Notes under the pieces: generated by a model
The model's input: only the letters and a program-made list of their open reading frames with translations
The model's database searches: none
What the model was told of the DNA's origin: nothing
Origin: Turneriella sp.
GTDB lineage: Bacteria > Spirochaetota > Leptospiria > Turneriellales > Turneriellaceae
Direction: 5' to 3'
DNA length: 64,000 bases
Assembly (NCBI GenBank): GCA_965279515.1
Contig: CBDIID010000003.1
Coordinates: forward strand, 288,001 to 352,000
Shown: one piece after another, positions 1 to 64,000 of the stretch
How the letters are laid out: each line of letters starts with the position of its first letter
Numbering within the stretch: position 1 is the first letter of the stretch
Position numbers and translations under genes: made by a program

Positions 1-213
1 AAAACCGAGGTGGAAATTATCGGCATGACGCCCGCGCAGTTCATCGTCCAGATCAATAACTCCTTCACCCGGCACCAGGAGCACCGTCGCCTAGATGCCT
101 TTTTGCCGATGGACGACAAGGGACTGAAATACGTACTAGACTTCCTCGAGGAATCCATTACCTCGGTGGCCAAAGAAGTGCAGAAAAAAGCGGCGAAGAG
201 TCTCATCCGCTGA
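1..213 (+). CDS. hypothetical protein (probably 5'-truncated by window edge)
   Basis: Frame is open from base 1 to TGA 211-213; host-like codon usage; no recognisable motif. Confidence 0.55.
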   Translation, partial: KTEVEIIGMTPAQFIVQINNSFTRHQEHRRLDAFLPMDDKGLKYVLDFLEESITSVAKEVQKKAAKSLIR

Positions 214-227
214 ATTTAAGGAGTCCT

Positions 228-599
228 ATGAAATTGATCCGTTTAATTTTTTTCGCCCTGGCGGCGGTATTCGCTGCGTGCAGCAATTTACCCCCCGACG
301 ATGCGACATCTTTTAAGGCATATCCGAATCCTTATAACCCGGCAGCGGGCAATCTGACTCTGGAGAAAACCAGCGGTGCGTTCACTGGAACCGACCACCA
401 TGATCTCGTGGTGTTGGATTACAACCTGACAGAAGTTTATCGCACGACGGCGACCGTTACAGCCGGTAAGATTTCATGGCCCGGCATAGACAATGCGGGC
501 ACAAAGGTCGCCCCGGGCGTGTATTATGTCAAAGTGATTTCGAACACGACGACGGGCGTTGAAGGTGCCGACTCCATGTTCAAGTTGATTGTGCAATAA
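228..599 (+). CDS. lipoprotein with FlgD-Ig / T9SS C-terminal-domain-like fold
   Basis: AAGGAG RBS; lipobox FAAC; motifs AYPNPYNP, WPGIDNAG, PGVYYVKV and terminal KLIVQ. Confidence 0.7.
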   Translation: MKLIRLIFFALAAVFAACSNLPPDDATSFKAYPNPYNPAAGNLTLEKTSGAFTGTDHHDLVVLDYNLTEVYRTTATVTAGKISWPGIDNAGTKVAPGVYYVKVISNTTTGVEGADSMFKLIVQ

Positions 600-1657
600 T
601 GAGGCTCCATATGAAATCAGTATTAATTATCGTTCTTTCACTGCTTCTTGCTCTGCCTGCATTTGCTGTAACATCTTCCGCCGAGTTTTTGCAAAATGGT
701 TTCGGCGCCAAGAGCGCGGGTTTGGGCAATGCGTATGGCGTCGTGGTTTCTGACCCATCGGCGGTCTACTGGAACCCGGCGGGCCTCGCGCAGATTTATA
801 CCGAAAAGCGCATCACGCAGACGGTAGAGGCCCCGAAAGGTTCAGAGAAACCCGCGGGTGACGATGAGGAGTTCAACAAGCTGCTCGACGACCAAAACGC
901 CTCGGGCAGCAAAGAATCCAAGATGGTTGAGATTACCGAGCGTGGCATGCAGACCCAGCTCAACGCTTCGGCCAGTTATCTTTCAAATGGTCGCCTGATG
1001 TATTTCGGCGCGGCAGGCATGACTCTGGGCAATGGCGGTATCGGTGTGGGTTATGGCGGCAGCCGTGTCGGCAGCATCTCGGGTTATGACTCTACAGGCG
1101 CATCGACAGGTACACAATCAGCCCTGTCGCATGTGGCATACGTCGGTTATGGCTGGGGCACAGGGCCATTGCGGCTAGGCATCAGCGGTTTCGGTGTGCG
1201 TGAAGATTTGGGCGGTGGCGCTGTGAACGGTGGCGGCATCAATGTCGGCGCGCAACTGGTAGTACTCCCTCCGCTTTTGTCTGTCGCAGCCGATATCAAG
1301 AATCTTGCCGCGATACAGAACCGCACTGGTGGCGGCTTCAAAGACATGGGTAAGCTCGATACGATGTTCAGCTTTTCGATGCAGATTCAGGCACCGCCGC
1401 CGAACTCGAATTTCAAACTGATCATCGGTTTTACTGCCAACCTCGACCGGCCGTCGGGCGACGGCGTAAAACTCAACATGGGCATGGCCTACGGTTTCAA
1501 TAAATACATGTATGCGATGTTGGGGCTCAATGGTTCCAAGCCGGCAATTGGCCTCGGCGTGAACGTCGGCAAAACCTTCCACATGGCTGTTTCAGCCAAC
1601 CGCGATGTGTTAGGCCGCGAGTTCCAGTACTTTGGCGAGTTAAACTTCGCCTTTTGA
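599..1657 (+). CDS. PorV/PorQ (UPF0164)-like outer-membrane beta-barrel protein
   Basis: Signal peptide; FLQNGFGAKSAGLGNAY..DPSAVYWNPAGLA N-terminal motif of the FadL/PorV-like barrels; C-terminal Phe. Confidence 0.7.
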   Translation: MRLHMKSVLIIVLSLLLALPAFAVTSSAEFLQNGFGAKSAGLGNAYGVVVSDPSAVYWNPAGLAQIYTEKRITQTVEAPKGSEKPAGDDEEFNKLLDDQNASGSKESKMVEITERGMQTQLNASASYLSNGRLMYFGAAGMTLGNGGIGVGYGGSRVGSISGYDSTGASTGTQSALSHVAYVGYGWGTGPLRLGISGFGVREDLGGGAVNGGGINVGAQLVVLPPLLSVAADIKNLAAIQNRTGGGFKDMGKLDTMFSFSMQIQAPPPNSNFKLIIGFTANLDRPSGDGVKLNMGMAYGFNKYMYAMLGLNGSKPAIGLGVNVGKTFHMAVSANRDVLGREFQYFGELNFAF

Positions 1658-2470
1658 TTGTTTAAGATTCCCGATCTCTGGGGAGTGATCAATCTCACTC
1701 CCGATTCCTTTTTCAGCGGCTCACGTGCCAGCGTGTCTGAAGCGGTGGCGCGTGCGGCAGCGATGCTCGAAGAGGGCGCACAGGTCATTGACGTGGGTGC
1801 CGAAAGCACCAGGCCCGGCGCAGAAACGGTTTCGGCCGAAACCCAGATCGCAGCGCTGAAACCCTTTCTGCAAAGCTGTATATCCGCCCTGGGGCCTGAA
1901 ATCACCGGCAGGATTTCTATCGATACGCGGGATCTCGCCGTGATGCAGCTTTGTATCGATAGCGGTGTTGGTTTTATCAATGATGTCAGCGGTGGCAATC
2001 CCGAAGTTTTTGAGCTGGTGGCGGCGACAGGTGTAGGTTATGTTCTTATGCATACAAAGGGTGTGCCCGCAAATATGCAGGCCGCGCCCACATACCAGGA
2101 TGTCGTCGCTGAGGTGGAGGGCTTTCTTTTGGAGCGCACGGAGCAGCTCATGGCAGCAGGCGTCAGAGCCGGCCAGATCATCTGGGACACTGGCATCGGT
2201 TTCGGAAAGACCGTGGCGCACAACCTGCAATTGATTGCGGCTCACCCGCGCTTCAGGGCGCATGGCCACCGCATTTTGGCAGGGGTATCACGAAAGTCCT
2301 TTATCGGTAAAATATTGCAGCAGGATCGCCCCGAAGACCGGCTTATCGGCACGCTCGCGGCGCAGGCGTATTTAACTTTACGTGGTTGCGACATTTTGCG
2401 CGTTCACGACGTGAAAGAAATGGCCGAATCTCTGAAGGTCATCAGCGCGATTACAGAACATGAACTTTAG
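1658..2470 (+). CDS. folP: dihydropteroate synthase
   Basis: GVINLTPDSF, DVGAESTRPG, DTGIGFGK, SRKSFIG, LRVHDV motifs. Confidence 0.95.
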   Translation: MFKIPDLWGVINLTPDSFFSGSRASVSEAVARAAAMLEEGAQVIDVGAESTRPGAETVSAETQIAALKPFLQSCISALGPEITGRISIDTRDLAVMQLCIDSGVGFINDVSGGNPEVFELVAATGVGYVLMHTKGVPANMQAAPTYQDVVAEVEGFLLERTEQLMAAGVRAGQIIWDTGIGFGKTVAHNLQLIAAHPRFRAHGHRILAGVSRKSFIGKILQQDRPEDRLIGTLAAQAYLTLRGCDILRVHDVKEMAESLKVISAITEHEL

Positions 2471-3221
2471 CCCGCGTGATATTTTAGATATTGTTCTCGT
2501 GACGCTGGTCGTCTATTACGGCTACCGCCTCGTGCGGCAATCGCGCGCCGTACCCATTTTAGGCGGCGTAGCACTGTTTGTTGCGCTGACATTTCTCAGC
2601 CACCGCGGCCAGCTCGAAACGCTGAGCTGGCTGTTCGATTCGATCTCCGCGTACTTTGTCATTGCGATCCTGGTTGTTTTGCAGCCCGAACTGCGCCGCC
2701 TGTTTTACCAGATCGGGCAGGCGCGCTGGTACCGCACACTGATTCAGGTACAGCAGGTGCCGGTGGATGAAATCGCCACTGCAGTCAAACAGATGAGCGA
2801 TGCAAAATGCGGCGCCATCATGGCGATCGTCAATAAGGTCGGCCTCAAACAATACAGCGAATCAGGCGTACAGATTTCAGGCCGCATCTCGCGTGAATTT
2901 CTCGTTTCGATATTTTTCGGTAAGAACCCGCTGCACGACGGCGCCGTCGTGATCGAAGGACAGAATATCGTCGCGGCGGCATGTTATTTGCCCATGAGTA
3001 CATCCGCAGAAGTGAAACGCTCGTACGGTGCGCGACACCGCGCTGCGCTCGGTATTTCAGAAGATTCCGATGCCTTCGTGATTGTGGTTTCAGAAACCAA
3101 TGGTAAGGTTTCGCTCTCGTTTCTCGGCGAAATGAAAGAAAATATCGACCAGGCGCGCCTCCGGAAATTTCTCATTGCCTTTAACCAGAACAATCTCGTC
3201 GAAGAGTGGAGAGCTGCATGA
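2460..3221 (+). CDS. cdaA: diadenylate cyclase CdaA (DacA)
   Basis: Three N-terminal TM helices, QPELRR, PLHDGA and GARHRAALG DAC motifs. Confidence 0.93.
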   Translation: MNFSPRDILDIVLVTLVVYYGYRLVRQSRAVPILGGVALFVALTFLSHRGQLETLSWLFDSISAYFVIAILVVLQPELRRLFYQIGQARWYRTLIQVQQVPVDEIATAVKQMSDAKCGAIMAIVNKVGLKQYSESGVQISGRISREFLVSIFFGKNPLHDGAVVIEGQNIVAAACYLPMSTSAEVKRSYGARHRAALGISEDSDAFVIVVSETNGKVSLSFLGEMKENIDQARLRKFLIAFNQNNLVEEWRAA

Positions 3222-4243
3222 TTCTCCGTATCATCCGTTATATTTTTATCGACGACTATCTCGCGAAACTGATTTGCCTCGCGATCGGCACGGGGCTCTG
3301 GTTCTATGTCGAATTTGCCCGCGTTTCGCAGACCACGCTCAACATCGGCGTCGAATATATCAAGAAGCCGGCGAACCTGTTTTTCAAACAAGGCCAGCCG
3401 CGGTTTGTAAAAATCATGGTGCGCGGCCGGGATGAATTTTTGAAGTTTTCCACGACAGGCATTAAGGCCGAAGTCAATCTTGCGGCCGCGCAGAGCGGCG
3501 AGGCAAAATACCCGCTGATTTTCGACGCCCGGCAGTTGCCCGAGCGTGTCGAGATCGCGCAAAAACCGGATGTGATTACCGTCGCGCTCGAAAAAGGCGC
3601 GGCGAAGCGTGTGCCGATCCGCGTTGTCACCAATGGCAATCCCGATGCCGCATGGAAGGTACAGAAGGGCACAGCGACGCCGCGTGAAGTGGAGATCGAT
3701 GGCCCCGAAGCGATGATTGCCAGCCTCACAAGTATCGATACAGAACCCGTCGACGTCGAAGGTGCGGCGCGTGGCTTTACCCGCAAGGCCAACCTGCGCA
3801 TTCCCGACCAGATTTCGACCGATAAGATAAAAAATGTCAACGTGCGGATCGACCTCGTGCCCAAGACATTCAGCGAAGAGCAGCAATTTGAGCAGATTCC
3901 TCTCAAGATCCAGAACCTCGACGCCGCTTTAGATGCCGCGCTTTCTGACGCGACGGTGCAGGTACTGGTGCAGGGTGAGGCCGGGGCCGTTAAAAAACTG
4001 AAAAACTCAGAGATCTATGTCTATGTCAACGCCGAAGACACGCGCTATAATTCGCGCACCGGCAATATCCTGCCTTATGCCAATGAATCCGGAGTTCCCG
4101 TGAAAGCGCGGTTGCTCTCGGGCAACAAGAAAGTGCAGATCATGTCCGTGACTCCCGACAAAGTGAATATCCGCTTTACCGTCAAACCAGACTATGTGAA
4201 AAAAAGTGCGCCTGCACCCGCACCGACACCTGAAGGAAACTGA
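3218..4243 (+). CDS. cdaR: CdaR/YbbR-family regulator of diadenylate cyclase
   Basis: N-terminal TM ending LWFYV, repeated YbbR-like segments (P..V.I.GP), ATGA-coupled to cdaA. Confidence 0.85.
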   Translation: MILRIIRYIFIDDYLAKLICLAIGTGLWFYVEFARVSQTTLNIGVEYIKKPANLFFKQGQPRFVKIMVRGRDEFLKFSTTGIKAEVNLAAAQSGEAKYPLIFDARQLPERVEIAQKPDVITVALEKGAAKRVPIRVVTNGNPDAAWKVQKGTATPREVEIDGPEAMIASLTSIDTEPVDVEGAARGFTRKANLRIPDQISTDKIKNVNVRIDLVPKTFSEEQQFEQIPLKIQNLDAALDAALSDATVQVLVQGEAGAVKKLKNSEIYVYVNAEDTRYNSRTGNILPYANESGVPVKARLLSGNKKVQIMSVTPDKVNIRFTVKPDYVKKSAPAPAPTPEGN

Positions 4244-4968
4244 TGCCAAATAAGCTGAATCTGGGAATTAATATCGACCATGTAGCGACACTCAGGAATG
4301 CGCGCGGTGAGAATGATCCGGCACTGATTGAACTGGCGCTTGTCGCGCAAAACGCCGGCGCTGACCTCATCACGATACACCTGCGTGAAGACCGCCGCCA
4401 TATCCGCGACGCCGATGTCTTTGACCTCAGGAAGAATCTCAAGATTCCCATCAATTTTGAAATGGCGCTTTCTGAAGAAATTCTGAAAATCGCTCTCGAA
4501 CTCAAACCCGCCACAGCCTGCATCGTGCCTGAACGCCGTGAAGAAATTACCACGGAGGGTGGTCTCGACGTCGCGCATAACAAGGCTGCCGTGGCATCGT
4601 TTGTAGAACGGCTACAGGCGGCCGCTATTGAGGTTTTTCTTTTTATCGAGCCCGACACGACGATGGTCAAGCTGGCGCAAGAAGTCAAAGCCCGCGGCAT
4701 CGAGTTTCACACCGGCGCGTATGCGCGCGCCTTCACCAACCTGCCGGCAAGGAAAGCTGAGATAACCCGGCTCATGAAAGCGGCGGCGCTGGCCGAAAGC
4801 CTGGGACTCGAAGTGCACGCAGGCCATGGCCTGAACTACTTCAATGTCGCTCCTGTCTGCGGGATTCCCCAGGTGCGCGAACTCAATATCGGCCACGCGA
4901 TCATCGCGCGCAGTCTTGTCACAGGACTTGCCGCCGCCATCCGCGACATGAGAACGGCGATGTCCTGA
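4243..4968 (+). CDS. pdxJ: pyridoxine 5'-phosphate synthase
   Basis: LGINIDHVATLRNAR, HLREDRRHI, TTEGGLD, HAGHGL, ELNIGHAII. Confidence 0.96.
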   Translation: MPNKLNLGINIDHVATLRNARGENDPALIELALVAQNAGADLITIHLREDRRHIRDADVFDLRKNLKIPINFEMALSEEILKIALELKPATACIVPERREEITTEGGLDVAHNKAAVASFVERLQAAAIEVFLFIEPDTTMVKLAQEVKARGIEFHTGAYARAFTNLPARKAEITRLMKAAALAESLGLEVHAGHGLNYFNVAPVCGIPQVRELNIGHAIIARSLVTGLAAAIRDMRTAMS

Positions 4969-4969
4969 C

Positions 4970-6796
4970 ATGGGTTATTCCACTCTTGCCGAAGCAGTCC
5001 TCGATCTCCAAAAAGCCGGCAAGCTCGTCTGTATCACCGAAGAAATCAGCAGCAATCTCGAAATGGCTGCGGTGCACCGCCGCGTGCACGCGCAGGGCGG
5101 GCCTGCGCTGCTCTTTGAGAATGTCAAAGGCGCAGCATTTCCCGCGGTTTCAAATCTCTTCGGCACGGCTGACCGTACGCAGTATTTATTCCGCGATGTA
5201 CTGGCGCAAATCAAAGATGTATTCAGGCTCAAAATTAATCCGGCGCTGGCACTGAAGCCGCGCATTGCCCTGAACGCCGTAAGAGTAGGGGTGCACGCCC
5301 TGCCGCGGAAGACATTCCTCACCCCCCGATTTACACCAGCTGACCTCGAGGAAATTCCCGTGGTAAAATCATGGGCAAAGGACGGCGGCAATTTTATTAC
5401 GCTGCCGCTGGTCTATACCGAACACCCCGATCATCCAGGCATCATGCGCTCAAACCTCGGCATGTACCGCGTGCAGACCGACGGCAATGAGTATCAGCCG
5501 GGCAAGACCATGGGCATGCACTACCAGCTGCACCGCGGCATCGGTATTCACCACACAGCGGCAATGCAGCGCGGTGAGCCGCTCAAGGTCAGCGTGCTTG
5601 TCGGTGGTCCACCGGCGCTGATGCTGGCGGCCGTGATGCCGCTGCCTGAGAACATCAGTGAACTGCTCTTTGCTTCGATGCTCAACAAAAAATCCTTCCG
5701 TTACAAAAATAATTTTGGTTTCCTGTATTCGCCTCAGGTGGATTTCCTCGTTCACGGCGAGGTGCACGGGAATGAAACCTTGCCCGAGGGACCGTTCGGC
5801 GACCATCTCGGTTATTACAGCCTGACACATAATTTTCCCGTGCTGCGCGTGAAACGTATTCTGGCGCGGCGGCGGCGCGCAATCTGGCCCTTTACTGTCG
5901 TCGGCCGGCCGCCGCAGGAAGATTCCGAGTTCGGCCGGTTGATCCATGACCTGACGGATGACCTCGTGCCGAAGGAGATCCCCGGTGTTCTGGCCGTGAA
6001 TGCCGTCGATGCTGCCGGCGTGCACCCGCTGCTCCTGGCATTGGGTTCAGAGCGTTATTTGCCCTATGCGGAAAAGAAGCCGCGTGAAATTCTCACCCAG
6101 GCCAATGCGATTCTGGGGTTTAACCAGATGTCGCTGGCAAAATATCTTTTTATTACGGCAGAAGAAAAGCGTAAGGATCTCTCGGTGCACCGCGTGCCCG
6201 AATTTTTGCGCTACATTCTCGAGCGCGTCGATTTCACCCGCGACCTGCATTTCCAGACGCGCACGACGATGGATACGCTCGATTATTCGGGCACGGGCAT
6301 CAACGAGGGGTCAAAACTCGTCGTCGCAGCTTACGGCGAGAAGCGCCGTGACCTGGCGGCCGAACTTCCTGGGAAGGGGATATCCCGCTATAATTTCCGC
6401 GACGCGCGCATGGCGATGCCCGGCGTGCTGGTCGTGCGCACCAGTGCGTTCAGGGATTACAAAAGCGCCGAGTTTGAAATGCGTTCGGTGGCTTCGGCAG
6501 CGCGGCCGCTCGCCGATATGGGCATTGCGCTGATTGTCGTCGCTGACGACGCCGAATTCGCGGCTAAAAATACGGATAACTTTCTTTGGGTGACTTTCAC
6601 ACGTTCTGATCCCGCGCGCGACATCTATGGTGTGGAGAGTTTCACGGAACACAAACACTGGGGTTGCAAGGGCAGTCTCATCATCGATGCGAGAACCAAA
6701 CACCACCATGCGGGAGTTCTCACCGAAGACCCGCAGGTCTCGGAACGTATCAACCGCTTTTTCCGCCGCGGTGCATCGCTCGAAAAGTTATCCTGA
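4970..6796 (+). CDS. UbiD-family (prFMN-dependent) decarboxylase
   Basis: GPALLFENVKG, NLGMYR, EGPFGDHLGYY, VVGRPPQED, DTLDYS motifs. Confidence 0.9.
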   Translation: MGYSTLAEAVLDLQKAGKLVCITEEISSNLEMAAVHRRVHAQGGPALLFENVKGAAFPAVSNLFGTADRTQYLFRDVLAQIKDVFRLKINPALALKPRIALNAVRVGVHALPRKTFLTPRFTPADLEEIPVVKSWAKDGGNFITLPLVYTEHPDHPGIMRSNLGMYRVQTDGNEYQPGKTMGMHYQLHRGIGIHHTAAMQRGEPLKVSVLVGGPPALMLAAVMPLPENISELLFASMLNKKSFRYKNNFGFLYSPQVDFLVHGEVHGNETLPEGPFGDHLGYYSLTHNFPVLRVKRILARRRRAIWPFTVVGRPPQEDSEFGRLIHDLTDDLVPKEIPGVLAVNAVDAAGVHPLLLALGSERYLPYAEKKPREILTQANAILGFNQMSLAKYLFITAEEKRKDLSVHRVPEFLRYILERVDFTRDLHFQTRTTMDTLDYSGTGINEGSKLVVAAYGEKRRDLAAELPGKGISRYNFRDARMAMPGVLVVRTSAFRDYKSAEFEMRSVASAARPLADMGIALIVVADDAEFAAKNTDNFLWVTFTRSDPARDIYGVESFTEHKHWGCKGSLIIDARTKHHHAGVLTEDPQVSERINRFFRRGASLEKLS

Positions 6797-6856
6797 TGCG
6801 ACATAACACTGGCCGGAATCTTCAATTTCAGCTCTGTCAAAACCCGATACTCGTAT

Positions 6857-7018
6857 GTGGCGCAGATAGAGGAAAAGAAACAGACCGATACAAAACTCCT
6901 TGATCTGGAGAAGTACCGTCTCAAGCTGAAGCTCAAAGATGCGGGTGTCGAGTGGCATGAAGACCAGCAGGGCAAATTCAAAATCTGGGTACGCCTTGCC
7001 ACAGCCACTGCCCGCTGA
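6857..7018 (+). CDS. small hypothetical protein (53 aa, below ORF-track cutoff)
   Basis: GTG-start ORF MAQIEEKKQTDTKLLDLEKYRLKLKLKDAGVEWHEDQQGKFKIWVRLATATAR fills the gap between ubiD and the NUDIX gene; host-like codons. Confidence 0.55.
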   Translation: MAQIEEKKQTDTKLLDLEKYRLKLKLKDAGVEWHEDQQGKFKIWVRLATATAR

Positions 7019-7030
7019 TTTCAGTCCTTG

Positions 7031-7471
7031 ATGTTCGGGTTTAAGCCGAAAAAACAACATAAAAATCCCGTCCCGACAGTCGATATTATCATCGAAGTCA
7101 AAGGCGGCATCGTGCTCATCGAACGCAAAAATCCGCCGTATGGCTGGGCTATCCCCGGCGGTTTTGTCGATTACGGCGAAAGTTTAGAAGACGCGGCACG
7201 GCGCGAGGCTGAAGAAGAGACGAGCCTCAAGGTAAAACTCAAAGAGCTGCTCTATGTCTATTCGAACCCCGCGCGCGATCCACGGCGCCATACGGTATCC
7301 GCGGTTTTTACCGCGACCGCAACGGGAACTCCCACCGCGGCCGACGATGCAAAGAATCTGAAAATCTTTAAACCCGGGGCTTTCCCGCGCGAGATGGCAT
7401 TTGACCATGCGCAGATTCTCGCAGACTATCTCAAATTCAAAAAGACGGGCAAAATACCGAAGCCGGGCTAA
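7031..7471 (+). CDS. NUDIX hydrolase (ADP-ribose pyrophosphatase-like)
   Basis: Nudix box [28 protein letters not shown] and AFDH motifs. Confidence 0.92.
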
Positions 7472-7473
7472 CC

Positions 7474-8073
7474 ATGATTTCAGGGAAAAACATTTTTCCG
7501 GACGGGAATCGCCTGTTCGCGGAATACCTGGGGAAATTCAATGACGTCAAAATCCTTCCCGAGACCACGGCCGAGATTGCTTTCATTGGGCGCTCCAATA
7601 GCGGTAAATCATCGCTGCTGAAAGCCATTCTAAACTCGCCTAAAATGCCGCAGGTGTCATCGAAGCCCGGTAGTACGCGCCTCATCCATCTCTACCAGAT
7701 GGCAGGCGGCGCCACGCTCGCGGATTTTCCCGGTTACGGTTATGCGAAGAGCTCGCAGGTTTTCCGTGCGCGTTTCACGGCGATGCTCGTACATTACCTG
7801 AATTCGAACCGCGCGATCAAGGCGCTCTGCCTGATGATGGATTCGCGCCGCCGGCCTGAAGAAGAGGAAGAACAGATCAGTCGTATAGCCCAGGAGCGCC
7901 GCGTGCCGCTGATTCTCTGCCTGAATAAAGCCGACCAACTCAACCAGTCCGAGACAGCAAAACTCATCGCCTCGTACAAAAACGAAAAACAGTTTTTTGA
8001 GATTGTTTTACTCTCTGCCCAAAAACGCCAGAATCTCGATTATCTGCGAAATTATATTGCGTCGCTGGCGTAG
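7474..8073 (+). CDS. engB: ribosome biogenesis GTPase YihA/EngB
   Basis: EIAFIGRSNSGKSSL, DFPGYGYA, NKAD. Confidence 0.9.
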   Translation: MISGKNIFPDGNRLFAEYLGKFNDVKILPETTAEIAFIGRSNSGKSSLLKAILNSPKMPQVSSKPGSTRLIHLYQMAGGATLADFPGYGYAKSSQVFRARFTAMLVHYLNSNRAIKALCLMMDSRRRPEEEEEQISRIAQERRVPLILCLNKADQLNQSETAKLIASYKNEKQFFEIVLLSAQKRQNLDYLRNYIASLA

Positions 8074-8083
8074 ACCAAAATAG

Positions 8084-8166
8084 ACCGCAGAGTACGCGGA
8101 GTGGCGCAAAGTTAAGATTTATTTTTTCTAACTTAGTCTCTGCGAAACTTCGCGTCCTTTGCGTTT
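8084..8166. repeat. REP/REPIN-like inverted-repeat element, copy 1
   Basis: ACCGCAGAGTACGCGGAGTGGCGCAAAGTT (8084-8113) with an imperfect inverted partner ending ~8166; 27/30 identical to 47423-47452. Confidence 0.7.
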
Positions 8167-8217
8167 AAGGTTCAGCTGCTCTTATTTACATCCTGTACGC
8201 AAATAAGATTCTCCCCT

Positions 8218-9123
8218 ATGAAGATTGAGACGGCGATTACCCGTATGCTGGGCATCGATCTGCCGATCATCGGCGCGCCGATGTTCCTGGTGTCTTATCC
8301 CGACCTGGTCTGTGCCGTCTCGAATGCCGGTGGCATTGGCAGCATGCCGGCTCTCAACTATCGCACCACCGACGAGCTCAAAGCAGGTCTCACAGAGATT
8401 CGCAGCCGCACGACGAAGCCGATCGGTATCAATCTCATACTCCATAAAGAGCATAACCCGAACTGGATGAAGCAGTTCGAGATCTGCCTCGAGTTCAAAG
8501 TAGAACTCCTCATCACTTCACTGGGCAGCCCACGCACTATTATTAAGGAGGCAAAATCTGTCGGGTCAAAAGTGTTCTGCGACATCACAACGCTGAAACA
8601 TGCTAACATCGTAGCCAAGTCGGGCGCCGACGCGCTCATTGCAGTGGCGCAAGGGGCAGGGGGCCATGCCGGGGCAATCAGCCCTTTCGCCCTGATTCCG
8701 TATCTGAAAACCGAGATCCCTGAAGTGCCTGTCGTGGCCGCCGGCGCCATTTCAACGGGCAAACAGATGGCAGCCGCCCTTGCCCTGGGCGCCGACGCCG
8801 TCTATGTCGGCACCCGGCTCATCGCCACCCCCGAGGCCCAGGCCTATGCGGAGTACAAACAGATGCTGATCGATTCAGCACCTGAAGAAATCATCTATTC
8901 GCCGAAGATCTCGGGAATTCCCGCGAACTGGCTGAAACGCTCGCTCGACAAACTCGATCCCGACTTCAAACCGGATACCGGGCTTTCGGTCGAAGCCAAG
9001 TCATGGAAAGAAGTCTGGTCTGCGGGCCACGGTGTTGCGCAGATTACGAGCGTTGAACCTGCTGAAGAAGTGATCCGTTCTATGGCGATCCAGTATTTAG
9101 ATACGAAGAAGAATTTACCCTAA
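8218..9123 (+). CDS. nitronate monooxygenase / FabK-like flavin oxidoreductase
   Basis: PIIGAPMFLVS, AVSNAGGIG, GAGGHAG, VVAAGAI, GADAVYVGTRLIAT, WSAGHG. Confidence 0.88.
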   Translation: MKIETAITRMLGIDLPIIGAPMFLVSYPDLVCAVSNAGGIGSMPALNYRTTDELKAGLTEIRSRTTKPIGINLILHKEHNPNWMKQFEICLEFKVELLITSLGSPRTIIKEAKSVGSKVFCDITTLKHANIVAKSGADALIAVAQGAGGHAGAISPFALIPYLKTEIPEVPVVAAGAISTGKQMAAALALGADAVYVGTRLIATPEAQAYAEYKQMLIDSAPEEIIYSPKISGIPANWLKRSLDKLDPDFKPDTGLSVEAKSWKEVWSAGHGVAQITSVEPAEEVIRSMAIQYLDTKKNLP

Positions 9124-9968
9124 TGCCACTCGACCAGGAATTCGAAGATAAATCGGCCAAGGCTGCGAATGCCGGCATAAAACAGCTGCGCGAGGACCAG
9201 GGCTATATGCCCATGAGTGCCCACCTCGGCGAACTCAGAAAGCGCCTGATGCGTGCGGCGTTATGGATAGTGGCGTTTTCAACGGCAAGTTACTTCTTTT
9301 ATAATTTGGTTTGGACCTTCATCATGGGGCCAGTCGCTGAACTCATCCGCAAATCAAGGCTGCCCGATATGCCCTCGGTCAAAATCATGACCACGCGCCT
9401 CGGCGACAACTTTGCCATTGAGTTCAAGATACTGCTGCTGGCAGGGTTCATCCTCGCATTTCCATTTATCATCTTCGAGATCTGGCGTTTTATCACGCCG
9501 GCGCTGTCAGCAGGCATCCGCCGCTGGGGCAGTATTATTCTTTTGTCGTCGGTAGCCTTGTTCTGGTGCGGGGTGCTTTTCGCGCGGCTCGTGACCTGGG
9601 GTACCGTGGCGGATTTCCTCGTGTTCCAATGGCTACCGCCGCCGATTGTACTGTCGGCCACCGAGAGCGTCAGGCCCGAGATTAACCTGACGATTGCGGA
9701 TTACCTTTCTTTCTTTACGGGTTTTCACCTCGCGTTCGGCCTGAGCTTTCAGCTGCCGATCGTTTCGGTACTGTTGGGGTCGATTGGTGTGATCTCGAGC
9801 GGCCTGTTTTTGCGATTCTGGCGCCATGCCATTGTTGCGCTCTGCCTGTTTTCTATCGTTGTGATGCCGCCCGATGTCTTTGCCATGCTTACGCTGATGG
9901 TGCCGATGATGGGGTTATATTTTCTCTCAGCGTTTCTGGTCTGGCTCATTGAGCGGCGTAAAGAATAG
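9123..9968 (+). CDS. tatC: twin-arginine translocase subunit TatC
   Basis: MPMSAHLGELRKRL, EIWRFITPAL, FGLSFQLP, PPD; six TM segments. Confidence 0.93.
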   Translation: MPLDQEFEDKSAKAANAGIKQLREDQGYMPMSAHLGELRKRLMRAALWIVAFSTASYFFYNLVWTFIMGPVAELIRKSRLPDMPSVKIMTTRLGDNFAIEFKILLLAGFILAFPFIIFEIWRFITPALSAGIRRWGSIILLSSVALFWCGVLFARLVTWGTVADFLVFQWLPPPIVLSATESVRPEINLTIADYLSFFTGFHLAFGLSFQLPIVSVLLGSIGVISSGLFLRFWRHAIVALCLFSIVVMPPDVFAMLTLMVPMMGLYFLSAFLVWLIERRKE

Positions 9969-10006
9969 CCCGTGCTGTTCATTGGGCTTTCCGGGCATAT
10001 TTCATG

Positions 10007-10034
10007 ATGTGACATAAGATACCCTATATGTTGT
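10007..10034 (-). other. attL: dif-like site (degenerate XerC arm, GGTATC spacer, XerD-like arm)
   Basis: Minus strand reads ACAACATATAG-GGTATC-TTATGTCACAT; right arm matches 9/11 of E. coli XerD arm TTATGTTAAAT. Confidence 0.75.
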
Positions 10035-10038
10035 AGTT

Positions 10039-10362
10039 ATGTCGCCAAGGCATGTAGAGCGCGCACCGTATTTCCGGGATCGTACAAACCGGCAATATTA
10101 TCGTCGGCCGGGGGAATCCGGGAACGGTTTTTTCTCCCGATTTATGCGGGATACGTTGCGCCTAGACAGTTTTGAGGCACGTCGTCAAGGTCGGCGGCCG
10201 TATGGTGGGAAAAGTGTTCAGTACGTAGGGTGGCTTGACTGGTGCCGCCTTACTAGGTCGGTACATCCGAACGACTGGCGCCGAGTAAAGCAATATGGCT
10301 TCCGTGCCCCTGATGGCAATATCTACAAACTACGAAATCGCTATGGCGTGGTACGGCGTTGA
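10039..10362 (+). CDS. prophage hypothetical Arg-rich protein (start uncertain)
   Basis: ORF track; overlaps next ORF; may be partly non-coding origin/promoter DNA. Confidence 0.3.
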   Translation: MSPRHVERAPYFRDRTNRQYYRRPGESGNGFFSRFMRDTLRLDSFEARRQGRRPYGGKSVQYVGWLDWCRLTRSVHPNDWRRVKQYGFRAPDGNIYKLRNRYGVVRR

Positions 10363-10513
10363 AATGCAACGTTGGGGCGGGGGTAGCTGGATTACGATCA
10401 GCGTGCTCGCCGAGAATGCGGGGCACGCCTGTATGAAGGCTGAGCGCCGAAGGCCGGGCTACATAGCGATGTCAGTAGAGCGTGGAAATACTTATAAAAG
10501 GCGGTTTCGATGA
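10343..10513 (+). CDS. prophage small hypothetical protein (MAWYGVEMQRW...)
   Basis: In frame with track ORF 10295-10513; ATGA-coupled to next ORF. Confidence 0.55.
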   Translation: MAWYGVEMQRWGGGSWITISVLAENAGHACMKAERRRPGYIAMSVERGNTYKRRFR

Positions 10514-10755
10514 AAATAATGGAAGATGAGACAGGTACTGGTGTGACCATTATCATGGATCAAAGTAAAAAGTCTGATACTCTTTTTTATGCGATGGGAA
10601 TATCCCTCGTGATAAAAGGTGCGCTGGCTGATGGATTTACGCAGGTTTTTGTGAATACAAAACCTGACCGGGAAGGTAACGACCGTGTGTTGTTGTCATT
10701 CCGGAAACCTTCGCCGCGTCCCGAAGGGGAACAGCGGGGGGAACAGCATGGCTAA
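10510..10755 (+). CDS. prophage hypothetical protein (possible ssDNA-binding protein)
   Basis: 81 aa, beta-rich with flexible C-tail; function inferred from size and position only. Confidence 0.55.
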   Translation: MKIMEDETGTGVTIIMDQSKKSDTLFYAMGISLVIKGALADGFTQVFVNTKPDREGNDRVLLSFRKPSPRPEGEQRGEQHG

Positions 10756-10966
10756 TTTTTGTATTTATGTCAGTACGTCCGAGGGCAAACGAATTGTTCG
10801 CGGTACTGCGCTGACTGTGCCTGAATTTATGGAAAAAGTTCAGGCCCGATTTACACCTGAGAAGATTCGCAGCGAAGGTGTTTATGAAGAAATGGATCTT
10901 GATGAGACCCCGGCGATTCATGCCGGTGTGACAACACGCAAGATTCGTGCGAAGAAAGTGGATTAG
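10748..10966 (+). CDS. prophage hypothetical protein
   Basis: ATG 10748 after GGGGG RBS, in frame with track ORF 10685-10966; overlaps upstream stop. Confidence 0.6.
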   Translation: MANFCIYVSTSEGKRIVRGTALTVPEFMEKVQARFTPEKIRSEGVYEEMDLDETPAIHAGVTTRKIRAKKVD

Positions 10967-10989
10967 GCGGAAGGAAAAGGGAAAATGAA

Positions 10990-11217
10990 ATGGCTTGGTA
11001 CGGGAAAAGATATGGTGGTTATCGACCGCGCAAGAGGTTTGTCGTGAGACGCTTTTTTGGCGGTCGTCGGCGTCGGGGTGGTGGGTCACCCATGGCGAAG
11101 CGTCGCGCGTTTTTTTGGGGTGGCATCCTGATGATTTTCATCATGATGTGTGCCCCAAATGTTCGCGCATGGATCGTTGCGAAGTTCTCGCAGTGGTTCC
11201 CCAGCTGGAGGGCATGA
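10990..11217 (+). CDS. prophage Arg/Gly-rich protein with single TM helix (candidate DNA-membrane tether)
   Basis: MAWYGKRYGGYRPRKRFVVRRFFGGRRRR... then hydrophobic FFWGGILMIFIMMC; purine-rich RBS. Confidence 0.7.
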   Translation: MAWYGKRYGGYRPRKRFVVRRFFGGRRRRGGGSPMAKRRAFFWGGILMIFIMMCAPNVRAWIVAKFSQWFPSWRA

Positions 11218-11218
11218 G

Positions 11219-11920
11219 ATGTATCAGTATAATCGGGAACTGAATGCGGTTGCGATGGCCGCTGGTCAATATCAGTTTGATGTTGAAAAGCAGCTTGTTT
11301 CTAAAATTGCCATTGGTCTGCGTTCCACTGGATCACCTCCGGTAACGCCGACTGTGGCTCAGCTGAAGGCAACTTTTTTCGTTGCTCGCCATATTGCTCC
11401 CGGGGTCGACCGCGAGCTGTATAATATTAGCCTTTATGATCTGGCTATGCTTACAGACGAAAAAGGTGGTTATTCACGTGATTGGACGGATACGGATTTA
11501 TCGGACACGAATATTGTGGCACCGTTTGGACTTGATCTTCGTCAGGAAGGAAAAATCCAGTGCTATATCAGTGTTCCGGCCACGATCGCTAACTGCGCTA
11601 TATCTGCCTACCCTGTGTACGATGGCCAAATGCCTACAACGCTTGCGTACCGTACGCAGACGACGTCTGGAAGCTGTTCTATCAGTAATTGCTTCCGGTT
11701 GTACTCGCGGGACGAGTCGGGTACTGAGCTTGACCTCAAGGTGGGGGATTTCTCTAAGAAAGCCATTGACTTTCTTATGGGAAAGATCCTTTTCAGTGAG
11801 CAGGCCAAGATCGAGAACGAAACGCCGTTCGCGCTGCTTTATTCGAGTCCATCACCGTATTTGGTGAAGCTCGACCGTATGGCGGGCAGTTGCACGTTTG
11901 TTTCTGTGGAGCTTCCATAA
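11219..11920 (+). CDS. candidate major capsid protein (233 aa, beta-rich; possible double jelly roll)
   Basis: ATG 11219 after GGAGG; no TM or signal peptide; alternating hydrophobic beta pattern with short helices; function is inference. Confidence 0.5.
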   Translation: MYQYNRELNAVAMAAGQYQFDVEKQLVSKIAIGLRSTGSPPVTPTVAQLKATFFVARHIAPGVDRELYNISLYDLAMLTDEKGGYSRDWTDTDLSDTNIVAPFGLDLRQEGKIQCYISVPATIANCAISAYPVYDGQMPTTLAYRTQTTSGSCSISNCFRLYSRDESGTELDLKVGDFSKKAIDFLMGKILFSEQAKIENETPFALLYSSPSPYLVKLDRMAGSCTFVSVELP

Positions 11921-12579
11921 TGTTGATGCCGGGCGGTAGTGAGGGGCCGAATTCTGATGTTATTATTCGTGATTTTTACGAAGATCAGAAAACGGCGTTA
12001 AGAGCTACCGCTCGGAATCGTGCGGACGCTGACCGGAAGGTTCGGGAATATGAAGAATTCATAGAGGCTAGGCGTTCCACGCTGGAGTCCGCCCAGGTCG
12101 CGCAGTGGGAGAGGGAAAAGCAAGAAAGAGAAGCAAAGAATAAAGCCGCGTCTGGGGAATCTTTCATATCCAACGCGGGTGGCCTTCTTGGAAAACTCTG
12201 GGATGGCATTGTGGGTAATTATACCGGTGGTGCCCTTTCTTCAGATAGCCTGAAGAAATACGGCAAGAATGCGGTTGGGGTGTCGGATTTCGATGCTCCG
12301 AAGGTTGATATCCCGAATTTCGATTTTGAAGGTTTCAAAGCGAAATCGGCGGCCGCATCCAAAGCAGCTGCTAACGCGGAACTCAGGGCTGCGGGCGGTG
12401 GTACGGCCAATTATGGGTCAGGGGCTATTGCCATGACGAAAGAGGTTAAGGAATTTTCAGATTCGTTTACGAACGGTATCGACAAGAGTCGTATCGGATA
12501 TACGTTGCCGAATTTGAGCCTTCCTGATTTTGATTTTATGGGTGGAGCTCAGCAAGTGAGGGATTTTTATGAACTTTAG
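11920..12579 (+). CDS. prophage coiled-coil Ala/Gly-rich protein (candidate pilot/DNA-delivery protein)
   Basis: TAATG coupling to upstream gene; charged helical N-half, Ala/Gly-rich segments. Confidence 0.6.
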   Translation: MLMPGGSEGPNSDVIIRDFYEDQKTALRATARNRADADRKVREYEEFIEARRSTLESAQVAQWEREKQEREAKNKAASGESFISNAGGLLGKLWDGIVGNYTGGALSSDSLKKYGKNAVGVSDFDAPKVDIPNFDFEGFKAKSAAASKAAANAELRAAGGGTANYGSGAIAMTKEVKEFSDSFTNGIDKSRIGYTLPNLSLPDFDFMGGAQQVRDFYEL

Positions 12580-12826
12580 TATGGGCAGTTTGAATTCGCT
12601 TCTTTCGGGAGCGAGCGAGATATCAGGATCGTTCGGTGGGCCGACGATACCTGGGGCTACGCCGCCGCCTCCGCCGCCACCAGCGGTGCAGGCTGTTACG
12701 CCGCGTGATTCGGGCGCCGACTTTGGCGCGGGTACTTATGCCGCTGGTGCGGGCGTATCATTGGTTGCGTTGTATCTTGGATACAAGGCTCTGCGGTATT
12801 TCGGTGTTATTCCGAAGGTAATATGA
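12569..12826 (+). CDS. prophage Pro-rich small membrane protein
   Basis: Poly-Pro linker followed by C-terminal TM (AAGAGVSLVALYLGY) and basic tail. Confidence 0.7.
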   Translation: MNFSMGSLNSLLSGASEISGSFGGPTIPGATPPPPPPPAVQAVTPRDSGADFGAGTYAAGAGVSLVALYLGYKALRYFGVIPKVI

Positions 12827-12957
12827 TCCGCAAAATACTTGCTGGGATTTTGAGGTTCATTCACAATGAAGCGTTGTTGCTTAAGCTGGCTGATTATTTG
12901 GAACAGCCTTCTTTGGATGAATCCGTGGGGCAGCCTGATGGCCAAGAAGCTTCTTAA
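12823..12957 (+). CDS. prophage small hypothetical protein (44 aa)
   Basis: ATGA-coupled ORF MIRKILAGILRFIHNEALLLKLADYLEQPSLDESVGQPDGQEAS; not in the track. Confidence 0.55.
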   Translation: MIRKILAGILRFIHNEALLLKLADYLEQPSLDESVGQPDGQEAS

Positions 12958-13579
12958 GAACGTTGAGGCCCCGGCTGGCCTTCGGGATATTATTCTGGAG
13001 GAGTATGAAGCTTACAAAGCTTATCGGGGCGCCGGTGCGCCTGATCAATTATTTAGTACTTTTGCCGCTTCGTCTGGAACTGGCGTTCCCTCTCATGATG
13101 CTGGTAAAGCTATTGATATTGTTACTGACGGTTACGATAGCCGCCCTTATCTTTTTGAATTTGGGATTTGGCTATTTGTTAAAAGACCGGACCTGAGCGT
13201 TTACTTCTATTCGATGCAGTATGAACCGCATGTTCATATTGGGCAGGTTTCTGGGTTTGGAAAGGGATCTTACCTAGCCGTGAACAAAGGTGCAAAGGGT
13301 AAGTTCGATATTTATCCGCGTGCCCAGGTCGCCGGCAAAGCTTCGGATATAATCGGAAAGCTGAAAGCGGCGCGGGAAACTTATCCTGCGGGTGTAAATG
13401 TGGATTGGCCTACCTATCAGGCCATGCTTGAGGGGAAGGTCCCTGTAGGGACGAGTAATTGGAAACAGTATTTGAAAAAATACTGGTGGGTTGGATTATT
13501 GAGCTTTTTGGCTCTTGGAATCGGTTTTTTTATTTGGAGATCTAGGAATCAGGAGGAAACTGAAGATGGAATTGCATGA
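12938..13579 (+). CDS. M15/LAS-type zinc peptidoglycan peptidase with C-terminal membrane anchor
   Basis: SHDAGKAID (SxH..G.AxD) and PHVHIG (HxH) motifs; C-terminal TM YWWVGLLSFLALGIGFFIW; start moved to ATG 12938. Confidence 0.7.
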   Translation: MAKKLLKNVEAPAGLRDIILEEYEAYKAYRGAGAPDQLFSTFAASSGTGVPSHDAGKAIDIVTDGYDSRPYLFEFGIWLFVKRPDLSVYFYSMQYEPHVHIGQVSGFGKGSYLAVNKGAKGKFDIYPRAQVAGKASDIIGKLKAARETYPAGVNVDWPTYQAMLEGKVPVGTSNWKQYLKKYWWVGLLSFLALGIGFFIWRSRNQEETEDGIA

Positions 13580-13664
13580 TGTAGGTTTAAACGAGTTGCT
13601 TCTCGTAGTGTTTAACCTGATCACCACAGTGATCGCGTATTTTCGTGGTAAAAAATCTAACTGA
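13566..13664 (+). CDS. prophage 32-aa single-TM protein (holin-like or virion membrane protein)
   Basis: AGGAGG RBS; MELHDVGLNELLLVVFNLITTVIAYFRGKKSN; TGATG-coupled to next ORF. Confidence 0.65.
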   Translation: MELHDVGLNELLLVVFNLITTVIAYFRGKKSN

Positions 13665-14140
13665 TGAAGTGGGTTTGGACCGCGTTGATTGGCCTTGTTG
13701 GCTGGTTAATTTATGATTGGCTCCGGGATAAACCCGGGGCTGTTTCCAACTCGGTGCAGGATTCTGCAGACATGATGGGGGCCGTGGCAGACGGTATCAT
13801 TGAAAAGCAGAATGCAAAGAAGCCGAAGAAATGGATTTGGCTTTTGCTTGGCTCTGTCCCTGTTATCGGGACGGGTCTTTTTTTCCTATTCAGAAAAAAG
13901 AAGCCTATGAGTAATCTGTTTAATTTGGGTTATTTGGGTCAGAAGGCTCCGGCAGGATCGGAATTTGATTCTCGATACTTAGCAGGATGCGCGAAGGCAC
14001 GGCGGGAGAGTTTGAAGATGGATTTCGCTAAGACTCAGGGCGCAACGGTCGCCGGCTTACCGATAGAGAGTGTGATGGCCACTTTTGGCAAGAAGAAGGT
14101 GTACGATGAAGGTAATTTCAGAAAAGCTCAGCGGTACTAG
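13664..14140 (+). CDS. prophage two-TM membrane protein
   Basis: Hydrophobic segments WVWTALIGLVGWLIY and WIWLLLGSVPVIGTGLFFLF flanked by Lys clusters. Confidence 0.7.
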   Translation: MKWVWTALIGLVGWLIYDWLRDKPGAVSNSVQDSADMMGAVADGIIEKQNAKKPKKWIWLLLGSVPVIGTGLFFLFRKKKPMSNLFNLGYLGQKAPAGSEFDSRYLAGCAKARRESLKMDFAKTQGATVAGLPIESVMATFGKKKVYDEGNFRKAQRY

Positions 14141-14573
14141 AAGCTTCCGTGGCTTGGGCTTTGTTGAGATAAATGGGATTCAGTATCCCGTTTGTGGTTC
14201 TCGACAGTTTGAATGTGGTAGAAAGGCGACGGTGCGGTACGTCGATGAGCAGATAGAAATGTTGGAAGTGTTGGAACCGACAATGCTCGCAGTTTTTCCC
14301 GGGAGCTTAGAGGGGTTCCCTATTGCAACGAACGGTAGAGTTTTTGTCACGGTGGACAAGAAATATTCTCTTTATAGGGGACTGCTCGAAGGCATATGTT
14401 TGGGCGGTATTTCGGACGGTGCATCGACGATATCTGTCGTACCGCCGCTTTTTTTGAACTCACGTTATATATATGGCGCCGGAAGGATCGATCAGTGGAA
14501 CCCGGATTTCCCTGTATGGGATTCAAGCTTTGATTTGGCCTGGGATTTTGACGCTGTATCGATGCGTCAATGA
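14106..14573 (+). CDS. prophage hypothetical protein (possible vertex/spike component)
   Basis: ATG 14106 in frame with track ORF; ATGA-coupled to next gene. Confidence 0.6.
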   Translation: MKVISEKLSGTRSFRGLGFVEINGIQYPVCGSRQFECGRKATVRYVDEQIEMLEVLEPTMLAVFPGSLEGFPIATNGRVFVTVDKKYSLYRGLLEGICLGGISDGASTISVVPPLFLNSRYIYGAGRIDQWNPDFPVWDSSFDLAWDFDAVSMRQ

Positions 14574-15265
14574 TCGTTGGCAATCGATCATTGATACTGC
14601 CGGTTTCGGAGGCCGGTTGGGATAGGCTTTGGTCCCCGCCTGTTCGCAATTTCTCTTATCCGGATTCACGTGCTGGATTAATTCAAGGTTGCGTTGGGGA
14701 CGTGCCGGCGAAATCCGATATTACGCCGTATCTTGCGGGGAATGTATGGAATTCTGTCCAGATTTTAAGGTATAATCCGCCCACGAGTGTAGCGCTGACG
14801 CATGAGTATGGCAATACGTTCACGGGATCGGCGTGGACGCACGACGGTGATTTTCGTGACATGGCAGGCGCTGCGATATTTCCGGCTCCGCTGAATAATT
14901 ATCAGCGGGCGTTTGGCACGTTTGCAAATATTGGTATAGATCCGGATGAATCCGGAAAACCAGCCGCGAATTCGTTTAGTTATTTAATAAAATACAATCT
15001 TCAACGCGGTGGGTTCGTGCAAGTGTACGAGTTTGAAGAAGGGGCAGACGGCATCGTCTCCGTATCTATTCAAGGTGGTGTTGCTTCAGCCGTTAAGGCA
15101 CTTCGGATTTCCGATGGTTCATGGCAGGTTATCTCAGAAGGTGGAATGCTGCTGCCGGCGGGTGGTGGCCAGTTTTGGTTAAACGCCTCGTGGACGTCCG
15201 GTGTCGCGGCTACGCAAATGATTGCGCGACTGCGGTTTAGCGTAGAGGTTCCGTATGGCTTATGA
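14570..15265 (+). CDS. prophage beta-rich protein (possible receptor-binding spike)
   Basis: 231 aa, aromatic- and Gly-rich beta-like pattern, last gene before rep; function inferred. Confidence 0.6.
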   Translation: MIVGNRSLILPVSEAGWDRLWSPPVRNFSYPDSRAGLIQGCVGDVPAKSDITPYLAGNVWNSVQILRYNPPTSVALTHEYGNTFTGSAWTHDGDFRDMAGAAIFPAPLNNYQRAFGTFANIGIDPDESGKPAANSFSYLIKYNLQRGGFVQVYEFEEGADGIVSVSIQGGVASAVKALRISDGSWQVISEGGMLLPAGGGQFWLNASWTSGVAATQMIARLRFSVEVPYGL

Positions 15266-16010
15266 TTTGGCCGACGAGGCCGAGTCCTATTATTTCGATC
15301 AGTCTTTGAGCCCGGTGGTTTTGGATTATCCAAACGGCCGGGAAGTCTATTTTGAGGCAGCTCGAAAAAAAGAAGTCTTTGGTGGGGGGAAACGTGGAAA
15401 AGTCTTTTCAATGTCCGCTGCGGCGGTCAGAAGGTTCCGGCAGGCGCTTCGGCGAAGTGGTGCGAAATTTTCGCATTTCGTTACAGTCACTTTTCCGCCT
15501 GAGGTTCTTGGGATCGATGAGGATTGGCCCAGGTATGTCCGTAAGTTTTGGCAAAAACTTGCCGCCGAATGTCGCAAGAGGGATATTACGTATTTGTGGG
15601 TACGCGAGCCGCACAAAAGCGGACAACCACATTATCACATTATATGTACGAAAGGGCCGTTATTTCGGTTACTTGCGAATCGCATCATATCGGAGGGGAC
15701 AACCCGGGAGCGTGGACGACTTAACCTCCGGGTGGGTGTTCTGTGCAAAGCAATCTATCACGAAGGCGGTGCTGCGCGCTATATGTCAAAACTCGCCGGC
15801 TATTGCAGCAAGGAATCGCAGGTATTGCACGAGGAATCGTATCGTCATTGGGGCCGAAACTACGATGACGAGCTCCCAGACATCTACGAAGCAACTGCCG
15901 CTGTTTGCGACTGGGTAAGAAGCCAATATGATCGGCTGTATGCTTTTAAATTTCCGCGATTACTGCAGGTGCCGCGGGGTCTCCCCGTGGGGCCGGCGCT
16001 TTACTTTTAG
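15255..16010 (+). CDS. rep: HUH rolling-circle replication initiator (two-Tyr type)
   Basis: Motif I FVTVTF, motif II REPHKSGQPHYHII, motif III YMSKLAGYCSK. Confidence 0.88.
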   Translation: MAYDLADEAESYYFDQSLSPVVLDYPNGREVYFEAARKKEVFGGGKRGKVFSMSAAAVRRFRQALRRSGAKFSHFVTVTFPPEVLGIDEDWPRYVRKFWQKLAAECRKRDITYLWVREPHKSGQPHYHIICTKGPLFRLLANRIISEGTTRERGRLNLRVGVLCKAIYHEGGAARYMSKLAGYCSKESQVLHEESYRHWGRNYDDELPDIYEATAAVCDWVRSQYDRLYAFKFPRLLQVPRGLPVGPALYF

Positions 16011-16079
16011 CGCGCCGCACAATAATCCCCCTGGCTGAACAAGCAGGCCGGAGGCCGCACGTTTACGCGGCGAAAAGTG

Positions 16080-16224
16080 CCGTCTGCAGACGGATGTCTG
16101 CTTGCACGTCAAAAATCGTCGATCTCGATTTTGTTACAGGGCTATGCGTAGCCCTTTTTGCGTTTTGCTGCAGCAAAACGCGGGGGGTCCGGGGGGGCGA
16201 TAGCCCCGCCCGGGGGCGAAGCCC
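16080..16224. other. hairpin cluster, putative replication origin (dso/sso)
   Basis: Perfect palindromes 16080-16093 and 16160-16181; hairpins GGGCTA-TGCG-TAGCCC, GGGGC-GATA-GCCCC, GGGC-GAA-GCCC immediately after rep. Confidence 0.65.
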
Positions 16225-16402
16225 TTGGTTATAGACACATATTGAAGTTGACCTACTGAAAACATTGGGTTTTCTTGTCTTATGGGAATAGCAGAAGCAA
16301 TATTCATAATTGGTATCTGGGTTGGATCGAACGGAATCGTGTTTTGCGTCGCTGCGGAACTCTCCGGCAACTCGTTTTGTGTGTTTTAACAAAAAAAAGT
16401 TG

Positions 16403-16430
16403 ACGAGACATAAGATACCTTATGGGAAGT
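16403..16430 (-). other. attR: dif-like site (XerC arm, GGTATC spacer, element-derived XerD-like arm)
   Basis: Minus strand reads ACTTCCCATAA-GGTATC-TTATGTCTCGT; 11-6-11 layout with inner ATAA/TTAT palindrome; left arm matches 9/11 of B. subtilis dif arm ACTTCCTAGAA. Confidence 0.8.
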
Positions 16431-16453
16431 TATGCATTCCCGAGGCAAATGGC

Positions 16454-17590
16454 TCAGGGCGCTTGATTAACCGGTATCGCTTTAATCTGATAAGCGAAAT
16501 AAATGAAAAATAATATGTTTATCGGTACCTGTACATACGCCTTACACCAGTCTTGATTATAGATTAGCGTGACCAGAGAAAACAGTACTAGCACTGCTAA
16601 GTTCGGCCAACTGCTCTTTTGAAATTTCAAACGGCTGAGCATAAAGAAAAATACCGGAATCAGAAGAAATGCCCAATAAGGCCAGACTATTGGCGTGAGA
16701 ATACCCGAAATTCCCAGGCCATACGCATATCCTTCAAGCTTCTGCGTTCTTTTTATGCTCAGAAATAAAAGCCCTGCGGCGGCGGCGGTCATGAACCAAA
16801 AGATAAAGGCCAGACGTTGACTGAAGCCAAGATGCAGCAACCAACCGATCAGCGATTCGTTGTCCCGATGTCCCAACAGCCCTTCAGAAGATTTAGTCAG
16901 GCTCTTTAACCATGCGCCATTTTCAACGGTTGAGAATTCCCAGCCGGAATAAAGCGCGGTAACGCCGTAACTAATGATAATTAGCCAGACCGGAATCAGC
17001 AACAACCCTAGCCAGCGCCTTTGGATCAGAAATATCGGTGCGATAAAAAGAAAATGCAATTTGAATAAGATTGCCAACGCAAGGCAAAGCGCGGCGAGAA
17101 CCTGGGAAAATCGGGTTTCCGCGTTCAATAGTACATATGTCCCAAGGGAAAGAATAAGCGGCAGACCATTAATTTGCCCTAGCCTAAGTTCATCCCGAAT
17201 ACTTACAATAAAGACCAATGAAGTTATGATTTTTCCCTGGAATTCTGAAATTGTGCCATCAAATGAAAAATATTTCGGCAAAGCAAAAAATATCAGCCAA
17301 ATCCAGGCGGCCGTAAAAAGAAAATAGAAAATCCAAGGCCGCGCTTCCTTAGGGCAAGGAGTAATAATCGCACCAAAAAACAGCGCCACGGAAGGCGAAT
17401 ATTTGAATTGATAGTGATTTTCCACATCGAAAACCGTTTTGTGATTTATTGCTTTGGCCCCGGCCTCTTCGTATACCCTAAAATCGTCGAAAACCGGCTT
17501 GGAATTTAAAAACATGGTAAATACATACACCAAAACGAGGCCAGAAAGAATAAGAAATCTCCGTTGCTTGCTAAGAACCATATTGCCCAT
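16454..17590 (-). CDS. GT87/DUF2029-family polytopic glycosyltransferase (GT-C)
   Basis: DFRVY, FKYSP, ELRLGQIN, LAILFK, NESL motifs; many TM helices. Confidence 0.8.
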   Translation of the reverse strand: MGNMVLSKQRRFLILSGLVLVYVFTMFLNSKPVFDDFRVYEEAGAKAINHKTVFDVENHYQFKYSPSVALFFGAIITPCPKEARPWIFYFLFTAAWIWLIFFALPKYFSFDGTISEFQGKIITSLVFIVSIRDELRLGQINGLPLILSLGTYVLLNAETRFSQVLAALCLALAILFKLHFLFIAPIFLIQRRWLGLLLIPVWLIIISYGVTALYSGWEFSTVENGAWLKSLTKSSEGLLGHRDNESLIGWLLHLGFSQRLAFIFWFMTAAAAGLLFLSIKRTQKLEGYAYGLGISGILTPIVWPYWAFLLIPVFFFMLSRLKFQKSSWPNLAVLVLFSLVTLIYNQDWCKAYVQVPINILFFIYFAYQIKAIPVNQAP

Positions 17591-17655
17591 TCATTTTATC
17601 CCTTTCAAGAACATTTGCCGTCGAAGTTAGAAGGTAAAGTATATTTCGGGGGATT

Positions 17656-31345: not shown

Positions 31346-33250
31346 ATGGCAAAAGAAAAAATTATCGGAATCGATCTCGGAACCACCAATTCATGCGTAG
31401 CCGTGATGGAAGGCGGCGAGGCGGTTGTAATCCCCAATAGCGAGGGCGCAAGAACAACACCCTCGATCGTCGCTTTGACAGACAAGGGCGAAACGCTCGT
31501 GGGTCAGGTGGCTAAAAACCAGATGGTCACGAATCCGGAAAACACGCTGCGTTCGGTGAAACGTTTCATCGGTCGCCGCATGGCAGAAGTTGCGGATGAA
31601 ATCCGCAAAGTCGCGTACAAGGTTAAAGAAGGTTCAGGCAAAGAAGTCGTAATCGAGACGCGCGAAAAAGACTACCGCCCCGAAGAAATTTCGGCGCGCG
31701 TTCTGACAAAAATGAAGCAGACGGCTGAAGAGTATCTCGGCACGACAGTCAACAAAGCAGTGGTTACGGTACCCGCTTACTTCAATGACGAACAGCGCCA
31801 GGCAACTAAAGACGCAGGCCGTATCGCCGGTCTTGAGATTATGCGGATTATCAACGAGCCAACGGCAGCGGCGCTGTCTTATGGCCTCGACCGCGACAAG
31901 AGCGGCGAAGTGATTGCGGTCTATGACTTAGGCGGCGGTACATTCGATATCTCGATCCTCGAACTCGCAGACAATGTCTTCGAAGTGAAGGCGACGAACG
32001 GCGACACACACCTCGGTGGTGACGACTTTGACCAGGCTGTGATTGACTGGATCGTAGCGGAGTTCAAAAAAGAAACCGCTATCGACGTCGGCAAAGACAA
32101 GATGGCACTGCAACGCCTGCAAGAAGCGGCAGAAAAGGCGAAAATCGAACTTTCGAACAAAGAAACCGCGGATATCAACATCCCGTTTATCACGATGGAC
32201 GCATCGGGGCCACGTCATCTCAACATGACGATCACCCGCGCCAAATTCAACCAGCTGACGGCATCGCTTGTCGATCGTTCGGTTGAGCCGTGCAAAAAGT
32301 GCATCGCCGATTCAGGCTACAGCATTAACGAAATCAACAAGGTAATCCTTGTGGGTGGTTCGACACGTATCCCCGCGGTGCGCGAAAAAGTGAAGGAACT
32401 CTTCGGCAAAGAACCGGATAAATCGGTGAACCCCGATGAAGCCGTCGCGATCGGCGCGGCGATCCAGGGCGGTGTGCTCGCCGGTGAAGTCACCGACGTG
32501 CTGCTGCTCGACGTTACCCCGCTCTCTCTCGGTATCGAAACGCTGGGCGGCGTGATGACCAAAATTATCGCACGCAACACGACGATCCCCACCAAGAAGT
32601 CAGAGGTATTCTCGACAGCGGCAGACAGCCAGACTGCGGTGGATATCCACGTTCTACAAGGCGAACGCGAACTCGCGAAAGATAACCGTACACTGGGACG
32701 CTTCCAGCTCTCTGAGATACCGGCTGCCCCCCGCGGCACACCGCAGATCGAAGTGACTTTCGACATTGATGCGAACGGTATCGTGCACGTTCAGGCGAAA
32801 GATTTGAAAACGAACAAAGAGCAGAAGATTAAGATCGAAGCTTCGAGTTCGCTTTCTGAGGCTGAAATCCAGAAAATGGTCAAAGACGCAGAGGTTAACG
32901 CCGAAGCGGATAAAAAGGCCAAAGAAGCGGCATCTGCCTATAACGATCTCGACAACATCATCTACACCACGGAGAAAATGGTTGCCGATGCGAAGAACCT
33001 CGACGCCGGCATCAAGACCGAAGTCGAAGGTGTCGTTGCCAAAGCCAAAGAAGCGCTGATGTCACGCGATGCAGACAAGATGAAAGCGGCCGCGCAGACA
33101 CTCGGTGAAGTGATGCAAAAACACCAGGCAGCCTTCGCCGCACCGGGTGCTCCCCCTGAAGGTGAAGCGCCTAAGGCTGAAGGACAGGGCAAAGGCGACG
33201 AGAAAGTAGTCGATGCTGAGTTTACGGAAATAAAGGACGACAAGAAGTAA
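31346..33250 (+). CDS. dnaK: chaperone DnaK
   Basis: [43 protein letters not shown]. Confidence 0.98.
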
Positions 33251-33277
33251 AAATTTTACGGGGTTTGGTATCGGAAC

Positions 33278-34396
33278 ATGGCGGATAAGAGAGATTATTA
33301 TGAAATATTGGGCGTGCCGAAGTCGGCAGCCCTGGCCGATATCAAAACCGCCTACCGTAAGCTGGCGATGAAGTATCACCCGGATAAAAATCCCGGGAAT
33401 GCGGAAGCCGAGCAGAAGTTCAAAGAGGCAACCGAGGCCTACGAGGTTTTGCGTGACGAGCAGAAGCGCAAGATCTATGACCAGTACGGTCATGCGGGTC
33501 TCGGTGGTGCCGGCGCGCAGGGCTTTGGCCAGGCCGCCTACAGCGATTTTTCGGATATATTTTCGGGCACAAGCTTCGAAGATATATTCGAGAACCTGTT
33601 TTCAGGTTCCGGTTTTGGTCGCTCGCGTTCGGGCAGTTCTGTCAGGCGCGGCAGCGATTTACGTTATAATTTAGAAATCACATTAGAAGACGTTTTCAAC
33701 GGCAAAGAAGAAGAGATTGTCATCCCCCGCGAAGAGAGCTGCGGCGATTGCAGCGGTACGGGGTCATCCGACGGCAAGCTCGATACCTGCCATATCTGCG
33801 GTGGTTCAGGGCAGATTCGGCGTAGTACGGGGTTTTTCTCCGTAGCTTCGACCTGCAACACCTGCGGTGGCGCGGGCAAGCTCATCAAGAACCGCTGCAA
33901 GACATGCAGCGGCCAGGGTACCATCAGCAAAAAGCGCAAGCTCGCCATCCGTATACCTGCCGGTATTGATACCGGCACGCGCCTGAAGATTTCGGGTGAA
34001 GGCGAGGCGGGCCCGCGCGGAGGTCCATCCGGCGATCTCTATGTTGTTGTTCAAATTCGTAAGCACCAGCTCTTTGAGCGCGACGGCGTCGATCTTGCCA
34101 TGTATATCGATGTGCCGGTAACGACGGCGATGCTGGGTGGCGAGGTGACAGTCGAAACGCTCGATAAGAGTAAAGTTAAAGTCAAAATCCCATCGGGCAC
34201 GCAGCCCGATACCCTCTTCCGCGTACGCGGCAAGGGATTACCTTATATGGGCGGTCAGGGACGTTTCGGCGATCTCATTGCGCACTCGCGTATTGAGATT
34301 CCAAAATCGCTTTCGAGCAAAGCCAAGGGGCTCGTCAAAGAGCTTGAAACCGAGATGCAGGCTTCGGGCTCCGGAATTTTCGGAAAATTCCGCTGA
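33278..34396 (+). CDS. dnaJ: chaperone DnaJ
   Basis: J domain HPD, G/F region, four CxxCxGxG repeats. Confidence 0.97.
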
Positions 34397-34412
34397 TTGA
34401 GTTTCCCTGAAC

Positions 34413-35384
34413 ATGGCAAACAAAGCACCGGTTCAAAAAATCAGGTTCGGCATTATCGGCGTAGGCCACATGGGCAGCTACCACCTCAACGTGGTTTCGG
34501 CCCTCGCCACACACGATCTCGTCGGCATTTTCGATGCCCGGCTCGATTACGCAAAGGAAAAGGCGGAGCAATTTGAGACACGCGCCTTTGCGACTTACCA
34601 GGAACTCATCCGCGAATGCGAGGCAGTGACGATTGCTGTGCCGACGCACCTGCACTTCGATATCGCCAAATATGCACTGGAAAACGGCGTGCATGTCCTG
34701 GTCGAGAAGCCGATGACCTTCGACATCGCTCAGGCACAGGAACTCATCGGCCTCGCCGCTGAGAAAAAACTCATCCTCCAGGTTGGGCACGTCGAACGTT
34801 TCAACGGCGCGGTGATGGCCCTTTCAAATATCGCGACCGAGCCCCTGCTCATACAGACACGGCGTTTGCATCCGAACAACAACCGCATTCTCGACGTCGG
34901 TGTGGTTCTCGATCTTCTAATCCATGATATTGACATTGTTCTGAATCTGGTGCGAAAGCCCCTGATCAAACATTCGGCCGTCGGCAGCTGTATTACGGGC
35001 AAACATGAAGATATCGCCGTGATCGAACTGCAATTTGAAGGCGGCTGTATTGCGACCCTCACCGCTTCGCGGCTCTCTCAGTATAAGGAAAGGACACTGA
35101 CGGTTACGCAGAAGAATAATTTTGTTATTCTGAACTATGGACAGCAAGAGATTGAAATCCACCGGCAGGGAAACTCGGTTACAGTAACGGCGCCTGATGA
35201 GATTAAATATTCACAGGAATCGGTCGTCGAGCGCGTCTATGTGCATAAGGATAACCCGCTCAAGAGCGAGCACCTGCATTTCTATAACTGCATCATCGGT
35301 AAAGAACAGCCCCTGATTACAGGCGAGGCAGATCTCAATACCTTGCGCATTGCGCTCGATAGCGTAAAACAAATCACCGGTTGA
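34413..35384 (+). CDS. Gfo/Idh/MocA oxidoreductase (GnnA-like)
   Basis: GIIGVGHMG, HVLVEKP, QVGHVERFN, DLLIHDID. Confidence 0.88.
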   Translation: MANKAPVQKIRFGIIGVGHMGSYHLNVVSALATHDLVGIFDARLDYAKEKAEQFETRAFATYQELIRECEAVTIAVPTHLHFDIAKYALENGVHVLVEKPMTFDIAQAQELIGLAAEKKLILQVGHVERFNGAVMALSNIATEPLLIQTRRLHPNNNRILDVGVVLDLLIHDIDIVLNLVRKPLIKHSAVGSCITGKHEDIAVIELQFEGGCIATLTASRLSQYKERTLTVTQKNNFVILNYGQQEIEIHRQGNSVTVTAPDEIKYSQESVVERVYVHKDNPLKSEHLHFYNCIIGKEQPLITGEADLNTLRIALDSVKQITG

Positions 35385-35386
35385 TT

Positions 35387-35785
35387 TTAATACGCCGCAA
35401 AACTGGCGTTGGTAATTTTCAGCTCTTTCGTTTCACCGTCGCTGCTGAAACTGGCATTCTGTGTAAACGTAACTCCGGAAGCAAAACTACCGGCACCGCC
35501 GTCGACATCGATCTTTACCGTATAACTGCGCGTGCCTCGCGTCAAATAAAGGGGATAGAAAAACCGCCCCGACGCATCCGTTTTTTCAGCGCTCGTTTGC
35601 AGCGTCGTGCTCCCTAAACTATCGGTATACTGAATGCGCACGGACCGCTGTGCTGCGAGGCCAGTCGCATCGATCATGAGCAGCTGCTTCGCGTCGTTGG
35701 TTCTATCCGTGCCGGGAGGTGTCGAGTCGTATGTGCACTGGCTGAGTAAAAAAGCGGCAAAGGCGGCGGCAATCAGGCGTTTCAT
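35387..35785 (-). CDS. hypothetical lipoprotein
   Basis: MKRLIAAAFAAFLLSQC lipobox-like; ATGA overlap with upstream gene. Confidence 0.7.
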   Translation of the reverse strand: MKRLIAAAFAAFLLSQCTYDSTPPGTDRTNDAKQLLMIDATGLAAQRSVRIQYTDSLGSTTLQTSAEKTDASGRFFYPLYLTRGTRSYTVKIDVDGGAGSFASGVTFTQNASFSSDGETKELKITNASFAAY

Positions 35786-37410
35786 GCCGCGTTCATCCGG
35801 TAAGGTATTCTTGCGTTCTGGCCGACAAACGCCGAGAGCAGCTGCATTTGCTGTTTATTCTCTTCTGTGGGGAATTTTTCTACCCGGCGCTGCATCTCGA
35901 TGAGTGCAAATACGCGCCAGAGTTTTTCGCAGATATACATGCGGTTTACATCGCGGTCAAATTCGTTGGCGATCATCGGTTTCAGTTCAGACCAGATCTC
36001 TTCAATGTATTTATTGCCGTCGGCGGCCATCTGAAGACTCGCCGATTTCAGATACGTTTCAAAGGCCGCCTGCACTTTAGGCCTCTTCGCGGCGTGAATC
36101 GCGTGTTCGGCGAGAAGCGCGTGCGTGCCTTCCCAGGTCTCGTTGATGATTGCATCGTTGAGCACGCGGGGCAACACGCTGAAATCCCCCAGAATGCCAT
36201 TGCCACCGTGCAGGATCATCGCCTCTTTCACAACCACAGCGCTGTACTGTGTGACGATCATCTTCAGCAGCGGCACCAGCATTAGCTCGAGCGCCTCTTC
36301 TTTTTCGCTTAGACGAAAGGCGTAAAAGCTCACCAAGGTCAGCGCATCGCGCAGCATACGCATCTCACCAAGCGTCCGTTGCACGCTTGGGAACGCCGCC
36401 AGCTTGTTGCCATACGCTTCGCGCGCCGCGACATAAGCTTCGGCTTCGATGACACCGCGCGCAATATGCCCCAAGCCTCCGCAGATGACGTGCAGGCGCG
36501 AGGTACGTAAAATGTAGCGGATCAGGTTAGCGAGCCCATGCGAGGTGCGCCCGAGCGCGGTAGCCTCGCAGTTCTCGTAAATACTCTCTACGGTAATTTT
36601 TCCCTTAGAGCCGATAATATCTTTCTTGCGGAGCAGGTGGCAGCCGTTCAGCGAACCATCCGCCTTGAGGCGCCCGACCAGAAACAGGCCCACCGTATTT
36701 GTGCCTTCAACCTTTGCCGTCGTCACCCAGACATCTCCGGGATTCGAACAAAACCATTTTTCACCGTTGAGCAGCCAGGTGCCGTTTGCCTGCGGCGTCG
36801 CGACCGTGCGGTTAGCCGCGACATTACTGCCGCCGACACGTTCGGTCACGTATTGCCCCGCCATAAAATGCGAGGTTGAATCGGGGGATGTCAGCATCGG
36901 CAGAAAGCGTTCTTTTTGTTCTTCGGTACCGATAGCGCGCAGCGCATGGATAAGCCCTTCTGTCATGGCCAAAGGACAGGCGACACCGCCCTCGCCGTTC
37001 ATATTCGTGAGAATCGCCAGCGCCATACGGTGGGGTATGGAAAACTCGTGCTTCCAGTCAGCCTGGCAGTCACGGTTTACAACGCCGTGGTCGTAAAAAA
37101 TCTTGCGCAGCTTTATTTGTTCCGGCGCATAACGCACCTCGTCGATGCGGTTGCCGAAGCGGTCGTACTGAATGAGTTCACCCCATTTCCCCTCTTTATG
37201 GCAGGCAATTGTAAGCTCGTTGATTTCTCCGCTTAAGAGCTTGCCGAGTCCTGACAGGTGTTCCCTAACAGAAGCCAGGTAAGCGGGTGTTGTATTTGCA
37301 GAATTGAGTTCAAAGGCTTCTTCAAGAACCCGTGTTCCATTGAAAAAATTCTTCCCTGATACGCCGCGGTAGTCGCTTAGATCAAAAGGTTTTAAAGCTG
37401 GATTTTGCAT
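35782..37410 (-). CDS. acyl-CoA dehydrogenase family protein (AidB-like)
   Basis: CPLAMT, GQYVTERVGGSNV, LNGEKWFCS, HGGNG, ETWEGT; start set to ATG 37410. Confidence 0.88.
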   Translation of the reverse strand: MQNPALKPFDLSDYRGVSGKNFFNGTRVLEEAFELNSANTTPAYLASVREHLSGLGKLLSGEINELTIACHKEGKWGELIQYDRFGNRIDEVRYAPEQIKLRKIFYDHGVVNRDCQADWKHEFSIPHRMALAILTNMNGEGGVACPLAMTEGLIHALRAIGTEEQKERFLPMLTSPDSTSHFMAGQYVTERVGGSNVAANRTVATPQANGTWLLNGEKWFCSNPGDVWVTTAKVEGTNTVGLFLVGRLKADGSLNGCHLLRKKDIIGSKGKITVESIYENCEATALGRTSHGLANLIRYILRTSRLHVICGGLGHIARGVIEAEAYVAAREAYGNKLAAFPSVQRTLGEMRMLRDALTLVSFYAFRLSEKEEALELMLVPLLKMIVTQYSAVVVKEAMILHGGNGILGDFSVLPRVLNDAIINETWEGTHALLAEHAIHAAKRPKVQAAFETYLKSASLQMAADGNKYIEEIWSELKPMIANEFDRDVNRMYICEKLWRVFALIEMQRRVEKFPTEENKQQMQLLSAFVGQNARIPYRMNAA

Positions 37411-37417
37411 TACTAGA

Positions 37418-38377
37418 TTACCTATAGGCTTCAAATAACATATCAATGCACGGTAAATCTTGCAAACGTTGTTTTTCCTCATGACTGGGCGGGACGTGCT
37501 CGATCTGAAATTGCTCGTCTGTAATGATTAGCACAGAATCACCCCAAAGCATGTCATATGTCTGTCCCTGATTAGAAAGTCGTATTTTTTCTCCAAACCA
37601 GGAAAAAACCGAAAATTCCCTTCCTTGTTTCGCGAAATGTAATTTCTCTGATTTCAGGGAACTCATGTCATGGTACGCCACTGAAAATTCTTCAGTGTTT
37701 AATTTAGATGCAAAGGACGAAATTTTCGGTTCTTGATCATGTATGCAGCTGATAGCCTGATCGAGATGAAGCGTCCTCCCCCTTCCGAAGTCAAAAATAC
37801 GAAATGTATGGTCTGATTTTTGTTGAATTTCATAGAACAGTATTCTACCTGTTGTACTATGAACCAACCCGGGATTCAGGGTTATGACATCCCCGGCCTT
37901 TGGTGTACGTACATTAAAATGCGATAGCGGATCGCGGTCAGTTTCAAGGGAACGAAGTATGCTAGCCTGTTCGCCCGGTTTTAAACCCAGATAGGCGCAG
38001 GCATTTTGATCGGCTTCCAGTATACTCCAGCATTCAAATTTACCCTTACCCGAAAGACCCAATTTAGTCACGTCATTATCAGAGGGGTGATTTTGCAGGG
38101 AAATTGGTTCAGCTGTCGATAGAATCTTCAGCATAAACGGTACTTCTTGTTCTTTGAGATTCAGGCTACGCCAGAAACGAGAAAGTGGAATATTTTCTGC
38201 ACCAACCCTGACTCGTACTGGAAATTGGTCCAGATCAGAAAAAAGGACATATTCACCGATTTTATCATCCAACCGATTATTGGCAAGATTATCTAAATGG
38301 CCTCCGGCCCAGGGTTTAGGTACGGCGAACGGAATCAATGGGAAAATACCTTGCTTCTGCGGCATAATTAACCGCAT
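37418..38377 (-). CDS. manA: class I mannose-6-phosphate isomerase (cupin)
   Basis: KPWAG, LKIL..EPISLQNHP, GKFECW, PGLVHS, EIQQKSD.TFRIFDFGR..LHL. Confidence 0.85.
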   Translation of the reverse strand: MRLIMPQKQGIFPLIPFAVPKPWAGGHLDNLANNRLDDKIGEYVLFSDLDQFPVRVRVGAENIPLSRFWRSLNLKEQEVPFMLKILSTAEPISLQNHPSDNDVTKLGLSGKGKFECWSILEADQNACAYLGLKPGEQASILRSLETDRDPLSHFNVRTPKAGDVITLNPGLVHSTTGRILFYEIQQKSDHTFRIFDFGRGRTLHLDQAISCIHDQEPKISSFASKLNTEEFSVAYHDMSSLKSEKLHFAKQGREFSVFSWFGEKIRLSNQGQTYDMLWGDSVLIITDEQFQIEHVPPSHEEKQRLQDLPCIDMLFEAYR

Positions 38378-38432
38378 TTTTATTTCGCTTTCATGCCTAC
38401 GAACAGAATTTGAACCGGACTCCAGGCGAAAA

Positions 38433-39260
38433 GTGACCACTTATCTTTACAGGATTCTTTTCTGGGCAGCCATCGCCGTATTGCCGCTTACATTTGTATT
38501 TAATTCCGAGCTTTTCCGCATCCTGAATTGCCCCAAAAACGGCGGCAAGCTGGACATGTTTTTGTTACTCATGACTTCGCTGGCCGATGGCCTTTGGGTC
38601 GTTATGATTGTAACCGTTGTGCATAGCCTGAGGAAAAACCGCGCGGCTGACACTCACGAAGGCCGGCATGCTCATTTCGGGACATTTGCCCTGGCTCTCT
38701 TACTGGGCACTGCCCTGCTGCATTCGGCGAAATACTTTTTTGATGCCCCGAGACCCGTCATAGCGCTGGGGGACCAGGTTTGTGTTCTCGGGCAAAGGCT
38801 GACTTCGCGCAGTTTTCCATCCGGCCATTCTTTCTCTGCGATACTGCTCTTCATGTACCTGAGGCCCCGGCGGTCCGTGACGCTGGCGCTGGCCGTTGCG
38901 GCGTTATGTGTGGTGGGAGTGCTTTCCCGGGCCTATGTCGGTGCGCATTTTCCGCGCGACATGATCGTGGGCGGATTAATTGCCGTCTTCGCGTATTTTG
39001 CCGCGGAAATTCTTAATCTGAAAATACGTCCATGGAAGATTTCAGCGGAAAAAAGAAAAATCCTGATTGCGGTTCCGGGCCTGGGCACCGCTCTCATCTA
39101 TATTTTTCTCTATCATGAAAAGACGCGCGAACTGGAATTTCTGCTGACCCCGCTGGCCTGGGCCGTCGTGGCTTACTGGGTCATATTCATCGCCGCACGC
39201 ATGCTGCAGATGTTCAGGAAGCTGCAGCCGCCATCCGGTACAGGATCATCTCCCGCTTGA
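38433..39260 (+). CDS. PAP2-family membrane phosphatase
   Basis: K......RP, SFPSGH, SRAYVGAHFPRD; GTG start inferred. Confidence 0.88.
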   Translation: MTTYLYRILFWAAIAVLPLTFVFNSELFRILNCPKNGGKLDMFLLLMTSLADGLWVVMIVTVVHSLRKNRAADTHEGRHAHFGTFALALLLGTALLHSAKYFFDAPRPVIALGDQVCVLGQRLTSRSFPSGHSFSAILLFMYLRPRRSVTLALAVAALCVVGVLSRAYVGAHFPRDMIVGGLIAVFAYFAAEILNLKIRPWKISAEKRKILIAVPGLGTALIYIFLYHEKTRELEFLLTPLAWAVVAYWVIFIAARMLQMFRKLQPPSGTGSSPA

Positions 39261-41061
39261 TGCCCTTGAGCTGGGCGGCATAAGGCTGCGGGTTCATATT
39301 CCGGAGTAAATTCGTATCGCTGAGGCGGTTAAAGATATCTTCTGAAATCACGGTTTCATTGCCACCTGCCTCGTTCTGGATGCGCGCGGCCTTATTGACC
39401 GTGGAACCGAAATAATCCAGTTTCTCGTTCAGAGTCAAGGCCAATGCCGGCCCTTCATGCAGGCCAATCTTGACTACAAGCTGGTGCCCCGGCGAGGTTT
39501 TATTGAATGTGCGGATATCCGCGTGGATTGCCTGCGCGGCCTTTAATGCGTCTTCGCTTTGCGTGAACACAGCCATGACAGCATCGCCGATGGTTTTCAC
39601 GACGGCGCCGTGATTTGCCGCGATAATGCGTATCATAATGTCAAAGTGGGCTTGTACCAGTGCGAAAGCCTCGGCGTCGCCGCGTTCTTCATATAACTGA
39701 GTGGAATCCTTGAGATCGCTGAAAAAGAACACAGCATTTTTGATGGCAAGTTTCAGGTCGGGGCGCAGGATTTCAGAAGAAAATAAATCCCTGAACGTCT
39801 GCATTGTCGAGATTTCAAAGGCAGTCAGGGCAAAATCATTATACGATGGATGCTCGATACGGATGGTTTCGACTTTTCCCGTATCGTTATGGATCACAAG
39901 GTCTTTTTCGGCGGTGAGAATAAGACCGCCGGCCGCCGCAGAAAGGTTTACCCTGTTGCTGTGGTGGCCGCCCTTTTCAACCGAAACGCCTGAGACCTGG
40001 CTGCGCTCCCCGCGGCGCAGATTATAGAGGCCAGCCGGCGCTCCCCCCAAAATGACCTGTTTTTCGCCGGGCAGCAACGTCAGTTGCGCAAAGATGTGCG
40101 GGGTCTGCCCCGGGTTGCCGCGGCAGTACATCACCGGATCGACTTTGCGCACGCTGCCATGCGGGGAAAAACATACTTCCACGTTGCGGTCAAAGTCGGC
40201 ATCATAACGGATGTCGCAGAATTCACAATGCGATTCTCCCGAGAGCAGTGAAAGGCCGCGGCTTTCGGCATTCGGCGCACGGCAGGCGGGGCAGAGAATC
40301 TCCCAATGCATGTCGAATAATCCCGCGCGCGTGGCCTGCAGCAGAAAGGCCGTGGTTACGGAAAAATGCACCTTGCTCTTCAGCGAGATTTCTTTCGGCC
40401 GGATTTTCTGCACCTGCACATCGGGGGCATAGGCAACAAATTCGCCCAGCGTTCGCGCCGTGGCGTCATCCGCACCATGTTCACGGTAGAGTTTAATCAG
40501 CCTCTCAAATGCTTCCTGTTTTTTATTGCCTTTCTCGTAGAAGTACGCGGGGTCAAAATGCATCTTCGATGGAATACGCGTTGCAATTTCACTATAGAGG
40601 CGCCGGTATTTGCGAAACGCGTCGCCGACAATAAAACGCGCCAGCAAGAACCCGCGCGGGATATAACGGACTTCGAGATTGAGGCGGGTGCCCGTGCCCT
40701 CGGGGCTTAAAGTTACGGAAATGACGAAATATTTAACGGGGCCTGAGATGCTGATTGCTTCAAAGCGCACAAATTGGTTTTCGACCCAGTCCCAGGGTAG
40801 TTCCCATGCGTGGACGCGCAGCCCCATTTTGCTGAAGGAGGTTGCCATGAGCTTCCAGCCGGCGGAAATTTTTTCGCCTTCGAAGATTGTCGCTGATTTT
40901 CCGGCCTCACGTGCCAGCAGGTTATTTTTTGCCACATAGGGCCACACCTCTGCGAGCGGCTGAGGCAAAAAAATATGTGACTGAAATTTGTGTTTCTGGG
41001 AGGCCTCGCGGAGCGCAACGATGGAGTCACACAGCGCGAGTGCCTTTTCGACACCTTTCAT
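39214..41061 (-). CDS. class III adenylate/guanylate cyclase with SRPBCC-like and DUF5939 (Cys-rich) domains
   Basis: FFSDLKDST, VKTIGDAVMA, KIGLHEG, DYFGSTVNKAARI; CPAC..HCEFC. Confidence 0.88.
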   Translation of the reverse strand: MKGVEKALALCDSIVALREASQKHKFQSHIFLPQPLAEVWPYVAKNNLLAREAGKSATIFEGEKISAGWKLMATSFSKMGLRVHAWELPWDWVENQFVRFEAISISGPVKYFVISVTLSPEGTGTRLNLEVRYIPRGFLLARFIVGDAFRKYRRLYSEIATRIPSKMHFDPAYFYEKGNKKQEAFERLIKLYREHGADDATARTLGEFVAYAPDVQVQKIRPKEISLKSKVHFSVTTAFLLQATRAGLFDMHWEILCPACRAPNAESRGLSLLSGESHCEFCDIRYDADFDRNVEVCFSPHGSVRKVDPVMYCRGNPGQTPHIFAQLTLLPGEKQVILGGAPAGLYNLRRGERSQVSGVSVEKGGHHSNRVNLSAAAGGLILTAEKDLVIHNDTGKVETIRIEHPSYNDFALTAFEISTMQTFRDLFSSEILRPDLKLAIKNAVFFFSDLKDSTQLYEERGDAEAFALVQAHFDIMIRIIAANHGAVVKTIGDAVMAVFTQSEDALKAAQAIHADIRTFNKTSPGHQLVVKIGLHEGPALALTLNEKLDYFGSTVNKAARIQNEAGGNETVISEDIFNRLSDTNLLRNMNPQPYAAQLKGIKREMILYRMAAAAS

Positions 41062-41062
41062 T

Positions 41063-44000
41063 TCACACGACTACACGATGGTAACGCAGAATCAAGTTTT
41101 TTATTGCTTCTGACAAGAGCACAGGCGCCTGCTCAAAAGTTTCTTCATGGATCCAGAGCCATTCCTTGAAAAGGTGTTCTGCGATGGAGCGCGTGCCGGT
41201 CTGCACGGCTAAGACGTGGATGTTTTGCCGTGCATATTCTTCACCCAGTTCGCGGAGTTCCTGGCTTGGGGGGCTTAAAATTTCTTTCTTGAGATCGGCG
41301 CGCGCACGGTGGCCGCGGAAATCGGAAACCATGACGACGAATTTAGTCACCGCCTCGGGGGTGAACTGCTCAGCCGCATAACGCAGAACCTGCGATTCTT
41401 CGATGGTGTCGCCGTTCCAGTTGTCCGTCATGTTTTCAAACAGGGAAACCTTTTCCGCATCCGATGGGCTCTCGCCGTCGGTTGAGATAAAACGGTTAAT
41501 ATCGATCGAATGTTTCATATTTTCAAAGTCAGAATAGCCAAAGACTTTGACGGGAATCTTACGATCAAAGAGGATTTCCACTGCCGACTGCACGGCGATG
41601 ATCGCTGATACGGCGGCTTTAAAGTTGAACATGCGCCGGCCTTTTGCCAGTACGAAGATGAACTCCACGCCCTTCAGTTTATTCTCCGAATGCAGAATGC
41701 GCGTGCGGTCGAAGATGCGGTCGTTGCCGGCATAGGCCTGGTAGGTGATATAACGCCGCGCATCGACGCGGTGCCCCTGCGCCATCAGGCGCCGCTCGAT
41801 TTCGGGTTCGGCATCGAGGGCGTTTTCGAGATCCATCTGCAGTTCAGAGAGCATCTTGCCGAAGACATCGTAAAAATCTTCGAGCGAATAACCCATATGG
41901 TATTCCCACTTGGGTTTGTATTTTTTTAAGAATGACTGAAAGAGTTCGTCGGTGCGGGTGCCCCACGCGCCGCCGCCGCCCGCGGGTTCACCCTGCCCGC
42001 CATTGCCCTGGGTGTCAGAACCATACCAGGCGTCGGGCCCTTCCTTCGTATTGCCGCCGGTTTCAGGCGTATCAATCCGCAACCCTTTTTTCAGCTCCTG
42101 GCCGTTCAGGCGTTTTTGCGCCTTGCCGGTATTCGCTTCGCGAAAATGTTTTGCCTTGTCCCAATCGGGTGGGACAATCTTCTTATCCCGCTTTTTTAGC
42201 TGGGTGAGGACTTTTTTTTTACCGTCTGCGAGCGAGGCGAAAATTTCATCCCAGGGCATATCGGCGAAGATGCGGTCGAAGAGCCGGCGAATCTGTGTGC
42301 GGTCCTCTGTGCCCGTGAGTTGGCCTGCATAATAGATATCGACGCCGCGCTTCATGACTTCGAGACCTGCAGGCGCCGTGCTAGCGCCGCCGGCGTTTGA
42401 AGGCGCGTCAGCATAACGCGCGGCGTGCCCAAGCAGGCGCAGCAGATGCTCTTCGCGGTAACGGATAATTTCGGCGAGATTTTCCCCGAGCTTTTTCTCG
42501 CGCGCCGCCTCATCGGCTTTCGTGTGGAACAAGGTCAGCTTCTGGACAAAGGTTTTCCTGAGCGGTGTCTGGTCTTCGCCGAATTCATGGGCGAGTGTCA
42601 GGTCGACGATTTCATGCATCACCTGCTGGTTTTCCAGCACCGGCACATGCATATTAAAAAAGCGGTTTCTGAGCGCGCGCGAAATGGTCTGCTGATTGCG
42701 GCTCTTGCGGGCGCGTTTGATGGCGATGATGCGGCACTCACCCTCTTTTTTCAAAATCGCTTCGCCCTCGGCTTCGGGTGGCAGAGCCAGCCGCCCGGCG
42801 TGGTCGAGCAGCATATTGAGTTTTTCCACAAGCTCTGACCCGGCGGCATCGATGTTCTCGAGCACAATGAGGTCGCCGCGGCGCAGCGCCGCCGTCAGCG
42901 GACCATCCACCCACTTCACCGAACTGCCATGCGGTCGTAACGCGCCGATGATGTCGCTTGTATGCATGCCGCGCGAAAGAAAGATTTCGGTAATCGGACG
43001 GCCGGCGAGCGCCGCGTAAATATGGCAGAGCTCGAGAATGCGCGCGGCATCTTCACCCTCGATGAGTAAGTTGTCATTGGCGGTGAGCGAGGCCTCCATT
43101 TTATCGAGTAAGGCGGCGCGCGAAGCTGTCACAGGGAAAAACATGCGTGTCGGCGCGGTGTCGCCCGCCTCGGCATATTCTTTCCGGTCGCGCTGGGGCG
43201 CGGCACCCAGGTAGATTTCATAATCGCGGTTGAGCTGGCCCAAATCGTAACCCAACACTTCGGCGGCAACTTTAGTAGCAAGCGCGCGGTCAGCCTCGAG
43301 GCGGAATGCTTCGGTGAAAAACGTAAAGATGAGATCGCGGAATGCCGGTGCATTGACGTCAGTGAGCCCCGCCACAAGGGCGCGGTTCATAAAGCGCTGC
43401 GCTGTGCGCAGGTTAAAGTGGTAGTGTTCGAGATCGTCTTTGGCGAGTTCGTTTTTCCAAATCGATGCTTCGAGCGCGCGTTGCAGCGTCACAACCGTGT
43501 CAGCAATGTTCGCATATTCTGCAGGATACAGGCCACGCAGGATTTCTTTCTCTTCATGCGCCGGGTAATGATCGAGATAGATGGTGGTGAAGTGCCGCGC
43601 AATACTTTCAGGCAGGTTCTTGCGGCCTTCAAAGCCGCGCGCCGGGTTCTGTGTGGCGACGAAGGAAAAGCGTTCGCTGGCCGCAACCTCGCTGCCGTCT
43701 TTTTCTAGCAATGCCAGGCGGCGGCGGTCGAAGACACTGATGAAGCGCTTCAAAATTTCAGGCGAAGCGAGATTCATCTCGTCCGCAACGAAGGTGTAAC
43801 CCTTCTCGAGCGCTTCGGTCAGCGGGCCGTTATTCCATTGGAAACCATTCGGCAGCACGCGGAACGATCCCGACAAATCTTCGGGCAAGGTGTCCTGATT
43901 AAAACTAAACCGGATCGTCGGCAGGCCGCGGATCTTGTTGATATAATAGATGAGTGCATTCTTGCCGACACCGGCATCGCCGACGAGTAAAACGTTCTGC

Positions 44001-44140
44001 CCCTCGATCAGCGGATAGAGAATCTTCTTTAGGTTGGCGAGCGTCGTCTCGGTGAGAATCAGCTCCTGGTGAAAAACCAGATGTTTTTCCGCAGGCGCGA
44101 CATCCGCCGCTTCGAGAATAATACCGGCTATCTCAGGCAT
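41063..44140 (-). CDS. midasin/MoxR-like protein: two AAA+ modules, Gly-rich linker, VWA-like C-terminal domain
   Basis: Walker A GDAGVGKN, Walker B ADEMNLA, ATQNP..GRKNLP; second degenerate AAA (WVDGPL, LENID, ISRALRNRF); C-terminal VMVSDF. Confidence 0.82.
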   Translation of the reverse strand: MPEIAGIILEAADVAPAEKHLVFHQELILTETTLANLKKILYPLIEGQNVLLVGDAGVGKNALIYYINKIRGLPTIRFSFNQDTLPEDLSGSFRVLPNGFQWNNGPLTEALEKGYTFVADEMNLASPEILKRFISVFDRRRLALLEKDGSEVAASERFSFVATQNPARGFEGRKNLPESIARHFTTIYLDHYPAHEEKEILRGLYPAEYANIADTVVTLQRALEASIWKNELAKDDLEHYHFNLRTAQRFMNRALVAGLTDVNAPAFRDLIFTFFTEAFRLEADRALATKVAAEVLGYDLGQLNRDYEIYLGAAPQRDRKEYAEAGDTAPTRMFFPVTASRAALLDKMEASLTANDNLLIEGEDAARILELCHIYAALAGRPITEIFLSRGMHTSDIIGALRPHGSSVKWVDGPLTAALRRGDLIVLENIDAAGSELVEKLNMLLDHAGRLALPPEAEGEAILKKEGECRIIAIKRARKSRNQQTISRALRNRFFNMHVPVLENQQVMHEIVDLTLAHEFGEDQTPLRKTFVQKLTLFHTKADEAAREKKLGENLAEIIRYREEHLLRLLGHAARYADAPSNAGGASTAPAGLEVMKRGVDIYYAGQLTGTEDRTQIRRLFDRIFADMPWDEIFASLADGKKKVLTQLKKRDKKIVPPDWDKAKHFREANTGKAQKRLNGQELKKGLRIDTPETGGNTKEGPDAWYGSDTQGNGGQGEPAGGGGAWGTRTDELFQSFLKKYKPKWEYHMGYSLEDFYDVFGKMLSELQMDLENALDAEPEIERRLMAQGHRVDARRYITYQAYAGNDRIFDRTRILHSENKLKGVEFIFVLAKGRRMFNFKAAVSAIIAVQSAVEILFDRKIPVKVFGYSDFENMKHSIDINRFISTDGESPSDAEKVSLFENMTDNWNGDTIEESQVLRYAAEQFTPEAVTKFVVMVSDFRGHRARADLKKEILSPPSQELRELGEEYARQNIHVLAVQTGTRSIAEHLFKEWLWIHEETFEQAPVLLSEAIKNLILRYHRVVV

Positions 44141-44325
44141 AGCTCCTTCCCCAAAGGCGCGTTCCCCTGTAAATGAAGATATATGTGTACATACACGTTA
44201 CTCGAAGGGATGGAATTAGCCGGGGTCTTCCCGGAACTCCCCCAACTCTCTATTGATCTGGTGCCATAGCGTAAGTCCCACTCATTTTTATTTGACGATA
44301 AGATCGCCCGGAACCATAAGTCTGT

Positions 44326-45228
44326 ATGCGTATACCTGCCGCACAAGTATCCCTGGTGGGATTACTTCTCTTCATGCCCGCATGCAAGGAAAAGCCAATG
44401 GCCAGCTCCTATTGGATTAGCAGCGTTGAGGCCACCAGCACTCTTGCCGACAAGCAAGACCGTTACAATAAATCCTACCTGACCGACGGCACGCTCCAGC
44501 CGTGGTGCGAAGGCAAACCCGGCGACGGCATCGGTGAAGCCATTACCCTGAATTTCAAAGAACCGGTGCAATTTTGGGCGATTTATATAAGCAATGGTTA
44601 TCATCACGGAAAATATTTTGCGCTCAACAACCGCATCAAGGGCCTGGAAATCCTGTCGAACGGCAAACCCATCAGCACAGTGGAGCTCAGGGACGAACCT
44701 GGGGCACAATTGGTCAGGCTCGGCCCCGATGGCAAAAGCGGCGACTCTAAGGTTATAACCACCACGGCTATCACGCTCAGGATTCTTTCGGTCTATCCTG
44801 GGAAAAAAGACCGGGACACTTGTATTACCGAAATCGGCTTTGACCAGATACTGATCAAATCAACAGGCGGAGCAAGTACAGAATCCGCCAAGCCAGAGTG
44901 TTATAAATTTGGCGATGAATGCGTCGATTCCGCGCGTTGGTCCGATTTTCTGGGCATTTGGTCTGGTGGTTCAGTGACGACAGCCAGGGAATCGGAGGCA
45001 ATTACTCTGTCCATCAATGCAGACCAAACCTGCAGCTGGAGTTCGAGTGTGGACGGAAATCATTCCTGCAGGTGGGAGCCGGAGCGCAATGAAAAATCCG
45101 TCGGCGGCGTCATGATCATGCTGAACTTCTCGGGAAGCGGACCCGGGACAAAACAAATGGATTGCGATAAAGCGGGTGACCAGGGAAAAAATCTGGCCTG
45201 CAGCATATATTTTTTCGACCGCAAATAA
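44326..45228 (+). CDS. lipoprotein with NADase-type glycan-binding (discoidin-like) domain
   Basis: Lipobox MPAC; WCEGKPGDGIGE, NGY, NNRIK, VYPG..DTCITEI. Confidence 0.75.
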   Translation: MRIPAAQVSLVGLLLFMPACKEKPMASSYWISSVEATSTLADKQDRYNKSYLTDGTLQPWCEGKPGDGIGEAITLNFKEPVQFWAIYISNGYHHGKYFALNNRIKGLEILSNGKPISTVELRDEPGAQLVRLGPDGKSGDSKVITTTAITLRILSVYPGKKDRDTCITEIGFDQILIKSTGGASTESAKPECYKFGDECVDSARWSDFLGIWSGGSVTTARESEAITLSINADQTCSWSSSVDGNHSCRWEPERNEKSVGGVMIMLNFSGSGPGTKQMDCDKAGDQGKNLACSIYFFDRK

Positions 45229-45236
45229 ACGGGCGT

Positions 45237-46007
45237 CTAAGCCAGCGTCCGCAGAAAAGGCAGCACCAACCCTAACAGGGCATCCCGGTGCGTGTGGTGC
45301 AGCCAATGCTCCGCGTCGGCAAAGTCGTGGTATTCGAGCCGGGGAAATGCCGCGCGCATCAGCGCGACATCCGCGTCGCTGACATAGTCAGATTTCAGGC
45401 CGCGCACGCCGAGCACCGCGCCTGTATAAAGAGGATTTTCAAAGGGGGGAAATACGGTGCGCGAACGCGAGGTTTCGACCGCTTCGACATTGTTCATCCA
45501 CACATATTGCCCGGTTTCATCGCGCCCAATATTCATCTGTAAAAACTGCCGCATGGTTTTATTCGGCAGCACACTCGCCATCACGTCATCGATGTCTTTG
45601 CGTGTGGCAAATCCACTGATATCGATTTTCTGCGCCGCGATCTCCTCTGCGTGCCCGGGCGCATAGCTGCGCGGCGCGATGTCCAGAACCACCAGGGCTT
45701 TTATTTGCGATCCGCGGGTACGGGCAAAATCCATCGCCGTAAGCCCACCCATCGAGTGCCCGATCAGAATCGGGTTTATGATCTTATGCTCAGAGATGAA
45801 CTCGCCCAGATCTTCGCTGAGATCAGAAAGATTGTGCGTCGCGGTATGGTGGCTGCGGCCGTGGTTGCGTGCGTCGTAGGCAAACACCCGCGCGGCCGGT
45901 GTTAATCCCTCGGCCAAAGAAGAAAAGTTTTTTGCCGAGCCAAAAAGCCCGTGTAGTAGCACCACGGTATTCTTTGGATTTCCTTCATAAAAATCAAAGG
46001 CTATCAT
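45237..46007 (-). CDS. alpha/beta hydrolase (YbfF-like esterase)
   Basis: LHGLFGS..N, DARNHGRS, GHSMGG, DIAP, HWLH. Confidence 0.9.
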   Translation of the reverse strand: MIAFDFYEGNPKNTVVLLHGLFGSAKNFSSLAEGLTPAARVFAYDARNHGRSHHTATHNLSDLSEDLGEFISEHKIINPILIGHSMGGLTAMDFARTRGSQIKALVVLDIAPRSYAPGHAEEIAAQKIDISGFATRKDIDDVMASVLPNKTMRQFLQMNIGRDETGQYVWMNNVEAVETSRSRTVFPPFENPLYTGAVLGVRGLKSDYVSDADVALMRAAFPRLEYHDFADAEHWLHHTHRDALLGLVLPFLRTLA

Positions 46008-46136
46008 GGTACATGGATGTATCGAGGTTCGCGCTGACAAGGACGTCATCGGTGCGCGAACCACGGACGGGTTCGCTGCTCACAGGGGCGCGGCGTAATA
46101 TTCTTTACAATCTCACTCAGGCGCACAGTTAAATCA

Positions 46137-47384
46137 ATGTCCCAAGCAGTGCGTTTTTCCGCCAATAAATTCTGGATGAACTGGCAGTCGCTGGGCCGGG
46201 CGCATGAACTCGATAACCTCATGCATGCCGGCGCTAAAAAATGGCCAGCGGCGTTTTCAACCGATTACATGAAAGTCGCCGAACTTGCCCCGCTTGAAAA
46301 ATGGGCGGCTGAACTGCGCCAGCTCGACGCGCAGAGCCTGATCGTCATCGGTATCGGGGGGTCATCGCTTGGCGGCATTGCCCTGAAAGCACTCATCGAC
46401 CCGCATTCCGATAAACTCATTTTCTGGGAAGGCCCCCACCCCTCAAAAATGCAGAAGATTGCGCAGGTGGCAGAGAACAAGCAGACTGCGGTACTCTTTG
46501 TGTCTAAATCCGGCACGACGCTCGAAACACGGGCGAACCTTTCACTCTTCCGGCAGTTTTTCCCCGGTGTGCCCGAATATTTTATCACCAGCGAACCCGA
46601 CCAGATCAAGGATTTAGGCGCGCATAAAAAAAATACCTTTCTGATCCCGAAAAACCTCGGCGGGCGTTTCAGTATTGTGTCGCCGGTCGGTATGATGCCT
46701 GCCCTGTTCGTCGATTATAACGTAAAAGCGTTCCTGACCGCCTTCGATGAGGCCAATGCCGAGTGGGAGCTCTCGATCCCCGTCGCCGAAAATGTCGCGA
46801 AACAAACGGCCATCCACTTTTACAACCTATTCGCGGCGCGCTTTACCGGCGTCGCATTCTGGGTCTATGCCGCAGATCTCGTCGACTGGGGTCGCTGGCT
46901 GGTGCAGCTCTGGGCCGAATCGCTCGGTAAAAAGCCACACATCGCCGCGTTGCCGATGATTGTGCAGGGGCCCGAAGACCAGCATTCGCTGCTGCAGTAT
47001 TTTATGGAGGCGTCGAACCGCCACCTCCATTGTTTTGTGCACACCGAAAGTTATGGCCGACGCGACAGCCTCATCACTTCTGAAGTGCGCGGCGACTTTG
47101 CCGACAAATCGATGAGCCAGATTCTGAATGCGCAGATGCGCAGTATCGAAGCGGCGCTCTCGATCAACGAACGCCCGGTTGCCGAATACCTGCTGAGCGA
47201 TCTTTCCGAAGCGGAGATGGCGCGCTGGTTCTGCTTCTGGATGCACGTCGTCTCATACCTCGGCTACCTTTGGGAGATCAATCCCTTCGACCAACCCGGC
47301 GTCGAGACCGGCAAGATCATCTGCAAGAAGCTGCTCCGCGGCGAAGCGGTTGAAGACGCGGTTCAACCAGTTTTCGATCTGTGA
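46137..47384 (+). CDS. pgi: glucose-6-phosphate isomerase
   Basis: IGIGGSSLG, SKSGTTLET, GGRFS, QLWAESLGK, DQHS, NPFDQPGVETGK. Confidence 0.92.
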   Translation: MSQAVRFSANKFWMNWQSLGRAHELDNLMHAGAKKWPAAFSTDYMKVAELAPLEKWAAELRQLDAQSLIVIGIGGSSLGGIALKALIDPHSDKLIFWEGPHPSKMQKIAQVAENKQTAVLFVSKSGTTLETRANLSLFRQFFPGVPEYFITSEPDQIKDLGAHKKNTFLIPKNLGGRFSIVSPVGMMPALFVDYNVKAFLTAFDEANAEWELSIPVAENVAKQTAIHFYNLFAARFTGVAFWVYAADLVDWGRWLVQLWAESLGKKPHIAALPMIVQGPEDQHSLLQYFMEASNRHLHCFVHTESYGRRDSLITSEVRGDFADKSMSQILNAQMRSIEAALSINERPVAEYLLSDLSEAEMARWFCFWMHVVSYLGYLWEINPFDQPGVETGKIICKKLLRGEAVEDAVQPVFDL

Positions 47385-47422
47385 CCCGAATATCTGGAGC
47401 CCCGACCAGGAGGGCGAGATTA

Positions 47423-47510
47423 ACCGCAAAGTACGCGGAGTTACGCAAAGTTTCATAGCATGAATCTCGCTTTGCCGGTTTTCTTTGCGTTCCTTTGCGT
47501 ACTTTGCGGT
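47423..47510. repeat. REP/REPIN-like inverted-repeat element, copy 2
   Basis: ACCGCAAAGTACGCGGAGTTACGCAAAG ... CTTTGCGTTCCTTTGCGTACTTTGCGGT. Confidence 0.75.
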
Positions 47511-48359
47511 TGCCTCTTTTTAATCTTCCGCGAACGCCGCCACCGGCCACTTTCCTTCGCGCGCTATTTTGCGGACTTTAAACCGACTCTCGCTTCACAC
47601 CGCGGTTATGGAAAATATGCGGAGATTCCCGAAAACACAATCCCTGCGTTCAAGGCATCAGAAAAACTGGGTTTCACGGCGCACGAGCTCGATGTCCGCC
47701 GTACCCGCGACCGGCAGATTGTGTTGCTGCATGGCCCCCGTCTCGAAAATACCACAGATGGCCAGGGCCGTATCGAAGAGCACAGTTACCCGCATGTGCA
47801 GACGCTGAACGCCGCGCATTACGTTGCGCGGCTCTTTGATGGCACTAAGGTTGCGCGAACACCGATGCCGACACTCACCGATGTGTTATTGCAAACCGGT
47901 AAGAATACACGTATCAATATTGAAATCAAGCGCGACCGCTGGGATTTCTCCCGTGGCCTGGAAGAAGAAACCGTGCATGCGGTACGCGAGGCGAAGGCTG
48001 AAACGCGCGTGTTTTTCTCCGGGTTTCATTTCCTGACGCTGTGGCGGCTGCGGCGCCTCAATTCAGGCATCCCCGTGGGATTACTCATTGAACCCGGCCC
48101 CATGGCGCGGTTCAAGTTCTGGCTCTACCGGTTAATCCTGTTGCCCGATAATATCCATCTCCACTTTACCACACCCACCCCCGCGCTCATGCGCCGGCTG
48201 AAAAGACAGGGCTATGGCCTCGCATTCTGGACGGTCAACAATGAAGACGTCGCGCGCGGATTATTCGATCTCGGCGCCGATGTTGTTATCACCGATAAAA
48301 TGGAATTTATCAGGCAGTTTCCTGATGAAAAAATCCGGGCTGCGGGCCGGCGCAGTTAA
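47460..48359 (+). CDS. glycerophosphodiester phosphodiesterase
   Basis: SHRG, PENTIPAF, ELDV..TRD...LLH, NIEIK, WTVN, VITD. Confidence 0.9.
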   Translation: MNLALPVFFAFLCVLCGCLFLIFRERRHRPLSFARYFADFKPTLASHRGYGKYAEIPENTIPAFKASEKLGFTAHELDVRRTRDRQIVLLHGPRLENTTDGQGRIEEHSYPHVQTLNAAHYVARLFDGTKVARTPMPTLTDVLLQTGKNTRINIEIKRDRWDFSRGLEEETVHAVREAKAETRVFFSGFHFLTLWRLRRLNSGIPVGLLIEPGPMARFKFWLYRLILLPDNIHLHFTTPTPALMRRLKRQGYGLAFWTVNNEDVARGLFDLGADVVITDKMEFIRQFPDEKIRAAGRRS

Positions 48360-48769
48360 CGTTTTTCTTTCCGGATCATCAGCTTAAGCCCCGACCAGAC
48401 ATCGGTGACAGCGCAAACTTTCAGGTCGACTAAGTCCAGCGGATAGGCCAGCTCACGCACAGTATCTTCGGTAACATCCGTCGGCACGCCCGAAGATTTT
48501 TTGGGCCACGAGACCCAGATTATACCATCGGGTTTGATTGTCTTGCGCAGCACTTTCAGGTGCTTTGCCATTTCAGTTTTAGATTTTGTGAAAAGATGGA
48601 TGAGGTCGGCGCCTTTCTGGTCTTTATAGGCTATGGGTTTTTGCCCCAAAACCTCATGGTACTCCTTTCCCGGATCATTGATGACGAAAAAAGCCATTCC
48701 AGCTTTGACGCCCAGTTTTTGCACGAGCGATTTTCCCGAATACCCGGGAACCGTTTTTTTGGCGGGCAT
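48356..48769 (-). CDS. DUF3052-family protein
   Basis: GYSGKSLVQKLGVK, IWVSWPKKSSGV.TD, DLKVCAV..WSGLK. Confidence 0.85.
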   Translation of the reverse strand: MPAKKTVPGYSGKSLVQKLGVKAGMAFFVINDPGKEYHEVLGQKPIAYKDQKGADLIHLFTKSKTEMAKHLKVLRKTIKPDGIIWVSWPKKSSGVPTDVTEDTVRELAYPLDLVDLKVCAVTDVWSGLKLMIRKEKR

Positions 48770-48815
48770 GGAGGGCAGCAATGGCAGTCAGCATGACGGG
48801 CCAAGAATTTATGTA

Positions 48816-49631
48816 TTAGCGGATAAACCGGTCGCGGATCGCTGCAGCGCTGGTATAATATCCGCCAGCGGAGAACAGGTGTGCATGCACGAGAAGCGGA
48901 TAGATTTGAAAGATCCAGAGCAGCTCTTCCTGATGCTCACGGCGCGGCCTTACCGAAAAATAGGCTTCATAGAACTCCGGATCAAAGCCGCCGAAAAGTT
49001 TTGTCATCGCAATATCGGTCAGCGGGTCTCCCCAATACACCGCAGGATCGATAAAGACGGGCCCGCGTGCCGCGTGGTAGAGGTTGCCTGACCATAGATC
49101 TCCATGTAATAACGCGGGTGCCGGGCAGGAATTCAACAACGCCGCAGTCTTTTCAAAAAAATTTTGCCATAGCCCGCTTTCCCGCCCGGCTGTGAGCGGC
49201 TCAAGCCTTTGCCTGAAATAAAAATCCGCCGCATTTGCACCGGGACGGTTGTTCTGCAGCAATGTTGCAAGGTAAGTGCTTTGATTGTAACCGTACTCCG
49301 GTGCAGCCAGCGAGTGCAGCTGCGCGAGGCTCTCGCCGGCGATGGCAGGTTTTGCCTCACCGGGGGTTAAATATTCCATGAGCAGGAAATTATCCCCCCA
49401 GCCCAATACCTGCGGCACATCCAGACCCGCCTTGCCCAGGGCTCGAAGGCCCGCTTCTTCTGACCCGAAGAATCCCGGGGGCGCGGCGGCGTGCGTCTTC
49501 ACCACAAATTGCCCCTGTTGCGTATCCAGACGATACAGTGTACTGATGTCGCCGCCCGTCAAGGGCGTGGCGGCTTGAATCTTACCGGAAATCTCCTCAA
49601 TGGTAACCCTGAGTCCGCCCGTAAGCGGCAT
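48816..49631 (-). CDS. fructosamine kinase family protein
   Basis: GGDIS, EEAGL..L, PALLHGDLWSGN, IDPAVYWG, LFGGF. Confidence 0.9.
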   Translation of the reverse strand: MPLTGGLRVTIEEISGKIQAATPLTGGDISTLYRLDTQQGQFVVKTHAAAPPGFFGSEEAGLRALGKAGLDVPQVLGWGDNFLLMEYLTPGEAKPAIAGESLAQLHSLAAPEYGYNQSTYLATLLQNNRPGANAADFYFRQRLEPLTAGRESGLWQNFFEKTAALLNSCPAPALLHGDLWSGNLYHAARGPVFIDPAVYWGDPLTDIAMTKLFGGFDPEFYEAYFSVRPRREHQEELLWIFQIYPLLVHAHLFSAGGYYTSAAAIRDRFIR

Positions 49632-49634
49632 GGC

Positions 49635-50141
49635 TCAGAGCTTCTCTTTGAGCAGCAGCGCGGGAGATTTGCGTGAATATAAGAACAGGAAATTCAGAAA
49701 GCTTAAGGCGACGGCCCCCGCAAGAATAAATTGCGCTGCGATAACGCGGTCGAAGTTGGCGGTTGGCATGTTCTTCTGCGAGAACACATTGCTCAAAATC
49801 AGATCGGTGGAAACCGCGGGTAAGAGAGCCAAAAGCGCTATGAAAACGTTTTGTAGCGCGTAATAGCCGAGAATCTTCAGACGGGTAAATCCCAGCATTT
49901 CAAAATTACCGATTTCATAGCGCAGCGAGCGGCATAAAATCGCCTGCACCATGACGACGCCGAAGGCAAAACCGATCAGCAGCAGGGCAAACGCATAGAG
50001 CAACAGCGTATTGCTCGAGCTCAGGAATTTTGCGTAACGCACAAAAACCGCAGTTTCCACGTAGGCAATAAGGTATAAGACACCCGCGAGGGTCCACATG
50101 ACCGGAGCACGCTTCAGACCCAACCGCCAGAACTGGATCAT
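49635..50141 (-). CDS. FtsX-like permease-domain membrane protein
   Basis: Four TM segments; RYEIGNFEMLGFTR resembles the R.EIG..K.LG motif. Confidence 0.6.
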   Translation of the reverse strand: MIQFWRLGLKRAPVMWTLAGVLYLIAYVETAVFVRYAKFLSSSNTLLLYAFALLLIGFAFGVVMVQAILCRSLRYEIGNFEMLGFTRLKILGYYALQNVFIALLALLPAVSTDLILSNVFSQKNMPTANFDRVIAAQFILAGAVALSFLNFLFLYSRKSPALLLKEKL

Positions 50142-52666
50142 TTCTTGGCCGGAGCCTCCGGAATATCTTCGGGGTTATAGACCGTCATATCAGCGACCTT
50201 GTCGCCGGCCGCGATATCGACCACGCGTACACCCGACGCCGTGCGTCCCTGCACGGTGATCTGTTTCACTTCACTGCGCAGAACCATGCCGGAAAGTGTC
50301 GTGACAATCACCTCGGCGTTTTCGGTTACAGTGCGGATTGCCACAGCCTTGCCGGTTTTTTCCGTTACCTTGAAGAAGGCCATACCTTTGCCGCCGCGGC
50401 CCTTGGTGCCGAATTCGTCATATTTGACGCGCTTGCCATAACCCGATTCGCTGATTACAAGCAGGAAGGATTTCTGTCCTTTAACCACATCGAGACCCGA
50501 CATGTAATCCTTGCCTTCCAGCGTCATACCGATGATGCCGGATGCAGCGCGTCCCTGCGGCCGCATTTTACCCAGGTTGGTACGAAGCCCCGAGCCTTCG
50601 GCGGTTGCCATGAAGATATCGTCTTTTTCCTGAACGAGGGCAACATCGACCAGATAATCTTTTTCTGAAGCTTTGAACTGCATCGCCATCACTCCGCCTT
50701 TCTTGGCGTTCGAAATCTGCGAAAGTTCGAGCTTCTTAATAATGCCCTGGTGCGTCAGCATCAGCAGGTATTTCTTTTCGGTGAATTCTGTGACCGAGCG
50801 AATAACCGTTACAACTTCATCGTTACCCAGCGACAGAAAACCCTTGATATGCTTGCCGCGCGCATCTTTCGATGCCTCGGGCACTTCATATGCTTTCATA
50901 AAGAAGACTTTGCCGCGCGTAGAGAAGAACAGCAGGTAGTCAAGGCTCTGGCAGAAGTGGACATGTTTTAATGCGTCTTCTTTTTTACCGCCTGAAATCA
51001 CACCCTTGCCGCCACGCCCCTGCCTGCGGAATGTGTCGAGCGGCATACGGCGGATATAACCGCTTTCTGAAATCGTGATGACTTCATTCTCATTCTGGAT
51101 GAGATCTTCGGTGTCCATCTTCGTCGATTCGGCGTCGATCAGCGACACCTGTGAACCGCGCTCGGTGCCGTGCTTCTGTACGATCGCGCCGAGCTCGCTG
51201 CGGATAATGCCGAACATGCGCGTTTCGGATTTCAGAATGTCTTTTAGCTCTTTAATCAGCTTCTTGATTTCAGCGAGTTCTTCGAGAATCTTTTTAGACT
51301 CGAGAGAGGTCAGCTTTTGCAGGCGCATCTCGAGAATGGCGTTTGACTGCAGCTCAGAAAGTTTGAAGCGCTTCATGAGCGAAGAGCGTGCGACGTCGAC
51401 GGTTTCACTCTTGCGGATAATCTTGATGACTTCGTCGATAAAGTCGAGGGCGATCTTGAGGCCTTCGAGGATATGTGCGCGTTCTTCAGCTTTTCTGAGA
51501 TCGTAGCGCGTTCTGCGTTCGATTACTTCGCGGCGGTGCGCGAGGAAATGCTGCAGCATTTGCTTGAGGTTAAGAAGTTTGGGCTCGTTATTGACGAGCG
51601 CGAGAAAAATAATACCGTAACTGATCTGCAATGCCGTGTGCTGGTAGAGCTGGTTGAGGACAATATTTGCCTGCGCTTCTTTTCTCAGTTCAAAGACGAT
51701 GCGCATACCCTTGCGGTCAGACTCGTCGCGGATTTCGGCGATCCCTTCGATTTTTTTGTCGTTTACCAGTGCAGCGATGCGCGCCAGCAGATCGTTTTTA
51801 CGCACTTCGTAGGGAATTTCTGTTACGATGATGGCTTCGCGACCGCGCGTGCTCTCTTCAATATTCGCTACGGCGCGGATCTTGAACGAGCCCCTGCCCG
51901 TGGTATAAGCCGATTTGAGGCCTTCTTTGCCGATGATGATGCCGCCGGTCGGAAAATCCGGTGCGGGAACCTTTTTCATAAGTTCTTTGATCGAAACATC
52001 AGGGTTTTCAATGAGTAGTTCCAGGGCGGAAGCGACTTCGCGCAGGTTATGCGGTGGAATCTTCGTGGCCATACCGACGGCGATGCCCGAGGAACCGTTG
52101 ACGAGCAGGTTCGGCCACGCTGCTGGCAGTACTTTGGGCTCGCGGCGCGTGCCGTCAAAGTTGTCTGAAAAGTCGACGGTCTCTTTATCGATGTCCCGGA
52201 GAAGCTCTTCGGCCATCGAAGTCAGGCGCGCCTCGGTATAACGGTATGCCGCCGCCGGGTCGCCGTCGACACTACCAAAGTTTCCCTGGCCATCGATGAG
52301 TAGTTCACGCAGCGAGAAATCCTGCGCCATGCGCACCATGGTGTCGTAAACGGCAGAGTCGCCATGCGGGTGATAGTTACCGATAACTTCACCCACGATT
52401 TTCGCCGATTTAACGTAGGCGCGGTCTTGGCGCCAGGCACGTTCGTTCATCGCATGCAGAATGCGCCGGTGAACGGGTTTCAGGCCGTCGCGCACATCGG
52501 GTAATGCCCGCCCCACGATTACGCTCATGGCGTAGGCGAGGTAGGATTTTTTCATCTGGTCTTCTATTTCGACCGGAATGATTTCCTTTGCCACTACATC
52601 GGGAGCTTTGGCATCGTTTTCGCCCTTACCCTTGCCCGCAGGGCCGCTGCCCTTTCCTTTCGCCAT
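50138..52666 (-). CDS. gyrA: DNA gyrase subunit A
   Basis: GRALPDVRDGLKPVHRR, YHPHGDSAVY, AAYRYTE, GyrA-box QGRGGKG. Confidence 0.96.
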   Translation of the reverse strand: MAKGKGSGPAGKGKGENDAKAPDVVAKEIIPVEIEDQMKKSYLAYAMSVIVGRALPDVRDGLKPVHRRILHAMNERAWRQDRAYVKSAKIVGEVIGNYHPHGDSAVYDTMVRMAQDFSLRELLIDGQGNFGSVDGDPAAAYRYTEARLTSMAEELLRDIDKETVDFSDNFDGTRREPKVLPAAWPNLLVNGSSGIAVGMATKIPPHNLREVASALELLIENPDVSIKELMKKVPAPDFPTGGIIIGKEGLKSAYTTGRGSFKIRAVANIEESTRGREAIIVTEIPYEVRKNDLLARIAALVNDKKIEGIAEIRDESDRKGMRIVFELRKEAQANIVLNQLYQHTALQISYGIIFLALVNNEPKLLNLKQMLQHFLAHRREVIERRTRYDLRKAEERAHILEGLKIALDFIDEVIKIIRKSETVDVARSSLMKRFKLSELQSNAILEMRLQKLTSLESKKILEELAEIKKLIKELKDILKSETRMFGIIRSELGAIVQKHGTERGSQVSLIDAESTKMDTEDLIQNENEVITISESGYIRRMPLDTFRRQGRGGKGVISGGKKEDALKHVHFCQSLDYLLFFSTRGKVFFMKAYEVPEASKDARGKHIKGFLSLGNDEVVTVIRSVTEFTEKKYLLMLTHQGIIKKLELSQISNAKKGGVMAMQFKASEKDYLVDVALVQEKDDIFMATAEGSGLRTNLGKMRPQGRAASGIIGMTLEGKDYMSGLDVVKGQKSFLLVISESGYGKRVKYDEFGTKGRGGKGMAFFKVTEKTGKAVAIRTVTENAEVIVTTLSGMVLRSEVKQITVQGRTASGVRVVDIAAGDKVADMTVYNPEDIPEAPAKK

Positions 52667-52707
52667 GCGACATAATAGAGGGCGCTTTCAGCCAGTCGAG
52701 GAATTAG

Positions 52708-53697
52708 TTATTCCGCAGTGGATAGGTAGACAAACTGCGGATAGAGCGCCTGCACCGAGCGCACGGCCGAAATGACACTACCTGCCGCCTTGTAGCGCTC
52801 GATAAAATGCCGCACCAGGGCTGCATCGTCAAAATCGGGAATCGGTTTGAGCGGCGTCAGAACACATGCCGTCGGCAACCTTTCAAGGCGTAGATCGACG
52901 GGATTCGCAAGGCATGAGACATGCAGGTACGCCGAACAGCTAAAGGGCGGCAGGATCCAGATACCGTCTGTGAGCCGCCACGCGATCGCGCCTTCGCGGG
53001 CGACGCCATGGCCCCGGTAGATTAGGCAGTCCCACTCCTTGAGAGCAAGCACAGCTTCAACCCGCTTGCGCGTCAGCTGGCCGAAGATATGGCGAAAGCG
53101 GAAGCCCGAAATGCCTTTGGACCAGAAGTCGAGATTTTTTTCCAGCTCGGGCAAGGCCGGCCCCGCAATATTCGTAAAAACCAGCACCTCCCGAATCTGC
53201 CGTTCGTGGCGCGGCCGCAGCTCCTGCATGCGTTCGAGCTCGAAGACAATGCCCGCTTCGAGGTTGTAACTGAAGAGCTGCGTCACGTGCGTGAGTTCGC
53301 TGGCGACAAGCGTCAGGCGGATGTTCCTGTACTTCAGTTTAAACCGCGTGAGCAATGCCCTGAGCTCGCCTGCGGTGTGCGGTACCCGCGCCGCAATACG
53401 GCCTTTCAGCGCAGCATGCACAACATAGCAGTTCTGCAGGGCATGGATGCGGATTTCCACCGGTTCTCCCGCCGGGCCCTGGCGTGCCGCGGCGACAAAC
53501 CTGCGCATCTCGCCCGGCGTGAGTGTTGCCGGTGCAGCATCTTTCAGGCGCTGCAAAACATCGATCAAAACAGAATCTTTGCGGCGAATCCACGGCGTGA
53601 GATTCCAGTCGAAAAACAGGTTCTCAATACGGATCAAAAAGGAAAAATCGTCGCTGACAACCACCGCAAGACCGCCCTTTCTGCGGGCATTTTTCAT
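52708..53697 (-). CDS. hypothetical protein
   Basis: Long ORF in operon with TPR gene and gyrA; YRGHG is weakly CHAT/caspase-like; start uncertain. Confidence 0.6.
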   Translation of the reverse strand: MKNARRKGGLAVVVSDDFSFLIRIENLFFDWNLTPWIRRKDSVLIDVLQRLKDAAPATLTPGEMRRFVAAARQGPAGEPVEIRIHALQNCYVVHAALKGRIAARVPHTAGELRALLTRFKLKYRNIRLTLVASELTHVTQLFSYNLEAGIVFELERMQELRPRHERQIREVLVFTNIAGPALPELEKNLDFWSKGISGFRFRHIFGQLTRKRVEAVLALKEWDCLIYRGHGVAREGAIAWRLTDGIWILPPFSCSAYLHVSCLANPVDLRLERLPTACVLTPLKPIPDFDDAALVRHFIERYKAAGSVISAVRSVQALYPQFVYLSTAE

Positions 53698-53732
53698 GCG
53701 CCGCAGCTGCGATTCGGTGGTCAGCCAGTACT

Positions 53733-55586
53733 TCAGAACTTCGCTCCCTTCGAGTAGGCCTCGCATTTTTTCAGTGCGACCACAGCCCGGTCAAAATTCG
53801 GGGCGAGGTTCAGGGCCAGGGCAAAGGCGGCTTTGGCTTCGGCGAGCTGCCCGGTATTATAGAAGATGATGCCGTCGGCGTATGCCTTGAGCGCTGCCGG
53901 TGCGATGGGGCGGTCTGATTCCGCCCACCTTTGCCTGTTGAGCCGGCCTTCGATGCGCGCAAACAGCGCCCTCGCCTTGACATTCGTCGGGTCGTCGGCC
54001 AAAAGCTGGCGCAGTACGCCGAGCGCGGCTTCGGGGTCTGACTGCGAGAGCAATAGGGCGCGTTTATACAGGGCTTCCAGGAACTCCGCGGGCTGAACCG
54101 CCTTTTTGAGTACCTGGGTTTTCTCCGATAGCTCACGCTCGAGTTCGGGAATTCTCGGATTCTGCGGATCGATGAATTTCAGAATTTCAAAATACCGGCG
54201 CGCCTCGAACGCGTTCTGGTCTTTCATCCTGTAAATACTTTCGATGAGTTCTTTGATGATGCCGTCTTTGCGCTCGGGGTTCAGGATAATAGTGCATGAA
54301 AATATATGCTGGTTGGAAATCCGGTTCTTCGGGAAAACCTCGACGATGGCGCCGAAATGTTTCATGGTCGCATTGCAGTCGCGCACCTTGTAGCTGTTGA
54401 GCCCCATCGAGGTGAGCGACTGCACAAAGTTATAATACGGTGAATCGCGGGTGATGAATTCCTCATCCTGGCGCAGCATTGCGTCCTTGGCTTTTTGCAA
54501 CAATGCCTCGGCGTGTTTTTGCGTCTCTTCTTGTTTGAATTGTTTGGCGATCTCGATCACCGCTTCGAGTTCCTCGACAGCAATCGGGTAATTTTCCAGC
54601 AGCATCTGCAGCATCGCGGCCTGGTAGCGGCGCTCCAGTTCTTTCAGCTTATCTGCGAACAGGTTTTCTTCCTGTTCCTTTTTTGCCGCCAGGGCTTTTT
54701 TGATCAGCGTATCCCAATCGGTGAGCTTGGGATCCATCGCCTGGCCGACACGGTATTGCTCGACGGCAAAGCTATAATCGGCCTTGCGCATGGCTTCATT
54801 GCCGCTGGTCAGGTATTCGCGCGCGAGCAACTTACGCTCCTTTTCGCTGAGCTGCTGCTGCATGAAATCGAGCAACACAGCCTTGCGCTCTGTCGCCTGG
54901 GAATTTCCGGGCTCCAGGCGCAGTACCCGGTCATAGCTGCCAATTGCCTGCGCAAACCGGCGGTCCTTTTCGTGTTTTTCGGCCTGCTTAAAAAATGCGG
55001 CTAGCTTCTGGTCTGCGCCCTCGCCCTTTAGCAGGCGTTCAGCCTCTGCGTAGCCCATTTTTGCATCCAGCGATTCCGGAGCGATCTTCAACGCTTCACT
55101 ATAACGCTGCATGGCTTCGGCATACTTGGTCTGATCCATGGCCTGCTGGGCGGCCTGCATCGCGGCTTCATAGGCTTTGCGTTTTTCTTCGGGTAATTTA
55201 GCGATGATGGTTTTGGTGTTATCTTCCCTTTTGCGACGTATGAGTTCGCGCAGCTCGGGAATTTTGGGATGTGTCGGGAATAGCCCTTCGGCGACGTCGA
55301 GCTCCGCATCGGCATTCTGGTATTTATCAAAACTGATGAGCTTCTGCGTGTTACGGATATGCAGTTCGGTTTGAAGCAGGTCGGCATAGGCCTGGCCGTG
55401 GTGTAATACAGCGGGCATCCACGTGGAATCGATGTCGAGCGCAGCGCCGAGAAGACGACGGGCCTCTGACAGGTGGCGCTGGTTATAGGCCGCGATACCG
55501 GCTTTGGTGAGACTTTTTACTTCGTCGAAGACCTGCGCCGCCAGAGGCGCAACTGTGGTAAGGAGTATAAAGCAGAGTGTCCTCAT
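53733..55586 (-). CDS. secreted tetratricopeptide-repeat protein
   Basis: Signal peptide; many A..Y..AL.I.P TPR-like helices. Confidence 0.85.
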   Translation of the reverse strand: MRTLCFILLTTVAPLAAQVFDEVKSLTKAGIAAYNQRHLSEARRLLGAALDIDSTWMPAVLHHGQAYADLLQTELHIRNTQKLISFDKYQNADAELDVAEGLFPTHPKIPELRELIRRKREDNTKTIIAKLPEEKRKAYEAAMQAAQQAMDQTKYAEAMQRYSEALKIAPESLDAKMGYAEAERLLKGEGADQKLAAFFKQAEKHEKDRRFAQAIGSYDRVLRLEPGNSQATERKAVLLDFMQQQLSEKERKLLAREYLTSGNEAMRKADYSFAVEQYRVGQAMDPKLTDWDTLIKKALAAKKEQEENLFADKLKELERRYQAAMLQMLLENYPIAVEELEAVIEIAKQFKQEETQKHAEALLQKAKDAMLRQDEEFITRDSPYYNFVQSLTSMGLNSYKVRDCNATMKHFGAIVEVFPKNRISNQHIFSCTIILNPERKDGIIKELIESIYRMKDQNAFEARRYFEILKFIDPQNPRIPELERELSEKTQVLKKAVQPAEFLEALYKRALLLSQSDPEAALGVLRQLLADDPTNVKARALFARIEGRLNRQRWAESDRPIAPAALKAYADGIIFYNTGQLAEAKAAFALALNLAPNFDRAVVALKKCEAYSKGAKF

Positions 55587-56521
55587 GGCGTTGCCAGAAG
55601 CTCACGCGGTAATTTAAAAGTGACGTCCTCCTCTTTAAGCCTCAGCTCGCTGATCTGAGTAAATCCGAATTCTGTTTTGAGCCTCTCTGTCACCTGTTGT
55701 ACAAGAATCTCTGGTGCCGAAGCCCCGGCCGTAATACCGATACGCTCAACACCCCCGGAAAAATGTTCTGCCGATACGTCGGCTGCATTGTCGATCAGGT
55801 AGGCGCGCGCGCCTTCCGATTCGGCGAGCTCTTTCAGGCGGTTGGAGTTACTCGAGTTGCGCGAGCCGATCACATAAACAATATCGCTTTTAGGCGCAAT
55901 CGCTGAAACCGCTTCCTGGCGGTTGGTGGTAGCGTAGCAGATATCGCTGGAATTTGGTCCTTCGATATGGGGAAAAAGTTCCTTGAGGCGGGCAATGAGG
56001 CCCCGGGTGTCGCGCACCGAAAGAGTCGTCTGCGTCAGGTATGCGAGCTTTTCAGTCTGGGAAATTTGCAGTTGATCGATATCCGCGAGGGTTTCAACAA
56101 TGGTAATCTGTTCGGGCGCTTCGCCATAGGTGCCGCGCGCTTCGATGTGGTCTTTATGGCCAATCAGGATAATACGGTAACCTTCGCGTGCATAACGGCG
56201 CGCTTCAATGTGCACTTTGGTGACGAGCGGGCAGGTTGCGTCGAGAATTTTCAGCTTCTTGGCTTGCGCCGAAGACACCACAGCGGGAGAGACCCCATGC
56301 GCGCTAAAGATGACAGTCTGATTTTCAGGGATCTCATCGAGGTTGTCTACAAAGATGACTCCCTTCGCGCGCAACGAATCGACGACGTGCCGGTTGTGCA
56401 CAATTTCATGATGCACGTAAAGCGGAGTCCCATAGACCTCGATGGCCTTTTCGACGATCGAAATCGCACGGTCGACGCCTGCGCAGAAACCCCGGGGCGC
56501 CGCGATGACGATTTCTTTCAT
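55583..56521 (-). CDS. ispH: 4-hydroxy-3-methylbut-2-enyl diphosphate reductase
   Basis: PRGFCAGVDRAI, HEIVHN, DATCPLVTKVH, ICYATTNRQ, SSNSNRL, GITAGASAPE. Confidence 0.97.
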   Translation of the reverse strand: MKEIVIAAPRGFCAGVDRAISIVEKAIEVYGTPLYVHHEIVHNRHVVDSLRAKGVIFVDNLDEIPENQTVIFSAHGVSPAVVSSAQAKKLKILDATCPLVTKVHIEARRYAREGYRIILIGHKDHIEARGTYGEAPEQITIVETLADIDQLQISQTEKLAYLTQTTLSVRDTRGLIARLKELFPHIEGPNSSDICYATTNRQEAVSAIAPKSDIVYVIGSRNSSNSNRLKELAESEGARAYLIDNAADVSAEHFSGGVERIGITAGASAPEILVQQVTERLKTEFGFTQISELRLKEEDVTFKLPRELLATP

Positions 56522-56524
56522 TGC

Positions 56525-57028
56525 TTAGTCCTGCAGCCTGAGTTGGGTTGTCAAATCTAAGCAGTTTTCGGTCGCGAGAAACTGTATGGATTGTACAGGG
56601 TCTAAATTTGTTTCGAGCGCTGCGAGAAAAGAAAACATTGCCTGATCGCAGCGCCGCTGAGCTTCCCTGAACTGGACTTCCGCCTCGCCGCTCTTAACGG
56701 GTTTGAGAGCAAAACTGACGGTCAGCCGGCTGGATTCCCCCCGCCCCTTTATTTCGAGGGCAACATCGCGGTATTTATTGGCCTGTGCCGCCGCGGAGGG
56801 CACAAGCTGCGTTTCGGAATAGATCAGGCTTCGGCCCCGGAAGTATGATTTCAGCAACTGCCGGCGCCGGGCTTCGGCCCAGCCATCAGCACCCATGCCG
56901 CGCGAGGGTAAAAATTCGGGATTTCTAAATGATGTCCGGAGAGATTCGAGCGTTGTTTGTCCGTGGGTACAAACAAAGCACAAGGGCAACAAACTAAAAA
57001 GGAGAAATGAACGGATGAACCGCGTCAA
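56525..57028 (-). CDS. hypothetical exported protein / lipoprotein
   Basis: N-terminal signal with Cys; translationally coupled to neighbours. Confidence 0.6.
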   Translation of the reverse strand: MTRFIRSFLLFSLLPLCFVCTHGQTTLESLRTSFRNPEFLPSRGMGADGWAEARRRQLLKSYFRGRSLIYSETQLVPSAAAQANKYRDVALEIKGRGESSRLTVSFALKPVKSGEAEVQFREAQRRCDQAMFSFLAALETNLDPVQSIQFLATENCLDLTTQLRLQD

Positions 57029-57333
57029 TATTCTTTGCGCTTACGGCCGTTGTTGATTTTACTGAGTAAAAGCACGCTGACCACACCGCCAACCAGGGCC
57101 GCAATGACGTTGACATTGCTCACGTGCAGGCCATCTTGCAATGCATCGATGACAAAGTTGAGCGGCTTCTGCAGCAAGAAGGCACCTAAAATCGAGCCAA
57201 TCAGGGCGACGACAGCACCGCCCAAAAAACCACCAAAAAGATCTAACCGGCGAAGGTAGAAAAAAAACCAACTAATCATCGCCCCCAGGGCAATGTAGAC
57301 AAGAAAATCAATGAGGTATTTAGCAAATTCCAT
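57025..57333 (-). CDS. GlsB/YeaQ/YmgE-like small membrane protein
   Basis: Three Gly-rich TM segments (ALIGSILG, AALVGG). Confidence 0.7.
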   Translation of the reverse strand: MEFAKYLIDFLVYIALGAMISWFFFYLRRLDLFGGFLGGAVVALIGSILGAFLLQKPLNFVIDALQDGLHVSNVNVIAALVGGVVSVLLLSKINNGRKRKEY

Positions 57334-57381
57334 CGCTGAACTGTGCGGAGTTTCCGTAAAACGGAGACAGGAGTGAGAGCA

Positions 57382-58410
57382 TTATTTTACTTTCCGTCCC
57401 AGCTTTGCCTGATTTTTTTTGGCCCCGCCCGCTTCCTTTGTGAAGAGCCCGGCGGGGGATGCTCCCCGCGGTATTTCCTCCGGCCTGAAATGATAAATCT
57501 TGGCGACAGATTTCTTGGCCTTTTTTTTCGCAATGGCAGCCATCTCAGAGAGAGTGGTAAAATCGGCCACCTGATCGCGGGTGATACCGTCTAAAATTGC
57601 TGTGGAAATCGTCAGCAAAGGAAAAGAACAGATGTTCCCCTGCCTGTCGGTGCCGCGGTAATGCCCGGCTTCCAGCTCTTCGGGCGTAAAAAACGTCTTG
57701 CTGGAAGAAGCAAATAGCTTGTGGAGTTTCTTCACCGCCGAGGCTATGCGGGTTTGAGCGCCGAGTAACAGAAAGTCATCCCCGCCGATATGCCCGACAA
57801 AAAGTTGCTCGCGTGGCACGGCAGCGCGTAAGTCATAGAGAATTTTCGAGACACACTGAATGGCGTCATCACCCCTCTTTACGCCTTTCTCATCGTTGAA
57901 GGGCTTGAAATTGTCGAGATCGGTGTATGCCACAGAGAAAGGTTTGCCTTTCTGCAGCCGCAGATAAAATTCGGTCTCGATCGCCGAGTTACCGGGCAGA
58001 CCCGATAGGGCCTGTGCATTGAGCTTTTTGCGCGTCTGGAACAGCAGATTTTCAATCTTTGCGATTAAAAAGCGCGGCATCACAGGTTTCAGAATATAGT
58101 CATCGATACCCGACTTATATGCTTCTTCGATCACAGCCATATCGTCTTCACCCGATAGCAGCAGAACGGGCAAAAAGCTCGAAGCCACATTTTGCCTGAC
58201 AAGCCGCGTGGCCTTGATGCCGTTGAGTGTAGGGTGATTCAGGTTATAGTCGACAATGAGCAAAGTGGGATGGAACTCCGCGATGATTTCGGGCATCCGT
58301 TCGGGGTATGAAGTGAAGCGAATTTCACCGAAATTGGCGAGAATTTCGGCCAGGGCACGGGCATAACCGGCGTCATCTTCGAGAATGAGAATGCGCTCTG
58401 CCCCCGCCAT
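57382..58410 (-). CDS. response regulator receiver + GGDEF domain protein
   Basis: ILILEDD, LIVDY, DDYILKP; LSGLPGN, DLDNFKPFND, GHIGGDDF. Confidence 0.9.
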   Translation of the reverse strand: MAGAERILILEDDAGYARALAEILANFGEIRFTSYPERMPEIIAEFHPTLLIVDYNLNHPTLNGIKATRLVRQNVASSFLPVLLLSGEDDMAVIEEAYKSGIDDYILKPVMPRFLIAKIENLLFQTRKKLNAQALSGLPGNSAIETEFYLRLQKGKPFSVAYTDLDNFKPFNDEKGVKRGDDAIQCVSKILYDLRAAVPREQLFVGHIGGDDFLLLGAQTRIASAVKKLHKLFASSSKTFFTPEELEAGHYRGTDRQGNICSFPLLTISTAILDGITRDQVADFTTLSEMAAIAKKKAKKSVAKIYHFRPEEIPRGASPAGLFTKEAGGAKKNQAKLGRKVK

Positions 58411-58535
58411 ATATATCTCTCGGTATTTCACCGGGCGGACTTGTGCCAATTCGTCAAGGACATAAAGAGCCACGCAGCCCCAATGGCCATTTATCTCTTT
58501 TCAAACCGACCCTGATATTTTTTATGCGGTGCCTT

Positions 58536-59021
58536 ATGGCACAGACCTTTACCCTCACCCAAGTCTTCCCTGCCTCCGTTGACAAGGTATTGGCGGCGCG
58601 CGAACGCCGGTTTGAAGACATGTCTAAGCTCGAAAACCTCAAAGGCCAGCAGATTCTCAGCCAAACGCAGGAAGGTTCGGTAAAAATCACCAAACGCGCC
58701 TTTTCGCTGGCCGATAAGATACCCGATGCCATTAAACCCATGGTTCCCGCCGGGTTCCTGAATCTCGTCGAGACCGCGCGCTTCGATCATGACAGCAATA
58801 TCAACCGCTTCGACGTTATCTATGAGCAAAACCCCGACCGCCTGCGCATCAGCGGGGTGACGAAATACATCGCCGAGAGCGGTTCGAGTTCGCGGCGCGA
58901 ATATCAGATTACCGTCAAAGTCAATATGGCGCTCATCGGCGGGGTACTCGAGAACCAGATTGCCAACTCTTTCAAAAAGGGTATTGAAAAAGATTACGAC
59001 ATCATCAAGGCATTACTCTGA
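58536..59021 (+). CDS. DUF2505-family (SRPBCC-like) protein
   Basis: Size and C-terminal VKVNMALIGGVLE..IA motif; ATG 58536. Confidence 0.7.
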   Translation: MAQTFTLTQVFPASVDKVLAARERRFEDMSKLENLKGQQILSQTQEGSVKITKRAFSLADKIPDAIKPMVPAGFLNLVETARFDHDSNINRFDVIYEQNPDRLRISGVTKYIAESGSSSRREYQITVKVNMALIGGVLENQIANSFKKGIEKDYDIIKALL

Positions 59022-59031
59022 CCTTATTACC

Positions 59032-60093
59032 ATGAAACCCAAAACCATAGAACATCCCCCGCTGGGCATTATCACCAACCCCTACGCGGGCAAGAACGCG
59101 GCCTCGAACCACCGCAGCAAAGAGTTGCAACGTATCATCGGTAAATATGGCCTCGTCAAGGAAAGCCGGAACATCGACCAGTTGAAATCCATCTTATCGG
59201 AATTTGCCGCCCACAAGGTGCCGTACATTGTCTGTGACGGCGGCGACGGCACAATCCACTGGATCGTCAATACCTACCTCGAAGTGCTTCAGGCATCCAA
59301 GCGCGACGCGATCGAGGCGGCGATGCCGGTCTTTGTGCCGACCAATGGCGGTACGATTGACTTTATCGCGCGTAAAGTGAAGGCGCACGGTGGCACGTAT
59401 AAAATCCTGCGCCGCCTCCATAAACTTATGGAAGCCGACAAACTGCCGCGCCCGGTGCCGCTGCGGACATTCATGATGGAAGGTAAATACACCAAAGAGC
59501 ATATGGGCAAATCTTACCGCAAGCTCGCGTTTGCGGGTGCCCTTGCGGGTTTTGCGCAGAAATTTTTCAACAAATATTATGAAAGCGGCAAACCCTCTTT
59601 ACAGACGATTGTTGAAGTCATTACCAAGACATTCACGTCGACTGCTTTTAAAGGCAGCTGGTTCGAGGGTTATGTGCCCAAAGACGTTGCGGGCTATGCG
59701 AATGAAATATTCGATCCCTTTGCTGCGGATGTGAAAATCGACGGCAAACCCGTGCCGTTCAAAAAACTCAATACCTTGAATGTCGGTTCGATTGCGATCG
59801 AGATTAAAAGTCTTTTAAAGCTCTTTGCCAATGCCGACCGCGACAAGAAGCTGCATATGCATGTCGGCTTTCTGCAACCCCACGAAGTTTTTGCCAACCT
59901 GGGTAATCTCTTTGCCGGCGCAGATTATTCCGGCAAAGACCTCGTGCAGACAACCTCAGAAACCATCGAAATTGTATCCAAAGATCCCGAGGGGCTGAAT
60001 CCCTGCCTCGACGGCGAGCTTTTCACAGGCATGGCGACGATGAAGGTCACTGTCGGCCCTCATATCCGTTTCATGGGCATCAAGGGGGAGTAA
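59032..60093 (+). CDS. diacylglycerol/lipid kinase family protein
   Basis: ITNPYAG, GGDGT, GGT, LDGE. Confidence 0.82.
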   Translation: MKPKTIEHPPLGIITNPYAGKNAASNHRSKELQRIIGKYGLVKESRNIDQLKSILSEFAAHKVPYIVCDGGDGTIHWIVNTYLEVLQASKRDAIEAAMPVFVPTNGGTIDFIARKVKAHGGTYKILRRLHKLMEADKLPRPVPLRTFMMEGKYTKEHMGKSYRKLAFAGALAGFAQKFFNKYYESGKPSLQTIVEVITKTFTSTAFKGSWFEGYVPKDVAGYANEIFDPFAADVKIDGKPVPFKKLNTLNVGSIAIEIKSLLKLFANADRDKKLHMHVGFLQPHEVFANLGNLFAGADYSGKDLVQTTSETIEIVSKDPEGLNPCLDGELFTGMATMKVTVGPHIRFMGIKGE

Positions 60094-60098
60094 TCCCT

Positions 60099-61439
60099 TT
60101 GGCAACGCCCCGCCCTTTACCTGCTGATTTTCTCTGGGGTGCGGCGACATCTGCCTACCAGATCGAAGGTGCACACAACGCCGACGGCAAGAGCGATTCG
60201 ATCTGGGACACTTTTACCAGGCGCCGCGGCAAAATCAGAAACCGCGAAACCGGCAATATCGCCTGCGATCATTACAACCGCATGCCTGACGACGTCGCGC
60301 TGATGAAAAAGCTCGGCCTCCAGGCATACCGTTTTTCCCTGTCCTGGCCGCGCATTTTCCCGCACGACTCTGGCGCCATAAATTCCAGGGGCATGGATTT
60401 TTATGACCGGCTCGTGGATCACCTTTTGGAAGCGGGCATCCGGCCCTTTATCACCCTCTATCACTGGGACCTGCCCCAGTATCTCGAAGATAAGGGCGGA
60501 TGGACAAACCGCGAGACGGTCAGCCGCTTTGCAGATTATACCTCGGCGTGCGCGCGGGCATTGGGCGACAGGGTTAAAGATTTTATCGTTTTCAACGAGC
60601 CCATGATCTTCCTGAGCCTCGGTTATTTGCTGGGCATCCATGCGCCCGGTCGCCGGGGTTTTAAGAATTTTTTCTCCTCGAGCCACCACGTTCTGTTGGC
60701 GCAGGCTGAGGGAGCAGCAGCCCTGCGCGGCGCTGTGCGCGATGCGCAGATCGGCACAACAATTTCGGCCACCGCTGTTTATCCGGCGACGGCTTCGCCA
60801 CTCGATGCACGCGCGGCAGAACGTTTTGATACGTTTTACAACACCTTTTATCTCGAGCCGGTGCTCACAGGTAAATACCCGACCGAGCACTTTCCGGTGC
60901 TGAAGAAATTCGAGCGCTATATCCGCCCCGGGGATATGGAGAAAATCCGCTACGATTTTGACTTTTGGGGGCTCAATACCTATACACGGAAGCAGGTACG
61001 GTACAGCAGGTTCATCCCCTATATCCGCTGGCGTGAACTGAAAAACCCGCCGGGTTCAAAAGAAACCGCCATGCGCTGGGAGATTTACCCCGAGGGAATC
61101 TATGATCTGCTGAAAAAATATGCCGGTTACGAAGGGATAAAAAAACTCTATATCACCGAAAACGGCGCCGCCTTCCATGACCAGCTGGTGGCTGGCCGTG
61201 TTGTCGATCCGTACCGCATCGACTATTTGCGCGACTACACGGCACAGGTTATCCGGGCCCGCGCCGAAGGCGTTCCCGTTGCCGGCTATTTTGCCTGGTC
61301 ATTGTTCGATAATTTCGAATGGGCCGAGGGCTACCATGCGCGGTTTGGTCTTATCTATGTCGACTATCTCACACAACGCCGCTATATCAAAGACAGCGGC
61401 TATTGGTACCGCGACCAGATAAAGCAGCAGCTCTCTTAA
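60099..61439 (+). CDS. GH1 beta-glucosidase
   Basis: FLWGAATSAYQIEG, YRFSLSWPRI, TLYHWDLP, NEP, ITENG, WSLFDNFEW. Confidence 0.95.
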   Translation: MATPRPLPADFLWGAATSAYQIEGAHNADGKSDSIWDTFTRRRGKIRNRETGNIACDHYNRMPDDVALMKKLGLQAYRFSLSWPRIFPHDSGAINSRGMDFYDRLVDHLLEAGIRPFITLYHWDLPQYLEDKGGWTNRETVSRFADYTSACARALGDRVKDFIVFNEPMIFLSLGYLLGIHAPGRRGFKNFFSSSHHVLLAQAEGAAALRGAVRDAQIGTTISATAVYPATASPLDARAAERFDTFYNTFYLEPVLTGKYPTEHFPVLKKFERYIRPGDMEKIRYDFDFWGLNTYTRKQVRYSRFIPYIRWRELKNPPGSKETAMRWEIYPEGIYDLLKKYAGYEGIKKLYITENGAAFHDQLVAGRVVDPYRIDYLRDYTAQVIRARAEGVPVAGYFAWSLFDNFEWAEGYHARFGLIYVDYLTQRRYIKDSGYWYRDQIKQQLS

Positions 61440-61478
61440 TTTACTTGATGGAATACCTGCACAATTTTCAGATTCCGA

Positions 61479-61931
61479 ATGAATAGAAAATTGACCAAAT
61501 TCCTGGCTGCTTTGGTTGTCGCCGCGCTGGCTCTTTCCTGCCGGTCCATCGAAGTAAACAAAGTCGATAAAGCCAAGTACGACATCAAAGATATCTGCAT
61601 TGTTATGAACCCGGCGGTGATTGTAGAGGACTTCTTGCCTGCTTTACAGGCTTTGCTCGAGCAGCGCGGCATTGCCTCAAAGGTAATACCCAAAGAGGAT
61701 GCGAGTTGTAGTTATAAACTCGTCTATACGGCGAACCAGTCCTGGGACATGGCGATTTACCTTAAATTTGCATCCATGATCCTCTACAAAGGCGCTGAGG
61801 TTGTCGGGCGTGCGACGTATGACAGCGGAGAAGGCTTAAATAAATTCGGCTCCGTTTACGAAAAATTGAAAATCGTCACCGACCAGCTTTTAGCCGATTT
61901 CAGCGAACGCTCGTCACTTAGCGGCAAATAG
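61479..61931 (+). CDS. Sbal_3080-like lipoprotein
   Basis: Lipobox ALSC; ICIVMNP, LVYTANQSWD...YL, KF motifs. Confidence 0.7.
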   Translation: MNRKLTKFLAALVVAALALSCRSIEVNKVDKAKYDIKDICIVMNPAVIVEDFLPALQALLEQRGIASKVIPKEDASCSYKLVYTANQSWDMAIYLKFASMILYKGAEVVGRATYDSGEGLNKFGSVYEKLKIVTDQLLADFSERSSLSGK

Positions 61932-62825
61932 CTGCCTGAGGCTCTGTGTGAGCGCTTCGGCGCTCTGTGAGATGCGTTGCTGCGTTTCGCGCACTCGTTC
62001 CATCACGGGCAGGTTCTGTACCCGCTGCGACCAGTCGTTATATTGCGCCTCGAGCTTAATCAGGCGATCTTCAAATTCATCCATCGCTTTCTTTACAGGC
62101 TCTTTACTCTCGTCTTTAAAATTGCCGAACTCATATTCGATGATATCTTCTTTGACCTTGCCTTTGGTCAGCAGGTGCATCTCCACCTGAAAATATTTCT
62201 GGATGAGCGAAAAGCGGCCTTCTTTGGCAAGACGCCGCACGCTGACCTTGAGCGACGTGGACTTCAGCACGTGGAGCGGCCGGTGTTTCGCCGCCCGATC
62301 AACGAGGTCGTGGTCTTCAGCCAGCCGCAGCGATTCATCGAAACCGCCGACGCGGTCGAACAGGCGTTTTGTGATAAATATACAAAACCCGGCTGCGCGA
62401 GGGTTGGTGTTGGCATTCATGCGCACGGTGAGATTGGCAAACGCGAACAAAATTTTGTCGAGCCTGAGGTCAGATAAGGGGTAAAATGCACAGGTTGCGA
62501 GATCGATAAAGGTCTCGTCCATTTCTTTGACGGCCTTCGCGAGAAAGTCTTCGGGCAGGACGACATCCGCATCGAAAAAGAACAGGTACTCACCCTCGGC
62601 TACTGCTGCGCCCCGGTTACGCCCCACCCCCGGCATGCCACCCTGAACCACACGTGCGCCATGGCTTTCAGCAATTTCGCGCGTTTTATCTTTTGAACCC
62701 GCGTCGCCGACAATGATTTCAAAATCACGGAATGTCTGCGCTTTGAGTGAATTCAAAAGTTCCGGTAAATCGCGTTCTTCGTTCAATGTCGGGATTACAA
62801 TGCTGACTTTTTTCCGGGCTGACAT
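61914..62825 (-). CDS. GT2-family glycosyltransferase
   Basis: [36 protein letters not shown]. Confidence 0.9.
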
Positions 62826-62907
62826 CCGGCAGGGAAAGATGCCGCACACTTTTCGTCCACCAGAAATTCAGGGTTTACGGTGGATTCGTACCCCACGGGC
62901 TAAGCCA

Positions 62908-64000
62908 ATGCAATTCAGAACAGAAACGGATACCATGGGCGAGGTCAGCGTGCCGGCAGATGTCTACTGGGGCGCCCAGACAGAGCGTTCGCGCAATAAT
63001 TTCCGGATCGGCGATGCCGGCAGTATGCCTCTTGAAATCATCCGGGCGTTTGCATACCTCAAAAAAGCCGCCGCCGAGGCCAATCACGATCTCGGTATTC
63101 TCGCGCGTGCAAAATACGATCTCATCGCCCAGGTCTGCGACGAAATTCTTTCGGGAAACCTCGCTGATCAGTTTCCGCTGGTGATTTGGCAAACGGGTTC
63201 GGGCACGCAGACGAACATGAATGTCAACGAAGTCATAGCCAACCGCGCCCATGTTTTAAGCGGCGGTTTGTTGACCGACGCTCAAAAGATTCTTCATCCG
63301 AACGACGATGTCAATAAATCGCAATCGTCGAATGATACTTTTCCGACAGCAATGCATATTGGCGCCTACGAGGTCGTCGCAGAGAACACGCTGCCAAAGA
63401 TGCGCCTCCTGGCAGATACATTGTCCGCCAAATCTGCCGATTTTAAGGATATTGTTAAGACGGGCCGCACGCACTTCATGGATGCAACGCCGCTGACGCT
63501 GGGGCAGGAATTTTCAGGCTATGTACAGCAGATTCGTAACGGAGTTCGCGCCCTCGAAAACGCGCTTCAGGGTATCGCCGAACTGGCCTTGGGAGGTACC
63601 GCGGTAGGTACCGGGCTCAACGCCCCCAAAGGCTATGATGTACTCGTGGCGCAGAAGATCGCCAAACTCACGGGCCATCCTTTTGTCACAGCGCCGAACA
63701 AATTTGAAGCGCTCGCGGCGCAAGATGCCATGGTCGAGCTCTCAGGCGCGCTCAAGCGCTGCGCGGTTTCGCTCATGAAGATTGCCAATGATATCCGTAT
63801 GCTGAGTTCCGGCCCCAGAAGCGGCATCGGCGAAATTCTGATTCCCGATAACGAACCCGGTTCATCGATCATGCCGGGCAAGGTGAACCCGACACAATGC
63901 GAAGCGCTGACGATGGTGTGCGCCCAGGTCATCGGCAACGATGTCACGGTTTCGCTCGCCGGGCTCAGCGGTCACTTCGAACTCAATGTCTTCAAACCCG
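62908..64000 (+). CDS. fumC: class II fumarate hydratase (3'-truncated by window edge; absent from ORF track)
   Basis: [57 protein letters not shown]. Confidence 0.96.

Follow-up and report, generated by a model that had tools for sequence, protein, structure and literature searches.

The question raised by this locus is how a segment of 6,396 bp (10024–16419) came to lie between two host genes of a Turneriella sp. chromosome, and which enzymes put it there. Positions refer to the 64-kb stretch of DNA that was analysed (the window) unless a contig is named; the 4.9-Mb assembly is called G000 and its chromosomal contig C3. The left flank carries the host gene tatC (9123–9968, + strand; PF00902, E 1.3e-50), and the right flank a gene coding a GT87 glycosyltransferase on the host side (16454–17590, - strand; PF09594, E 1.7e-12). 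The segment is in all probability a prophage, with a predicted double-jelly-roll (DJR) capsid protein and an HUH replication initiator (Rep). It lies between the hybrid halves of the likely dif site, at which the host would unlink its chromosomes, and the host recombinases XerC and XerD most likely inserted it in the form of a double-stranded circle. The evidence comprises the identity of the rejoined site with the sites of relatives, its position at the chromosome terminus, the lack of a recombinase gene in the element, a host gene set that includes xerD, an xerC candidate and ftsK, and two further genomes (G012 and G450) that repeat the arrangement.

The two ends of the segment share the 13-mer GACATAAGATACC (10011–10023 and 16407–16419), as stated in the preliminary description, and a search of both strands of the 4.9-Mb assembly finds these two copies only. 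Each copy is part of a junction with an 11-6-11 organization (10007–10034 and 16403–16430). The attL site (10007–10034, - strand) is composed of the host XerD arm (10007–10017), the core (10018–10023) and a phage arm on the XerC side (10024–10034), and attR (16403–16430, - strand) of a phage XerD arm (16403–16413), the core (16414–16419) and the host XerC arm (16420–16430). Read on the minus strand, the order is phage XerC-side arm, core and host XerD arm at the left junction, and host XerC arm, core and phage XerD arm at the right one. Slicing the sequence to join the outer and the inner arms gives precisely the two 28-mers written earlier for the host site and for a putative attP. The XerC and XerD labels follow the likeness to the Vibrio consensus, whose left arm ending in CATAA is that of XerC (PMC12715192); the assignment stands because both outer arms have short flanks similar to those next to intact sites, the attL outer flank being like the XerD-side flank of intact dif in several relatives.

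The phage arms differ in their closeness to the host arms. The XerD arm of attR is identical to the host arm at 9/11 positions, with the inner 7 exact, whereas the XerC-side arm of attL is identical at 6/11 only; together with a 6/6 core this bears out the degenerate XerC arm previously attributed to attP. A register of the phage XerC arm with a spacer of 8 nt, judged by eye, is possible but leaves only 4/11 positions equal to the host arm. The attP and host dif of G000 have an unbroken 13 bp in common. The attR site matches the host 28-mer at 26/28 positions, and its arm variant TTATGTCTC is present also in the intact sites of three relatives (G004, G007 and G009); judged from this sequence, attR is likely the working dif of the lysogen.

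The 13-bp repeat on its own is weak evidence and not significant, an exact direct repeat of this length being found somewhere in a 7.5-kb stretch in 78/200 dinucleotide shuffles. The weight of the junctions comes instead from the joined outer arms, which match the intact sites of relatives at 28/28 positions. The frequency of such repeats in shuffled sequence is what speaks for a chance repeat, or an assembly artefact, as the origin of the junctions. That reading is extremely improbable given that one contig covers 9000–17500 in 4/4 sequencing runs (Logan contigs), that the joined arms form a site conserved among relatives, and that G012 and G450 carry the same design.

The 28-mer of joined outer arms is exact in 6/13 genomes of the same genus (G001, G002, G003, G006, G008 and G011). 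The others have one mismatch (four genomes), two mismatches (two genomes) or three (G012, where the site itself is split); in G010, one of the four with a single mismatch, the site is on the contig of a second replicon. The two-arm pattern searched with at most 2 mismatches has matches in 39/41 genomes, 13/13 within the genus. The backward pattern used as control gives 0–2 matches per genome at the same threshold, so that only near-exact matches count. These comparisons indicate that the joined outer arms are likely the dif of the host chromosome, and the sequence predicted for it by reconstruction is thereby recovered in related genomes. A search of the G000 genome for further copies, as proposed earlier, reveals no better chromosomal site. 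The only other close site is on C1, a 23.5-kb parAB replicon with its own dif-like copy, one per circle and with a different core. Prediction of dif in 7 organisms of the Spirochaetes was reported before, and the supplement of that study may already list leptospiral dif sequences (PMC3025954).

The C1 site is found at G000:C1:4774–4801, in a replicon that codes for housekeeping-type proteins besides parAB. The C1 contig (38 kb) is the 23.5-kb circle assembled 1.6 times, with overlap, and one of its proteins has its top plasmid match in Turneriella parva (77%), followed by Leptospira, in keeping with a host from the Turneriella-like spirochaetes. The C2 contig (19.8 kb) contains a 6.6-kb plasmid three times over; the plasmid codes for a restriction-modification pair and has a mobilisation gene. 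Similar second dif-like sites are found in G011 (contig C2), G004 and G010. Relatives at the order or class level (G024, G026, G029, G033, G037 and G040) have 2–4 dif-like sites whose cores differ, some of them located where a contig ends; this suggests second replicons or further Xer-integrated elements.

The junctions (C3 298,007–304,430) were compared with the position of the replication terminus. Cumulative GC skew has its maximum at C3 311,186 and its minimum at 2,844,850. The polarity of the 10 most skewed octamers, ranked outside 100–500 kb of C3, switches at 296,653 (range 286,630–312,864), and the top polar octamer is the KOPS-type GGGCAGGG (195 vs 46). The switch is at 296,735 for the top 30 octamers and at 345,095 for the top 100. 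Terminus estimates are scattered, with a masked skew maximum at 322,401 and an uncorrected third-position skew value of 200,779; neither third-position skew nor gene-strand bias locates the terminus. In G011, whose site is at 3.405 Mb, the flip of skew and of KOPS-like counts falls between 3.35 and 3.44 Mb, and in G450, whose site is at 1.460 Mb, between 1.40 and 1.50 Mb (20 sampled 20-kb stretches in each genome, with the counted motifs chosen from G000). The site thus sits where skew and KOPS-like polarity switch, which answers the comparison with the GC-skew terminus called for beforehand; a KOPS switch at dif is named as a hallmark in PMC13342612.

Note that the local skew peak is shaped by an rRNA operon (23200–29400, - strand) whose end is some 7 kb away from attR. 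A scan for DnaA boxes did not locate oriC. The dnaA gene of G000 (C3:4283251–4283739) is about 1.44 Mb from the GC-skew minimum and about 0.86 Mb from dif. In G011 (dnaA at C1:440–928) and G002 the distance between dnaA and dif is 0.85–0.98 Mb, and the sampled skew of G011 goes positive near 1.2–1.4 Mb. The replication origin of the genus may lie far from dnaA.

Relatives were searched for an unoccupied site flanked by tatC and the GT87 gene, as suggested in the preliminary description, and none of them has the order tatC-dif-GT87. The GT87 gene has no match in 17 relative loci (L031–L047). In 9/13 genomes of the genus (eight relatives and G012; probably also G009) tatC is found less than 1 kb from dif on its XerC side, whereas tatC of G000 faces the XerD arm, dif being inverted relative to tatC. 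The most similar tatC of five tested is that of G001 (90%); no dif follows it. Genes coding AraC and FecR proteins are on the XerC side in both G001 and G000. Since no relative has the G000 gene order and 9/13 have tatC on the opposite side, the locus has been rearranged. The genes on the XerD side of dif vary from genome to genome, and this variation, together with the inversion relative to tatC, identifies the terminus neighbourhood as very labile. The XerD-side flank of dif in G013 (L040:10001–10070) resembles the phage-side flank of attR (77% over 69 nt) and is not followed by a phage gene; from this resemblance it is possibly the remnant of a related prophage.

The inserted element (10024–16419) is present as a single copy in the assembly; all its likely genes are on the + strand, which has a GC skew of +0.18. 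It begins with four small ORFs (10295–11217; 72, 81, 72 and 75 aa) that belong to no known family; the fourth has a hydrophobic segment. The next ORF (11219–11920, 233 aa) has no family match in Pfam or PHROG profile scans. Its structure model, built from 8 sequences (pLDDT 74.7), has among its top Foldseek matches the major capsid protein of FLiP (5e-9), STIV and phiCjT23 (TM 0.64). An independent VIA-align search of all structures against the model places phiCjT23 first (Z 15.4, rmsd 3.5, 209 residues aligned), with FLiP within about 1 of it, in effect a tie. The ORF is thus predicted to code for a DJR major capsid protein whose best structural match is phiCjT23. It is followed by ORFs of 219 and 85 aa (11920–12826) of no known family and by one for a 213-aa protein with a C-terminal hydrophobic segment (12938–13579), which has no Pfam match and a homolog in G012 (locus L043). 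The Atlas feature matches of this protein to VldE and Peptidase_M15 clusters (0.83–0.87) are under 0.9; as a lead, it is possibly a lytic enzyme of the peptidase-M15 clan. Next come a 158-aa ORF with a membrane segment, a 162-aa ORF and a 231-aa beta-rich ORF (13664–15265). The last of these might be a spike (Atlas 0.75, not a meaningful value). The gene most distal to the left end codes for the HUH rolling-circle replication initiator (15255–16010, 251 aa; PF23343 REP_ORF2-G2P, E 1.4e-11, above the cut-off; phrog_3419, E 8e-7).

Behind rep, a non-coding motif (16222–16240, + strand) is conserved in L043 and in the metagenome contig L050, where it follows GC-rich hairpins. With up to 2 mismatches allowed, it matches 1 place in all of the G000 assembly, and it is absent behind rep in G450; it was defined from the same three sequences in which it is conserved (G000, L043 and L050). 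Its sequence makes it a candidate double-strand origin or nick site. Searches of element ORFs for repressor families and of the six frames of the three elements (G000, G012 and G450) for a Walker A motif gave no match. The sequence GGGNAGGG is absent from both strands of the element. A promoter switch, in which attP alone would bring together a -35 box from the right end with a -10 box from the left end (9/12), was considered and dropped: attL and attR each hold another 9/12 promoter match, 11 such matches are on the + strand of the circle, and a scan of the region finds 10 promoter-like sites vs 6.6 +/- 2.3 in shuffles.

Relatives of the element are few. The capsid protein has no tblastn match at E<=1 in 50,697 phage records, and 17 representatives are found at E<=0.001 among 1.84 billion sequences, two of them of unlike length. 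Among the cluster members listed, 10/49 have a longest contig of 6.1–6.6 kb, a hint that these contigs are free unit-length genomes. Capsid and Rep queries detected no relatives in a viral contig collection (one weak match, seemingly unrelated) and no further ones in a collection of genome contigs. Metagenome contigs yielded only 3 short Rep contigs, of which L050 stops before any att site. The dif pattern has 0 matches in the viral contig collection. A profile search with the capsid gene is positive in 2/190 genomes of the class (G000 and G012) and in 2/401 genomes sampled from the phylum (G000 and G450).

The related element of G012, a genome of the same genus, ends at GCTTCTCATAA TGTATC TTATGTCACAT (L043, position 6549), which comprises the core and the host XerD arm. 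Behind tatC, on another contig, comes ACTTCCCATAA TGTATC AAGTGTCGCAT, with the host XerC arm and the core. G012 therefore displays host outer arms, the same core twice, and phage arms of 9/11 (XerC) and 7/11 (XerD); the link between the two junctions is inferred because their contigs are separate and non-overlapping. G450 is a closed genome from another family of spirochaetes. Its element (6,412 bp, locus L056) codes for a capsid homolog (E 2.7e-40) and a protein with a weak PF23343 match, and lies between two dif repeats, ACTTCCGATAA GATATA TATATGTCTCT and ACTTCCGATAA GATATA TTATGTCTCAT; the latter is the sole exact match of the dif pattern in that genome. The attP of G450 has a XerC arm of 11/11 and a XerD arm displaced by one base, and shares 21–22 bp with dif. 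The weak attP arm is thus that of XerC in G000 and that of XerD in G012 and G450. In G000 and G450 the genes run away from the host XerD side, in G012 away from the XerC side. G000 and G012 have a + strand rich in G and T, and G450 has no strand skew.

Two further features of the G450 prophage are noted. Its ends (L056:9455–9535 and 15865–15920) are inverted repeats that enclose attP in a stem, about 20 bp long, only in the circular form. Inside the prophage, at the end of rep, L056:13320–13347 has, in the orientation of the att sites, a XerD arm that is perfect and a XerC side that is poor; by its sequence it is perhaps the scar of a second Xer event.

The enzymes for integration at dif would be supplied by the host. 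XerD is identified by TIGR02225 (348.6 bits, above the cut-off). The second Xer-like gene is the XerC candidate, with 297 bits against a TIGR02224 cut-off of 335 that only 3/14 control genomes pass. FtsK gamma is present in 3/3 hosts (G000, G012 and G450). The genome codes for 4 tyrosine recombinases (PF00589), none of them in the element (C3 298–304 kb; 12 + 8 ORFs scanned). Hybrid attL and attR in direct orientation, a dif target at the terminus and KOPS switch, the lack of an own recombinase, a host XerD and a near-canonical dif in attR are the features of an IMEX. The earlier classification of the element as an IMEX holds for every feature that can be tested apart from a host XerC, the candidate for which scores below the cut-off. 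The XafT-like activator, which we take to be DUF3653 (PF12375), has no match in G000 and weak matches outside the elements in G012 and G450; one of the small ORFs may code for a diverged activator.

The most probable course, Xer integration of a double-stranded circle, can be outlined as follows. After entry, rolling-circle replication would produce the replicative form that presents attP, offering a good XerD arm (9/11, inner 7 exact), the complete core (6/6) and a weak XerC arm (6/11). Double-stranded recombination is the likelier route because attP shares the whole 6-bp core with dif, and a fully homologous core would allow the completion of both strand exchanges. In view of the good XerD arm, and by analogy with dimer resolution and with the gonococcal island (PMC5357621), the XerD exchange would probably take place first, activated by FtsK at the terminus. 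After integration attR (26/28) could serve as dif, while attL would keep the weak XerC arm, which may make excision infrequent or slow. Contigs of the 4 Logan runs (1 study, up to 2 samples, depth 4–9) span the integrated form and contain no excised or circular joint; the runs are possibly the source of this assembly, and such contigs drop rare forms.

The circle might also have joined dif without Xer catalysis, by a RecA-independent or Rep-mediated route that used the 13-bp homology, the likeness to dif then serving only as homology. The unbroken identity between attP and dif in G000, longer still in G450, would suit such joining, as would the nicking-joining Rep of the element. It is nevertheless very unlikely: 3/3 integrated members found (G000, G012 and G450) sit at dif with a 6/6 core and partly diverged arms, as Xer sites would be expected to look, a distance of 180 nt separates the candidate nick motif from attR, and Xer dependence was demonstrated for a gokushovirus with such motifs (PMC7062461).

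Integration by the same host recombinases could alternatively use a folded single-stranded attP. The preliminary description had pointed to an extra inverted TTATGTC (10037–10043, + strand) that would let single-stranded attP fold back. It is a copy of the inner XerD-arm heptamer, 19 nt from the arm, and in this reading would help to build or present the substrate. The heptamer is present (chance occurrence within 60 positions, calculated post hoc, about 0.4%) and can pair with the XerD arm (predicted pairing probability about 0.5–0.9 in most windows); this part of the proposal stands. Its extension to a CTX-like fold does not, for the pairing is limited to 7 bp and has shuffle-level stability: the hairpin has -4.1 kcal/mol (z about -1) and 30–41/200 shuffles are equally stable. 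The 19 nt between the paired heptamers are too few for a duplex core and XerC arm, so the hairpin rebuilds only the inner XerD arm and leaves the XerC arm in the loop. CTX needs two palindromic sites about 90 nt apart (PMC5357621), and fold-back of the CTX type is rejected on geometry and energy. No inverted two-arm partner rises above shuffles either in G000 (15/22 vs 14–15) or in G450 (16 vs 15–16), and the attP fold of G012 is at background; neither relative has the heptamer feature in its G000 form. The inverted repeat around the reconstructed attP of G450 is strong (0–1/200 shuffles, z about -3.7 to -4.6) and is a partial copy of the intact arm located beyond the degenerate arm, and the G/T-rich + strand of G000 and G012 is compatible with a single-stranded phase, a strand skew that G450 lacks. 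On balance, integration through a folded single strand is improbable and insertion of the double-stranded circle remains the preferred reading.

The G450 repeat copies the outer XerC arm and its flank, a mirror of the G000 arrangement, and neither rebuilds a two-arm site. In two members (G000 and G450), part of the intact arm recurs in inverted form on the far side of the weak one. It is conceivable, if doubtful, that the elements represent a spirochaete phage family with an interchangeable attP design outside the CTX, VGJ and TLC classes. Either arm could be weak and either dif orientation used, with no recognisable Xer activator, and the inverted half-site would act as a third Xer-binding position or as a fold-back that controls integration versus excision.

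By the sequence of its attP and genes, the element is a Xer-exploiting prophage of the phiCjT23-like or "dif-type DJR" kind and not one of the CTX, VGJ or TLC type. The dif-flanked prophages of Flavobacterium (6.0–8.4 kb), whose Xer integration was inferred from sequence, have a minimal DJR capsid (PMC9719478). phiCjT23 and its related prophages (PDB 7ZZZ) resemble the G000 element in this capsid (239 vs 233 aa; Z 15.4), a rolling-circle initiator, dif motifs at both ends and a size range that includes 6,396 bp. They differ in their host (Bacteroidota vs Spirochaetota), in a capsid identity of 9–10% and in gene order, rep being closely followed by the capsid gene in phiCjT23-like phages, whereas the HUH ORF2/G2P-type Rep of G000 is coded last, far from the capsid gene. 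phiCjT23 has a single-stranded genome and a membrane virion; for the spirochaete elements only indirect hints of this kind are seen, namely the HUH Rep, the strand skew of 2/3 elements and the hydrophobic ORFs. The dif-type DJR prophages of Vibrio and PM2 share the DJR capsid, the lack of an integrase, the dif target and an attP that may copy just one arm plus core. The Vibrio attP is left-armed, right-armed or full (PMC12715192); the "right-armed" form matches the G000 element and the "left-armed" form that of G450. The Vibrio prophages are larger (12.9 +/- 1.0 kb) and carry a P15/P16 lysogeny module, whereas the G000 element (6.4 kb) has no repressor, XafT-like or Walker A match.

IMEXs of the CTXphi type share with the G000 element the host XerCD, the dif target and a rolling-circle Rep (PMC5357621). 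CTXphi is filamentous and its folded strand with two inverted sites undergoes XerC-only exchange, features not found here; the core of CTXphi- and VGJphi-type phages is homologous to dif on the XerC side only, while that of the G000 element is identical at 6/6 positions. A double-stranded attP, a homologous central region and completion of both exchanges are shared with TLCphi and the gonococcal genomic island (GGI; PMC5357621, PMC9226527). TLCphi and GGI have a degenerate XerD arm and an intact XerC arm, the reverse of G000 (XerC 6/11, XerD 9/11); the TLC-like polarity is present in the relatives G012 and G450. Enterogokushovirus EC6098 is likewise a small icosahedral phage with no integrase and with flanking dif motifs, and its XerC/XerD-dependent integration was shown experimentally; it differs by its microvirus capsid and by a phage motif that varies in the spacer and XerD arm (PMC7062461).

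The proposed mechanism is a familiar one, and the host phylum, Spirochaetota, is new as far as the literature searched goes: no earlier report of a DJR or Xer-exploiting phage of spirochaetes was found in it, few subscription papers being covered. The finding extends Xer-exploiting tailless prophages to spirochaetes, whose phages found in the literature are otherwise tailed or transposable. It also provides Turneriella-like bacteria and their second replicon with a defined dif sequence that can be tested. The three prophages, which weaken opposite attP arms, provide a natural comparison of which recombinase acts first and of what prevents excision. A 28-bp attP that uses host enzymes could act as an integration site for genetics in this poorly tractable saprophytic group.

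Follow-up and report, generated by a model that had tools for sequence, protein, structure and literature searches.

What does a 233-aa ORF that matches no named protein family encode, and to what kind of element does it belong? The ORF (ATG at 11219, stop ending at 11920, + strand) lies in a 64,000-nt stretch of a Turneriella sp. genome (the window, to which coordinates refer unless stated otherwise), and the first-pass annotation, made from the letters alone, had proposed it as the best candidate for a minimal double-jelly-roll (DJR) major capsid protein. The gene-level part of that description held up: GGAGG at 11207-11211 stands 7 nt ahead of the ATG, the protein is soluble with a top 19-residue hydropathy window of 1.18, and the gene directly follows that of an Arg-rich transmembrane (TM) protein, the 75-aa ORF at 10990-11217. 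Upstream of the ATG, the frame stays open to a GTG at 11150, which would give 256 aa. We take 11219 as the true start because P0001, a 91% identical homologue, begins at the same Met and the seven homologues recovered in the first search (43-91% identity, all unnamed proteins) are 230-240 aa long.

Wider homologue searches with the family gave 13 matches and later 16 (230-245 aa), and the recovery of homologues in each search (7, 13, and 16) places the ORF beyond chance. The alignment used below, A2, left out P0013 (an 84-aa fragment) and P0015 among the 13 matches; P0015, a 2,397-aa protein with 20 matched stretches, was judged spurious. P0060, among the 16, has the same length as a protein already in the query, that of genome G342 described below, and is not independent. 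The 233-aa protein has no match in Pfam, PHROGs, or NCBIfam, nor in PDB by sequence profile. Pfam compared with A2 (18 members) returned four stray families, each in one of the 18, and the Pfam match for P2, the PM2 capsid protein, appeared in none of the 18. No match was found by tblastn against INPHARED (50,697 phage records), and pattern scans for capsid loci, which may miss near records and do not imply absence, confirmed none in viral contigs and found none in genome or metagenome contigs. A PTxAxLK pattern is conserved at the position of helix 46-50 in the family alignment, which can serve as a new marker because the family goes undetected by Pfam, PHROGs, and NCBIfam.

An AlphaFold2 monomer built from an 8-sequence alignment (pLDDT 74.7, pTM 0.74) was predicted as two beta-rich halves forming a double jelly roll, with two tandem jelly-roll beta-sandwiches and helices at residues 46-50, 72-78, and 185-188; residues 187-201 have pLDDT <50. 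The annotation had described one short helix in each half. The helices at 72-78 and 185-188 bear this out, the helix at 46-50 had been overlooked, and the second-half helix is of low confidence in the monomer yet forms a confident interface (184-191) in the trimer. Foldseek against PDB placed FLiP first (E 5e-9), followed by STIV (1.2e-7), phiCjT23 (1.5e-7; TM 0.64/0.63), a PBCV-1 chain, and PM2 P2 (5.9e-7). VIA-align against 48,161 chains ranked phiCjT23 best (Z 15.4, rmsd 3.5, 209 residues aligned, 10% identity), ahead of FLiP (Z 14.4), STIV (13.9), PM2 (13.2), and PRD1 (13.1), all five being DJR capsid proteins; the model aligned at full length with 7ZZZ, 5OAC, 2BBD, 2VVF, and 1W8X. The top six BFVD rows include the Wip1, STIV, and GC1 capsid proteins. 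In the ESM Atlas, where recognition value is low and matches are leads only, three look-alike clusters stood at 0.95-0.97, the second-ranked (0.96) with PM2 P2_N in 18% and P2_C in 17% of its members. Two unnamed Atlas clusters at 0.95-0.97 (54 members, 236 aa; 163 members, 233 aa, with Bacteroidota the commonest phylum) could represent additional small DJR capsid families that lack annotation.

Cellular DJR enzymes of the DUF2961 type also match the model, at VIA-align Z 10.1-10.5 over ~200 residues, which would suit a non-capsid DJR cargo protein such as a DUF2961-type glycoside hydrolase. That reading is most improbable: the five viral capsid proteins score 2.6-4.9 Z higher, the enzymes are 369-447 aa long, and the gene belongs to the conserved core of all three Rep-bearing elements, in each of which an Arg-rich gene stands immediately before it.

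Three copies of the protein, in a job (three copies, own alignment) that falls outside the tool's calibration, were predicted as a head-to-tail homotrimer at 0.86 against 0.01 for the best control; among reference cases, 20 of 30 solved pairs and one of 23 single chains attain the mark. Between runs, 75% or more of the contacts were the same, partner pLDDT was at least 89, and at the interface helix 184-191 contacts residues 31-35, 98-100, and 129-133 in the first barrel of the neighbor. In phiCjT23, a helix follows strand F in each barrel and the FG2-alpha helix packs on the neighboring monomer, as set out in PMC9719478. The predicted model likewise has a helix after strand F in both barrels (72-78 and 184-191), the second lying on the neighbor, and the predicted homotrimer is pseudo-hexameric. 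The trimer score may reflect likeness to solved DJR trimers.

The link by sequence to known capsid proteins is not convincing: HHalign gave a weak match of the family to FLiP (probability 9.7%, E 0.0033, 78 columns in the F-strand/FG1-helix region) and a probability of 0.2% with phiCjT23. The annotation had suggested AlphaFold monomer and trimer models and a structure search against phiCjT23, FLiP, and PM2 P2 as checks. The predicted monomer is a DJR, the trimer exceeds its controls, and all three reference proteins are among the top matches, so that three structure searches and the trimer support the original proposal. Judged on these models, ORF 11219-11920 almost certainly encodes a DJR capsid protein; it is the putative dominant virion protein.

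The capsid gene sits within a compact prophage (Table 1). The four small ORFs at its left end, which have no significant family match in Pfam, PHROGs, or NCBIfam, are probably early or regulatory genes. The protein encoded immediately after the capsid gene gave a weak tblastn match to FLiP gp9 (E 0.008 over 29 aa, searching two genomes). No packaging ATPase was recognized: six-frame translations of all three elements lack a Walker A motif, there is no family match in Pfam, PHROGs, or NCBIfam, and no Rfam RNA was found within the element. A 20-nt repeat (D12, 19 of 20 identical) occurs at 13937-13956 and 15425-15444, within two coding regions.

Table 1. Features of the integrated element, in window coordinates
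Feature	Coordinates	Strand	Basis
attL: host dif arm, 6-bp center GATACC, degenerate phage arm	10007-10034	+	Repeat D8, genome-wide dif scan, empty site in relatives
Prophage, 6,396 bp, every gene on +	10024-16419	+	~93% coding, GC skew about +0.14 to +0.23
Four small ORFs (10039-10362, 10295-10513, 10510-10755, 10748-10966)	10039-10966	+	ORF list
75-aa Arg-rich protein with membrane segment, candidate genome-binding membrane anchor	10990-11217	+	Anatomy and position of FLiP gp7
DJR major capsid protein candidate, 233 aa	11219-11920	+	AlphaFold2, Foldseek, VIA-align, BFVD, trimer; Atlas lead
219-aa helical Ala/Gly-rich protein, candidate minor membrane-associated capsid protein	11920-12579	+	Position of FLiP gp9 / phiCjT23 gp6
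85-aa protein, Pro run and hydrophobic C-terminus	12569-12826	+	ORF list, hydropathy
44-aa amphipathic ORF	12823-12957	+	70% identical over 27 aa in G012
213-aa likely Zn peptidoglycan peptidase, C-terminal membrane anchor	12938-13579	+	H..A[IV]D and HxH pattern
32-aa membrane protein	13566-13664	+	Hydropathy 1.95
158-aa membrane protein	13664-14140	+	Hydropathy 2.08; positional counterpart in G012
155-aa protein, candidate vertex/penton component	14106-14573	+	N-terminal 54 aa 50% identical in G012
231-aa beta-rich variable protein, candidate spike/receptor-binding protein	14570-15265	+	Variability, low-confidence model, position
HUH rolling-circle replication initiator (Rep)	15255-16010	+	PF23343, phrog_3419, motifs
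Non-coding hairpin-rich region, candidate replication origin(s); inverted dif-like site at ~16257-16291	16011-16402	+	ssDNA fold
attR: phage arm, GATACC, host arm	16403-16430	+	2 mismatches from genus dif

Rep matches PF23343 (E 1.4e-11, above the cut-off) and phrog_3419 (E 8e-7) and carries a PHYH motif and YxxKxxxY. The 75-aa protein contains 14 Arg and no Asp or Glu, with a hydropathy of 1.9-2.0. Its counterpart in FLiP, the structural protein gp7 encoded directly before the capsid gene, has 84 aa, 18 Arg, and a membrane segment. An Arg-rich gene precedes the capsid gene in all three elements, with 14 Arg here, 19 in G012, and 19 in G342 (where the hydrophobic stretch is weaker); phiCjT23 gp4 is not Arg-rich (1 Arg). 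In ORF 12938, residues H53, D60, H98, and H100 are invariant across the three elements. We take this protein to be a likely M15/LAS peptidase, a label for which there was no significant HMM or PDB match. The roles given here to the peptidase, the spike, and the Arg-rich protein are candidate ones, drawn from motif, position, and analogy.

The annotation had named ORF 14570-15265 as an example of a possible rival for dominant virion protein. It has one non-self homologue and is 22% identical to a 270-aa positional counterpart in G012, where the capsid protein is 35% identical. Its model has low confidence (pLDDT 45.9) and matches no chain at Z >=8, with no DJR capsid protein among the best 50 rows; residues 72-230 match single beta-sandwiches at Z <=7.4, and the PRD1 vertex protein P5 at 6.2 is within noise. 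No profile match to the phiCjT23 spike was found, and the gene is last in the structural block, as is the phiCjT23 spike gene. Being variable, last in that block, and modeled, at low confidence, as a single beta-sandwich, ORF 14570 is best read as a candidate spike, more likely that than the major capsid protein. Were it instead a single-jelly-roll major capsid protein, with the 233-aa protein minor, its beta-rich character would fit, and were the whole element an inovirus or a plasmid-like IMEX, the occurrence of the Rep family in inoviruses would fit as well; the Atlas adds a weak lead (0.75) from ORF 14570 to microvirus spike G. We regard both variants as highly unlikely, since ORF 14570 is poorly conserved and has no clear counterpart recognized in G342, the DJR protein is the conserved one, and a Zot/pI-type morphogenesis ATPase, as in the Inoviridae, was detected neither by Walker A motif nor by family match.

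A 23-nt imperfect repeat, with copies 6,396 bp apart, bounds this GC-skewed, one-strand gene block. The empty site predicted from its outer arms is present in 13 of 13 same-genus genomes with at most three mismatches (exact in six; reversed control, 0), and tatC, the left neighbor here, flanks the empty site in eight of the 13 relatives' loci. On the chromosome contig the element spans 298.0-304.4 kb, and the maximum of cumulative GC skew falls at ~310 kb; this maximum and the empty site in relatives identify the insertion site as dif at the replication terminus. With five mismatches to the genus dif in attL and two in attR, dif is nearly regenerated at attR. The host arm in attL is presumably XerD-like, the XerC/XerD labels following the usual consensus. 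The host carries four PF00589 tyrosine recombinase genes, none inside the element. Insertion at chromosomal dif with no integrase of its own is shared with the IMEXs CTXphi and TLCphi, which also nearly regenerate dif at one end according to PMC6744903; their capsid is filamentous, whereas an icosahedral DJR capsid is predicted here, and the element has no XafT/DUF3653 match.

If integration were CTX-like, it would be irreversible by Xer, as described in PMC6744903, and together with the five mismatches in attL this would suit a locked or cryptic prophage whose capsid gene is genuine and which no longer makes particles. We consider this rather unlikely, because every ORF in 10024-16419 is open at ~93% coding, a 91%-identical capsid protein is found elsewhere, and five of the six members of the nearest other homologue cluster have a longest contig of 6.38-6.55 kb, about one genome unit. 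Among the 48 cluster members listed, the longest contig is 5.8-6.9 kb in 12 and >10 kb in two; the 5.8-6.9-kb homologue contigs fit free genomes. In a single study that is probably the source of this DNA, four runs, covered as contigs at a depth of 3.7-8.9, all showed the integrated form and no end-to-end joint, which is uninformative on activity. No CRISPR-like match to the element was evident in blastn hits against 14 genus genomes or its own genome.

The region after Rep folds strongly as ssDNA (z -3.74, with 0 of 100 shuffles as good). The inverted dif-like site at 16257-16291, which lies ~140 nt inward from attR, is among the best duplex partners of the circle junction and has the top score (-10.6 to -11.3 kcal/mol), although an unrelated site at 12730 also reaches -10.6 kcal/mol and the minimum-energy fold lacks the stem between 16257-16291 and the junction that a CTX-type hairpin attP would need. 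Extra dif-like arms also occur inside the G342 element (L036 ~8553 and 12337). Only the circular form joins 16400-16405 to 10027-10032, bringing TTGACG, 17 nt, and TATGTT (9 of 12 sigma-70 positions) before the first genes. The same strict sigma-70 filter passed no site within the element itself, and G012 has TTGACA at the matching place. An excision-gated promoter at the circle junction is possible, with 9/12 sites occurring near chance (10 found, 6.6 expected).

Several features of the surroundings were recorded. Further dif-like sites lie on small contigs, namely G000:C1 4801 and 28276 (an identical pair on this genome's 38-kb contig), G011:C2 35-62, and G004:C37 5996-6023, and these contigs are possibly Xer-using plasmids or phages. 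A complete rRNA operon (16S, tRNA-Ile, tRNA-Ala, 23S, 5S) occupies 23265-29011 on the - strand, ~7 kb from dif; the terminus is an unusual place for one. Right of attR, a lower-GC block (16454-22300) encodes a GT87 glycosyltransferase, an AraC-like regulator (C-terminal motif), and outer-membrane-like genes. Among the 13 relatives' dif loci, the AraC-like gene was matched in L006 only and GT87 in none, and the block looks like a variable region beside dif.

Among 12 loci matched by the host's PdxJ, the nearest are from named spirochaete genomes, namely a Spirochaetes MAG (83%), a Leptospiraceae MAG (71%), and Turneriella (62%), with the rest at 49-55%; the host is accordingly read as a spirochaete related to Leptospira/Turneriella. 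Matches to the capsid profile are sparse: two of 61 relatives, two of 401 phylum genomes, two of 190 in the class, and one of 122 in the class of G342, three genomes in all, with counts that include the query genomes and many genomes searched in part only. G012, of the same genus, has a syntenic element in opposite orientation that ends at dif and whose left end is cut by the contig; its capsid protein, peptidase, and Rep are 35%, 34%, and 33% identical to those here. In G342, which belongs to another class, dif repeats flank a 6,412-bp element that carries Rep, the peptidase, an Arg-rich gene, and a capsid gene of 238 aa arranged differently; modules have therefore been reshuffled within the family. 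In that element (L036 13500-14860), about eight tiny ORFs precede Rep, and the peptidase lies ahead of the capsid gene. Searches of the open literature turned up no previous account of DJR prophages from spirochaetes; neither "spiroch" nor "Leptospira" occurs in the main text of PMC5894146, and its supplements (524 contigs) could include such elements.

The closest known system is phiCjT23 (PMC9719478; PDB 7ZZZ; ON067806), the best structural match. Its minimal DJR capsid protein has 239 aa, and phiCjT23-like prophages are described there as temperate, dif-flanked, and 6,021-8,407 bp long; the element here is flanked by dif at both ends, and its length lies inside that range. No ATPase is annotated in phiCjT23, and gene order is broadly alike in position, running from the capsid gene through those for a helical protein, a small amphipathic product, a lytic-like TM protein, and small TM proteins to the spike gene. 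The two differ in host (Bacteroidota, Flavobacterium, versus a spirochaete), in Rep (Rep_trans, PF02486, close before the capsid gene versus HUH, PF23343, last), and in capsid sequence, where similarity is undetectable at BLAST level and stands at 10% identity in the structural alignment. Unlike phiCjT23, the element also has the Arg-rich TM gene before the capsid gene and the extra helix 46-50.

With FLiP (Finnlakeviridae, Ainoaviricetes; PDB 5OAC; MF361639), the top Foldseek match, the element shares the lack of a packaging ATPase and the single gene orientation that belong to the family definition (PMC7654751), as well as the Arg-rich TM structural protein directly before the capsid gene. 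FLiP differs in being virulent, with a 9,174-nt genome, a 311-aa capsid protein, an M13-like G2P/CRI Rep (PF05144), an SLT lytic enzyme, and a Flavobacterium host; the present element is integrated in a spirochaete. The virion of the family holds circular ssDNA and an inner membrane within a pseudo T=21 shell, to which the TM proteins and the hairpin-rich intergenic region of the element point indirectly. PM2 and the other Vinavirales, including NO16, share the DJR fold, to which the Atlas lead to P2_N/P2_C adds. DJR viruses generally are described as encoding a packaging ATPase (PMC5894146), and NO16, with a 265-aa capsid protein and dsDNA, does so (PMC13552765); none was found here, the character that separates the element from Corticoviridae and Vinavirales. 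The Odin group, as described in PMC5894146, resembles it in lacking an ATPase, in small genomes, in a small conserved gene before the capsid gene, and in a sporadic M15 peptidase. By that description it stands apart, since its upstream protein has no conserved polar residues whereas the one here is Arg-rich, and the ParB and PD-(D/E)XK nucleases of Odin were not found in the element. The element works like phiCjT23 and FLiP but has a host from another phylum, a different class of Rep, and a divergent capsid sequence. By these characters it falls outside Finnlakeviridae (Rep class, host), outside the phiCjT23-like set (Rep class, host, capsid sequence), and outside Vinavirales (ATPase).

On the predicted structures and this context, ORF 11219-11920 very probably encodes the major capsid protein of a DJR phage that is temperate, tailless, and 6.4 kb in genome size, with a Leptospira/Turneriella-related spirochaete as its host. 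By analogy, we think it probable that the virion is membrane containing and carries ssDNA. The ssDNA assignment is likely rather than established, because an HUH Rep and the absence of an ATPase also fit dsDNA. PM2 has an HUH-type rolling-circle Rep and pairs rolling-circle replication with dsDNA. The Rep here, too, is HUH and not of the Rep_trans or G2P type of phiCjT23 and FLiP, and the ATPase-less Odin genomes of 7-11 kb are treated as dsDNA in PMC5894146, so the same capsid protein might enclose circular dsDNA through PM2-like rolling-circle replication and Odin-like ATPase-free assembly. We hold this to be the less probable outcome, and a doubtful one: phiCjT23 and FLiP, the ssDNA DJR phages, give the two highest structural matches, though only 0.5-2.2 in Z separates them from STIV and PM2, and the FLiP-gp7-like gene, the one-strand genes, and dif integration as in phiCjT23-like prophages point the same way.

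For an ssDNA virion, the following mechanism can be proposed, building on a DJR fold and head-to-tail trimer that are predicted and on a dif insertion, an HUH Rep, and a lack of ATPase and integrase genes that are read from the DNA. On the model of phiCjT23 and FLiP, trimers would act as the pseudo-hexameric capsomers of a small icosahedral capsid, probably of pseudo T=21 geometry, enclosing an inner membrane to which the small TM proteins contribute. The genome would be packaged by co-assembly, probably as an ssDNA circle, with the Arg-rich TM protein binding it, anchoring DNA to the membrane, and replacing a packaging ATPase. Host XerC/XerD would integrate the element at dif, Rep would restart rolling-circle replication, the anchored peptidase would cut peptidoglycan at entry or lysis, and ORF 14570 would be the receptor-binding spike. 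We are evenly divided on a broader proposal, that this is the founding member of an undescribed spirochaete family of temperate, membrane-containing ssDNA DJR phages that combine a 230-240-aa capsid protein and an HUH Rep with ATPase-free packaging through a FLiP-P7-like Arg-rich protein, and maybe with dif integration through a folded ssDNA attP whose circle switches on an early promoter. If so, the HUH Rep and the minimal DJR capsid protein would be a pairing not seen in FLiP or phiCjT23.

At 239 aa, the phiCjT23 protein is given as the smallest known DJR capsid protein (PMC9719478) and as the only one shorter than the 265 aa of NO16 (PMC13552765, 2026); a record of 233 against 239 aa is marginal, unnamed Atlas look-alike clusters of 233-236 aa already exist, and a genome of 6,396 bp is unexceptional beside 6,021-8,407 bp. 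According to PMC9719478 and PMC13552765, solved ssDNA DJR phages number just two, each of them from Flavobacterium. A lineage with divergent sequences in a second phylum, and with a different class of Rep, would show that the minimal DJR design without an ATPase is widespread and exchanges its replication modules, which bears on the origin of Varidnaviria. The Arg-rich membrane gene common to FLiP and all three spirochaete elements is a concrete candidate for motor-free DNA packaging, and a 6.4-kb dif-integrating replicon could aid spirochaete genetics.
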